Part shown: piece by piece, positions 1-64,000 of the stretch
Layout of the letters: the number at the start of each line of letters is the position of its first letter
Numbering within the stretch: position 1 is the first letter of the stretch
From: Balanoglossus misakiensis
Lineage: Eukaryota; Animalia; Hemichordata
Assembly: GCA_040954595.2 (NCBI GenBank)
Contig: CM082578.2
Span: forward strand, 13,422,304-13,486,303
Direction: 5' to 3'
DNA length: 64,000 nucleotides
The notes under the pieces: model-generated
What the model was told of the DNA's origin: nothing
Seen by the model: the letters and a program-made list of their open reading frames with translations, nothing else
Databases searched by the model: none
Program-made: the position numbers and the translations under genes

Positions 1-1673
1 CCCGATTTGTGTCTCCACGTCATTTTTTTACAAGTTCACACATGGACTGGACACTAAATATATATCAAGGTGCCCCAAATTTCTGTGAAAATCTCTGCTC
101 AAATAACTACAGGAATGCCACGAAACATGGATAACAGATACGTTCTGTTAATTCTTCGCCCCTGTGTTATATATACCTATCTCAAAAAAGAAATCTTGCA
201 TCGTCTGCACGCCATATTGGTTCTGGCTAGGTTCTGCATATCTGTATGAAGAATCATCGTCAAGTCTCATGATGTCTCCTATACAGCCGCAAGGAGTCTT
301 CTTCTTTCCTTATATGGGGACGTTTTATGATCACAATCTCGACCAGCATGTCTCCTTTTAAATCGACAGTTCTAACTCACTGGCAGACTCGAAAGTTCAA
401 TAAAATTAAGGCGATCGTGTTGAGCAAGCCGAATGCCACGGTGCAAAGATTCAATAGTTGGCCTCTGGAGACAGCAATGCGGTGGAAACCAGGTGTACTG
501 TTACTCAATTTCAACTGTTATATACTTGGGCATGAGTACTACTCAAATTGAGGCAGACATTATCACGCAGACGAAAATAGAACAGTGTGATGATTGCTCA
601 GGCGGTGAGAAAGTCATGAAAATGATATCACCGCCTCAATTTCTTTTTTCTTAATTGAAAGAGCGAGCTGTTTGCAAATTGGCTGGCTTTAAACGGATAA
701 TGGTTCGGCTTCCGAGAGGGCGACGAATCCGAAGTGGTTTTGAAAATTAATGAGCTGCTGTGCATGCTGAGTCTTCGTTCGAAAAGGATTGTGTGAATGT
801 AAAGCTGCGCATGCTGAGATTTATGAGAGCGGTTTTAATTAGTCGACAAGCCTTGCGTTTGAGAACGACTTTCAAACCTTCACACAACTTCACTTCTTTT
901 CTAGTTTTTTATTTGTATACATCATAATGAGTTCACCACAGCATGTCAAAATTTTATTTTGGGTTTCGGTGATTTAAAATCATTACTGGCAAATTACTTC
1001 ATTAAGTGTTTGGTGGTAACTATCAATTCCTTTGTTTTTCGTGTCTAGCGTGTTCAGCAAAAGTTGAACCCTCCCCAAATAAAAATAATAAGAGCGGGGG
1101 TTTCGCCCTCTTTGCGTTACGGGGTTGTTCAGTCTGTCTAAACAAGAGAATGTATCTGAATAGCACGAGATTGTATTTGCTAAGGAAATACGGCTCGAAG
1201 GAAATGCTACTTTATCCTGACGCATGAAATCACGTGAATTGTGACGTGGGATATTACCCACATTGCCCAAATATAAGATCAAACCTTGCCTCGTGCTGCT
1301 GTTTACATTTCTTTGTCAGTGTGGGTGTCAATGGCTGACATTATTTGAAAATTAAAATCATGCGTGATAGATGTCTTCAAATGGAGACCGTCGACGAATT
1401 TATTATAATGATTATGAGGTCATAGGTGAAACTTAATATATATAGATATATGTACGTTTAACCACCTGTTAATATTAAATGTTATGTATACAGATCACGT
1501 ACAGCTGGAGATCTAACCGATAAACTCCGCCTGCACAGTCCGCGTTTTTCACTCGCATCATTTGTCGATCGAAGATAAGGTTGTCTGCGCGTCCCCAAAG
1601 TGCCAATTCTCGTACAGCGAACAGTTTCAGCGTTTCAAGCCAACGAGAAGAATTGTTGGTGATTTGCTGAACC

Positions 1674-2684
1674 ATGGGACTGAATGAAAGCTGGGACGAT
1701 GGCGACAACGCGACTGCCGGTACCGATGCTTGTAAGATGGAACAAGGTACACAGTTTATCATAGGAATCGTCATCACTTCTTTGGGGATTGTTTGCAATA
1801 TCACTTTCATGTATGCGGTCTTTCGGGTCCGGTCGATGCGAACGGTGACCAATGCCTACCTGGTCAACCTGGCCGTCGCCGACTTGTTGCATTCGCTGGT
1901 GCACAGCATCATCTGGAACTGCTTCTACGTCGGTGGGCCGGCGTGTTTCCTCTACAGTCGCAACATCTACTGCGCCGTCATGTTTCCTTCCCGTGTCACC
2001 CAGTACGTGTCCATGTTCACCATAACGATACTCAGCATTGAACGCTTCATGGCACTGTGCAAACCCATGGTGTACCGCAGCGGCATTATCCACAGCAAGC
2101 GCTTTGTGGCATTAGTAATCATGGCAACTTGGGTGGTGTCGGCGCTGATCACAGTAGAAGGCTTCCTCGACTGCGTGGACCCCTCCACGCACCGCTCTGT
2201 TGCAGGAAGACTGGTGTATTTAGGCAGTGTCCTTATACTACTCATAGTAACCACGGTTATGTATGTCTTGATTATCCACAAGGTCAGAAAGTCCAAGAAA
2301 GCCGTGAAGAATAAGGAGAAACAGATCATCCGCATATGTTTCTCCACATCTCTTGTCTACTTTGTCTGCACCATGCCGACGGTTCTACAAGCTGTGGTGT
2401 TGTGCCTTCATCACTACAACCTGGTGGTGCTCTACAATGACCTGATGATCTGCCTGACCAACGCCAGCACATTTCTTCTGGAAATCAACTCCTTCGTTAA
2501 CCCAATCATCTACAACGCGCTAAGCTCCATCTACCGCAAAGCCTTCAAGGATGCATTTTCATGCGGTATGACCAGGCACTGTACCGCCGCGTACAACAAA
2601 CTACAGAAGCGTCCATCACAAAACACGGAGCTGACGGAGTCCAACCCACACAGAACAAGCAACCGATTCAAAGTCAACACATAG
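1674..2684 (+). CDS. Intronless class A (rhodopsin-family) GPCR, orphan peptide-receptor-like
   Basis: 336-aa ORF with 7 hydrophobic segments. Motifs: TM1 GIVCN, ICL1/TM2 MRTVTNAYLVNLAVADL, TM3 ERF (DRY equivalent), TM7 NPIIY. N-terminal sequons NES and NAT. Confidence 0.93.
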   Translation: MGLNESWDDGDNATAGTDACKMEQGTQFIIGIVITSLGIVCNITFMYAVFRVRSMRTVTNAYLVNLAVADLLHSLVHSIIWNCFYVGGPACFLYSRNIYCAVMFPSRVTQYVSMFTITILSIERFMALCKPMVYRSGIIHSKRFVALVIMATWVVSALITVEGFLDCVDPSTHRSVAGRLVYLGSVLILLIVTTVMYVLIIHKVRKSKKAVKNKEKQIIRICFSTSLVYFVCTMPTVLQAVVLCLHHYNLVVLYNDLMICLTNASTFLLEINSFVNPIIYNALSSIYRKAFKDAFSCGMTRHCTAAYNKLQKRPSQNTELTESNPHRTSNRFKVNT

Positions 2685-4092
2685 TGAGAGTTTCCCTGTG
2701 CAGAGACGTCAGCAATAATGGCCAAGACTTTGTTGCAAATAAATGTATGTAATATTTTTCCAGCCTGGTGGAATTTCATGTATTTTGAATCATTTTAATA
2801 ATCTCTTTATACATAAGCTTATCGGACACTAGACTCTCAACTCATTCCTTGGCACCAAGTGTTTCTACTGCTGTATTCGGTGGCGATTGTCAGTAATGTC
2901 GTAATGCTTAGAGTGAAACTGATTCTCCAATTCAATAAAGCAGTTCGTTCCATGTCAGTCCTAGATGTGTTTTACGAGAAACCGTCATCCAACATGAGAA
3001 GATGGAATAGTCGGAAAACTTTAGCCTCGGGTAAATAGGCTCCAATCAAGTCGATTGCTAGTTCTTTTTCCTGTGCATTCATCCGTTTTCATGTCAAGAA
3101 TTAAATGCAAACGTCGGTCTTGTAGTCGATTCTTCCAGGCTAACATTTAATAATGTATGTTATTTATCATCGGCTTTTGTCATGTTCGTGTGCCGGCACC
3201 ACTGCAAAGATGTTGTCGTTGTAGCAGATACGGTCATAAAAAGCAGAAGAGTTCTGAATTGTCCTTGTCCTGTCTTCCTTTCTTCCATCAGAGCCAATAT
3301 CGCTTATCTGAGCCTTGTGAACAAACCCCTGTGTCTAATAGCATTGGCCTTTATGCGCATCAGTGATGCCCAGTCAAATAGTATTATATGCCAGGGTATT
3401 ACATGCCAGACAGTCTAAAAGGTCAACGAGTGCAAAAAAAGAATTACTTGACAACAGACATTCAGACAAGCTCAGTCAAGGATAATGTGTAGTTTCTCCC
3501 AAAATGCTAGCAGTGAAGCATGTGCATAAAATTACTGTGTATATTAGAAGTTACAATTGGTTTTGGGCGGCACCCTTCGCTTTCCAACCAACATGCACAA
3601 ATCGGCCTTGAACCTGAAGGGGGAGAAATTAGTATCATGGGAGTTTGCGTAATGATAATGTAAAGGTCTCATTTTTTAGATTAAAACAGGGAAAAGAATA
3701 CCGAAATATTTCGTTTTCGGCATACCGAGCTCCAGTGTGCCAGAAAATAATGTGCTTTCTAAATTCAACACTCGTCGGAGTTGAGTGCTTATTGTCAAAC
3801 TGCATCATTTCATGTTACGACCACAAAGAGTTTCAAGGATACATGTAAGGCGCATTGTGGCAGAGGTAGATGACTCGAAGGAAATGTCTTTCATCTGTAT
3901 TAGTTTTCCACGAAGCTTGTCAGGTGGTACCCGCTCTTCTTTTCTTAGTTGATGGATTTGCAACCCGCCATGACCAAGACAACATTGCTTAATGTGCGTT
4001 TCAATCCATGTCAGATCGATTCACCGAGAACGAGAGGGGGGGGGGGATGTCAGTCACCCAGCCAGCCTGAGTTAATCATTCAGTTGACAAGG

Positions 4093-4141
4093 CAGACAGA
4101 CAGACAGACAGATTGGCGGAGACAGAGACAGATAGACAGAC
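4093..4141. repeat. Imperfect (CAGA)n microsatellite
   Basis: cagacagacagacagacagat...gacagagacagatagacagac. Confidence 0.75.
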
Positions 4142-6213
4142 ATTGGGCGATAACAATTGTGACTTCATGGTAAACGATCGACTTAAGTACTTAATATCAT
4201 CATCTTTGTGATGCCCAAGGCCATTTGTCTAATAATAATTACCCCCCCCCCCCCGTTTGACATTATTCAAAAGCAAACTTCGCAAAATTCAATTACGTGA
4301 TTTTTATTTTACTTGGAAAACATATACCCCGGGTAGATGCAAATACAATGAGCTATCTCAAAGGATGCTACGGATACATTGCGTACAATCTTGATGATAG
4401 TCACGAAAAGGAATCTTGGCAGGATACCTAAAGGTTACAAAGTGTCTTGTCTGTTATTGAACATTGTATTGGAGACAAAGTTCGATGAGATGAATGATTT
4501 ACGACTGTCACTACACAACCGAAGCAGAAACAAAGTAGGACGGCAGTTACTAAGCTTCCGCATCAACAGACATTTGCTTGATGGAAACTTTTCCACTGAG
4601 ATTTGGTTTGTTAATGGATATAAAACGACATAGCAGTAATCACTGCAGTAGAAACAGTCAAACAGTTGACGTTTAGTTTCTGATGAAACTCGGTAAGCGC
4701 GCCTTCAAATGACGGGAATCCGAGCATTGTCTCCTGCTCAGCCCTGAAGCACTATTGGAATGGGGAGAAAATCAATTCAGGGTTGGAACGGGGCGAGGTC
4801 GGAAGGAAATTAAATGCAAAGCGATTCCATATATGAAAGGTCGGGTGATATGGTTTTTCTGCTGATGCCACACGCATGACACAACTGTCAACTTCCATAT
4901 TCACAAAGTCGATACATCAGTATCAAACACGTTAAATTGAAAGCCACGTTACGTGTTTCTTTGCGTTCCATGTACATTTGTGTGACTGTATGTGTGTAGA
5001 CAGAAAATATGAAACCAATACTACGATATATGTCGTGGATTACAGAAATGAAAACGGAACAAATCTTATTCGTAACCTTCATTTTGACTCAGATCGTTCT
5101 CCCAGGACACTGACAAAGACATGTTAGGATAACGCGTGTTGGTCTGCATCATAACAGGCGACAAGTTGTATTACACTTGACAAATTCACTCAGTTATCAA
5201 TTGGCAAATAATTATTACCGGGACCAGTACACTAGGGGGGCTTTCGCATAACATTCATGCAGCTATTCCAGGTCTGAAGTATTGATGTCGCATGGCATTA
5301 GGCTTCATAAAAAGGGACAATAGTGGAGTATATACTTTCGTGATTTGGCGATCTCCCATCGAAACAGTTTCAAACCAATCGTTATGAAACCGTTTTAGCA
5401 TGCCATGAACGTGGATGGCTAGTATTATATCATAAAATACCGGGATTTCAATTCATAGTTCAGTTACGACGGAGTGGCTATATTTTCTCATTACGAATAT
5501 TGACGGCGTTCGGGCTAGCCAAATACCAATCGATTGTAAATCCTCTGCAGAGTGCGACTATAACCTGTAGCTATGGCAACGAACAATTCCGAAGATACAC
5601 CTTCAATTTGCTGAGTGCGGTTAACAGTAGTGACAGTAATGGGTGTCTTAACAGCAAAGTTACTTGAACTAAAACTGTTCTCTATTTTAAATAGATTTAG
5701 TCTAATCAGTCGTTTTCAATTAGACTGATAAATAAGATATTGTTTTAAAATTGGGTGATGCTTAATTGTCGTCATGGAAGGATTACATTGAAATGGCAGT
5801 TTCCCTGTAGCTGTATTTATTGTTATTGGAGAATGTAATGGAAATGTTCGATTATGTCCAGATGTTGTTGACAGCGCGTCATTTTTCTGCTTTGTCAGAT
5901 ATCGTTTGCCTACACGTTATGGATTTAGAGAAGCAGGGATTTGAGCGTCATAGCGGGTAGAACTTGAAAATAGAACAAAGTGCTCAAGGAAAAAATGGAG
6001 CTTGCACAGCATTCGCAATGTCAATATACGAAGGAACGGGTTTGATACTTGGAATGATTTATTGTGTTATTAATCAATAGTATGTTTTCACAACCAATGA
6101 CTATTAGCGGCATATTGGCATACTTGAGTACACCTCGGCGTTAAAGCTAGATACAGATGCAATAAGAATATCTTGCTACAAAGCAATCACGTCAAACAGG
6201 TTGGGCTCCCCCC

Positions 6214-6236
6214 CCCTCTCTCTCTCTCTCTCTCTC
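6214..6236. repeat. (CT)n microsatellite after a poly-C run
   Basis: Seen directly in the sequence. Confidence 0.85.
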
Positions 6237-8989
6237 AATGTTATGTGTATTCTGACTTCAAATAACAACAAATTACTACCATTCCAAATCTAGTATCGTT
6301 TGGTTGGGAACAGAACATTGGCATGGAAGTAACTTTTACCGGTATTATTGTCACAGGGCGTTAAACCCCATGAGTTATGGCTTCACTTTGTGAGAACACC
6401 GAGTCTCCCACTTATGCATCAACCTCCCCCCCCCCCCCACCTCCTTCCTCAAACGACTAAACTAAAGCTCCTACACACTGGCAGGCAGTACAGCTTTGCA
6501 ATGAGAAACTTGATAACAACCAAAAGCACCGATTCCCAAGACATTAGCAAACATAAGAATTAATCTTCTGAAATTCAAGCGGGCTTAGTGCACAGAGAAA
6601 ACTTCGAATTCCCCCGACGGTGGGACATTCGAAATGACTGAAAACTGAGCAGGCTCAATAGGAAGAGATTTCACGTCACGTTGCGGGAATCCGGTATTCT
6701 TTACAGCAAAGATGATTTCTTAATCCGATATATTAACAGTGGACTGGTGCACAGACAGAATAATGAAACTTGGGACTTCGTCGCCAAGCCTGACGTGTCC
6801 ATGTCGCATCCGTTGTAATTGGAACGGGGGTCTTTGATCATAAATATTTCTTAGCTCTATCCGCGGTTTTCATGTTTACTCAACTCAAAGTAGAAATCGT
6901 TTCATGATACCAAGATTATTCTAATCAGGAGACATTTTAGCTCTCGTGCAAAACACAGACCTAGTGCATGCCGACCTATATTTGTATGTCTGCACAGTCT
7001 GCTACACATTTGTGTCTGCGTGTCTGTGCGTGTGCCTGTCAGTGTCTTCGGCATCTCAACAAGCGACGTAGCGACCGATACAGCTTGAATACTTGCATTT
7101 ATATAAAGAAGATAATTGACTAAGAATTAAATGGCGTACTTCACTTGAGATTCGGACAAACTTTAAATAACAGCAGAGCTAAAAAGGCAAATTTGGGCGA
7201 TGCAGAAAATGCATACTAAATTTCAAGGCAATCGGATAAGCGGATTCTAAGTTTTTTGACCAAAATAGGAAATCCCCCCACCACCACCACCACCAAAAAA
7301 TACAATATTGCAGAATTTGTCATTATTTGAACAGGTATGATTAGATCACATCCAGGAGCATGCATACCAAACTTCACAATAATTGGACCAGAAAAGAAAA
7401 TGTAGACAGATGGCGGCTGGCGACGAAAAATCACCCTATCTGATAAGCTCTGTGTTGGTGACAGTGAAGCAAAAAACGGCTGATCAGATTTCAATTGAAT
7501 TCGGTACACAAGATCAGTGTAGATAAGCAATGGTTTGGAGACTGAAGTACGTGACAAAACCTGGTCAGCATTTGTTTGTGTGACTTACGTTCAACGGAAA
7601 TTATCCGAGATGTCATTTTCCGATTAACTTAACGATGGTCTATCATGGACAACGCAAATGGCATGTACAAAGAATTAACACTCGAATTTAGAGGAATCAT
7701 ACCATTGTTACTAATCTTGCAAGATTATGCTGGCACTATCCGTTATCTGCTTATCTGCATATTTAATGACAATCGGTATTACATTTCCGAAATTGCTGCA
7801 CCAAATATATCAAAACTTGCGTTACTGAATCCGATAGCTAGCTATTAAGTGTAATTTTAAACATTTGCCGGTTTCATGTTAATATGCATTTTTAACAAAC
7901 TCATGTAATTTGCAGTAGGCCTATACATGTAAATCTAAAGTTACTTTACCAAACTTTATGAATCTACAGCATCAGCTTACCATCATTTTCGCAGCCTTGA
8001 TTTGTCTAATCATTTTCGCATCGCATACAAATTAATTCACATCCAGGTCTGGCATTCCCAACCTACCGTAAGTTTTACCTACTGACTCTTTACATCTAAA
8101 CAAATTCGGAATGAAGTATAAAATTATACATTTACATCACCGATATAAATTATATGGAATAAAAGTGCAGACGGAAATTGCCCGGTCATAAACACTGACC
8201 GGTTGTGAATGTGTTTATCGTTTATCGTCTGCTCCGGGGGAAAAGGAAATGCGAGGAATGATGCAGAACATTCCAAATTATTAATTGCACCAAGTTGGGA
8301 ATATCAGTGAAAATTTAAAACGGTAGGGCTTAAAGCAAGGCGCAATTCGCACGAAGTCAATTTTGCATGAACACATATATGCCCATGGCTCTTTCTTGGT
8401 AAAAGTAAATGCTAGGATAAACATTCAAACTACTTCTCGAATGAAAGACGGAGAAGTGGTACATTATACATCAGACATAAATGCTCATCCATCTAAAGAA
8501 TACACCGACTGCACTGATGTGGCGTGGCGGTCACGGTTTTATAATTTCAGTCCCCATGCGATACACAGGTGTGTGTGTGCCTGTGTCATCGATATCTCAG
8601 GCATGGTTTATCAGATTTCAACCAAATTTGGTTGGCAGGCCCCCTCGTTTACTAGTAATGGCAAGAAATTATCGGATTCTGGCGGACATCACTTCTTATA
8701 TGTCATCATATACCTGCACACTGCAACATGCTTGCTTTAAATATGAAACCAAAGTAGATCTTTGTAGTTGTCAGCTTTCCTGAAGCTGTTCCTGGAAGTT
8801 TTTCTCATGCTGCATATCATTTAGCAATTGGCCAATCACAATGCTCCATTCAGGGTCTTTATTTATTATTAATATTAACCCTTCATCTAATCTATATAGC
8901 AATGAAATGTGGGCTTCTCACATAACCGACTGCTCTACAGCCACTTTTCCTTTTACAAGCATTCAATTAGCACACAAGGTAACCATCTG

Positions 8990-9004
8990 ACACTAGGTGG
9001 CGCT
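8990..9004 (+). promoter_or_regulatory. CTCF-like motif
   Basis: ACACTAGGTGGCGCT closely fits the CTCF core CCASYAGRKGGCRS and lies just beyond the APEX2 3' end. Confidence 0.45.
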
Positions 9005-9361
9005 CTTGAAATGTTTCCCGGCACAGAAGGAAAATTTAGTGTTTCTGATAGCAGGTAGACAAAGAATGATACTATTGCGACACTTGGGTAAACACAAGAC
9101 AGAGATTAAAATCAGCTGACTTTTATTTTTCTGTTCTGTATTCACAACATTAAAAATTACAAAAAGGCCTACTGTACATGTACATCAAACTATGGTCTGA
9201 ACTTCTCTGAATCTAAGAGACATGGAAGAAACACTAAAACACCCACTAAAATTTCCCACTGATGTCCAGCATGTACTAAAATTGTTTGTATTCAATGTCG
9301 TTTTAAGTGTCAGTTGCAGACAGAAAGATCTTGAGATCTGATCAAAGATCTATGATACATT

Positions 9362-12071
9362 TCATCTTTTTTTCACCCAGTGGAAGAAATCACAACGGGC
9401 TTCTTTGTCATCCTTGCGTCCCTCGGGTCTAGCACAAGTGTAAAACTGTCGCCCATGGTTGGGTCCCGACTTCCGGACAGTTTTCAGAACAGCTGGTTCT
9501 TTGTGGCCCTTACACAGAGGCGGTGGTGGAGGACCTGTCAACACAGACTTCCATTTCGCCGCTTGGCTTTTCTTCCTCTCACCAAAATCTTCAAAAGCAG
9601 ATGAATCATAGGATTCTAACGAACTGCAGGACTGCTGGGAAAGCTCTGTTACTTCTGTATCACTTATGTTACTTGAAGTACCCGCTGTCACACTTTCTCT
9701 TGGTGAACTGCCTGCTGGGAGTTCTGTTTTATCAACACCAATCTGACTGGGCAGGTCTTTTCCGGGTTTGTGGCTTTGGCTATAACTGTCTGATTTCTTC
9801 TGAAAGAAGTTCATGATGCTGAGATTTTTTCGCTTGTCATCTCCAGCAGTCTTTCGTCGCTTGGAGGGGCTATCTTTGCCTTTAGAGTTGTTCCTTTTCA
9901 GGGAACCTTTACCCACTTTTGTTTCTCCTTTTTCTGCTTGTGTTTTACTTTCCTGAGTGGATTTCTTCTCAGGCGAGGGATCAGAACTCGCCACCAATTC
10001 ACTTTCACGCGTTCTCTTGCTTGTTGCTGTAAAGAAAGCTGAAAGTTTTTGTTGTTTTCCAGCAAATTCTGGCATGTACTTAGTGCAAAGAGACGGACAT
10101 TTCCTAGCCGGTATGCCTGTACATTTCAGTGTTGCTTTCACAGGGCAATGATCAGAACCTTGGAAATCTGGCATGGTGATAGAGTCTTCAAATATCTCCT
10201 CACAGAGATAAATATCTGCAAATATGTAATCAATTCGGGTTCCATAATTCAGTTGTCTTGCTGATGAAGCCACAGACCAGCATGTGAAAGCTTCTCTCTG
10301 TGTTGGATGGAAGTATCGAAAAGTATCAATGAATTTGCCGCCAGACTTTTTCTGTGCATGCCCTTTCACTGGACTATCACTTTCAGATTCCGAGGACCGA
10401 TAAGCATCTCTTTGCACAGTGACTGGTTTGCCGTCCTCTGTGAGCTCGCACAGAAACTGACTCAACCACTGCCGGCCTGGTACAGCTGCATAGAATCTCT
10501 GCGAAGATAATCAATACAACAGAAAACTTCAATAATAAAGCTAGTCTTTGCACAAAACCTTTGATTTAGGATGCAGACAAGGAAAGTTTGGTGTAGATGA
10601 GTAGTGGACAAAAACACTAAAGTAACAGGTATTGAAAATGCTGAACAGTATATACTGGTTAGAGCACCATAGTAAAGATGCACATGTTATAGATAAATAG
10701 TGATGTGCTTGCAACATTTCCACATTTAGGAAGTTCTTTGATTCAACATGAAACTGACTTACCTTATTATCTGGCTCACAATGATCTATGGGTTTATGGG
10801 ATTGATTTATGTCACCTAGTATAATCACATGTCTGAAATCAAACAGAGTTTAGGGAGTCCAGTAAAATCTCATATAATCTTGAGGGGGATATCTGAGTGC
10901 CCTGTACATTGATCAAAAGAAATATGATACCAATCACGACTTACTTTCCAGCTTTAAGCAATGCTTCACTTCTCCTTTGAAGCAGGGCATGGAAATTAAG
11001 TTTGAACTTTAACCTTTGTTCATCGTCTGGGTCGTATCGAGGACAATACACATTCATAACTGCAACCTCCATTTCAGCACCCGAGTTGTCCCTAAAATTT
11101 AAAATGCCACTGGAATGAATTATCTCATACTGCACTGCACTGTACTGTATCTATTCATTTGTTTATACCCATTTTAGATAATGTCTACATTCAGAATAAA
11201 ATCCATTCTACTCACTTGAATTTGTGTAAGGTGATGACACATCTTCCTTCATTGTCAAGCGATTGCAAACTATCATCAGTGAAATCAGAGTGGTCACCAT
11301 AGAAACCCACAGTGTCATTCCCAGCGGTGCTTGCATGCAGTCCAGTTAATCCTTCCTCTGCAGCTACAGGCACTGAGGAATCTTTACAGAAAGTTGCAAC
11401 ACCTGGAATCGGTCAGATTTGTTGTTGATAAGACAAAGGAACAATACCCATAATGGTCCACAGAATTGGGATGTTTGTGATCTGCAAACATCTCACCTGA
11501 GTAACCTGCTCTTCCTCTTGAAAAACTAAAATATGCATTATAACCATCAACAATGGCAGAGGGCTCATCCAGCTGATCACCTGGTTTAACATAAGATACA
11601 TGACAAAAGGGACAAAGTTATTTATTTTGATAGGCAGTTGTCCTCACAGAATTGAAATGGTTTTGTGTATGACATATTGACATATCATTCATGTAGACCC
11701 TCTTATAGCCTGAGGTTTGGTGTGCAGAGCTACCATGGAACGTTTTCAATATCGTGCGATTTACCCTCTGCAACCTCTGCGTGGCAGGGCTGTGTGTCTT
11801 GCGGTGATGCCTCAACACCGCGTAAGATACACATCCCTGTCACATAGAGCTTACTCTGCATGATCTGCTCTGATGGAGTGCATGATACACCACACCAGTA
11901 TTGAACATTTGTACTAGTCGTAGTACATGTACTAGAATAATTGAACAAGTACGTACGTGTAACTTTTGTTTCTTGGATACAAATTATATCTGCATCTAGT
12001 GATTTAAAAAGTTCGCCGAGTTTAATTTTGGTTGCTCGTATGCCGTTGATGTTCCATGAAAGTATCTTCAT
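9362..12071 (-). CDS. APEX2: DNA-(apurinic/apyrimidinic site) endonuclease 2, about 6 coding exons
   Basis: Exons encode MKILSWNINGIR..IICIQETK, GYSGVATFC, NVYCP, ILGDIN, DTFR..FTCW..NYGTRIDY and GSDHCPV (EEP nuclease). PIP box QQKLSAFF and C-terminal GRF zinc finger (CKGH..GPNHGRQFYTC..CDFFHW). Confidence 0.96.
11636..11865 (-). ncRNA. Candidate intronic box H/ACA snoRNA or scaRNA in APEX2 intron 1
   Basis: On the minus strand: a long 5' hairpin (11774-11849) with UGAG in its loop, an H box ACACCA (11723-11718), then a 3' hairpin closed by CCUCA/UGAGG and followed directly by ACA (11641-11639). The 5' boundary is approximate. Confidence 0.45.
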
Positions 12072-12362
12072 TTTGCATGGTTTGTTGATACTATCGTCCT
12101 TTTCATCACGGTTTGTCAACATGGTCTGCACACATGCGCAAACTTGGTGGAATTGACACGTGCCTTTTCTATTGGCTCTTTGTGGCACATGGCGTCGACT
12201 GAACAGCCAATCCACACGCACGTCTCATTAATAAAGTGGCGTCTGTTGTGGCGGGTTCATTTCGTCCACAGTGAACGAACCTGTTGTTATTGTGAAATTG
12301 GCAGGGTGGTACATCCGTGAAAGTGAATTCAACTACAACTGTTTGCAAAGCCCCATGCAAAC
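12072..12362. promoter_or_regulatory. Bidirectional promoter region between APEX2 and TMPO
   Basis: Divergent start codons about 290 bp apart. CCAAT boxes in both orientations (attgg near 12171, ccaat near 12207). Confidence 0.6.
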
Positions 12363-15300
12363 ATGCATCAAATATCCGCCGAACCTGCCAGTCTCACTAA
12401 AGACCGCTTGAAAAACGATCTCACCGCACACAACATCGGGCTGCCTCCAGGGGACTCCAGAAAAGATGCGTACGTGAAGTTGTATTTGAAACATCTTACT
12501 CCTCTCCTGGACATCCAAGCTGGTGATGGAGACTCCCCAATGAAATCAGAGTTTTCGAGTGATGAAGAAAGCACGCCAGTGAAAATAGTCAAACAAAAGG
12601 TGGGTATCTTATGAAGCCTTGGAAACATTGCTAGGGTTTTGCATTTTGTTTTGATCACAGTCCAACACTGATAACTGCGCTTTCTGAACTTGAAACATTT
12701 TTACGTGTACGGCTGATCGATTTCTTGTTAAAGAACAAAATAAAGGTTAAAAGCTGCATCGATAATATTTATTTTGTCCTGGGAAGGTGTTAGGTAGAAG
12801 GCCCGTATGCTACTCGTATTATGGTTACACGTGACACTTGTTGAAACAGTCGACAGCCTGCGAGAAATATGTAAATCATTGATTACACTTGCTGCAAATA
12901 AATTTTAAAAATGCCTGCACTGCAGTTGCTACACACCATTCCTGTAAAATAGGGAAAATCGCAAATAGTGATTTGAAAGGCGGATATTTGAAGGTCACTT
13001 ATCAGTTATCTGCAAGGTGTGCGGCCTTCACCTCCGGTCCTTCATCGGGCCCGGAAAGTTTATTTCCGACTTGTACAGCACATATTGGTCAAGCTCGAGC
13101 GAATGCGAATAGTCTAATGTTGCCCCATTTTCTTCTAAATCGAAAGGAACAGAGAGTCAACGTACATTGTCATGCAAATTCACCACTTCTTGAAAATGTA
13201 CAATGCCCATGGGTGGTCGATGGTAATTTGACCATTGATAATTTTATTGGTCTTTATACATTAGCAATTGGGTGAAGTCACAAGCTTTGGTTTCTGCTGG
13301 TCCATAGCCCTACCAGTAGTAGTACCACTCACTAGGTCCCACAGCAAAGATTTGTAGTATAAGACAGTAACTGAAGAGAGACTGTCTGTTGGTTTTAACC
13401 ACATGCCTCCAAATCAACAACCATGAAGACCCACTGATACAACTGCAAAGTTGTGTCAGTGATCAAGATAGCAGTACTGTTAAATGCTAATGCCTGTTAA
13501 TTCAGGCAGAGAGGGTGTTAATTGAAAAACAAGCACTCAGTCAACATTAGGGATTCCCATGTTTACAGCAGTGTATCTTCAATGATTGCTGCCAAACCAG
13601 ATTTAGACTGAAACATAACTGTAAGGTATGCAGTACAGTGCAAACAGGTTTTCGCAGTTTGTTGACACATATTTCAGTAAATTGGTTTGGTTGGCCAAGA
13701 GTACAAACAAACACAGCGAACAATAGCCAAATGCTAATGGTATACATGTATATTCTTACTTGTTTTAAAGAGACTCAAGGTCACAACCAAATCTAAATTT
13801 GTGGTCACGTTTCCAGAACAAGTGCCTTGGAAGAAGCCATGTTTGCCTCAGGCAAATTTCCTTCCTGTAACGGTAACAGACAAGTCTAGACAGCTACTTT
13901 TTAGAAAGCTAACCAAGCAACATGATTGCATACAGACTTTTCAAATGGAAATGGACATTGCCTACAGCTGAATGCATTGTAAGGGTTGCTTCTGTTCCTG
14001 CTTTCATTTAAACATTCCCTCAAGATTGTTGATAGCCACAAACCTGCATTTGCAGATTTGTCATGAATGACACATTTGTGGATATAGCCCGATTATTTCA
14101 GTTTTCTATTTTAAAACATGATGGAAAGCAGACAAATGGGTTTCCATATACACATGGAATAGATTTCCTATAGCGGCATGATTGGCGTGTGTGTGTTTAC
14201 ATTTCAACAATTGACACGAAGAAATGTATTGATTGTATGTGTAGATGCATAGGCTGTGCAATGTGTTTGAAAATCTATACAAAATGTAATGTTATGTTTT
14301 CTGAATGGGTTGAGCATCCAGATGTCGGGGGGGGGGGGGGGGTTTAATGAACTTGTGAAGGGATTTTAAGACAATATGTATTTTTCACTAAGTGGAAAAT
14401 TAAGTGAAAACTGATTCACAACATTTAGTGTTGGGAGGAATAAAATATTATTGCATTTTATTAAATAATTTTTCAATCTATATGTGCCAGCCATCCCTTG
14501 ATAAGTATGATGCGCAGCACCACAAAGGAGTTTGTGATGCCCTCCAGGTAGTGGCCTTGGATTTATGTTAATGTCACTGGAACAGCATGCCAAGCTGGCC
14601 ATTGCATTATTTGGTCAGTAACTGGTTGTAGGTTGATGGGTTGGTCAATTGAGTGTAAACTATGAATATTTATTATTTGCACAACAATGCGGAAATTAAC
14701 ATGTGACATATAGTTTGGACAGTGATGTCTTTTATCAATGCAGCCTCTAACGTGTTTGCTATCTGACATGGAAGATTTAAACCAAATGACCAACTCAAAA
14801 TATTTAAAAGTCTCTATATCAAGAAGGGAAGACTTCTTACTTACCCTAGAGAGATAAATGATTTGTCGTAAATTGACTGGATATGGAAGAAAACTAAATG
14901 TTTTCCCTGTGATCTACCAGTTAATCATTTCTATTATCAACCCATGTATTCCTTTGAGTACAGATTAGGTAATCTGTTAGCATTGACCTGGGACAGCCTC
15001 TCCAATGGAAATATCTTAGTCCAGCTCAACCCTCTTCATGCCTTAGCTCAGTGCTACATCATATGACTTTTTGGTTACTTTATCAAACCACTGAATTGTT
15101 ACATGTGCAGCAGTGGTAAGCATTTTAATTAGTTGCATATTGGCATACTAAATGTGGGTTAATGAAACAGACATGCATGTAATTTACTCTTCATTTACAT
15201 ATTGTTATGCAGTGTTTGAGAATGATTTTGTTATTTTTTTCCTTCCAAATTTAAATTACAGCCATCAAAACAAGAGTGTTTGACAAATAACTGTCTGGAT

Positions 15301-18300
15301 TCCATGAGTTAAAAATTGTCAACAGAGCAACGCAAAGAATCTCCTTATTATGTAATGAAACTCATGCAAGGTCAGAGTGACCTTTATGCTACACTTCTGC
15401 ACGTGTCTTAGCTCTAGATGTGATTGCGTAGCTTCTGAAGACAAGTTGTGCCAAAATTGTAAATATTGAAATTTCAACTTTTGAAAGTATACTCTGCACC
15501 TTTGCAGTAAACATATTGGTGATTACTACTAACAAAATGGCTATATGGACAAACCAAATGTGTTTTCGTTTGAATTAGAAGACTACAGACTACTGGTAGC
15601 ATATGCAACACAGCAACACAACAGCCTTTTTACAGGCATCCTTGTCACAGTTCAATATTGTGATACATTGAAAGAAAAAGCTTTAGAATGTTACGATTGT
15701 GTTACTGTACGCTGTTGGTTTGTTTAGTGTCACTGCCAGCATTCATTGCTTTTTCCTTTGTAAACACACTAGAGTATTTGGAAAGGGGATTTTAGCTTCG
15801 TGACAAGAATGAAGATGAGTAGAGTGCTGTACTTTACATGTTGATTTTTGGCCAATTAAAAATCCCTTTTGAAGTACGTAGCGCCCTCTGTGGCAGCTTC
15901 ATGCGTTCTACTTCCTGTTTAATGCAGTGCTGTGTGAGGGCAGCTTTGTTGTAGCTGTACAGCCATCAAAATCAATACAGTCAGCTGTGTCAGTCTCAGT
16001 TGAATCAATATTTACCGTTTTTGTAGAATCTGGAGGACAGTTAACCAGTTATGTCGGTATGTTTGACTTTAACCTCATAATTGAAGTTTATTCCAGTGTG
16101 TGTTATGATGGGCATTCACACAACTGTAATACTTTCATTTTCAGATTTAATAAGTGTGAGACCACATGATAGCCGATATGCTACTGTACAATGGAATTTA
16201 TTGTCACCTGTTAATGTGCTAGTGCGATCTTTTTAACTAAACATGATCATCCAACTCTTGCAGTCTTCAGTTCAATGTTGTTAACAGTTATGAAATTTGA
16301 AAAGGAAGAATGGACTCAATGGGACCTTGAATTATTTAAATCATTCCTTGGCTTTTCAGTGTGAACTTGGGGTTGGTCTAGTTTAAAAATAAAGAGCAGC
16401 CTCTGATAAATGTTGTTACCAACAGCTGTTTATAATCAAACCATGGTACATGTACATGGGTTCGACAATGAAAGCTGTGAAGGTCATGACCCCAGACTGC
16501 CTGATTACTTGTCGTGTGATTGGTTCCCAGATCAGAGATGGTGGTTCAGCCTATGATGTCATGTCTGCAATATAAACCTTAACCTCTGTGGTGTATCCCT
16601 TATTTGGCAAACACTCATGACATCATTAAACAGTTCTATGTTTTGTGTTTCCTCCATGTGTGTAGAGCTGCAGTTGATCTAAAAATAGCTTGTGTAAACT
16701 TTCGTTTGTCCCAAAATACAATTGCACCGCACAGCAGATACCAATGCATTTCATATCACTTGCACTTTTGTCATCACAACTGAAGAAATATGTCAGTAAT
16801 TTTATTGATACGGTTTACTAACTTCAGTTTTGTAAATTTTAGACGATAACATATTTGGCAACTGTACATGTAGATCAGTCGAGAGTACTCACAACTCAGC
16901 AGGGATGCCTTTGAATATGTACTTAACAGGAGGAATAGTTTGTTGCCATAGAAACACATTCCATCTGGCCTGCGTAGCCACTAAACAAAATAGTGTCTTT
17001 AGGGTCACTGTAGACTGGCGTCCCAGTGGCTATTTGTAGATTTCTCAATTTTCCTGCAGTGTTGTGGTGGAGGGCAGGCAATGTGTTCGTCAGAAATGGG
17101 TCATTAGCAGAAGAGCTGGTTACATCAACCTCTTTATACTCTCCCTACCTCATAACATTTCTGGTGGCAGGTTGCAAGTATTTGAAGAGTGGTAATATCT
17201 AGTCTGAATTGTTTCACTGCCAGTCTGCTGTAGTGTTGACAGAGTGCAAGTTATCATCTGGAGTCTGTTGCTACTTTTGGGGTCACTCGCAGCCTTGGTA
17301 GGATGTAGCTGCTGGTAGCTGTGGAATCTCATGGCAACCGTAACCTAGTCTGTTTCTTGATGGCTTTAATTTGAAACATTTCGTGGACTTGACAATGTCA
17401 AGGAGAAGAAAATGAATTTCTATCTTCGGAGAGTAAGATTAGTACGCCTTCTGTCATTTAATTTCTACTTCAACCATCAGTCGGTAGGTTTGCAAGTTTC
17501 ATTCCAGAAATGCTTTTTATTTGCATGCTCTAGATCTGTTCTACTTACTTTGTCACTTGAATCAAATAATGGCAGTCAATGTATAAGAACATCATGTTTC
17601 AATATTTTTCGCCCAAATAATACCCATTAGCAGACACTTTGCTGGACTTTTTTTTTTCTTGGTTTATCAGGTTTGTTTTTTTCCAAGTGGAATTCTTTCA
17701 GTCCAGTCAGGTCATACTGTCTTGATGTGCTTGTGTGGAATTCACTTATAATAATCTCCATTCCTACGTGATACTATGGCAATGGTTTAAAAATATAGAG
17801 TTTTATTTCATGGAAGACTTTCAAGTGTCCTGCACCATTAGAAATTTGACATACCCAAGTCATACAAATCTAGGCTGCGGGGTATTTTACTGCTGGATAA
17901 TTGATAATGGATAATTACAACAAGATTCTGCTTTGGTGTAAATTTACTTTTGCGCGAACATAGTTGGGCAAGCTTGGATTTCAATACACTTCTTGAATTG
18001 TTATTTTTTTTTTTTTCAGAGGACAACAAAGAAATCTCAGAGGGTCATCAAGAGGGACAATGACATTGAAATTGAAATTGAGAAAGAAGTTGCCAACTTA
18101 TCGGATCGAGAATTGGCAGAAAAGTTGAAGGAGTTTGGTCTATCGCCTGGACCTATCATTTGTAAGTTGCTTGCATTTTTTAATTCCTTTCACCCGTAGC
18201 AGTATGTATGATGAACATTCTGTATATACCAACATTTCCATAGATTGCCATAGATTGTTTGACTACTAAGATATCTTTTTCTTCTTTTACAGCGAGTACT

Positions 18301-19346
18301 CGAGGAGTGTATGAACGCAAGTTGGTGAAGTTAAGGATTGATGGACCAGAGGAAAAACCACAGACCAATGGATCTGATGAATTCAGTGACAGTGATGAAG
18401 GTGGGCATGGCTGGAACATTTCAAGACACCATTCCTAAAAATAAGATATTTGTTGTCACACAGTGTAGAACATGAACACCAGTGCATGTACATGTGTTTC
18501 ATTTAAATGGTCAGATTATTCTCTGCTCTTCAGATCACACCATAAATGTAACTCTCCTGCATAAGATATGACCTTTCCACCTATTTTTAAAGGACGTTTT
18601 TTTAAAAATACATAAGAAAAGAGCATTCACAAAAGTTAGAAAAAATGATAATACTCTAAGCTGATTTTCTTGCTATGGATTTATTGAAAATGTTGAAAAG
18701 CTTTTTGTAGCCGAGAGTGAAATATTCAAGTTTTTGTTTTATTTCCCCAGACAATTCATCTGAAGAAGATGTCTCTCAGGAAACAGAAGTGTTAAAGTGA
18801 GTACCATATCCTCTGCAATCCCAAATGATTAATAGTGAAACTGATGTAATCAAAGTGACTTTATTGTGTTTAGTACTATCACCCTCACCCATGCCCATCA
18901 AAACCAGACTGACAGAGACATTGCGAATCCTGCTAAAATGTTTGAAAAGGTTTGTGTTACTGCAATAGCCAGTCTCAGTCTGGGCAGTCATCTATGTGTG
19001 TTGCAAGACAAACTTTGTATTCACAACATTGCATCTCATTTCTTCACCAAAAAAAAACAACAACAACAGAATGGAGCCACAAGTGAGGAAAAGAGTCACA
19101 GTTCAAGAAGAAGAGAGCAAGACAGAGACGGTTGTACAGAAAGAGACAACTGTCGCCAGTAGCACAAAGATAGAAAGCAAGACGGAGACAGAGACAAAGA
19201 AAAGATTCATTCCAGTGTTTGTGCAGATCATCATCCTTCTCCTTGTGGCCCTTCTCATTTTCCTTGTTCTGTACAACATGGAAAGTTTACCGCAAGGAAA
19301 GATTCCTGACAGTTTACCTGGTAGTGGGAAACTTAAATTGGAGTAA
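12363..19346 (+). CDS. TMPO: Lamina-associated polypeptide 2 / thymopoietin-like inner nuclear membrane protein (LEM-like + LEM + C-terminal TM). Exons 12363-12599, 18020-18161, 18293-18400, 18751-18796, 19070-19346
   Basis: Exon 1 EPASLTKDRLKNDLTAHNIGLPPGDSRKDAYVKLYLKHLT..FSSDEE matches the LAP2 LEM-like domain. LEM domain LSDRELAEKLKEFGLSPGPIISSTRGVYERKL. TM segment VFVQIIILLLVALLIFLVLY. Exon phases are consistent. Confidence 0.9.
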
Positions 19347-20055
19347 AACAGTTCGTTTTGAAGATATATACCTCGAGATTTTCTTGTTAAGTGAAAGATA
19401 TATAACTTTGTATAAGATGTGAAAATGTTTCAATTTCATCTCCTTGACAATCTGTTTTCACTCTATTTGCTTTAAAATGGTGATTCTCATATTATCAAGC
19501 ATATAGAACTGTTTAAATGTGCCTTTAAGAAATCTTAGATCATCATAAAAGTAATGGCAATTCAGTCAATTAATTTTTTCTAGAGCAAGACAGATGTTTG
19601 ATATTGATGAGAAAATAGACATATTAAAACACTAAAGTTGCCCAATATATTAACTCCAAAGAAATTTGTAATAAGACTCAAAATATCCATGATGGTCACA
19701 AAAATTAGCAATATTCAAATTGAAGATGACCTGAAGATGTTCATTTGTAATCATGTTTTTTTCTTGAAATCCAGAGACCTTTTTTAAGATATTGTATATG
19801 CAAAACCTTTGTATTAACAAAAACAATAAAACTTCAAAGTAGAGACACAAGACTTTGCTCACTTTCAGTTTTATTTCCGTAATATTTTTCTTTGATGAAT
19901 TTCTGAGGCTGTAAATGTTATTCGCATATTTTATTGAATATAGATGTAGTTCCGTATTGGAATGATACACAACACAATAATGAACACAACAATGCTACTC
20001 CTATTTTTTGCTGTGCATACTATAGTTCCATGTTATGGTGTTTCTCATGCATACT

Positions 20056-20829
20056 CTATTGTTTGGGTGGGTCACCAATCTCTCCTTGACTTTCGATTTT
20101 ACCCATTTTCAGCTCCAGTGGAATTTCAGCTGTGTCACGTTTTCTCATCTTGTCGTGAGGGCAGTCTATCCCCTCAACGCATTTCAAACCTGCGTCTCGT
20201 TTCTCCAACTTCTCGGGAAGACAGCTTCCACCGCAATCTTCTTCCGTGTCGCGTTTGTCCATCTCTGGGAGACAGCCGGGTCCACAATCTTCATCATTGG
20301 CGTTGCGTTTCTGCATCATATCCTGAGGACAATCTACACCCTCAAGGCACTCCAGATCGACGCTCTTTTTCTCCAACGGCCTGGGAAGATTTTCTTCATG
20401 TCTGTCTTCAGATTGAGGGTGTAGGATTCGTTTCAGGAATGTACCCGGAAGGCAGCTCGCACCACATCCTCTTTCGACGGAACGCTTTCCTTCCTCTGGA
20501 AGTTGACAGTCAGGTCCACAATCGTCGTCGTCATCTATCCCTTGACCACCAAATGTATTATCGTCTGCTGTATTTTATGAAGCCAAATATTTGGATGGTT
20601 ACGACACAACCGGATATAAATTAAAGTTTCTGAGTTATTTTCCTAAGTGTATAAAGGCAAATTTATTGCTCTTAGGTCTAGAGACTATGGGCAGACGACT
20701 GAGAGAAAAAATGCTCCACCTTTAATATACGAAGCATTACACACCTGAAGAGTTGACCGTCTCGGCTAACATCACCAACATCACAGTGAATACCAGGGAT
20801 AGTTTGACCACCTTTGATTGTTTTCTCAT
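20056..20829 (-). CDS. Secreted multi-peptide precursor (neuropeptide-, toxin- or pheromone-like), 198 aa. Coding exons 20829-20745 and 20567-20056
   Basis: Signal-peptide exon MRKQSKVVKLSLVFTVMLVMLAETVNSS is joined by a phase-1 GT-AG intron to an exon encoding repeats separated by KR/KK. Six of the repeats carry two Cys each. Total 597 nt in frame. Confidence 0.85.
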
Positions 20830-22272
20830 TCTGTAAAAGTCAGTTGACCATGAAATTTCAGAAATTTTCAAGCAACTGTCATGTTTGAAAAATGACAATA
20901 AACTTGAGAAGACACACAGATGAAGATCAACAGCTGATATTTATCAGCTCTGTTCATGGATTATGGCCTTGAATTCACACAAACCACGGCCACAAAAAAC
21001 AAACGAAAGGAATAGGCCACTTACTTTTTGAATTTTCAACCGAAGACCAGACCAAATCAAATACGGCCCTTGTACCTGTTGTAGCAGAGAGCTCACTGCA
21101 GTCCACTGATGCAATCGTCAATGTGTGGATTGTGACCGAGTGCGGAGTTTTAATATCGTGTCAACGTGGCCACTTCAAGAATTTATTCCACATGCTGACG
21201 TGGACTGTTTCCACATCCAAATATTGTGATGGAAATAAATCAGACACAAAAGTTACAAGTGTCTGTTTGCATGAAGCTATCTACCCCAGAAATTGTTGCT
21301 TGGCAACCATGTAAAGTAAAAACAGCAGAGGACCATTTGAGGGTCCAGACAACTTGCAATATCGGTAAAGCGATTATTTATATAATTTTCATATATTTTA
21401 CATTACATTTTTCTTGTAAAACTTTCAATTATTCCTTTCATAACATTACAAAGTCGCCACTGCCAGACATTACCGAAACAAATTAAGAAAAACATACATG
21501 TACAATCTTCTCTCTAAAGAGGAAATCTTTATGTACAGCATATTGCATTTTTTGAGTAAATACTTTAAAATGAGAAGTCACAAGAACAAAATGCTAAATT
21601 TTCTAAAATATCTGCCCTGAGTAACATTTCATGTGCGTGTAAATAAATGGGTTTAATTGACTGGCTATGGGTTAATGGTTCTCTACCCAAGAGAATGCAA
21701 GTCACCCCAAAACAATCTGTTTTCCCCCCAAGACCAAAGGTTCAAGGTTAACAGACCTTCTGAGGGAGACAGCTGTATGCTTTGACCTTGACATAGCCAG
21801 TCAATATGGGTTGTGCAACACACCTCAAAGAATTTATCATTTTTGCTTGAATTTGCCTACAACACAAACAGAAATCTTCATTCTGCATATGTTTCTTCAT
21901 GTGTACATTGAGAAGATATTTCATTTTAAGTAAAAGGTTGTCAGAACTGTTCCCTGGTCCGTAATAATACATTAATGCAAAGATTAATACAGTCATTGAA
22001 ATTTGCCACAATGAAGACTTCTTCGTAAAATCAATGACTTTACAATAAAATACTACTGCAACTACATCACTCCATTGCATTGAAAGATTATCAGATTTCA
22101 AGTATAAGCAAGATCGACCTTGATATACTTTGCATACATTTAAAATACTCTCATGGACAGTAAATCTTTGTGGCAAACTTCATTTGATAGCCATTCATAA
22201 AAAGCACACACAAAAACTGTTTAAAATACAATCAGCCATAATTTCTACATCTTGGACATTTCTTCTGGAATT

Positions 22273-24969
22273 CTATGATCTTCTAGTGGTGACTGGTCCA
22301 TTTTGTTTTGTCTTCACCATTTCTTTCAGCATTTTCTCACACATGAACAGAGACCTTGGTACGTGAAAGCAACCTGTTTACAAAAGTGTCAATAAGTTAG
22401 CAAAGTTAGCATTGTCGATTATCTCAACAATACTCAAAGTCTGCCTGTAAACAACATGTCTACTCATTGTTACAAATAATAACTGTAAAATAATATTACC
22501 TTTGAATGGACCTCCTTTAAAATTCTGTGTTACTTCACCTTGTTGGCTGAGATAGCCATACCATTCACCATATTTGTTGTCTGTAAACTGGAATTGAAAG
22601 TACTTGATTAAAACACTGTCGTTTTATCCAGATAGTGGTAAGCTTCTGCGAGAATCTAGAAAGTTCTTCAGCTTGTACATAGATATACACCTAATCCAAT
22701 AGCGTACAATTTCCAAACTTAAAACTAAACTGATTAAGTTTACATTTTTCTGAGATTGGACTTACATGGTTGAAGCTGTAGTCAAATACTTTTGCGAAAT
22801 ATTCCAAGTATGTGACATCATTTGTTTCTTTGTAAGCCATGAGAAATGCAATTAGAGCTTCATTATGTGGCCACCACAATTTCATATTCCATTCTAACTG
22901 TGTCGGGGATAGGCCATCAGCATCTAGGAAGTAAAGAATCCCTCCATATTTTTCATCCCAGCCACTTTTGAATGGATTCACCATGAATTTCTGGATAGCT
23001 ATTTCTTTGAGGTTTGGTCTGTTATTCTTCACTGCATAATCTAAGAGAAACCAGCCTGCTTCTATGGCATGACCTAAAGTACAAAAATTAAGCACCATGT
23101 ATGTCAAGAAGTTTGATTATTTGATGGTGGGTTTCTTCCTTCATTATCTATAAGAAAACCCAGCTTTGATGCAGATGGAGGAATTATTACCTGGATTCAT
23201 ATGCCTTCCTTGGCATCCCGGTATTTCTTTGCCTTCAGGAGACACATTTTCCAATATCACTATTCCATCTCTCTGCAATAGTCAACATAAGATCAATAGG
23301 GATATGAGCCTGTGATAACTAGGATCAAGAGACTGGGAAATAAATAAAGATACAATAAGACCAGAATTCCAGGCCTGAAAGGGTACACTGTAAAACATAC
23401 GACTCAAAGAAAAGAAGCATTAATACCTGTACATGCTTGAGTGCCTCCTCCACCGTCCATTCTTGTAAATCTTTAAACTCCGCAGCCAGTGAAATATCAT
23501 CTTCACATAATTCATCAATTAGAACCAGCAACATCATTGGAATGGCAAGACCATTCACTGGCATCATCCCAGACAACTTGGGTCTTCCAAGTTCTGTATC
23601 ATCAACCTGTACCCAGTGCTTGATTTTGCGTAACATCTTGACAGCCTCTTCCTGCAGAAAGTGATAAGATTCTTACATTTAGCTTTCTTTCAATATACAA
23701 CATCCAGATCAGTCAGATTTCTATGTTCCCTGCATCATAGTTTATGAACATTAACATCATCAGTGAAAGAAAAGTCATATACACACCGCAGTGACTACTT
23801 ATAGTGTGTTACTGAATAGAAACTGACAGGCCTCTTTGTGGTTGGCTCATATTACCTTGTATTTTGAGTCTTTAGTTGCCCTAGCAACTTCTGACATGGC
23901 CAGCATGTAGAAACATTCGGCAAAGATGGTGCGCTGAATTTTGATTGGATGACCTTCCTTTGTCATCAGAAAGTGACACTTCATTGTCTCTGGGTCCTTG
24001 AGATTTTGCATGAGAAAGTCCGCACCTGATGTTTGCAGACAGAATGTGCACATGTATTACTGAAGCAAATTTCTCAAAAACATAGTATCAAAAATATGGA
24101 TTTTATTCGTCTTAATTGAATAGAACAAAATCAGTGATATTCCAAATCCATGCATAGGTATACCACACTGATCTCTCTAAATTTATCTTCTAAAATGGCA
24201 ATACTCAGGCACTCACCTCTTACTGCAGCCTGAAGAATATCTGGCTTGTGAAATCTTTCAACTTCATTGTACAGCTTACAGTACATCCACACCTGAAATG
24301 CCAAATAATTTCTTTTAAATTCAGGATTCACTGAGAAGATTCATAATGTCCTTGCTAATGCTTACTGCATTTAAAAGTTCCTTATTACCAGGTATTTTTT
24401 ATCCCTGACATCACAGAATGCAATCTACATGTGCAAAGTTTTAAATCATAAAAGTTAAAGAGCAGGCGCCTGGTTAAAGAGGTAATTGCGTCTCACCTGT
24501 CTCCCTTGAAGCCAACCATACTTGAGATCGTCATAGATTTTGCCATCCCGACCAAGACATGTAAAGAAACCCCTAGACAGTGATAAAATAGAAATATCAA
24601 AAATCAATCACAGGCACAAGGGAAGTCTGCGGGACCAACTAGGTCTATATATATGTCTCTGGTTGAGTTGATGGCAGGCAGATACAGCTCTGACAATGAA
24701 TGATCGGGCCTTCTTTACCATTAATCTCCAGACAATTGAAGAACCATGTTCAATGTACATTCTTGCGTACTCAAGGTCCTGTTAATGCCGAAACTGCTCT
24801 GCATAAGGCCATTAACATAACAACAAAATTACAATACAATGTACTATATGTCATACCCATTTTCTTCATCATGTGAGTTTGTCAACCAAAATTCCATAGC
24901 TCTGTCCAGCTCTCTTTCTATTTTCTCTAGGAATTCTGGAAGTCTTGATTTCACACAATTGAGAGCCAT
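22273..24969 (-). CDS. RENBP: N-acylglucosamine 2-epimerase (renin-binding protein), about 9 coding exons
   Basis: Exons encode [82 protein letters not shown] and GPFKGCFHVPR. Confidence 0.96.
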
Positions 24970-26084
24970 TTTCAAATTCTGCAAAATGCAATAATGAAAG
25001 TCACTAGATAAGAACCATTAGTCATTGCAGAAAGCTCTGCTGTTGCAATGAGAATAGCAAAGGTAACGACAGAAAAAATCTCTACATCTGACCTGATTAG
25101 ATACACTGAAGCTGGAAGTACAAGGGTTTGTATTGGAGGTTTTAGGGTACGTTCCTGCACCAGCAGTACCGGAGCATAGGAACGCCCCCCCCCCCCCCCC
25201 CCCCCAACAGTGTTCAGCCGCCTGTGGGTTCCATGTAGTTTATTATGGGAATCGAACCAAACAAACATGTTCTTGTCATCAGAATATGTTACCAGGCCAT
25301 CGGACGAGTATCTCCCTCATTCTTTATCCAATAGTAATCAACGCGGCAATCACTTTTACTAGTATAAATATTAAAAACAATGACTCACCTTGTCAAATAG
25401 GTAGTTTTCACTCCAACCGTGGCGTAATCAAGTTTTCCGATTGTGATAAACTTCTTGTTCAATTCAAATCGTAGCACTGCTGTGTGTTTTCCTGTTATGC
25501 TCCTCGCGCTCTGCGTCAACAACTTTTGATCATATGATTATGACATCTACAGAGGACACTAAACAAAGACCGGATGTAGCTGGCCAGCTGCAGAACGTCG
25601 ATGCCATGTTTTTGTTTACAACAAGTCAGCTGACTCGTCAATGCCTTGACCTATAACCTCTTTCAACCTATGACCCAGGCGATTCCATGCATAGAGCAAG
25701 TTGTATTTTTGTGTATTCAGACCTTTTGAAGTTAATTATTTCAGCAAATTTGTGAAAATATTACCCGTATTTTATTATAAAACAGTTTCAGGGGTCGGTG
25801 AAGTCAGCATTTTGTCTAACCCATTTGAATCAAGTGGAACCTCCTTGATCAACAGATCTCGAGTATCTCGCGTGTACGTTTCTCGCCTGAACAAACGAGA
25901 TTTCGCATGCGCACCCACACTCGCGCATACGAGCAAAATATTGCAGGTGTACTGATTTCGACCCACTGAAGAAATATTGACGGAAACCACAATTGATCGC
26001 CCTGTCAGTTTTATCGGACGGCCATAGGCGTCCCTGAAAGTCATTTTTATAAATCGATAAGTGTGTCTGTTGTATCGCAAAACG

Positions 26085-29000
26085 ATGCCAGGGATCGAAA
26101 AATTACCGCTTGACGAAGCAGCCGAGGACTCGCCTCAGGTGTGTTACAATGTTTCTTTCACTCAAGTGCAGTTGATCGGTCCATAGGTGTGCCTATGGAT
26201 CGGTCAGTCTGTTGATGCCACCTCGAAACAATTCGAAATCAAATACCAATTTTGTCACGGATATAGTATATGACACGCCTATTTCGATTTCCTTCGTGTA
26301 AAGTTGCGATATGATGGTGTACACAGTTTGCCAACATAAATTTCTTCATTTCCTATAATGTTATTCTCCCAGTGCAAATATTATTTATTTAAATGTTAAT
26401 ATTAATATATTAATTTACTGCTTTCCGTACAATATCAGAGTGATGAAAGGGAACATTTTTCCTTTAGAAGTGTGTAAAAATAACCTAGAAAACAATTACA
26501 ATTTCGTGTGTCGATGTCAACAGTCGAATTGTTATAATGTCATGATGGTGATGACAAGTATCAACAATAACAACAACAACAACAAAGTTATTGTTTTAGT
26601 GAATAATAGTTGATGTTGACTTGATCATTCAATTTCAACATTTGGACCATTGTTCATAACTGATCCTGGTAAAGTCATGATAAGGGGTCATGCTTAATTA
26701 AAACACACAAGGTATTAAAATGGAGAGAGGTTAATATTCATTGCGATTATCATCACATTCGTATTTAATATAAGTAACATTTTCAAAAGTTTTGAACATT
26801 CACCCATTGTGTGCATTTCTATTTACAGAGTCGCACGTTGCTAGGACTCTTCTATCAGGATGCTATGGTGTTACAAGACTATATCACTTCATTAGCTAAC
26901 TCGGCCAAAACAATTCTGCACCTACAGGTAAGGCAATCTACCTGATTTACTGTGTTCATGACTTCAAGTAGTAGTTTTATAGTTTTATTGGTATTTTAAA
27001 AATGTTTTCAAGTGGAAAGATAACATCTATAAATGGGCAATAATTACACAATAGATATAGTAAAAGTTTTATTGGGAACTTATACTGTCATAAATACCAT
27101 ATACTGTGAAAAAATTTACCATTTAGAGAAAACCTGTATTTAATCATGTGATTTCCCTGATATTTTCACTCTCATAAAGTGTATTTACCTCAAATATGTC
27201 TGAACATAAATAGAAATATTTCATTCTACCTCACAGACTGAATTAAGTACAGCAACACAGAATTTTTCAAAAAAGCTGCTGGGTTTTGAACATCAGGTAT
27301 GTACTACAATGTTTGGATGAATGCACAGGGTGTGTATGAAATACATGTGAGAAAATAAAAAACAACTGAAAATAAGAGAGAAATAGTTGCTGCACATCAA
27401 CATTTTTGCCAGCTGCAATAAAATATCACAAGAAAATGGCTTCTCTCGCTGAGAATATTATTATTGATGTAAAAACTACACTTCTTTGATTTCATTTGAT
27501 GTAGAAATTCCCACTAGGGGCTGATGATACAGTGCTTGCATCTACCATGAAACAGTTTGCTACAACCATGGATGAGGTGAGTACATGAACTGAGGAGGAA
27601 TAAAATGTGGTTTTCAATTACATTTTTTCAACTTCTTTTATTTAGTTGTAAACTTTTCAACAATTATTGAATTGTGATCATCTTTGTACTGATCATTTCA
27701 GATCAGTTCCTGGCAGGCTGTGCTGGCCACTCAGCTGACTGACAGCGTGGTCTTCCCTTTAAGGAAATTTTTGGAGACCGACCTGGCAGAGATCACCACA
27801 ATGAAACAAATGTTCGATCAGGCTGACCACGGTGAGTAGCATATTAACCCTGATCAGTCAGTAAGACATGTGTCCCACTTTGCTACATGTACAGTATGTT
27901 GTGTTACTGATTCAGTAATGATAACGTGAACATATGAATTACCTATGAAAGTTTGCGCTTTGATTCAGAGCACGACAATGCAATGGCCAAGTACAGTAAA
28001 CTATCCAAGAAAAGAGAAAATGAAACGAAAGCCAGAATAGAAGCCAATGAAGAACTCTACATCACCAGGAAGAAATATCATCAGGTATATTTGGCAGAAA
28101 AGCTTTGAAAACAATTTATGGCCCATCTCTTATGGACAAGTCGCTTATTTTCCATCTATGAGGGTACATAAATTTCATGAATTGGGGGTGAAAGAATAAA
28201 GTCTAAAACTCATATTCAGTAGATTGATGATAGTAATATTCTGGCAAAGTATCACTCTTTCCAATTTTTCCAGCACTGAATTGACTAGATTTAAAAGAAG
28301 ATGCTTGTATTCTGTGGCTGAAATCTTCAGAAGTAAATGCTGTTGTTGTGTTCTGCACTTCTCAAGTAACATTGGTATATGGTACATTTTTCCTTCATAG
28401 ATCGCACTGAATTACTACACAACATTGAACAATGTTCAATACAAGAGAAAGACAGCTATACTAGAACCGTTGTTGGGTTACTTGCACAGTCAAATGTCAT
28501 ATTATAAAATGGGTCAAGAAGGGTTGTCACAAAACTTGGAGGACTTTCTGACCAACATCAGTGTGAGTGTTCAAAGGTGGGTGCTTTATGCAGATCTGAA
28601 AACCTATTTATACAGAAAATGACAACTGCTGGAGAATTTGTTACATGGGCATTTAATATTGCATTAGACCATGGCAATACAGGTTTTAGGAGCAAACATT
28701 TTAGGGAGCACCATTCATATACATCCAGTCACTGCAGCCAGAATGTTTCAAGAATGTAAGAACCAATGCACGTCTCACCCTCTTGTCATTTGCAGTGTCC
28801 ATTCAGAGCTAGCAGTTGAACAACAGAAGGCAGCTCAAGCCATTGAACAGATTATAACCTCTGGTACATACTACTACACACCAGACCCAACCCCTGATAT
28901 GCAATTGAGACCTAGACCAGTGGATACAAACATGAAACAGAAAGCAGGCTATCTCTTTGCCAGATGGTTAGTATAATTACGATGTTTGTGCCAGAAGACA

Positions 29001-32000
29001 AGAAACATATCAGAAGGTACAGCAGATACATACATGTAGCAGTCCGTCTGCACACAAGTTGATTTGTATTGTTTCCTTTTTCAGCAAACAAGGTTTTAGT
29101 CATAGATGGGATAGAAGATATTTCTTCACCCAAGGTGGTAATTTAATGAGTCAGCCAAGAGAACAGGTAAGACATGTTAAATTAAGCTTAGGACATGATT
29201 CTGCTGGGAGCATCAATCCTTCACTACATTGTGTATGTCTTCTTTCCAAACCAAACATTCACAAGACTCTTTTGAAACATTTGTTATTTTAATTTTGTTT
29301 CATCTGTAGTTTGCAGGTACACTAGTCATGGATCTAGATAAATGTAATGTTCAAAGGATAGACATTGATGATCGGCGATACACCTTTCACGTGACATCAA
29401 ATGATAGAAAAGTGTAAGTAAATGATAAATGTGTATTGCATGTACCTCTATTAGTGTATCATTGTCAATGCCTTATCTCTGTAATGTGTAAGCTTATTAG
29501 TGCAAAGTTACTTCTGTTTCACTCATGTTCATGTAATCCATCTGTCCTCAGCCATTACTCAGACTTGCTTAAATTTTCTCTGCATTTTCCTGACCAGGTC
29601 TGCAGTATTACAAGCAGAGAGTGGACCTGACAGAGAAGAATGGATAGCCGCAATACAGAATATATCAAGAGAAATGTACAGAGATGATATTCCTGCAGTG
29701 AGTATCACAGTTGAAGTCTTTGGTCTTGCTTTGCGAGATCTCAGTTACATGACTTTGAAATTACTGTCTCTCCCTAAACTTGAAATATGTTAATATTGTT
29801 TAATGTATAATGACAAAACAGCAAAGGAAATGGTGATCACTACTTGATGTTGACTATTAAATTGAAGATGCCTTTCTTTGTTACATTCACTCTGAATGAC
29901 TCATCTGTTGTAAGCCAGTTCACTAACATGCTGAGATTATCTTTTTTTTAAAGGAATTCTTGCCAGAAACTTCAGAGTCATCGTCATCACTGACATCAAG
30001 TGCCAGTTCAACAGGAGTACAGCTGAGTCCAACTCCAAAGTTGGCTGATCCAACAGTGCTGGCAGCAACTCGACAAGAAACTCTATCAACAAGGTGAAAC
30101 ATTTGCCTGTGGGTTCTTTAAGTTCAATTTTCAATGCAGTGATTTTATGAGCACCATTTAGAACAGACATAAGCACCACTCTGTCATCTAGAAGGAAGAA
30201 TCAATTGTCATCTGAAATTGTTTTATAATGTATGTATTCCACTATGAGTGACTCTCTCATGAAAATCACAGGTGGTCTAATATATTACAATTACCTTTGA
30301 CTTGCAGGGAGAAGGGAAAATCCAGACTACGATCCCGTTCTCGAAGCGACAGTTCAGATTCCAATCCTTCCCCTGGGCCACCTCCCCCAACTCCACTAGA
30401 CACAGTTCTGCCACCGATACCAATTCAGTTTGATTTGTTGTCTCCAGGAGATGACCAACCGGTGTACAGATTGCAACCGAAAGAAGGTCCTCCTAAACGA
30501 ATCAATCCATTTAATGACTCCGTTACTGACATTATTTCAGAAAATGGTAGATATCCACTCTCTGTTGGCACATTTGTGAAAATGCAACACAAGTGTGAAT
30601 ATCTAAATATTTAGTGCAAATTTCTCTCTCTCTCTTTCTTGTTAAATACCCTGCACGATAACTTTCAAAGTTTAATAAAAAATGATAGCTCTTTAAATTA
30701 TGCTTGCTATATTACTGGAAATACTGTAAAATTCTTAGTTCTTAGTTAGAATTCCACTTTCAAATCAACAGCTGCAAGTGCAACCTGACTTTGACATCAT
30801 CTATCCTAAATAATTTCTAATAGGAATTCTCTAGTAGCATGTGGTGCTTTGAAGGGTTTGAAAGGTGGAATTACACAAGAAGAAGTAAAGATACAAGAAG
30901 AGTAAAGATACAAATTTCTATGAAATTTGATTCCAACACTGGTTTGATGCCAGCTAATTTCTGTTGTTGCTTTCTTTTACAGTCAGCAGCCCTAGTACAT
31001 TTTCACAGATGTATGTTGTCCGTTTTCTTGGATGCATGGAAGTCAGTTCTGACAAAGGTACCAGCATGATCTCGGAGACGATCCGTCAGATCATGGCTGC
31101 AAGGGCGATTCACAACGTCTTCAAGATGCCAGAATGTCATATGTTGGTAACCACAGAGTCAATTTTGTAAGTATCTGTACTTACCAGATGGATAGTTTAG
31201 GGAACTCATTACTCTGTGTGTATGTGTATGTACAGTGTACATGTATCTTCTATTCACATCTTTTACAGATTGCTGGAGCCATCAAACCAGACTATAAGGT
31301 CAAAAATTGAACTGAAAGATTTGTCATTCTTTGCTGCACATCATGAAAACAATAGGTAAGTTATGAGAAAAAGATGTTACTGATGCAATGCTGTGTCTGT
31401 AGTTAAACAGGACAATGAATCTTACAACCCTTTCACCACCATGGTTCAGTCCAAACCCATTGTTTTCTATGGTAAGGTTGGACCTCTAAAAAGTGAACTG
31501 GGGGTGAAAGTGATCAATTTGCACATCATAAACAGAGTGCATCAAACAGGGTTTGTCTTCCTCTGGTTTCTGAGACATTCACATTTTGTCCATGATTTCT
31601 CCTACAGGCTGTTTGCATTCGTTGTTCGAAGCAGAGGTTACACAAAATCCATGACAACATTTGCTTGCCATGTGTTTGAATCTGATGCTTCAGGTGAAGA
31701 GATTTGCAGAGCAATAAGTACAGCCACACAGATTGCCTTCCAGACTATGCTGAACATGAAGACATCAGATCGACGTTCTGTAAGTTTTTCCACTTGACAT
31801 GTTGTTTGAAACAGTAAACTGTTTTAGCCGTGAAATCATACTGCAACATTTGTGATAACATTTTGATTTTTTGAGACATTTAAATTTTCAAAAATACACC
31901 TGCATAGTTCCAGTGTCATATTTTTATTTCGTTTTCACCGAGATAGGCATCACCCAGTGACGAGGTTGGCCCATCACAGGATTCCGGCCATTCCGCAGCA

Positions 32001-32177
32001 GGTGCTAGCAGTCTAGAGACTTATGACTTGGAAGGTGGTATACCAGCCTTACCCATGGATCCAAACACACTCGGCATTGGTGCTATCACATTGGAGCCAG
32101 CAGTCAAACCCAAGTCACCAAGTGGCCAATCAGATAGGGCAGACACATACAGTCAGTCATCGTCAACTAGTTGTTGA
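26085..32177 (+). CDS. APPL1: DCC-interacting protein 13 / APPL adaptor (BAR-PH-PTB), multi-exon
   Basis: Starts MPGIEKLPLDEAAEDSPQ. BAR exons include KFPLGADD and LNNVQYKRKTAILEPLLGY. PH: QKAGYLFAR..WDRRYFFTQGGNLMSQPR..LQAES..EEWI. PIQFD motif. PTB: VVRFLGCME..ETIRQIMAARAIHNVFKMPE. Confidence 0.95.
31426..31516. mobile_element. Short piggyBac-like MITE, copy 1, in an APPL1 intron (ends degenerate)
   Basis: aaccctttcaccacc...ttttctatggtaaggttggacctctaaa..gaactgggggtgaaagtgatca. The core is shared with 50174-50245. Confidence 0.65.
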
Positions 32178-34044
32178 TGAAAGGGACACATTGAGCAAAA
32201 AGGGCAGTCTTATTTCATATATATGTAACAAAAAGATGCAAGAGACATGTGGAATGTAATGAAAGTGTTTTTAGGTGGGAAACTTTCAAGGTATTCGATT
32301 GATGGCATGTAACCTTTGTACAATATGAGTGACATTGTAATACCGGTAAATCAATAAATTCTAAACTCTGGAGTCGTAATCTGATTAAACAGATATATAG
32401 TGTAATTGTAATTACCAGTTCCATTTTTAAAACTGGTATTTTTTCTTTTAAATTTGTCTACTTTGTTGCATGAGGCTTTCTTAAAAGATTGTCTTTGCAT
32501 TAAGTGTATAGTAAGTTTGAGTGTTTCCATCACACAAGGCATTTCACAGTTCATGTAAGTTGGAGTTATTGCTCTGCGATACTTATTATTTGAAATTATT
32601 TGTGTGCAAATCCATTAATATCACAATTAACTCATGTTGCAACAAAGTCTTAGCCAAAACAGTGCCATTGTACTTTCTTTCAAAATACTCCTGCCAAACC
32701 AAGCTGAACTGAATGGAGATATTTGTGTGCTGCTAGAAGTACATTGTACAGCCATCTCTGTAATTTAGCAAAGATGTCCAAAGTTTTCACAAGATGAAAA
32801 CTTTTCAATATTGTTTGAAACATTTTATCCTGATGAACGAGAAATTAATACTGTGTAACATTAAGTGTTCACTCTGAATGAATCAAAAACACTCAAAGTG
32901 TCAAAATTTGCTGATCAATCAACTCACTGCTTGATTTCAATGTATTTTTGTCAACAAGACCTCTGTAAATATGTACAGAATTTAATATAACAAATTAACA
33001 AACTGTCTTCCCAGACAGTACTATCTTTCGTGACCTTTTCTTTACACAAACACTCTGTAACTTGTAACATGATAGATGCAAGTTTTTTTATTGTTACTAA
33101 ACACTAAGTATTGTGTCTGTTTGATTATTTAAGAGAAAGATGATAATTTAATCCTCTATAAACACTGGATAGATGAGATGAATTCATTGTTACGGCCAGT
33201 ATAATTATATAGATATATTTTGGGGTGAAGGGTCATGCTCACTTTGAAGACCCTAGAAATGTGTAGTAATCTTGGATTTGCTTTTGTTCTCCAGGACCCT
33301 TTAAGCTAAAAAGTATTATTTTTTATTTGTGTGCCTGAATTGTGTTAGCAGTCCACGGTGATTTCCAAGTCTTTACAAAAACTGCACCAAACCCACCTAC
33401 CAGTACTTTGCTAAAATTGTGATTTACGAGAATCTGCATCTTTAATCAAAGTACCAAGAAAACGTTTCTTCTATTTAAAAAAATGCAAACAGAGGCATTG
33501 GAGTTAAGTATTTGTGCTTTCCCTTTGATATTATATGGACAGTGTAGTCCAAAATAAAGTTTATAATAACAGTTAAGATATGAAGACAAATTATCAGCAA
33601 TTTTGAAACTATGTGCTTGGTAGATGTTCTTCTGAATTGCCAAATCTACCACGGAACAATCATGTAATTAATCACATCACATGTCGGGGTTGCTAAAGGT
33701 GCTTGACTTTGTTGTTGGTGGTGATAATGTAACAAACACACGACATTCAAAACATATTTGAAAATGCACTTTTTTAAACATAGAAGTCTTATATTGTGTA
33801 AATAGGTCCTCTGCATGTGTGTAAATAGGACCTCTTGTGTCTTCACTGTGTAGCATGTATCAGTCATAAAATAAATATTTTACATTTCACCGAGTCATTT
33901 GTTATGTGGTTAATATTTTTTAATAGCATCAAGGACACAGTGTTCTCATTTAGCAGGGTCCATGTTTCCATTCAAAAGCATCAGCATGAAGCCACATACA
34001 CAACATTTAGTGGTAGAACTTCATTACTACAGACTTTTCCTGTG

Positions 34045-36621
34045 TCAGCTAGAGACAGCCTCGATGATTGTGTTTGCTAGATCAAGCAAAGCTTGGGCTG
34101 CAGCAGAGTCTGGATACTGAGTAAAGATGTTCTTTCCTTCTTCACAAGATTCTGTTAATCTCTGTACATGTGGAGAAATCACACATCAAAAGTTACTTAT
34201 ACTATAATGTACAAAAGAATCAAAGTAAGACTTTTGTGGCCCCCTATGCATTATAGTATCATGAAATAATGAACTAATATATAGCCTTACTTGATCAATG
34301 GGTACCCTGCCCAGAAATTGGAGTCCATATTCTGATGCCAGACTTTCAGCTCCACCATGGGAGAACAGATCTGTTTGTTCCTGAAAAAAAAACAATAAAG
34401 CAATCTTAGAAACATTCATAGATGTCATTATGCATGTGTGGTTACTCTGGTGTATAAATCTGACAAAATGTATTGCCATAGATTGTGTCTCATAGTTCAG
34501 TTGCTATGCAAACGGAAAATATCCTCTGATTTATCAAGAGTGAAAAATATTTAAATAGATATACAACAATCATCAGTGTGTGGTAGATGATGATAATTGG
34601 TTGTTAAACAGGTGGTTATCAACATTACATGTAATGAGAACTTTACAAACCTCACAGCAAGGGCACACAAAACCTGACATGTTCTCCAGGACACCAAGAA
34701 TTCTTATTCCCATTTTCCTACAAAATGTGATTTCTTTCCTGATTGTTCCGAGAGACAAGGCCTGTGGTGTGCTCACAATGACAGCTCCATCAGGTCGACT
34801 ATTCTTTAATACATTAATAACCGTCAGATGTTCATCACTAGTGCCTGGGGGTGTGTCTGCAAGTAGAACATTGGTGGAGTCTTCATATGATTGTTTTCAC
34901 TGCAAGTGCATATAGTACAAGCTGACTCTTATCAGTCACTAGAGAGGGTACTTGTTTTTGGCCCACATGTATGTAATCTGTTGTTCTCTCTGCAAATGGT
35001 TGTATCTGTCTGTAGGGCCCTAATTTCTTTGCCTTCATGGAAATTGAGTAGTTAATATTGACATCAGAAATGTAACAAAAGTTGAACTGAACATGTCAGA
35101 AGCGAAATCAGTGAGAGCAGTGTGCCTTACCAAAAAGGAGAAAATCCAATTTTCCCCACAGAGTGTCTTTGAGAAATCTCTTGATGATCTGTGTCTTCCT
35201 TGGTCCCCTCCACACGACGGCATTGTCTGAATGTTGCAGTAAGCTTCCTATGGACATCACCTTTATTGAATCATGCGGTGAACTGAGGGTTCAAATGATG
35301 ATGTACACAGAATTAAAATAAGGGATAGTTCAATCAACCATGGGGGGGGGGGGTGTTCCACCACAATAAATTTAAACTACAAATATGTAAAAATGACATT
35401 TGTGAGACATCATGCACAGATACAAACATGACTTACATTAAGGGTTTCCAGCCCCACTGAGAGTTGACGACTTGCATTCCCTCCACATTCATAAGTTTGG
35501 GAGAACTAGGCCCACAGATGTCAAGATCTACCAAACCAACCTGTAAATATAGGAAAACAATTATTGGTATGACGGTCATTAACAACTTTCGTGCTTATTA
35601 TATAAGTTCAATGAGCACATACTGACTGGGCATTGCAACAGTGACTCACCTTCTTGGACAATTTTGCTAGGGCCATTGTTAACGTTGCAGCTATACTTGA
35701 TTTTCCAACGCCTACAAAGATATATTGAAGCGATTATATTGATTAATAAAACAAACTTCTGTCATGAAATATTGATTAAAATGATAATGCAAACTATCTG
35801 TGGACATAAATTGAACTGTAAAAAAATACTCTTTTTTATCAAAATTTGTGCTTTTCAACTTACCTCCTTTACCTGAGAGAATTAAAATTTTGTGTTTGAT
35901 GACTTTCATACGGACATCAATAGTTTCTTGATCAGGATCCTTATTGCCTGAAAATTCAAACATCATAATCACACTGCCACCACTAGTTGTCAAACTTATA
36001 ATACTTTTGTTTTCGCAAAACTGACAAACTAACAATGCCTAAAAGATTTTACAGGTCATACAATGCATCATAGTAGTAGAAAAGTGTTTTGTTGACAAAA
36101 TCATCAAGTCAGTATAAACTCCAAGCTAGCCTAGCCAAGAATGATTCTATAATTTTGTCATGTGTCACATATCTGAACTCTTACCAAACTGCATGCAGAC
36201 TTCTTTGCCTGGACATCCTTCACACACTGCAGCCCTACCAACCATTCCCTGGATGAAAAATACACCACAGCTAATATTGTCATTCATTAGGAAGAAGTTA
36301 AGTGTAAATATTTCCCAATGCCAATCTGTTTTTTATTTTTTATTTGGGGCCACAACATTTGAAAACCGCGTGGTCGCAACCCCTTCTGCCCCCCCCCCCC
36401 AAAAAAAAAACTAGTCTTGGGATCTAGTCGTCTGCTTTGCTTCCAATGAAGGTCCACCTGTGTCTACAAGATATCATGTGAACTAACTGGCGTCCCAACT
36501 ATCCAAACCAACAGGCAAAACCTTGAGCTGGTGCAGCTAATCTCGCCCTATGAAGTTTACTCACACTTTCAGAAGGACAACCTACGGCCTCAGCTTTGTC
36601 AGACCCGTCTTTTGATTCCAT
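34045..36621 (-). CDS. NUBP1: Cytosolic Fe-S cluster assembly factor NUBP1/Nbp35-like P-loop NTPase, about 9 exons
   Basis: N-terminal four-Cys motif [23 protein letters not shown]. Also [37 protein letters not shown] and [11 protein letters not shown]. Strict orthology to NUBP1 versus a paralog is uncertain. Confidence 0.85.
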
Positions 36622-37509
36622 AGCTCTTTAATAGTATTACATTTTCGGGAGCTAGAAGGGGTCAAGTTAGGGCGAGAACCTGGCGCCCTCTAGAGTTGAC
36701 CTTTTCCAACACCTTTGTTTTACTAACTGAAAGTCCATTAGTCTCGGTTACGCGAGTAATCCAGACCCCTCTGCTTCTTCTCTTGGTAACCAAGACTGAA
36801 AGTCCATATGAATTATCTGTGCGGGGTTTATGAGAAATAAAGCAAAAAGGCACAACAACTTGTAATGTTATTTTATTTACAGTTTTATCATGGAATGTCA
36901 AGGCAAATGCAGACTAGACTGACTTCATTCAATTCAATTGTTCAGTTAAATTCTTTAAAACTATTTGAAAGTGAATAAAAGCATTGTACAGAGTATAATA
37001 CAAAGCATGGTTTTCTGTTTTTCATAGTGTTTGTCACATGGTCAGGTTCTTTGCGGTAGTGATGCTCCTAATTCTGGTGATGCAATTTGAACAAAATTCC
37101 CATAATGGTTAGCAAATTGGAGTTTACAACAGACATTGACAGTCAATACAACAAATTATTCAAAATGTTCAAATCTTGCACTTAAAGAGAATCTCAGCTC
37201 TCATTCAGAATAACAATTAAAACACTGACCAGTGGATTCCATTTACATACATCATCATTCATGTACATGTACTGCTATACAATTTACCTCTACGAGAAGA
37301 ACCACCACTATGTGTATATGCATAAAAACATTTGCTCTAAAATCTACACAAAATTTGTGCTATGGGAAACATTAAAAGTAAGAATTGACTCACAGGAAAC
37401 AAAAGACAACATTTTGAACATAATGCTACTAGACTGACTGGAAGCTAGTCCACAATAATGTTTAGAGCCTCTCTATACCAAACTCTTCCATCAGACATGT
37501 CTGAGACCT

Positions 37510-40500
37510 TTATATATATGTATGTATATGGCTCAGTTCAATTTCCTTATCAACTGGAATCGGATATTGCAGGTGGATAGACGGTTCCATGTTGTTACTC
37601 TCAGCAGCATCTTGTCTCTGTTTGAAATGAAGTGGATTGTCTCTGTACCAAGCAAGCAGTTTTCCCAGAGATTCCATACGTGGTCCATGTCGATAAAAAT
37701 ACCACTGTCCGTTTTGTCTTTTCCTGTACAGTCTGAAGTGTTTTATTTTTCCAGCATACCTAGAAAGGTAATCATTCACATCCTTGTAAGTCTTTTTGAC
37801 ATCAAGTGAATATGGAGAATCTCTACTGTACAGTGACCACACAATGCTCTGTTTGAAATGGCTCATCAATATCTTCCAAGTTACCAAAAATTCAATTTCA
37901 AGATTTCTGATTTGATCTGGTCTTGTTGTTTTGTTTATCTAAAAGTAGAGTTATTTTCAAGAAAGACAACAACAGACTTTGAAGAAATTAACTTACGTTA
38001 CACTAACAGCTTTATCTTTGTCTTTTGTCTTGCGCACCAAAAAGCAGCCATCGAGATGAATGTACTGTTCCATCACTTTTGCAATCTGAAGTTCAAACAG
38101 AATGAATTATTAGTGCCAATCTGATAATTTCGAAGAAACACTCCTTACTATTGTCCAAAGTAACAGATTCTTTTAACCAAACCTGGCATACTGATGTCAA
38201 ATTGAAACTAAAAACTGCTCTCAAAATATAATCCTGATGATTTAAAATACCTCTTCTTTAATGTCTGGAAGATGTGGATGCCATCCATAAATTGTTCCTT
38301 CATCTTCATTGTCCGTTTCTGCTTCATTTTCTATTCTTGGAGTTGTTGCTTGGATGGCAAAGGCTGTATCAGCCGACAGAAGATTCAGTGACTCTTCTTT
38401 AGTACTTCTCATCTTGATATTTTTCGTCTTTTCTGGATCCAGAGATGCCAAAAATTGATCTCGTTCCACAGGACTTTTCAAAAGAGACATGTAGGTTGCC
38501 TCACTCTCCTGCGTTCGGTTGCTTGTAGGCCTGTCACTTTCTCTCTCTTTGGGGGAGTTGGAAACATCATGATGTGTGACGAGACTATCACTCGCAACCA
38601 CCTGTGCATGTCTTTGCTGCGCCGGACTGCTGGGTAATGATGATGCCTCGTCATAAATGTCTTCACTTTCAGGATGTTCTGTTTTCTCACAAACAGGTTT
38701 CCTTGCCAACAGAGTCCGTCCTGGTGTGCCTTCCTCATCTATTCCAAATTGTGTTGCTGTTGATTCACAAGCCTCTTCATCTTTACAATACATTTTCTTT
38801 TTCTCTTTCTTACTGAGAAACAAGTGATAACCCTTGTGTCGAAGAGAAAAGAAAAAACAAACTGTCATTTTATGAAAATCCAACATTCCTGCTGGATTCC
38901 TGGAAATGGCCACTGTAGTTTAAAAATTTCCCTAACACATATGTATATTCTAATCAACTCTTGTGGTGTAAGCATTCTGCAAAAACCTGCTGAATATTAT
39001 TGTTGTCGCCAAATTAAATTCTTCAACTCACTCTCACCTCGACTTGTCCCACAGTCACTTTCCAATCAATTTTGACACCCGGATTTTTTTCAAACTCCAC
39101 ATCATCCAGCCGGAGACCATTAGAGACCAAAGTATCTTCTAATGCAGCTTGTAATGTTGTGTGTACAGGCACATTTGATATTGTAAGGTCCAATGGCATG
39201 ATTGGGTCCACCAAAATACATTCTAATCTGCAAACTCCTGATGGTAACCAAAAATAATACACCAGTAGTAGTATATTGCAAGCAGTGATTTATAGCTACA
39301 TGTACATTGTATTTGTCTATAATTTATCATATCTAAGGGGTGTTTTTTTTTTCATTTGTTCCTCATGGATCAACTAACCCTAATTTTTGGCTCTACACTG
39401 GGAAAAAGTGTCAATTGTTTCCATGAACCTGAATTTCCAAGTCAAAGCAAGTTAACAATGGAAATGAATTAAACTATTAGGAAATCAAAAACATGCTCCA
39501 ATGGGAATGTTTGTCCCAGCTGCATTGGAACCTACCGCTGTTCTCCTTTTCTGGTGTTTTTCCGGAAGAAATTGATCCCTGGCTTTCCGAGTGAACATTT
39601 GTAATCCTTTCTTCACCAGCTGATAGTTTTTTCTTTTGTAGGAAAACATGATACCCCTTAGAGTCAAGAAAAAAGTATATGAATTCACAGATTAGTCAGA
39701 AATTGTCTGGTTTGCACATGTGCTTGCTCATGCAATTGATAATGAACATGACTGAACTGTACTTTGATTTTGTTAATTTTAGTTGAACTGGACTGTTGGT
39801 GATAAAAGGACTGTTTCAGTGAATCACTTTGACTTGTCAGTTATTTCAGTCAAATTTTAGCACAGGTATTAATCTGGGCTCATCGTAACAAGGATATTTG
39901 TTGACTGAAGATGTGGCTATAGTGCCACCTTGGTATCTTGCAAATTCATTCATCCTTCCTTTCTAACAACTGAAAAAAAATATCCCATAATTCACCTTGA
40001 ATTTCCCAACTTTTTCATTCCAGTCAACAAAAATGTGAGGAATTTGTTGAAATTCCAGTTCATTTTTGTCCAATCTCATCTTCTGAAGACTTTCTTGCAA
40101 AGCTTCTTCCAGGGTCATTTCCTCGCTGATATCCAAACATGTCAGGTCTAAACATTGATCCTCTCCAGTACTGAGAGAACATGTCAATGTACAGCAGGCT
40201 ATAATCAAACAAAAATAAAATGTACAATTTTCAAATATAAGAGATCTTCAATCTGTAGCATTATTTGTCATGAAATTCAATGTTTACAGAATAAAATAAA
40301 CACAGAAAGCTGTTGAAAGAAAATGTGTACACTGAGCTGCACCAAAGGAAATATGAATATTCATTATAAATTTACATGGAAGTTTTTGAATACATTACTT
40401 GATATATGCATTTTACTTCCGCAATCAACCATACGACGAACTTGACTCAAACTTACTTGTTTTACGGAGAACCTCTAAGACGTCAAGTCTATCCATACTA

Positions 40501-40799
40501 ATAAGACAGTCTTCCACTGTCTTCACGGTACAGTATGTTCCCCGTCGATCCAATTCGTCAAGCAAAACACGCCCAGGTGTTCGTCCAACTTTTTCGCCTT
40601 CCTGTCGTATGCGTTCTATGTTGTCTCTGTCGAAGTTCAGTCGCTCGGCCAAGGCTTGCCAATCTTCCGCGGTGCATAAGTTCTGAGCCAAACGAGTTCC
40701 CATCTTATCTTTAACCGCTGTAGACACAGAACTGAATGGGTTCATCTGGATTTGACTCCACCTTCGTTGGTCACCACGTGTAATGGTATTCCCGGACAT
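37510..40799 (-). CDS. Adaptor A: death domain - RBD-like - RBD-like - acidic/Tyr linker - SH2, about 595 aa. Exons 40799-40457, 40198-39996, 39656-39536, 39237-39038, 38832-38251, 38085-37997, 37759-37510
   Basis: All six introns are GT-AG with consistent phase (1788 nt). Death domain EDWQALAERLNFDRDNIERI..LLDEL..TVKTVEDCLISMDRLDVL. Two repeats of TL..AL...L...GL/RL..DW...G..GYHxFL. SH2 GWH..DGCFLVR..KIKHFRL..SLGKLLAWY..LQYPIP. Confidence 0.85.
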
Positions 40800-41591
40800 T
40801 TTGCACTTCTGACTCAGATTTTACCTACTTCCTAGGCCATATATCTTATATATGGACTTCAATACACGCCCTCTACCGACAAACTCGATGGTTTTGTATA
40901 TGATTCTGAACGTTGTTTTCAACGGGGGATCGGTACGCGTTCGGGGGTCGGTTGACTCAACATTGAAATATTGCAATTTTCCTGATTTTTACAGATGCTG
41001 TGTATCGATGAATTTTGAAAACATAAATAAAAAACATGATTTTGCATGGTTCTGGACAATTTTTACGTATGAAATAAGGCAGCTGTCGGCTTTCTCCCAA
41101 GCTTACCTGAGAAGCCTATTTGACCCACAGTAATGTAAAGGGATTTATTATGAGATTTGTATGTCTTATAAGAGCCGATCATGGATTGAGAGAGAGAGGA
41201 ATTTCAGTGGCCGTGTATGTACAGCTCTCATTGGTCATTTCTCGATAAAACAGGTGCACGCCCTGGGTGCACATTGGCCAGATGTGTCAAATACTCAAAT
41301 ATGGTGCAACCAATCCGCTTTAACTTTCAGGGTGCTGCATGTATATTCTTACCGCTTTTGTAAAAAGAACTGACGAGGAGAAAAATAAACAAAATTCAAA
41401 TTTGCATTAATAGAAACGTGCAGCTTATTGTTAGTATGTCATCAGTGGCTCGGTCGCGAACCTGGTATCTATGTCAAGGGACAAACACCGGGTCAGAACT
41501 TATCAGTACGTACATCATCAGCGTTGACATTTACCGCGGCCAAAATAGCCACTGCTTTATTTGACAAATGTTACTGAATATTTCTAGTTCT

Positions 41592-41624
41592 ACCACGGTC
41601 ACTCCACACAGGAGTGACCGTGGT
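41592..41624. repeat. Perfect 14-bp inverted repeat with a 5-nt spacer
   Basis: accacggtcactcc-acaca-ggagtgaccgtggt. Confidence 0.9.
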
Positions 41625-41819
41625 TCTACACTGAATGTCCGATGTGTTTCAATGTCGATACTGTTACTAACACCATGGTTACAGGCAGCATCACACCAAC
41701 TTGTGACATAAAGCTAAGGGAACCTGGCAACGCACACAGTTATAGTGTGGAAGTTTTACTAGGAACCAGAACGACAGACACCTGTTGAATATTGTCGTCT
41801 CTCTCTTACATTATCCCAG

Positions 41820-44051
41820 TCAGTATTTCAAAGTTTTGTGCAGTTCCTCGAGTTCCCTGTTGACATTCACTGGATACTTCAATTTAAGAGAGACCCTAGG
41901 TGGCAGGGGAGGGGCTCCATCATTATTTGACTCCGCAGCTTGGCTCTCAGTTTTCCGTAGTGATAAAGCATTGTGTCTATAGTATTTCAAGAGTTCTTCT
42001 ACTGAATCTTTTCTTTCATCGTCTCTGTAGAAATAAAACTGGTTTTTGCTCTTGTATATCCTTAAGTGTTTGATCTTCCCCAGGTACCTGTGAAAAATGG
42101 TAAAAGATAGTTATTTTCAGTAGCATTTTTTCTGGTGTCCACTTGTTTAGACTTACTGTGCATAGGTTCAGGTTAAATGACATTGAAAATCTGGAAGACA
42201 CATGCGGATGCCAATTTTTAATGGCCCATGTTTGTCGACGTGGCCATTTCTATATACATGAGTTCAGGACTTCTTATTGATGTTCAAGTTGAAACAACTT
42301 ACGTGGCACTGACTGCAAGACGCCCTCGCTCTGTTCTCCTCAGAATGAAGTAACCGTCTGCCTTCAGGTAATCTTTCATAACTCTGATGATCTTTCAGAG
42401 GAAACGAGACAGCGATTTATGAGAGATGCAAACTCAGTGATATTGCCAGGTTATTTTCATTTCGTCAAATATGCGTGATAACAATTGCCGTTGTCATGGA
42501 TTCAGGCACTGACTTTAAATGAACTTTTCCATAGCAACAATATTAAATTTACACATGGGCTGTCTTCATGAGCAAACAAATCATAAAAAAATCACTATCA
42601 AGTCAAGGAGAAAAAAATAATTGAAGATGATTGTTACCTCAAATTTATTATCTGGTAGATGCTTGTGCCATCCCAATTTCACGTCTAAATTTACATAAAT
42701 ATCGTTTGCATCCCTGCCATTAACAGATTTCTGAGTAGGAGACCGAGTGCATACTTCCACGTCATCATAATCGTTTTCAGTTATTTCTTTTTCGTCGTCT
42801 TCCTTCCATTGCGATGCCTGGTATAGATATATGTGGTAACCCTGCCGTTATAATCAATGAGTCGTAGCATCAAACTACATGTATGATCAAAACAGCAACG
42901 AATAATGGACTTAAAGTATGACTTGCACAATATCTTGATGTCAAAAACTCACTTTCAGTTGGCCGGCTTCGGTGTCCCATGCAATTTCCTTGTCAGTGAC
43001 AGGGCGGATCGCCAGGTCATCTGGTTTCAACCCAATCTTTTTTAAAGGTCGATTCAAAGCTACCATTAGACTGTCTTGTTCTGGTACTCGAAGATCTTCT
43101 CTTGGCAGATCTACTGTCTTTTCCTGATCCATTACAACTGTACAGGTTAGTTGGCACAATGCTGAAAACAGGGCAAATATATTGCAAAGGAAGAAACAGA
43201 CATGCGTTGAAGCCTTACTATTATCTGGTAGAAGCTTAGTCCTTAATTAACACTTATACTCGTGATGATGATGTAGTTCTGGGGAAAGTGAACGTGTCTG
43301 GTGGAAATGGGACACAGATACAAAAAGCATACCTGTTCAAAACTACACGTAGCCTAGTCCGTTGGAAATATGCTTATAGGCCTAAGTTATACATGCGGAT
43401 TACCGTACTAACAACCAAATGGTTATTCTGTTATTCTAAATTAAGACTGTCTATAGTAGAATTATGACATCAGTGGATAAAAGTTGAGCGTAGTCGAAGT
43501 TTTGGAACATGTTTCGGGTACATTGTGCTAGTATAATCTTTCCAGTGATTCATAAGGCGTCATTGAAAATTACGAATTCGAAGTACTTCCTTGTATGGTA
43601 TCAGTATCGGAATTTACATGTACTCACATTGCGCGCTTTGATAGAGAAGACTCAACACGTCATATCTGTTTATGGATATAAGTTGATCCTCCAAAACCTT
43701 GACTGTGCTACTGCCTTTCTGGGACCATGAGTCCAGCATTATTTCACCTGCGATTTTGCAATCTTTTTTACCCTCTAGTTGAATGAACCTGATTTCGTCC
43801 CGGTCTAGACCAAGGGCTTCTGCGAGAATCACCCAGTCGTTCGCAACTACATGTTTTTCGGACAGATAAACACCGATCTTCCTCTTTATGCCTGTGCTGA
43901 GTGTAGAGTAGGGCTTTGATCTGTACAGATCCCAATTTGCAGGCGGCGTGTGTGTCGGCTCCGCAGACGTACTCGCCATATTCAGTATACTATTAGTTGG
44001 CATTGCCGAAGATTCTGGTTCGGTCGATAGGTCAATTGACCTATGATACAC
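41820..44051 (-). CDS. Adaptor B: MyD88-type death domain - Raf-type RBD - Tyr linker - SH2, about 397 aa. Exons 44051-43628, 43161-42953, 42841-42638, 42391-42303, 42087-41820
   Basis: GT-AG introns with consistent phase (1194 nt), at the same positions as in paralog A. Death domain LSTGIKRKIGVYLSEKHVVANDWVILAEALGL. RBD SLMVALNRPLKKIGLKPDD..IAWDTEAGQLKGYHIYL. SH2 GWH..DGYFILRR..KIKHLRI..SVEELLKYY..LKYPV. The start could be ATG 44051 or 44003. Confidence 0.85.
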
Positions 44052-44191
44052 ATGTCATTGGGGAGACTTTACATTCCCATGTAGGCAAGAGATGCGTGCC
44101 TGCAAGGTCACCGGACTATGGTAAGACCAGGACTGTTAAGTGATCTAAGATTCCCTTTATGTGATTATATTTTATTTTCGGGTATTGCAAT

Positions 44192-44202
44192 GGGGTATTC
44201 CC
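44192..44202. promoter_or_regulatory. kappaB-like site upstream of adaptor B
   Basis: GGGGTATTCCC fits GGGRNNYYCC, about 140 bp upstream of the first ATG. Confidence 0.4.
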
Positions 44203-45045
44203 ACCGATGAAATATGGATACTTACTGCCAGCTCGCGTTCAATTTCGACGCAAGATTTTGGTCTCTGATTCAGAACTGGGTCACGAATGGAAATCGTAAT
44301 ACATTGTACTTGAGATGTTGAAGTGGTTCAATAAATGACACACAGAGTTTTAATTTTCCTTCCAGATCAAAATACAAATGTACTCGGTGCTAACTCTGGA
44401 CCCCATCCCTGCCACAAAGCTGTTTAAACAAGCGACATCCACTCAACATAGCTTGCAATATAGCTCCCATGACGTGACACTTCATACAAAATGAAAGGTG
44501 ACATGATTGCGACTGACTTTCTGACTTTGATACAGGTTTAATGACAAAAATAAGGACAGGAAAAGACATTTTAATGATGGCAAATACAGTACATAAAATA
44601 ACAGAAATATTTCAATATTAAGTCTCTAGGTTTTTTTGGTAGTCCTACCTCTACATATTTTTTGTAAAATTTCAAATACTAGTTCTCTGCTGTATCTCTC
44701 CCCTACCCATTGTACATGTATCTTCCCACCCCAGTACCCCGTTCCAGTATCTCTCCCTCCCATCCTGCACCTCTTCCCACTCCGTTCACTCATTCATTCA
44801 TTTTCTTGTACCATTCTTGACTGAAGCCCAATAATGGCTACACAGCCAAACAGCCAAAGCAAACTATCCTTCACAGTACAAGTGATTTAGATCACCCTAC
44901 TTGATCTTTCAGCCTTACATACATATTGACATTCTTAAAAACGTGTATTCCCCAAAACAAAATAAACTTATAAACAGGTATAACTATTTCATGTCTGATT
45001 TACAATTCAAAGGAAAGTTGACAGTGGACTGCCTCCTTGTTGTCA

Positions 45046-46085
45046 TTATGATGCAACTTTGTATACTGCCATGGTAACCATGTCATGTGACTTGATTAAA
45101 ACATTGCTGTGAAGGAAAAACACAGAAAAATAAAGAGATTAGTAGGAATTCATATGCATGAGGTAATTTAGAAAGGCATTAATTCAGATAAGTAATAATC
45201 ACCGTAAAACCATTCAGCAAGACAACTTGTAGATACTCATAAAAAATACTGCTAATAGTAAAACTCATTATTATTCATGTGTCTTTGTCATGCCAAGTCT
45301 CACATGACATTGTCGAATGTGAGAGCGCCACCACTGTTTGCAGAGTGTTCACAAGTGATCATGTGACTATTCACTTACCAAGTATCTGATTCAACACACA
45401 CAACAGGTGATGTTTGTCCATCTGCTGATAACTGTTTTGCACAGTCTGCTAAGCCTGATATGACGCCTGATGATTTTACTTGTGCATTTCCTTTTGCTAT
45501 AATAAACAAAATATACAAAATATAATAAACAAGACGATACATGCACAGCAGCATTGCATGTACATGTACATTAAGCATGGTTGAGAAGTAAAGACGATAT
45601 GAAAGTTCGATCAGAGGCTGTACAGTTCACAATGACCAGCATCCCCCTGTAAATATTATTATTTGCATTGGAATGGCTACTACCACAGTAGGATGAACAA
45701 TACTAGACTACCAGGTACTGTGATAGGGACACAGTACTATTCCTATACATGTAGTAGCAAAATGAATTATAGTGATCAGGATTACCCAAAAGTTCTGATC
45801 TTACCTCCCAGACACAGCCCTTTTTGGTCAGCAGCTAAGACACCGATAACACCATGAACATTCATACTGCAAGTATTGGCAAAGAAGAAATAATTATCCA
45901 TAGTTATCCATAAGTTTATTGCAAATAGAAATACTGAGCTCATCGTCATTTTCACGTGACCCAAGGCCTAATTATTTTTGTGTTGTCTGTAGTTGCTGAA
46001 CCTATTCTCTGGGGGTCTGTCACATTTGGACCCATACAATAGTTACTTACGTATCATCCAAGTGTTTTTCAAGAGCACTTTCCAT
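45046..46085 (-). CDS. LAMTOR5: Ragulator complex protein LAMTOR5 (HBXIP), 91 aa. Exons 46085-46051, 45866-45805, 45496-45379, 45106-45046
   Basis: MESALEKHLDDTMNVHGVIGVLAADQKGLCLGAKG..SGVISGLA..PVVCVESD..VLIKSHDMVTMAVYKVAS; 276 nt in frame. Confidence 0.95.
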
Positions 46086-46405
46086 GTCTACAGAAGAATC
46101 AAACTTTTGGGATCTCCTTCGCTCGGAGTGTACGTACGTACTGGCACAGTGGACCAAGTTCTGTTCTTCCGCTTCCTGTTGACCCCCTAGAAAATGTAAC
46201 ATCGAAAACTGACTTGTTTGTTTGATTTCCCCTATTTGAATCATACATTACGCCGATCTATGCGTTAACTCTTAAATATAATTAATCAACATAACTTTAC
46301 AAAGATGAGATTTAACCCGTGAGCAGCCACAATTGATTTTTTGTTGATAAAAACTTACTCACTTAGAGGGCCTCTAAGGAATTGTGGGTAGTCGGGATCT
46401 CCCTC

Positions 46406-46413
46406 TGACGTCA
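46406..46413. promoter_or_regulatory. Palindromic CRE (TGACGTCA) in the LAMTOR5/KIN bidirectional promoter region
   Basis: Exact CRE consensus between divergent genes whose conserved ATGs are 550 bp apart. A variant (tcacgtca) lies just before the KIN ATG. Confidence 0.5.
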
Positions 46414-46634
46414 TTTGTAGCGTTCTGCTTTCGCCCTCACCGCACAACATACATGCTGGTTCATTTCACTTTTATTTTCTGGTACGTCGATATTTTAACG
46501 CCATTATAAAGTTCACAGGTTTTACATTGCGTGTGGCAAAGCCGGACAAGGAACGTTTGCATTGAAACGGCCTTGCGTTCTCTGTGTGGTCCGCAGAGTT
46601 GTTTGTAAACGTCGAACGGTGAACTGCTCACGTC

Positions 46635-46948
46635 ATGGGGAAACACGATTTTCTCACTCCAAAGGCGATCGGAAACCGAATCAAAGCAAAGGGGCTGCAG
46701 AAGCTACGATGGTACTGTCAGATGTGCCAGAAACAGTGTCGAGATGAGGTAAGTACTTCCTTTATGTCAAATTGTACGACTGATCCACCTTTTGGTAACT
46801 ACATGTAACCTCCATTACTTCCTGTTGACAATGGACTCTCAGGGATGGAGTACAATCATGGCAATCAAGTGTGTCGAATCCATGGTCATGGTTAATACGC
46901 CGTTATTCTGTTAAAATTATCTCGAACAAAATAAGAATAAATTTTGTT

Positions 46949-47019
<71 letters not shown>

Positions 47020-49738
47020 TTATTATTTATATTAATTAATATTATGATTATTATTAACTCAAAATAGAACATCAGGAGATAAAAATGATCAACCGTACTT
47101 AGTGGTCAGCAAATATTTGAGTTTAAATAGTGTTTTGTCAGTCATCATTTGGAACAACGTGGATGTTTATGCTCGTTTTCATCATGAACACAGAATGGAT
47201 TCAAGTGTCACACTATGTCAGAGTCACATCAACGACAGCTGTTGCTGTTTGCAGAGAATCCTGACAAGTATTTAGATGCATATTCAGAGTAAGTATCAAA
47301 TGTGATATTTTGTTTATGAACATGAACTTATCTCAAGTTCAAAAGTAAAATCCTGGCAAAAATAAATGATGTCCAACACCTGAGGAGTTGGTCTTTCAAG
47401 TTCGATTAATGTCTTTTGTCTGAACTAATATTTACTGCTTTCAAAGTAACTGTTGTTTATGTTTTCCACCAGAGAATTCCTGGACGAGTTCATGGAACTG
47501 CTGAGGAGAAGATTTGGAACCCGAAGAGTGCACAGCAATGTTGTTTATAACGAATACATTCAATACAAAGAACATATTCACATGAACTCAACACAGTGGG
47601 AAACTTTGACAGACTTTGTGAAATGGCTTGGCAGGGAGGGTAGGTGATCAGTGTCACCTTCTAGTCATAGTGTCAATCAATCAATCAATCAACCAATCAA
47701 TCAATCAGACTGAGTGTATTGAAACACAGGATACCTGTATCAAACTTTCACTTGAAGTTCAGTCAAGGATACTAGACAATTCTCCTTTAAACCCTGTTGT
47801 GGGGTTACCCTTACAATGAAATATTACATTAGAGTTGGCTCTGAATTCAAATCATTGCATAGTTTATTGGATTATCTTCATAAAAAAAACTACTTTGGAT
47901 CCTTAGGCAAAGTGAAAGTTGATCATACAGAGAAGGGATGGTTCATAACATACATTGACAAAGATCCAGAGACAATCAAGAAACAGGAAGCCCATGCAAA
48001 GAAAGAGAAGATGGAGCTAGACGATGAAGAAAGAATTATGAAGTTTATTGAGAAACAAATCGACAAAGTGAAAGAGACAGAAGGAGAGAAAGTAAGATAT
48101 ATTGAGAGTGATTCAAAATAACACAAGAACAAAAGTGTGTTCCAATAGTAATGGTCCTAGTTTACAGTAAACGAAATAAAGATTTTTCATTCTATGGGTA
48201 AATTTTGACACTGGCCCAACCTCCTGTTGCTCATGACTGAACCATGTTTTTCAGGCAACTGCAGTGTACACAGAACTACAAAGAGAAAGTGAGGAAGAAA
48301 AAGTGTCCTTTTCTTTGAGTCTTGGCAACAAAACACCTGCAGAGGAAGATAGCACTTCAAAACCTTCAACAAGCAGTTCATCCAAGGGAGCTAGGCCAAA
48401 GTAAGTCTGATCATTATTCAGACTGTGCTCTGCCAACCAGCTAAATCATCTTCTATAATTTGACGGGTTCTCATAAGTACAGCACATTGATAGAATAATG
48501 TCAAAAGGTCCAAGATCAATTGATCAATTGAACTCAATTCTGCTGTGTTTTCTACATATGCTTTCTGCACCACAGACTTCTACCGGCAGTGAATCCATTG
48601 AAACCAACTGTAACCAAGAAAAAAACAAGTTCATCAAAAGATAGGAAAAGGAAATCAGCCCTGGATGAAATTATGGAGGTATAGGATTTGGTTTTACATT
48701 CATCTACTAGCTAGGGGTGACGTCAAAAGTTTTAAGTCTAAAAAAATAATTCTTTGAGTTTCCCTTTTCTTGGTTGGGGAGGATGAGGAAAAATGTCATA
48801 TGTACGTTAGTTATAAAGTCTATGAATGTTCTGGATACAGGAGGAAGAGAGTAAGAAAGCAAAGTTGAAAAGAACTGATCACTGGTTGGCTGAAGGCATT
48901 GTAGTCAAAGTTACAACTTCAAGGTTGGGTGACAGATATCACAAGAAGAAGGCTGTAATCAAGGTAATGACTGCATGGTTGCTACTGGTAACTCATTTCA
49001 TTGTGTCCACGCTACCCTCAACTTGCAAAATGCTTATGAAAAATCTCTTGCCTTTCACATTAAGTTCTGCAAACATGCTGACTGTATTGCTAGCATAGCC
49101 AATATGAGACATCACCCAGTATCTCTCTTTATGCATACAACAGGAAGTACATGACAAGTACACGGCCATTGTTAAGATGATAGACTCTGGTGATAAACTG
49201 AAATTGGACCAAGCACATGTAGAAACAGTCATACCTGCACAAGGTGAGTGTCCAACAATTTCTTTGAGTCCAGTTTAGGTGAACTGAATAGTGAAGTGTC
49301 ATGGTGTCAACAACTGAGATGGTGGTGCCCTCATACGATACTGTCTATTTCCCTCCTTGACTATGATGAAAGGATTGGGATTGTTTTGCATTGTACATTG
49401 AATGATGAGTGACCTGTGGTCATTTCTCTTCAGGCAAGCTTGTTCTGATCTTGAATGGTCCTCACAGGGATTGCAAGGCTCGACTCCTCTCACTAAATGA
49501 GAAGAATTTCTGTGTGTCCATCAAACTAGAAACGGTGAGTTTTTATTTCAAGAGACAAACATCTAGGGTGTTTAATGTAACTGGTAGTCCTCAGATGTGT
49601 TCACAAAAGATTTCAGTTTTCTATTATTTCTGGTGATTAATTAGATTTTCTCTGCTTCCACAGGGACTGCAAAAAGGAAGACTAGTTGATGGTGTTCAAT
49701 ATGAAGACATTAGTAAACTTGCCGAACAGGCGCTTTGA
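46635..49738 (+). CDS. KIN: DNA/RNA-binding protein KIN17, about 10 exons
   Basis: MGKHDFLTPKAIGNRIKAKGLQKLRWYCQMCQKQCRDENGFKCHTMSESHQRQ; HIHMNSTQWETLTDFVKWLGREG; KGWFITYID; WLAEGIVVKV; KLDQAHVETVIP; YEDISKLA. Confidence 0.97.
46951..47019. repeat. (CAT)23 microsatellite in KIN intron 1
   Basis: Uninterrupted trinucleotide run. Confidence 0.97.
47672..47706. repeat. (TCAA)n microsatellite in a KIN intron
   Basis: tcaatcaatcaatcaatcaaccaatcaatcaatca. A similar (TTGA)n run occurs near 54270-54290. Confidence 0.85.
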
Positions 49739-50173
49739 AAATGAGAATTTGTGGTCACTGTACTGTTTTGTATAGTTGAATCACAACAGATTGCAGTCCA
49801 AGGAATCTATCACTTTAACTAAAACCAAACAGTCCTGACTTACAAAACTTTATGGAGGCATGACGAGAAGAAGGGCAGTTGAAAGGTTGAAATTTATCAT
49901 TGCTCAGAACAAGATGGTTGACTTCTAATTCGCCATTTAGTTTCAGCTGTGTACAAGACTGCAATATAAAACTACATTTTCTAAGAACAGCACAATTTTC
50001 CAGTACGTTTATGCATCAACCTGTTCCTGTACATTGTCCTATTAGTGTAGACGTTTAGTAAAATCGTTTTGTTTTTATTTTGTATAAAAAAGTTTCTTGT
50101 CAGAAGAGAATGGTACCGATACACCTGTAAGGTGGGTTGGTTGTTGAAAAAAAGACAGAATTTATTATTTGCT

Positions 50174-50245
50174 TTAACCCTTTCACCACTATTTTCTATG
50201 GTAAGGTTGGACCTCTAAAGAGGGAACTAGGGGCGAAAGGGTTAA
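50174..50245. mobile_element. Short piggyBac-like MITE, copy 2 (TTAA-flanked, internally deleted relative to copy 1)
   Basis: TTAA-CCCTTTCACC...GGCGAAAGGG-TTAA: terminal inverted repeats beginning CCC, flanked by TTAA on both sides. Confidence 0.75.
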
Positions 50246-52182
50246 ATCTCGTCAAAGCAGTGCAACAAAGTTATGTGGTTTTTTAAAAAAAAATTTAATT
50301 TCTCCACTAAATCTTGAAGATATAGAAAAACTCAGCACCTACTCACGTCATCAGATTAACAGCAGAAAAGTTTTTTGTTTTTACATACCTGAGCTGCAGG
50401 AGGCTTGGACCAGATTTCTTGATTGATGTCGGAGCAATTGGAGTCATCCAGACTGGTGATTCTCATACTGCCATATGCACTACAATGGTTGTATTTTAAC
50501 AATTTAGGAAAACTTATCTGTTATACAGATTTCTATTTTCAGTGTTATGCTATCAAACAATCCATTTGCCACAGTCTGCTAGACACTTGTTTTTCTACAG
50601 CAAAGAAACAAGTGTTGGAACACACATCAAATTTATTCCCTCAGAGTCAACGATCATCACCACCTCTGTGTGGCATAGCCAAAAATTGGAACATGAGAGA
50701 GATGCTATACAACATAACACTGTGTATTTACTTGTAATATTGTGTATGTACGCGAGTAAAACCTTTTGCAAACGGCATTTTCCACTGAATCTATGTTATA
50801 CATGGCTTTCCTGGTGTTTTGATAATCCAGGGTGATACCAGTGAAAGTCAATACAGTTGGTGTGTATTTTTTACCAAATAGGTCAGCAAGTTCAATGGTC
50901 ATCAAGCTTATTGTTTGTCTCGTTTGCCATATGAAGTGCACGACCAGTGGTAAAGTTGCAACAGCAAGCAGTCATAGGTCAGCAAATGAGTGCAGTGACA
51001 TCATAAGTTGACTGTCCAATGGGATACCATTTTCGGCCTGATCACAGAGTGGTGCTATTAAATAGAAAGGTAGTCAGCAAAAATAACCTCCAAGGAAGGT
51101 ACTTTATTCATCTAAATGACTGAAGCATTCAAGCAGGAAAGTTTCACTTGAAGAAAACAGTCAAGTTGGACATGTCTGAGACATGCACCTTCCAAATACT
51201 ACGAACAGAACAAAGCCCTTTTCATTAAATATATACTATTTCCTAACAGTTCCTGTTTGGGGATATACATGCAGAAATGCTCTGTTTAACAGACAATGAC
51301 ACCATTTTATATGTGAAAAGGCAATAATACTGTTGTGATGCTATTTGTACATGATGTTCATTTATTCTACATATGATATAGTATGCATTCTGTGTGACCT
51401 CTAAACTTTCACCATAAACTACAAAATAGCAAAACTCGAATGAAGAGAGAGGACTGGCAAAAAGAAATCATAACAATCCTTAGTGCAAAGTCAAAAGAAA
51501 ACAATGTTGTCAGTTATCTGACAGCACAGGCACTGAAATAGTAGTTCAACACCAAAAATCATGTAGTTTGGACAATGAAACAAGTTTAGAAATGTCATGG
51601 TGCAAACAAACTGTAAAAGACAATAATTAAAAATCGGCAACTTCATCACATTGATGTTTGTGAAGTTGGCTTAAAATACTGGAATATTTCCAAACTGTTG
51701 TTTCGAGGTTCAAATACACAGTGTTCGGTGCTCAATCACAATTTCAGTGCCTGCCCAATGATCAGGTAGTGACTCTGAACTACAGCAGGGGGTAGCACAG
51801 ATACAAATTTTATGTCTGATTTACTAAGACTTTGTTGAAATGTTACATTTCACATCAAGGATAAAGATTTCAGTGATTGATTTCTGTGAACAGGACATAT
51901 TGCAATGCAACTGCACAAATGAAATTTTTTTTCTCACACACTTGAACACAAATATGTATACACGTCTCATGATTATGTTAAATTTACTGTTTGAGAAATA
52001 TTCCCACCCCACTGCAACACCATCTATATAACAAAAACTCATCCAATAAATTATTTCATCACAAACCAAATACTCAGCATAAATGCATAATATTGCTGAC
52101 TTTTCCTTGAAAAATGTTAGCAAAACATTGGTTATCTGAATTCTAAATTCCACTTCCTACATCACGATTGTGGATTTCATTA

Positions 52183-55100
52183 TTAACTCAATTCGTAGTG
52201 CTCTTGTATATGTTCAGTGCTACTGATGCCTTCTTCAATCAATGAATGCAGGATGGGTTGATAGACTTCCTTGGCAAGAGGTACCACCATTCCCTTCTGG
52301 TCAATTTCACCTGAAAGAGGATGAGAGTAGGCTCTGTGTTAAATACAAAACAAAAACCCTGTTCTCAGAGTGAACTCTTCAATTGGGAAAAAATATTCGT
52401 ATGTTGGGTTTGTTAAGTTGTTTTTGATTAGAAATAACGGTTTCAGGGAAACTGTGCAGATAGCATGCATAGCCACTTTGACTATCAGGTCTAGTTTTAT
52501 GTTGCAATTTTACCACCAACACTCAACAACCACAATTACAATTGTGACAAGCGATACTTACCATCTAAGACCATCCTGGCTGCTATAGCACATGGCAGAC
52601 CAACAGTTTTAGCCATGGCTGAGAAGCCATCTGGATCTCCATAGACAACCATGTCAATATGATGTGTGTACCTCTCATCATTGGGCCGTACAATGCCAAC
52701 ATCGTGCCTGAGAATGATCATGTCTCTTTCACCAGAACCTGCAATGAATGTTATGGATTATATCTTCGTACTATGTGTACACTATTTTCACAGGTTTAAA
52801 TACATTCTAGCTAGGTTTAAAATGCTGTTATGTCATTGAATTCCTGTACAAGAAGACGTAGTATTTGATAATTCCCAATCCATAAACCTGACACACAGAC
52901 GGGCAGGCAGGAAATAGATAGAAAGTTCCCACTGCTATAAAGTCACATGAAAAATGGCAGCTCATAATTTCATGAAAAGCGTTAAATTGTGCAGAAATCT
53001 TACCATAGGAAAGTTGACTGTCTAAATAGTAAGACAGTGTATCTAGTGGAGTCTTCCTTTTCAGAACAGCTTCATTTGAGAGTAGACCCAGACTGCAGAA
53101 GAAAATGTTAGGTTACATCTGATTAATGCATACAAGTGCCACTTCCCTCACTCTCATGTAGACAACTGGCATTTTGCATCTAAGCATTTCCACTCCACAC
53201 ATTATAACCGACTAAATGCTCAGTTGTAACAATAATGAAACCATACCTGACAATGCCATTTAAAATTTTCTGATCACCGCCAACTCTGTTCAGAATGAGA
53301 CCCATCAAAGAATCAATACCAATATTCTTGTCCTGCTCCAACAATTCACACAGCAATTCTCTCTGTCAATAATGAAAACAAAAAAATAATCCCAATGGTA
53401 CTGCTGCCTTTTGAGTGGAAGCTATACATTCAAGCATGATAGTTCATGATAAACTATATCTCACCCAAGTAATCATGGCCGCAGTTGGTTGTAATGCCCT
53501 GTGTTCAGTATCATCGATCAAACCCAGCAAATGCAGTCCCTTTGCCATGTTGCAATAACCCTGTAAACAAACAAACACATGATACATTTTGAGAAAATAA
53601 AACCCTTACACATAATACGTCAGGGTACGGACGAAGTACAACAGAGAGAGAGACACTGTCCCAAATTAACCACAAAATATGTCATGACAACAATAAGTTA
53701 ACATTACTACTAGGAGACTAAGTCTCACCTTGTATCTTAAAGTTCCCCTCACTATGGTATTCGCTGACAGGATACCATACTGTTCTTTGTAGACTGTAGA
53801 ATCTCTATTCGGAAAACCTTCCAGGTTGAAGCCAGGCATGAAATCCATTTCTTGAGCATGGTCTAGGAGTGCACCCCCCGGAGGTATCTGGACCACATGA
53901 CCATCTTTCAAGTACTTGGCTGCCCCCAACACATTCAGCAGAACACCACGGGGACTCCAACTGTTATCAAAATATAATCAAAGTGTAGATGTCTCATTTG
54001 GTTTTGATACAAAACTCTTTTGAGTGCAGATTTTCAAACATTCTTCACTTGAACCTATGAGAAAAACATCATGGGCTTTAAACACAAAAATGCCAATATA
54101 AAGGGCATTATGAGCAGATCAAACACCTTGTGAGGTATTTGATCTCTTCACTTTTCGTGGCATCTTTCTCACCTGAATTTGTATCTAAGTGGATTGTCTG
54201 AACATTCTGGTGCAGGTAATCCCCCACAGTAAGAATTGAATGATACTACCTGTAGACAATAGGAAATAAATTGATTGATTGATTGATTGATCAGTTAGTT
54301 GATCAATTATTTATGTAATTAATTAACAAAATATACGAAATACAAACACAGATTACACCTTTTTAAATATTGCACATTAATAACCGCATATGAGCTGAAT
54401 AATATCTCCAGCAAGTTTCACACAACAAATGATAATTGCCGGAGTATTTATTTACTTACCGTGCAGCCTTCTGCAGCAGCATCATGGAAACACTTCATGG
54501 CCAACATGTGATCAATTCCAGGATCAACACCAACTTCATTGACAACAGTGATACCAGCATCAACAGCACTGTCAAGTAGTTAGAAGTTCAAGTTCAAGTA
54601 AGGCCAGACATCATTAAAATAAACTCACAATAAATATATAATGGGGTAAAATGTTTTAAGAAGGGATATTCACCTTTGATGAAGATCAGCCATTGCTTGG
54701 GTCACATAGCTAGCAGTAACCATGTTAGTTTTCTCTTCAATACACATCTCAAGTACAGTTGGGTGAAGTGAGTATGGTAATAAACTGAAAGGAAAAAAGT
54801 GTAACGTTTTTCTTTTGCTATACACTTTAATATGCACAGTACAGAACAAAGTTAATCAATGCTTGACACATATTTATAAAATCATTTTAAAGTACATGTA
54901 AATACACTATTTAAACTTCTACAATTTACATCAAAAACAAGTTTAGATCCTTCAAAGTCGATAATCAGTCTTGTCATAGCAACATGTCTCTCACTCAGCA
55001 AAGTTTTATTCATGACCAAGTTCAACTTACCTGATGACCAGGTCATGATCTTTGACCAATTTGTGGAGGAATCCTCTGTGCTTCTGTACATCCACATCAT

Positions 55101-58100
55101 GAGCGATGGCATTCTGATACTTGTCAGCCAATTTCTCAGCTTCAGACCTGATTGCAGAGCCTGTCAATTGAATAGCAAAGATCAGCTAAACTGACTTAGC
55201 AGAAGTAATATAGTTAACCTCAAAATGATAAAATAATACAAACATATAAACATACTCACACAAGAGAAGGGATCTAAACATACAAAAATAAAGAAATCAC
55301 AAAATTTAATTTGTAATCTCAGTCACTGCCCTATTGAAATGCTTTTAAAACCTACCTATTGTCACAGAGACATTTCTGTCTCTTGTCAGATATTCAACCA
55401 ATGGGGAAGACACATATCCTGCTCCAAGAACCAAGACTTTCTTCCAGGCGGAGATGGTTGGCACTTTGAATGCACGTCGGCCTCTGTGGGTTCAACACAT
55501 AATATTGAATAATATGATCTCTGGTATAAGACATACATGTACATCACTGATCCGTAACGCATAACACGTACAAGAAACTTTCTTTGTCTCCTCAGAAAAA
55601 GTTACTCACTGCTCTTGTTTTCTCCTCAAGTCTTCGATGTATTTATATTTTGTAGTCAGTTCTGAATTTGAACAAATGATAGCCTAGTAAGAGATCAAAT
55701 AAAAATACATTTTGTTACTGTGCGCCAGCAGTCAAATGTGAGCATTAATTAAAAGAGACACTTATTTATTTAGAATAAGATTGATAACCAGATGTTAAAC
55801 TTACATCTCTGACAATAGGGGAAAGATGGGCTTCTCGCTCCAAGGGACCATTTGCATCCATTAGAGCCTTTAACATGAAGAGAAGTTAAAAACCATGATA
55901 TCATAAATTTGCAATGAAATATGTATGCTGGCAAGAATACAGTAGATGTTGATTTTCATCAGGTACAAACTGGACAGTTCAGGAAAAATATCCACTTACC
56001 ATTTCTTCCACATAGGGCAGAAGTAAACCTCCAAAGAAATCAGTTGCTTCCCTGGGTAACTGTGCAGGCATGTTATCAATGGAGCACACCAATACACCGT
56101 CTGCTGAAAAGCTGCCATACAATACAAGATTGGATTTAGTGAGAGACCAGCGTTACAAGCATGACTTAGTCTTAAATTAAGCAAGGGTATTTCCACTTGG
56201 CTAAATACTAGTAGTGCGATCATGACCACTAGAGTCCAGCATATACTTTACCTGTCTGATTTGAAGTGTTCATGTTTATGACTAGTGTCATACAGACAGA
56301 ATGGAGCTTCAATAGTTGTGGCATGCTCAATGAACTCCACTGAGCCACCAAGGTCAGCTGAGATGTCACATATGGCCAGCAGTCGGTGTGGTAGGCCAGG
56401 ACAGCCAGCACTTGTCTCTGTATGTGGACTGGTGTGTGAACTGAGAAGTGTTTTGGTGTCTTCATTGTTAATGAGTCGGGGATGGTTTGGTGCCCAGTAT
56501 ATGCCATTGACCATCACAGATGCCCATGGTGCATACTACAGGAATAATTTTATTAATGTTAGCATGTGACTGACCACATAGAGCAGCTTTCCATTTTCCA
56601 TGTTACAGGCCATTTTATGTTACAAATAGCAGAATCAGCCTAGTTACTAAGGGTGACCAAGGGTTCACTCATTGTTCTTCCATAGACCATGGTTCAAGAG
56701 AAATATTTGTTTAGAAAATGAGCTTGTAAACACACATGTAAATATGCCAACATGAACTTACCCTGGTGTTGAAGTTCGACGTATAAATCTCTGGATGTTC
56801 CTCAAACTCTGTGAAACAAAATCCTCCTCCATTCTTTCTGAGTAAATGGTCTTCCATATTTATAACTGTTGCATACAGTGTTTTGTGATCTGCACATGAC
56901 ATGGAATAAACTCAAGATTTTTATAATATAACTTTTCATGTAATTCGTCACAGAGATGTATCAATTGATAATTTGCATAATCACTTCCCAGGTAAGAAAC
57001 TAATGTAGTGTATTAGGATGAGTGGAATATGAGATATCTCACCTCCATATTTGGCTACGTACTCCAAATCAGCTGGCTTGACAAACTTGTGAGGCAACTC
57101 TGTAAAGATTTCTTGGGCACCCTAACAACAGAAACAACTTGGAATTTATCGGCACAAAGCACAAAATTATGTTATCTATGGAGTTTCTACAGATCTCAGA
57201 ACACACAATGTTTGACTTAAAACAAAATCGGAATCACAAATTTAAAGAAAACGAAATTAATTTTGATCAGCCTATCTGATGCTGTTGGTCATTTTGTCCT
57301 ACCTGGGAGACATTACCAGAACCCGTGAAGACAAAGGTCAAAGGTCCAATAGACTTGGGCATCCTTCCAAGAGATATTTCGTAGCCAGCATCCCGTATTG
57401 CTTGTTTGGCCATACCACTGCTACGATGGTTATGAGCTGAACCAATATGCTACAGAAACAATTTCGTCTTAAATTACTTGCAGATTACTCACATCAGATC
57501 TAACATCCCAATTTTGTTACCTGGGAATGTCAGTCTGGTTTAATTAATTACATTTACATGTAGAAATGCGCACAGTGTTTTATCTTTTCCAATTTCTCCT
57601 AGAGAACTCCATCAAATGATAAAGACCATGTACACGTACATGTACTAATACTGCAGATATGAAATTACAGAGAGAATAATTACCATGAACGGTGTATGGT
57701 GTCCCAGTGCCAGCAATCTCAAGCCAAGACCATGCAAGATATTAATCATACCAGCAATGCCTGCATATTTACCAAATGCTACAAGTCGCTTGCCAGTGCT
57801 ATCAACCATTTTTTCATAATCTACCAGACGTATGTTCTGTTGACAGAATAAGAAAAGTGAGAGTAGTTCAGCAGGGTACAATACTAAAATCCATACTGAA
57901 TGTAATACCACAAAACCCTACTGGCAGAACACAGGTTTTCATTTTTGAATCAGTGTGGGAAAAAGAGTTCAGCATTGGTACGTTTCCAGTTTTAGAAAAC
58001 AGTATCTAGAAAAGTCTTCTTGTAAGCATCTATATGTGTCATCAGACAGGTTTTGATTTCAACAGATTTCATAGTCAAATAATGACTTTTTAATAACAAG

Positions 58101-59180
58101 GAAATTCAAAACATTACCTTGTCCAACATCGCATCTAAAAGTGGCATATTTTCCTTCTGGGCTTTGATTGTATGTGAAAAGAATGCATAGCTTTTATTTG
58201 GGATGAGATTTTCCACGGGCACTTGCTTGACACCCAGGATGATGGAGGCTTCCATCAAATCTTCCTGAATAATTGCACCACAGTTTTCATAGTCCTTGCA
58301 TGGGTGAAAAAAATATGGTACACACAGGATTATGAATTAATAGATTTAAATAATTTAATTAAGTCAAACTGTTTCAGTGAGTGGACGGGGTCTATCATCA
58401 CCATCAAGGCCCAGATTCACGTAGTCACATGCTAGTACTCCAAAGATTGATATGATGATTAAAAGACCCTGACAGCTTTATTGCAATATGAATTACAGTT
58501 GGCTTGAACTTTGGAACCAACCCTTGCAAAACATATTATTATAAAACTATTTTGTTGGCGTCACACACACATGAAAGTATACTAATCTGTGAAGTAGCAG
58601 CAGCATAGCATATCACCTATGGTACAATGTACATGTAGTAGTCAAACCAGTAAACTTGGGGGGGGGAGAGCATTCCTATAGCCTTTCTATGCACATGTCA
58701 TCTACAGAATGATTTAATCTTAGTGACATTGGAATTTTTATGGTACATGTATGACCTGGTTAGCCACAAGTATTCCAAGGAATGTCGGACAGGGACACAA
58801 TTGACCTCAACGTTCCTTCCACTGACTGATGACTTCAGCATCATACCAATTACATATATCACTACTAAGCATTGTCCCCAATTTACCCCAAAGTTCAACA
58901 AATGTAATGGTCACATATTCAGATAACTGGATATTCAACCTACTGGCATTGAATAAGCCCTCCTATTTGACGGCTGCACTAGTACTTTGATTCCACTGGC
59001 CACCAGTTCACGCACATGCTTTGGCCCCAACGGAGCTCTTCTCTCCCAGGTGCTACCATCCTCTCGGCGTACACCAATGATCTTTGGCCGCTGAACCTTT
59101 TGTGAAAAACTCCTAACAGCCGCCTGTTTGGCAGCAGATGATGCTGATCTGTACAAGAGGTGGGTGTGGCTTTTCCACAT
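52183..59180 (-). CDS. AASS: Alpha-aminoadipic semialdehyde synthase (bifunctional LKR/SDH), mitochondrial, about 20 exons
   Basis: [23 protein letters not shown]; FFSHTIKAQ; [27 protein letters not shown]; [11 protein letters not shown]; VNGIYW; ICDISAD; [14 protein letters not shown]; VLGAGYVS; [11 protein letters not shown]; [10 protein letters not shown]; EGFPNRDS; [10 protein letters not shown]-terminus is transit-peptide-like. Confidence 0.96.
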
Positions 59181-60656
59181 GTTGTTAATAGGAAGAAGTA
59201 ACGCAGATGGAAAGACGTCTCACTGGAACTTATCCGGGTGGGTCTATGTCGCACAAGATTTCACAAACGAGACTTGGCTGGCTGTGTTCTCACACAGCCA
59301 TTCTCTGCTGGGAGAAAAATATGACATAAATTAAAAGGTTTTGTACTGTACTGTTATGCTATCAATAATCATTGATGCAGTTGCTGATGAAATAAGCATG
59401 GCTGATTGTAAACTGTAACAACACACTACTATACATGTACCACGCAAGGGGCAAGGCAGCTCATGATGGGATGGGTGCAGAGGACTAGAAACAGATGGAT
59501 GATAATTTTGGCTCATAGCATAGCTCTGCGAACAAAACTGAATGATTGTTTATGTGAAGTAGTACGGTATCTATTGCAATCACGGGAAGATAACATCCTC
59601 CTCCCCATTTTGAGACAGCTAACATCAGTAACAACAATGCTACATGACCTTCTGGTGACCTGTTTTGAGGTCAAGACTCCACATTTACGGGCCAGACAGT
59701 TTCTATTAGCGTGTGTTTCAGTCGAAGTAAATGCGCAATTAAACGATTCATCAATATAACGATGCAACACCAGTATCCTTACCTGTGATCTATTTATCGT
59801 CTGTCCTGCCGTACAAACCCGGTTACGATCGGCTGATCTAGTAACGATGCAGACTATCATGTGCGTGTGTGTTGCTGTAATGACCGGAAGTTGATAGCGC
59901 CACCATACGGTAAGATCAGAAAAGCTAGCTTGAAGGAGGAGTTTCTACTAACAAGTGCATGAATGGTGTATGAGGACATGCCTTATATATTATGTATTGA
60001 CTGCAAATATTTATATGCGAACAAAAGTGTGACCTAATATGTAGGCGTGCAGGATCAATTCCTCGACTACATTATGGTATCGACAACAAATATAGCGAGA
60101 CATCTACATCGGGCAGCGCATTCCCATTCTCGCCAGCTAGAGCTTTATTTCCGCTTCACTACCATTTTGGCCTAGACTCTGTGATGTTGCGGAGTAGCTT
60201 GGGAGAGAGGGTTATCCCTGTAGAAGATGCGAACGATATAATAATGAAATGAATGCTTTCATCAAAGTTTTATTTGTTTTTTGGCATGTATAGCATGTCA
60301 GGTTCAACTGCTATCAAATGAACAAATGTACACACTGTATAAGCACAAATTACAAAGTACACAAATGACAGTATTACAAAATGTGGGCAGGAATAATGTG
60401 ACACGCTTAGATACATTCTGGAAAACAAATTATTTTGCAAGTTTTGTCGTCAAAAGTCGAGGTCCTCCTAGTCTGGTTGACTGTTTTCCACATTTATCTT
60501 CTGTGACACACAACTTTAAACCTATGAATATCTGTCTTCGCAAACAAATTGGTTTTTTTTGACAGCTAAAGCAAAACTGGCGCAAAACTTCCTCTTAAGA
60601 AAAAGGTAACGTTGGTTTAACTTTCGCAAAGCTGCTTGAAACGTCAAGAGACGGAA

Positions 60657-63459
60657 TTAACAATCACTGCAGTAATAAACATACCCTGATCGATATGATA
60701 ATTCTGAAAGAAGATAATTTTTTTCAAATAACGCGCACTGTTTCCATTGGACTAGGTTGTCGCTCTCCACGCTAAAACTTTGACAACTCAGGTGGCCCAG
60801 ACACTTTTGTGCGCAGGCAATTTGTGAAGTGACGTATGTTCTCCTCAGGGGCTGACCACTTCCCGAAAAGTTATCCGCAAACAAAGAAAACATGGCGGAT
60901 CTGATTACGTCATTTCTTGTTATCCGAGGAGCAGCTGAAAATATAGGAACATTTTTGTTTAAAATCCTATCCAATTCCTGAAAATGTGTTTAATAAAACA
61001 CAGCTATGTATAAACAATTAATTATTTCAGCTAGTGGTCCCAAATTTAGTGACACAATAGAAAGAGTTTTTTTAAATAGTTTTGATCTTAGGCTAGGCCT
61101 ACTTCACCTTGACAAATTTTCAGTGAGTGGTATACGCGAAAAAAAAGAGCGCCAATATGTTGTTTAGAACACCATATACGCCATTTTTGCCATTTGTGGA
61201 CATATGTAAATTGCATGTGACCGTGTACCTTAATATAAAACTCATGTTACCTGTAGTTTGTTCGGCAGTCGTCACAGTGGTCGTTGGTGGCAGCGTGGTT
61301 GCCACGGTGGTCGTTGGTGACGCCGTGGTTGTCACGGTGGTCGTTGGTGGCAGTGTGGTTGCCACAGTGGTCGTTGGTGGCAGTGTGGTTGTCACAGTGG
61401 TCGTTGGTGGCAGTGTGGTTGCCACAGTGGTCGTTGGTGACGCCGTGGTTGTCACGGTGGTCGTTGGTGGCAGTGTGGTTGCCACAGTGGTCGTTGGTGA
61501 CGCCGTGGTTGTCACGGTGGTCGTTGGTGGCAGTGTGGTTGCCACAGTGGTCGTTGGTGACGCCGTGGTTGTCACGGTGGTCGTTGGTGGCAGTGTGGTT
61601 GCCACAGTGGTCGTTGGTGACGCCGTGGTTGTCACGGTGGTCGTTGGTGGCAGTGTGGTTGCCACAGTGGTCGTTGGTGACGCCGTGGTTGTCACAGCGG
61701 TTGTTGGTACTGTAATCACCCGAATTTAAGTGGATACGTAAATGATACGAATCGTACAATTATACAAATAAAAGTCACTGAGAATTTAACTCATCAGTTG
61801 CTAATACTGATGCCTGTTTTTAAAACATGCATTAATCTGTCAAAGAGCGAAGCAGGAAAACTAATAAAATCATAGCAGAAACTGAGAGCATTTTAATAAT
61901 ATGGGTGGGAAATGTAGTTAATAAACAAAAGAAAACTACTTTTAAAAAGCCAGAAGTTAATGCACCAAATATATGTGAATTGTGCATCATTTGGTGTTGC
62001 CTCACTGGTCACATTAGATCTTGTTGGGGAAAATGGGGACCTTTTTGGGGATAAGTTTGAAGGCAATCTGCTGAGGCAAGATTGATCAAATGAAAATAAA
62101 TGATAGTCTAAAAGTCATGGCGGATTCTGTTGCGATATCAATCCGTCTTTGCTAAACTCTATCGTCCTCCCAAGGTTTCGTTTGAGCGTGACACCAGTCT
62201 TGGTACCACCAAGGTCTGGGCCTTTGACAGATTATAAGTTCACATTGGCATTTTTGAATAAATTTCGAATAAATACGAGTAAATAAATATGAATCCTACT
62301 AACCTGGTTTTTTGCAAACGAACCCTCTTTCACTACTGCAACTTTCGTCGTAAATTGTATGAGATAAAACGGACAGACGGACGCAGTCCTCAGAATCACC
62401 ATCTGGTTCATTAGTCTTCCATGGTTTGAAACTTGCTAGGTCGCCGTCGACTGTTTTGTAGACACCCTCCGAATCTATGTCCGATAAACCCAACCATGGC
62501 CCTGGTCCACTGAAGAATGATGTACAATTATAGACATTTTTAAGTCCTAAATTGACTTTTCGTCTATACAAAACCCAGGAATTAGTCTAATAGCAAGGAC
62601 TCTTCATTATGGATTATTCATAAATAGCTGAATGTTGAACGGATTACCCAGAGATTGTTCAAATTGTGGTATAAATTTAAAATCACCCTTCTCCTTAAAT
62701 GTGGAAGGTAAATATATTAATAGTGCACGGCGTCGTTTAGAGACACCGACATTGTGGAAGAAAATTTGAGCGATGATTGGAAGATAATATTCACTAATGT
62801 TTTTCCTCTGACATTTTTAAAGTGTCTTCGTACTATCCTTAATATGTAGACAACATACTTAATTAGAAAATCTACCACAACTTCAAAATTACCTGTCATC
62901 TAGGTAAGCGTTTACCCAATCTTGAACGACGTCTAGCTCTGCCTGGTCGCTAAAATACGCCAGTTTTCCTAGTCCGTTTGAAACACAATGTGATTTCGCC
63001 CCACTCCAAGTCTTCTTTATGTCTACGGCTTCATATATGTACGAGTTGTATATCATAGGGTTCAACCCTGTAATACACGGAAAAGAAAAGAATAGTAAAA
63101 ACAGAAGCCGTGGGTCGTTGTTGATTTCAAACAACTAGGCTATTGAAAGTGTTGTATCAGGCCTATACGTTGTCATACAATGAAGTACGGCCGAGATACA
63201 TTCAAAGCTGTACTGAAAATTACCGACTGTAAAAAGTCGCTTTCTGTAATGGTCGACGATTTTAAAAATCTAGTTTTGATAATGCGCATTCAATACGGAT
63301 TTTTCCGTTAAAAGTTGATCTCATTGCGATAGTAGAGTACCCACCTGCAACAATTTCTATGTGATTAACGTGTATGTAAACGCAAGTTACAGTGAAAGAT
63401 GCGAACCATGTAAGCCACGCCATTGGTGAGCGGTGCCGATCAAGTGTTTGTAACTTCAT
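60657..63459 (-). CDS. Secreted C-type lectin domain + Thr/Pro mucin repeat + PAN/apple-like protein. Exons 63459-63345, 63067-62893, 62509-62304, 61709-61251, 60934-60657
   Basis: Hydrophobic leader. CTLD KKTWSGAKSHC..KLA..WLGLSD..EG..W..NEPD..EDCV..DESC..FVCK. Mucin repeat exon. Last exon SQIACAQKCLGHLSCQSF..CALF..YY. Exon phases are consistent and there is no TM segment. The start may be the second ATG (MAWLTW). Confidence 0.8.
61264..61700 (-). repeat. Coding tandem repeat: 60-bp unit made of two 30-bp subunits (TTTASPTTTV/ATTLPPTTTV), about 7 units
   Basis: Near-identical repeats seen directly, inside the mucin exon. Confidence 0.97.
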
Positions 63460-64000
63460 ATTATTTAGATTTAGTTAACTCACAACGAATACATATCACC
63501 TGCGCAAAAGTTCTGCGATGACACATGAATTCATACATTTCTTCGTCATTATTGCCATTGTTTAAAATGAAAGGGAAAATGTATGACAAATTTGCCTTTG
63601 CATTTATCGATATGTATTGACTCAATGTAAACCCGGGCCTTCCTCTTCACAATGTGAACGTTGCCTTAGGCGCTTGGAGACCGACCGTAAACAAACAAAT
63701 ATAATTTATGGATTTTTGTTAACCACATATCCATCTTGTCGATAAAGCTGATGAATAGCAAAACACAGTGAATGAAAAATATTTGTGCACCAATTTAAAT
63801 AACATTTTCAAATCTATCTGGAACATCAACAATAAGCCGGTTGTTTAATTACTGCTCATTTATTAGAAATAGAGCATTACCTAATTAAAATCGTCGTTGA
63901 AGTTTTCTTAAAACTGCCCAAGGTGTTTTAAAAGTACCATGAAACTTATCTTATGAATACGTGAACAAATCCCTCGATTGCACGCGTTACATTTGCCGAG

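Follow-up and report, generated by a model that had tools for sequence, protein, structure and literature searches.

What could be read by an adaptor that begins with a death domain (DD) and ends with an SH2 domain? Known death-domain adaptors read TIR, SEFIR or death-domain receptors. The question is raised by two neighbouring predicted minus-strand genes, here termed A and B, at positions 37510..44051 of a 64,000-nt stretch of Balanoglossus misakiensis DNA (hereafter, the window; GCA_040954595.2, contig CM082578.2, 13,422,304 to 13,486,303, forward strand). Both encode an SH2 domain at the C-terminus, where MyD88 has its TIR domain.

Gene models of the tandem pair

The five exons predicted for gene B encode 381 amino acids in the order DD-RBD-SH2, with no internal stop codons (all exons described here lie on the minus strand). 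Exon 1 (43628..44003) holds the start and the death domain, for which Pfam Death scores 38.6 bits against a cut-off of 22.6 and the best sequence match, extending from the pre-helix proline to helix 6, is MyD88 (E 4e-6); a second ATG at 43979 gives a better fit to the N-terminus of the Ptychodera flava protein. A Raf-like RBD minus its last strand is encoded by exon 2 (42953..43161; Pfam RBD E 0.009, below cut-off), and the last strand is followed in exon 3 (42638..42841) by an acidic linker and the start of the SH2 domain. Exon 4 (42303..42391) runs from SH2 helix A to strand C and carries the FILR arginine (42340-42338), and exon 5 (41820..42087) supplies the remainder of the domain, with a long loop ahead of the last strand, and the stop codon.

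Predicted gene A has seven exons and encodes 595 amino acids in the order DD-RBD-RBD-SH2. The start and death domain are found in exon 1 (40457..40799; Pfam Death 32.4 bits), the first RBD-like module in exon 2 (39996..40198; weak RA and TUG-UBL1 matches) and its last strand, with a linker, in exon 3 (39536..39656). The second RBD-like module is a phase 1-0 exon duplicate (exon 4, 39038..39237), and its last strand is joined in exon 5 (38251..38832) to a long acidic linker with three tyrosines and the SH2 start. The SH2 domain continues through exon 6 (37997..38085), which includes the FLVR arginine (38034-38032), to exon 7 (37510..37759), which ends with the stop codon and has no PxxPxR.

GT-AG boundaries are present at all 10 introns of the two genes, and homologous introns share the same phase (1 at the end of the DD exon, 0 at the ends of the RBD exons and 2 at the end of the 89-nt SH2 exon). 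The predicted proteins are paralogous, with 35% identity over DD and RBD (E 2e-32) and 42% over the SH2 region (E 6e-30). A six-frame scan of the window with family HMMs returned exactly the exon segments described above: two DD, three RBD and four SH2. A tblastn match at 46818-46669 (E 0.065), located opposite the first exon of a KIN17-like gene, was set aside as chance.

The P. flava RefSeq models, themselves predictions, are colinear with both genes. Gene B and XP_070558531 are identical at 242 of 381 positions, and none of the four junctions has a gap at the junction; for gene A and XP_070558530, which also has two RBDs, 264 of 595 positions are identical and all six junctions are colinear, one adjoining a 3-residue gap and one lying where a divergent linker ends. 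A sequence-only reading of this locus had held that adjacent minus-strand paralogs can be spliced in frame, and the predicted junctions bear this out through GT-AG boundaries, matching phases and colinear orthologs; the motifs that it quoted are present in the sequence. Conceivably, the models could be artefacts that join DD, RBD and SH2 exons from separate transcripts, given that the RefSeq orthologs are predictions and that DD-less isoforms are annotated for P. flava B. However, exon order and junctions are common to the two paralogs and to orthologs from several phyla, and seven short contigs of 1.4-4.4 kb each carry a whole DD-to-SH2 frame, as putative spliced transcripts would, and we consider an artefact extremely improbable.

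An invertebrate family and its closest known systems

The DD-RBD-SH2 layout, with tyrosines in the linker ahead of the SH2, is that of an old invertebrate family and is not local to the window. Among representatives of the family-profile matches, 24 of 139 carry all three domains, and the 14 of these that are named, from enteropneusts, amphioxus, Lingula and bivalves, all lack a functional name. Pfam Death and Pfam SH2 are both matched in 16 of the 30 representatives scanned. Pfam returned no TIR match for any of the exons (12 in all) or for full-length orthologs, and neither a kinase domain nor a TRAF6-type PxExx motif was found in A or B. The proposed combination of DD, RBD and SH2 without TIR is thus confirmed by in-frame models, Pfam, profiles and predicted folds, and the architecture is found across acorn worms, amphioxus, a brachiopod and bivalves. 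The statement that no protein with these three domains was known to be characterised is in line with the literature searched, in which no description of such an adaptor was found; the homologues are without functional names. An RBD that scores below the Pfam cut-off and the lack of functional names have kept the family hidden. Word-index searches returned 1, 2 and 2 proteins and missed most of the family. Its age and multi-phylum spread had not been remarked on in the sequence-only reading.

Several known systems resemble the pair in part. Grb7/10/14 (RA, PH, BPS, SH2) likewise place a ubiquitin-fold module before a C-terminal SH2, and Shc (PTB-linker-SH2) has a YxN site just before its SH2; unlike A and B these have no death domain, whereas A and B are without PH or PTB, and no PH match was returned. 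MyD88 (Death and TIR) shares the N-terminal DD, the lack of a catalytic domain and a C-terminal docking module, but that module is TIR, whereas A and B have RBD and SH2 and differ at MyD88 positions Y58 and K95. In CIKS/Act1 (Death and SEFIR; PMC11087794), an invertebrate DD adaptor likewise has a non-TIR docking domain and DD-less forms, and the DD was lost in vertebrates; it differs in having SEFIR instead of RBD and SH2, and in having been assayed with reporters, whereas the A/B family is known from sequences and models.

In the TRADD-N proteins described by Kaur et al. 2021 (PMC8195603), SH2 likewise shares a polypeptide with a domain of the Death superfamily. Their layouts include Death, TRADDN, coiled coil and two SH2 in Amphimedon, and DED, TRADDN, EF-hand and SH2 in corals (PMC8195603). 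They are, however, lineage-specific, and the middle module is TRADD-N rather than RBD. A search of 12 of the 13 supplements of that paper turned up neither the term 'RBD' nor three accessions of the present family. Pfam TRADD-like_N matched none of the exons, orthologs or family members scanned, although the same profile does match an unrelated protein (P0081).

Structure and residues of the three modules

An AlphaFold2 model calculated with 31 rows has a mean pLDDT of 80.5, with the three domains near 90; a single-sequence model (P0001) was too poor (pLDDT 38) and was not used. For the whole protein, the Atlas feature search gave no usable match, and the rows listed from three whole-model fold searches were all SH2 and DD, with no RBD row, so the RBD fold rests on Atlas, AlphaFold2 and a 21-row profile.

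The SH2 domain is matched by Pfam on full-length B orthologs (32.3 and 24.0 bits, cut-off 21) and structurally with Z-scores of 13-14 and rmsd about 2, with no one family standing out (Abl, Grb10, p85, Syk, PLCg and Vav2 are tied at Z about 13). The sequence-only reading had noted the FLVR/FILR arginine and a KH(F/L)R strand; the arginine (betaB5), the betaD4 histidine and a basic betaD6 residue are kept in both genes, which argues for phosphotyrosine (pTyr) docking by A and B. Docking of this kind does not extend so readily to the whole family, in which the FLVR column is Arg in 14 of 31 rows, replaced in 15 (12 Trp, 2 His, 1 Tyr) and gapped in 2; the conserved task of the SH2 domain may accordingly not be pTyr binding.

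The middle module is of the Raf RBD type, as had been proposed. The 21-row profile matches Raf1 (E 3.7e-6 to 5e-4), RGS14 (1e-3), A-Raf and B-Raf, and in the Atlas structural search 9 of 10 rows are either clusters with an RBD or a PLEKHG5-like GEF (TM 0.75-0.80); the Atlas feature search gave leads only, all under 0.9. The model shows the beta-grasp order strand-strand-helix-strand-helix-strand (pLDDT about 90). The Pfam RBD (PF02196) gathering score of 25.7 is not reached by the bit scores given (16-21 bits, with 16.3 bits for gene B exon 2), and matches were obtained for 7 of 21 family rows at E up to 0.5 (best 2.1e-5). A profile of five rows gave only a coat-protein match in the PDB (E 1.6), which was taken as chance. 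The tryptophan of the Raf LDWNT motif is invariant in the 21 rows, consistent with homology to the beta-grasp RBDs of Raf and RGS12/14, and gene A resembles RGS12/14 in its tandem copies.

It was further suggested that GTP-bound Ras or Rap on the RBD gates death-domain assembly. The RBD homology and Atlas matches, the duplicate RBD in A and the Arg, Lys and Lys of gene B in the columns of Raf K84, K87 and V88 favour this, yet the residues expected to contact Ras differ. Raf R89 marks the basic Ras-contact position that closes helix 1. Arg is found at its column in none of 21 rows and Lys in one, the window RBDs having Ile, Met and Asn, and this makes Ras gating doubtful. Strand 2 is acidic and carries Asp in each of the window RBDs; both B orthologs have Gly in the K84 column, and the P. 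flava B RBD has a net charge of -5. P. flava B has Leu in the R89 column, which, if RGS14 R333 is the equivalent of Raf R89, would correspond to R333L. This change abolished Ras and Rap binding of RGS14, according to PMC3689692, and RBDs are not always Ras effectors, some binding Rho or Arf GTPases (PMC3737747). It is likely from these residues that the domain has the Raf fold yet does not bind Ras in the Raf manner, and we regard gating by Ras or Rap as very unlikely. Its partner may be another small GTPase, or it may pack on the death domain directly before it.

The death domain is modelled as a six-helix bundle whose nearest structural matches are Myddosome and Pelle/Tube domains: 3mop_K (Z 13.5, rmsd 1.7 over 93) and 1d2z_A (Z 13.2) lead, MyD88 6i3n_M follows (Z 12.2, 28% identity), and RAIDD/PIDD (11.7) and ankyrin (11.2) lie about 1-2 Z below the top scores. 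The family DD profile ranks NRADD (E 8e-17) ahead of MyD88 (4e-15) and p75NTR (3e-14). In a 31-row tree, from which long-branch rows and some close relatives present in a 57-row tree were omitted, the family and MyD88 lie on one side of a branch (90/91, not starred) with ankyrin and other DDs on the other, and the MyD88 domains form their own clade (100/100). The comparison rows were chosen by the family profile and include no IRAK, Tube or p75NTR. The 57-row tree, likewise without these rows, does not separate the family from MyD88, and AU tests on the 31-row tree do not reject monophyly of the family without MyD88 (p 0.23) or a family-ankyrin grouping (p 0.054). The domain is supported as one of the Myddosome class, but these comparisons rank its relatives differently, and the description as MyD88-type is not separated from IRAK/Pelle or p75NTR/NRADD type. 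At individual MyD88 positions, E52, R98 and D100 are kept and S34 is Gly, and Y58 and K95 are Arg and Ser in both A and B. PMC2852602 implicates Y58 and K95 in recruiting IRAK.

Proposed role and competing readings

We tentatively propose, as a nearly even call, that A and B are tandem non-catalytic cytoplasmic adaptors. From its betaB5, betaD4 and betaD6 residues, the SH2 domain would dock on a tyrosine-phosphorylated receptor complex; the death domains so clustered would recruit partners of the MyD88/IRAK4/Pelle class, as suggested by structural and sequence likeness and by the kept E52, R98 and D100, with Gly at S34. DD-less isoforms such as those annotated for P. flava B could act as dampers. 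As a precedent, invertebrate CIKS pairs a DD with a different docking module, and this DD is required for NF-kB activation (PMC11087794); tyrosine kinase signals have also been rerouted with engineered DED-SH2/PTB chimeras (cited in PMC2575513). The branch that places the family with MyD88 is a further point in favour. Against the adaptor reading stand the FLVR Arg changes, the altered Y58 and K95, the rank of NRADD above MyD88, the 57-row tree, the small Z margin over RAIDD/PIDD and ankyrin, and the lack of PxExx in A and B.

Some of these points suit an inhibitor, in which TIR-less decoys, brought to the membrane by SH2, would cap or sequester MyD88/IRAK DD assemblies and damp TLR/IL-17R signalling. 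The absence of TIR, kinase and TRAF6-type motifs from A and B and the loss of Y58 and K95 would fit, as would the SH2-mediated inhibition of MyD88 signalling by amphioxus SYK (PMC13344425). The kept E52 and R98 argue against it, however, and the CIKS DD activates, while its loss weakens signalling (PMC11087794). We consider an inhibitor quite unlikely.

Gene B has further candidate interaction sites, which the sequence-only reading had not mentioned. A putative Grb2-SH2-type YxN site, YVN (42689..42697, minus strand), lies just N-terminal of the SH2 domain, in a linker from the RBD of about 50 residues that is of low confidence in the model; YxN is present in 3 of 3 B orthologs, the two orthologs of the window gene having YAN and YEN. 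PPLPPR (41895..41912, minus strand), which we take to be SH3-ligand-like, lies in a low-confidence loop of the SH2 domain, and PxxPx[RK] past the SH2 core is found in 10 of 27 rows, where shuffling predicts 1.6. Neither YxN nor PxxPxR was found in gene A. Grb2 SH2 prefers Asn at +2 (PMC7530234), and in the adaptor reading the two motifs, conserved in B orthologs, would provide B with a Grb2-type side branch.

The same motifs could also be the output of a protein of reverse polarity, in which the DD is the input on receptors or adaptors (p75NTR/NRADD, UNC5, TNFR-type, MyD88) and SH2, YxN and PxxPxR feed tyrosine-kinase, Grb2 and MAPK signalling, in the manner of a Shc-like adaptor. Besides the conservation of YxN and the excess of PxxPx[RK], the NRADD and p75NTR domains beside MyD88 among the best family-profile matches are supportive of this, as is the action of SYK tyrosine kinase on MyD88 in amphioxus, reported in PMC13344425. 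Yet gene A has neither motif, Myddosome and Pelle/Tube domains lead the structural matches, and no p75NTR or NRADD chain is among the best 50 rows listed from a wide structural search. This polarity appears unlikely.

Should the adaptor reading hold more broadly, a family of bilaterian age, retained in acorn worms, amphioxus, brachiopods and bivalves and seemingly absent from vertebrates, would wire pTyr receptors into Myddosome-type DD assembly without a TIR or SEFIR receptor, as a third entry to IRAK/NF-kB, with a pTyr-blind SH2 in the branch of bivalves and kin; we regard this joint proposal as possible but on the doubtful side. If true, it would be nature's counterpart of the engineered death-domain-SH2 chimeras and would connect tyrosine-kinase signalling in invertebrates directly to innate-immune or death pathways. 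The amphioxus orthologs make the proposal testable in reporter systems already in use, and how module function changes within a fixed architecture can be cleanly tested on the Arg- and Trp-bearing SH2 domains and on the Ras-atypical RBD.

Structure of genes A and B and their enteropneust orthologs

Genes A and B are both genuinely present in the sequence. Gene B (44003–41820, minus strand) is predicted to be spliced from five exons into a protein of 381 amino acids with one terminal stop, and gene A (40799–37510, minus strand) from seven exons into one of 595 amino acids, likewise with one terminal stop. The ten introns are all GT-AG and 111–466 nt long, and homologous introns have identical phase. 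In all three copies of the Raf-like Ras-binding domain (RBD) the next exon opens with the last RBD strand, and an 89-nt SH2 exon is common to both genes. Pfam Death scores above cut-off on both first exons, Pfam RBD gives a sub-threshold match on exon 2 of gene B (E 0.009), and the SH2 domains, being split over exons, receive weak per-exon Pfam scores. An AATAAA lies 259 nt 3' of the B stop and 633 nt 3' of the A stop. The GT-AG introns, matched phases and Death matches bear out the sequence-only reading of two in-frame minus-strand paralogs, each with a death domain (DD), RBD-like module(s) and an SH2 domain, and that the joined gene models are an artefact is barely credible. A six-frame scan of the window with family HMMs returned no third copy. 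A possible donor site near 44226, upstream of gene B, is a candidate that could permit skipping of the DD exon.

A search with the B death domain returned one longer protein, XP_070558532 from Ptychodera flava, whose cluster comprises isoform X1, of 385 aa, together with a 251-aa form that lacks the DD and is represented by four accessions. Such DD-less RBD-SH2 isoforms of gene B are annotated in P. flava (P0002, XP_070558534-37). The B ortholog in Glandiceps talaboti has 398 aa. Gene B is identical to P. flava X1 at 242 of 381 positions and to the Glandiceps protein at 187 of 381, and gene A to P. flava XP_070558530, which likewise has two RBDs, at 264 of 595; the comparison proteins are gene predictions. 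On these identities the window probably comes from an enteropneust close to Ptychodera. In XP_070558530 (P0006) the first half of the DD is absent, probably because of an error in the gene model or the assembly; the window's gene A is complete.

Extent of the family and published architectures

A profile built from the two B orthologs and the window exons was searched against 1.84 billion representatives and gave 139 matches. Family-alignment HMMs assign DD, RBD and SH2 together to 24 of them, DD and RBD to 2, SH2 only to 80, DD only to 32 and none to 1; the count of 24 is partly circular because 21 of these proteins were in the HMM training alignment and a further one is an isoform of a protein in that alignment. 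In independent Pfam scans of 30 proteins, 16 carried Death together with SH2. When 21 of the 24 were looked up, 14 carried an organism name (P. flava 3, Glandiceps 2, Saccoglossus 1, Branchiostoma 3, Lingula 1, bivalves 4), placing the architecture beyond the window in several phyla, under titles that are uncharacterised, hypothetical or 'death domain-containing'; for the other seven, contigs of 1.4–4.4 kb contain the frame in full. No vertebrate, tunicate, echinoderm or ecdysozoan member is among the 14 named proteins, which does not prove absence.

The three-domain tree (27 rows, 273 columns) joins A to XP_070558530 at 100/99 and B to its two orthologs at 99/99. A second Glandiceps gene groups with A and B at 100/99, and the A/B duplication is therefore placed inside the enteropneusts. 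A third enteropneust paralog, within which the Saccoglossus gene falls, is also present, as is a separate clade of 11 (100/99) comprising three bivalve proteins, Argopecten and seven further rows. In P. flava and amphioxus, consecutive accession or locus numbers hint that the genes may form tandem pairs there as well.

The sequence-only reading knew of no characterised protein that combines these three domains, and the portions of the literature covered contain no description of the DD-RBD-SH2 architecture among the matches listed; SH2-domain censuses or the 2008 amphioxus immune survey could list Death-SH2. The death-SH2 pairing as an exact phrase retrieved no papers in full text, and Pfam annotation already shows a Death-SH2 architecture. 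According to passages in PMC8195603, a Death-fold and an SH2 domain have been published on one chain, as in A and B, but with TRADD-N as the middle module between them. The lancelet novel-pair tables (PMC4284660 supplement) hold no Death;SH2 or RBD entry at the two SH2 places and at 30 of the 31 Death places. No match occurs in the portions covered of the supplements to the hemichordate genome paper (PMC4729200) and to PMC2575513, nor does the covered text of PMC5978004 and PMC8662601 contain anything on the architecture. The adaptor family is real and conserved, and apparently undescribed.

Domain folds and predicted signalling role

AlphaFold2 modelling of P. flava B with 31 rows (mean pLDDT 80.5, pTM 0.44) predicts three well-folded domains in loose mutual placement, with low confidence in the linker (211–248) and an SH2 loop (346–351). 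The modelled DD matches 3mop_K (Z 13.5, rmsd 1.7, 93 aligned) and 1d2z_A (Z 13.2), which we take to be IRAK2 and Pelle, respectively, followed by MyD88 6i3n_M (Z 12.2, 28% identity), 2of5_A (11.7) and ankyrin-G (11.2). The domain can fairly be called Myddosome-class; the narrower MyD88 assignment originally proposed is a candidate reading. Against PDB sequences, the gene B DD finds MyD88 first (E 4e-6), with ankyrin-3 (0.018) and NRADD (0.08) well behind, and a MyD88-fragment HMM outscores an ankyrin HMM in 18 of 25 family DDs, by a margin above one bit. The family DD profile, however, ranks NRADD first, followed by MyD88, p75NTR, RIPK1 and ankyrin-3. A 57-row DD tree left the placement relative to MyD88 open; a 31-row tree put the family and MyD88 on one side (90/91, not starred), and AU tests on it rejected no alternative. 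The seven MyD88 tree rows are fragments without TIR, recognised by eye from sequence. With residue numbering fixed from passages in PMC3020742 and PMC2852602, alignment of gene B with the MyD88 PDB sequence indicates that both genes preserve E52, R98 and D100, that S34 is replaced by Gly, at a position where small residues are tolerated, and that Y58 and K95 are retained in neither.

The Raf-type assignment of the middle module is corroborated by a 21-row RBD profile, which matches Raf1 RBD chains, variant ones at E 3.7e-6 and the ordinary sequence at 5e-4, as well as RGS14 (1e-3), A-Raf and B-Raf. Eight of ten Atlas structural rows belong to Raf or RGS12/14 clusters, the others being one PLEKHG5-like GEF and one bacterial DUF2604, at TM 0.69–0.80, all below the Atlas bar for family naming. 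The Arg before Gly in the Raf helix end KALKVRGL is presumably the Ras-contacting R89. In its column gene B has Ile, the two RBDs of gene A have Met and Asn, and the B orthologs have Leu and Phe; none of the 21 family rows aligned to Raf1 has Arg there. An Asp stands in strand 2 of all three window RBDs and in 9 of 21 rows. At three further columns of the helix gene B is basic, the first of these columns being Gly in both orthologs. As covered in passages of the cited sources, the R333L change removes Ras and Rap binding from RGS14 (PMC3689692), some RBDs do not serve as Ras effectors, and those of ELMO and FHOD1, whose strand 2 ends in an Asp that may share its column with the window Asp, bind GTPases of the Rho or Arf type (PMC3737747). 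On these residues we doubt that the A and B RBDs act as Raf-style Ras sensors. The R89 column and the strand 2 Asp count against gating by Ras-family GTPases, a step of the sequence-only reading, and a Ras-gated adaptor seems to us quite improbable; relative to that reading the anatomy is wider and better supported, and the Ras step weaker.

Many SH2 domains match the SH2 model equally (Z about 13). The FLVR Arg at betaB5 is kept in A and B as had been noted, but this does not extend across the family, where the position is Arg in only 14 of 31 rows, Trp in 12, His in 2, Tyr in 1 and gapped in 2. The His or Tyr falls in the third enteropneust paralog (P0012, P0013, P0015) and Trp in the bivalve-containing clade (P0017-P0020, P0024, P0027, P0028, P0036, P0104). 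Passages in PMC7530234 indicate that SH2 domains without this Arg cannot engage phosphotyrosine through that residue, and such replacements compare with human RIN2/TYK2 and SH2D5.

A single YxN immediately N-terminal of the SH2 domain and a PPLPPR in an SH2 loop are shared by gene B and its two orthologs. The latter, of the form PxxPx[RK], is presumably an SH3 ligand; the form recurs C-terminal of the SH2 core in 10 of 27 family rows, where shuffles give an expectation of 1.6, although the rows are related and one match lies elsewhere in position. Neither motif occurs in gene A. Grb2 prefers Asn at pY+2, according to passages in PMC7530234.

We tentatively favour, at somewhat below even confidence, a reading in which the SH2 domain would bring the adaptor to phosphorylated receptor complexes, clustered DDs would recruit MyD88/IRAK-class partners, gene B would possess an additional Grb2 branch, and the RBD would not be a Raf-style Ras sensor. 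All steps past the architecture are ones that we infer. The same arrangement operating with reverse polarity is unlikely, and a decoy role for the adaptors is improbable.

Neighbouring features of the window

Directly upstream of gene B, Pfam identifies a LAMTOR5-like gene (about 46085–45100, minus strand), head to head with a KIN17-like gene (from 46633, plus strand). A PTB/PID-domain exon (31384–31797, plus strand; Pfam) places a second phosphotyrosine-type adaptor about 6 kb from gene A. Two minus-strand exons (20829–20745 and 20567–20056) splice into a putative precursor of a neuropeptide or another secreted peptide, with a signal-peptide-like start and about six short two-cysteine repeats with KR/KK sites between them; the main exon has no Pfam match. 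Pfam also marks an N-acylglucosamine 2-epimerase (22691–23672) and a GRF zinc-finger gene with endonuclease-like exons (9362–12224), which we take to be APEX2-like. A GPCR-like single-exon ORF (1671–2684) was recognised by eye, and a PAN-domain exon lies beside a mucin-like, Thr-rich tandem repeat frame (60657–61759, minus strand; Pfam and reading).
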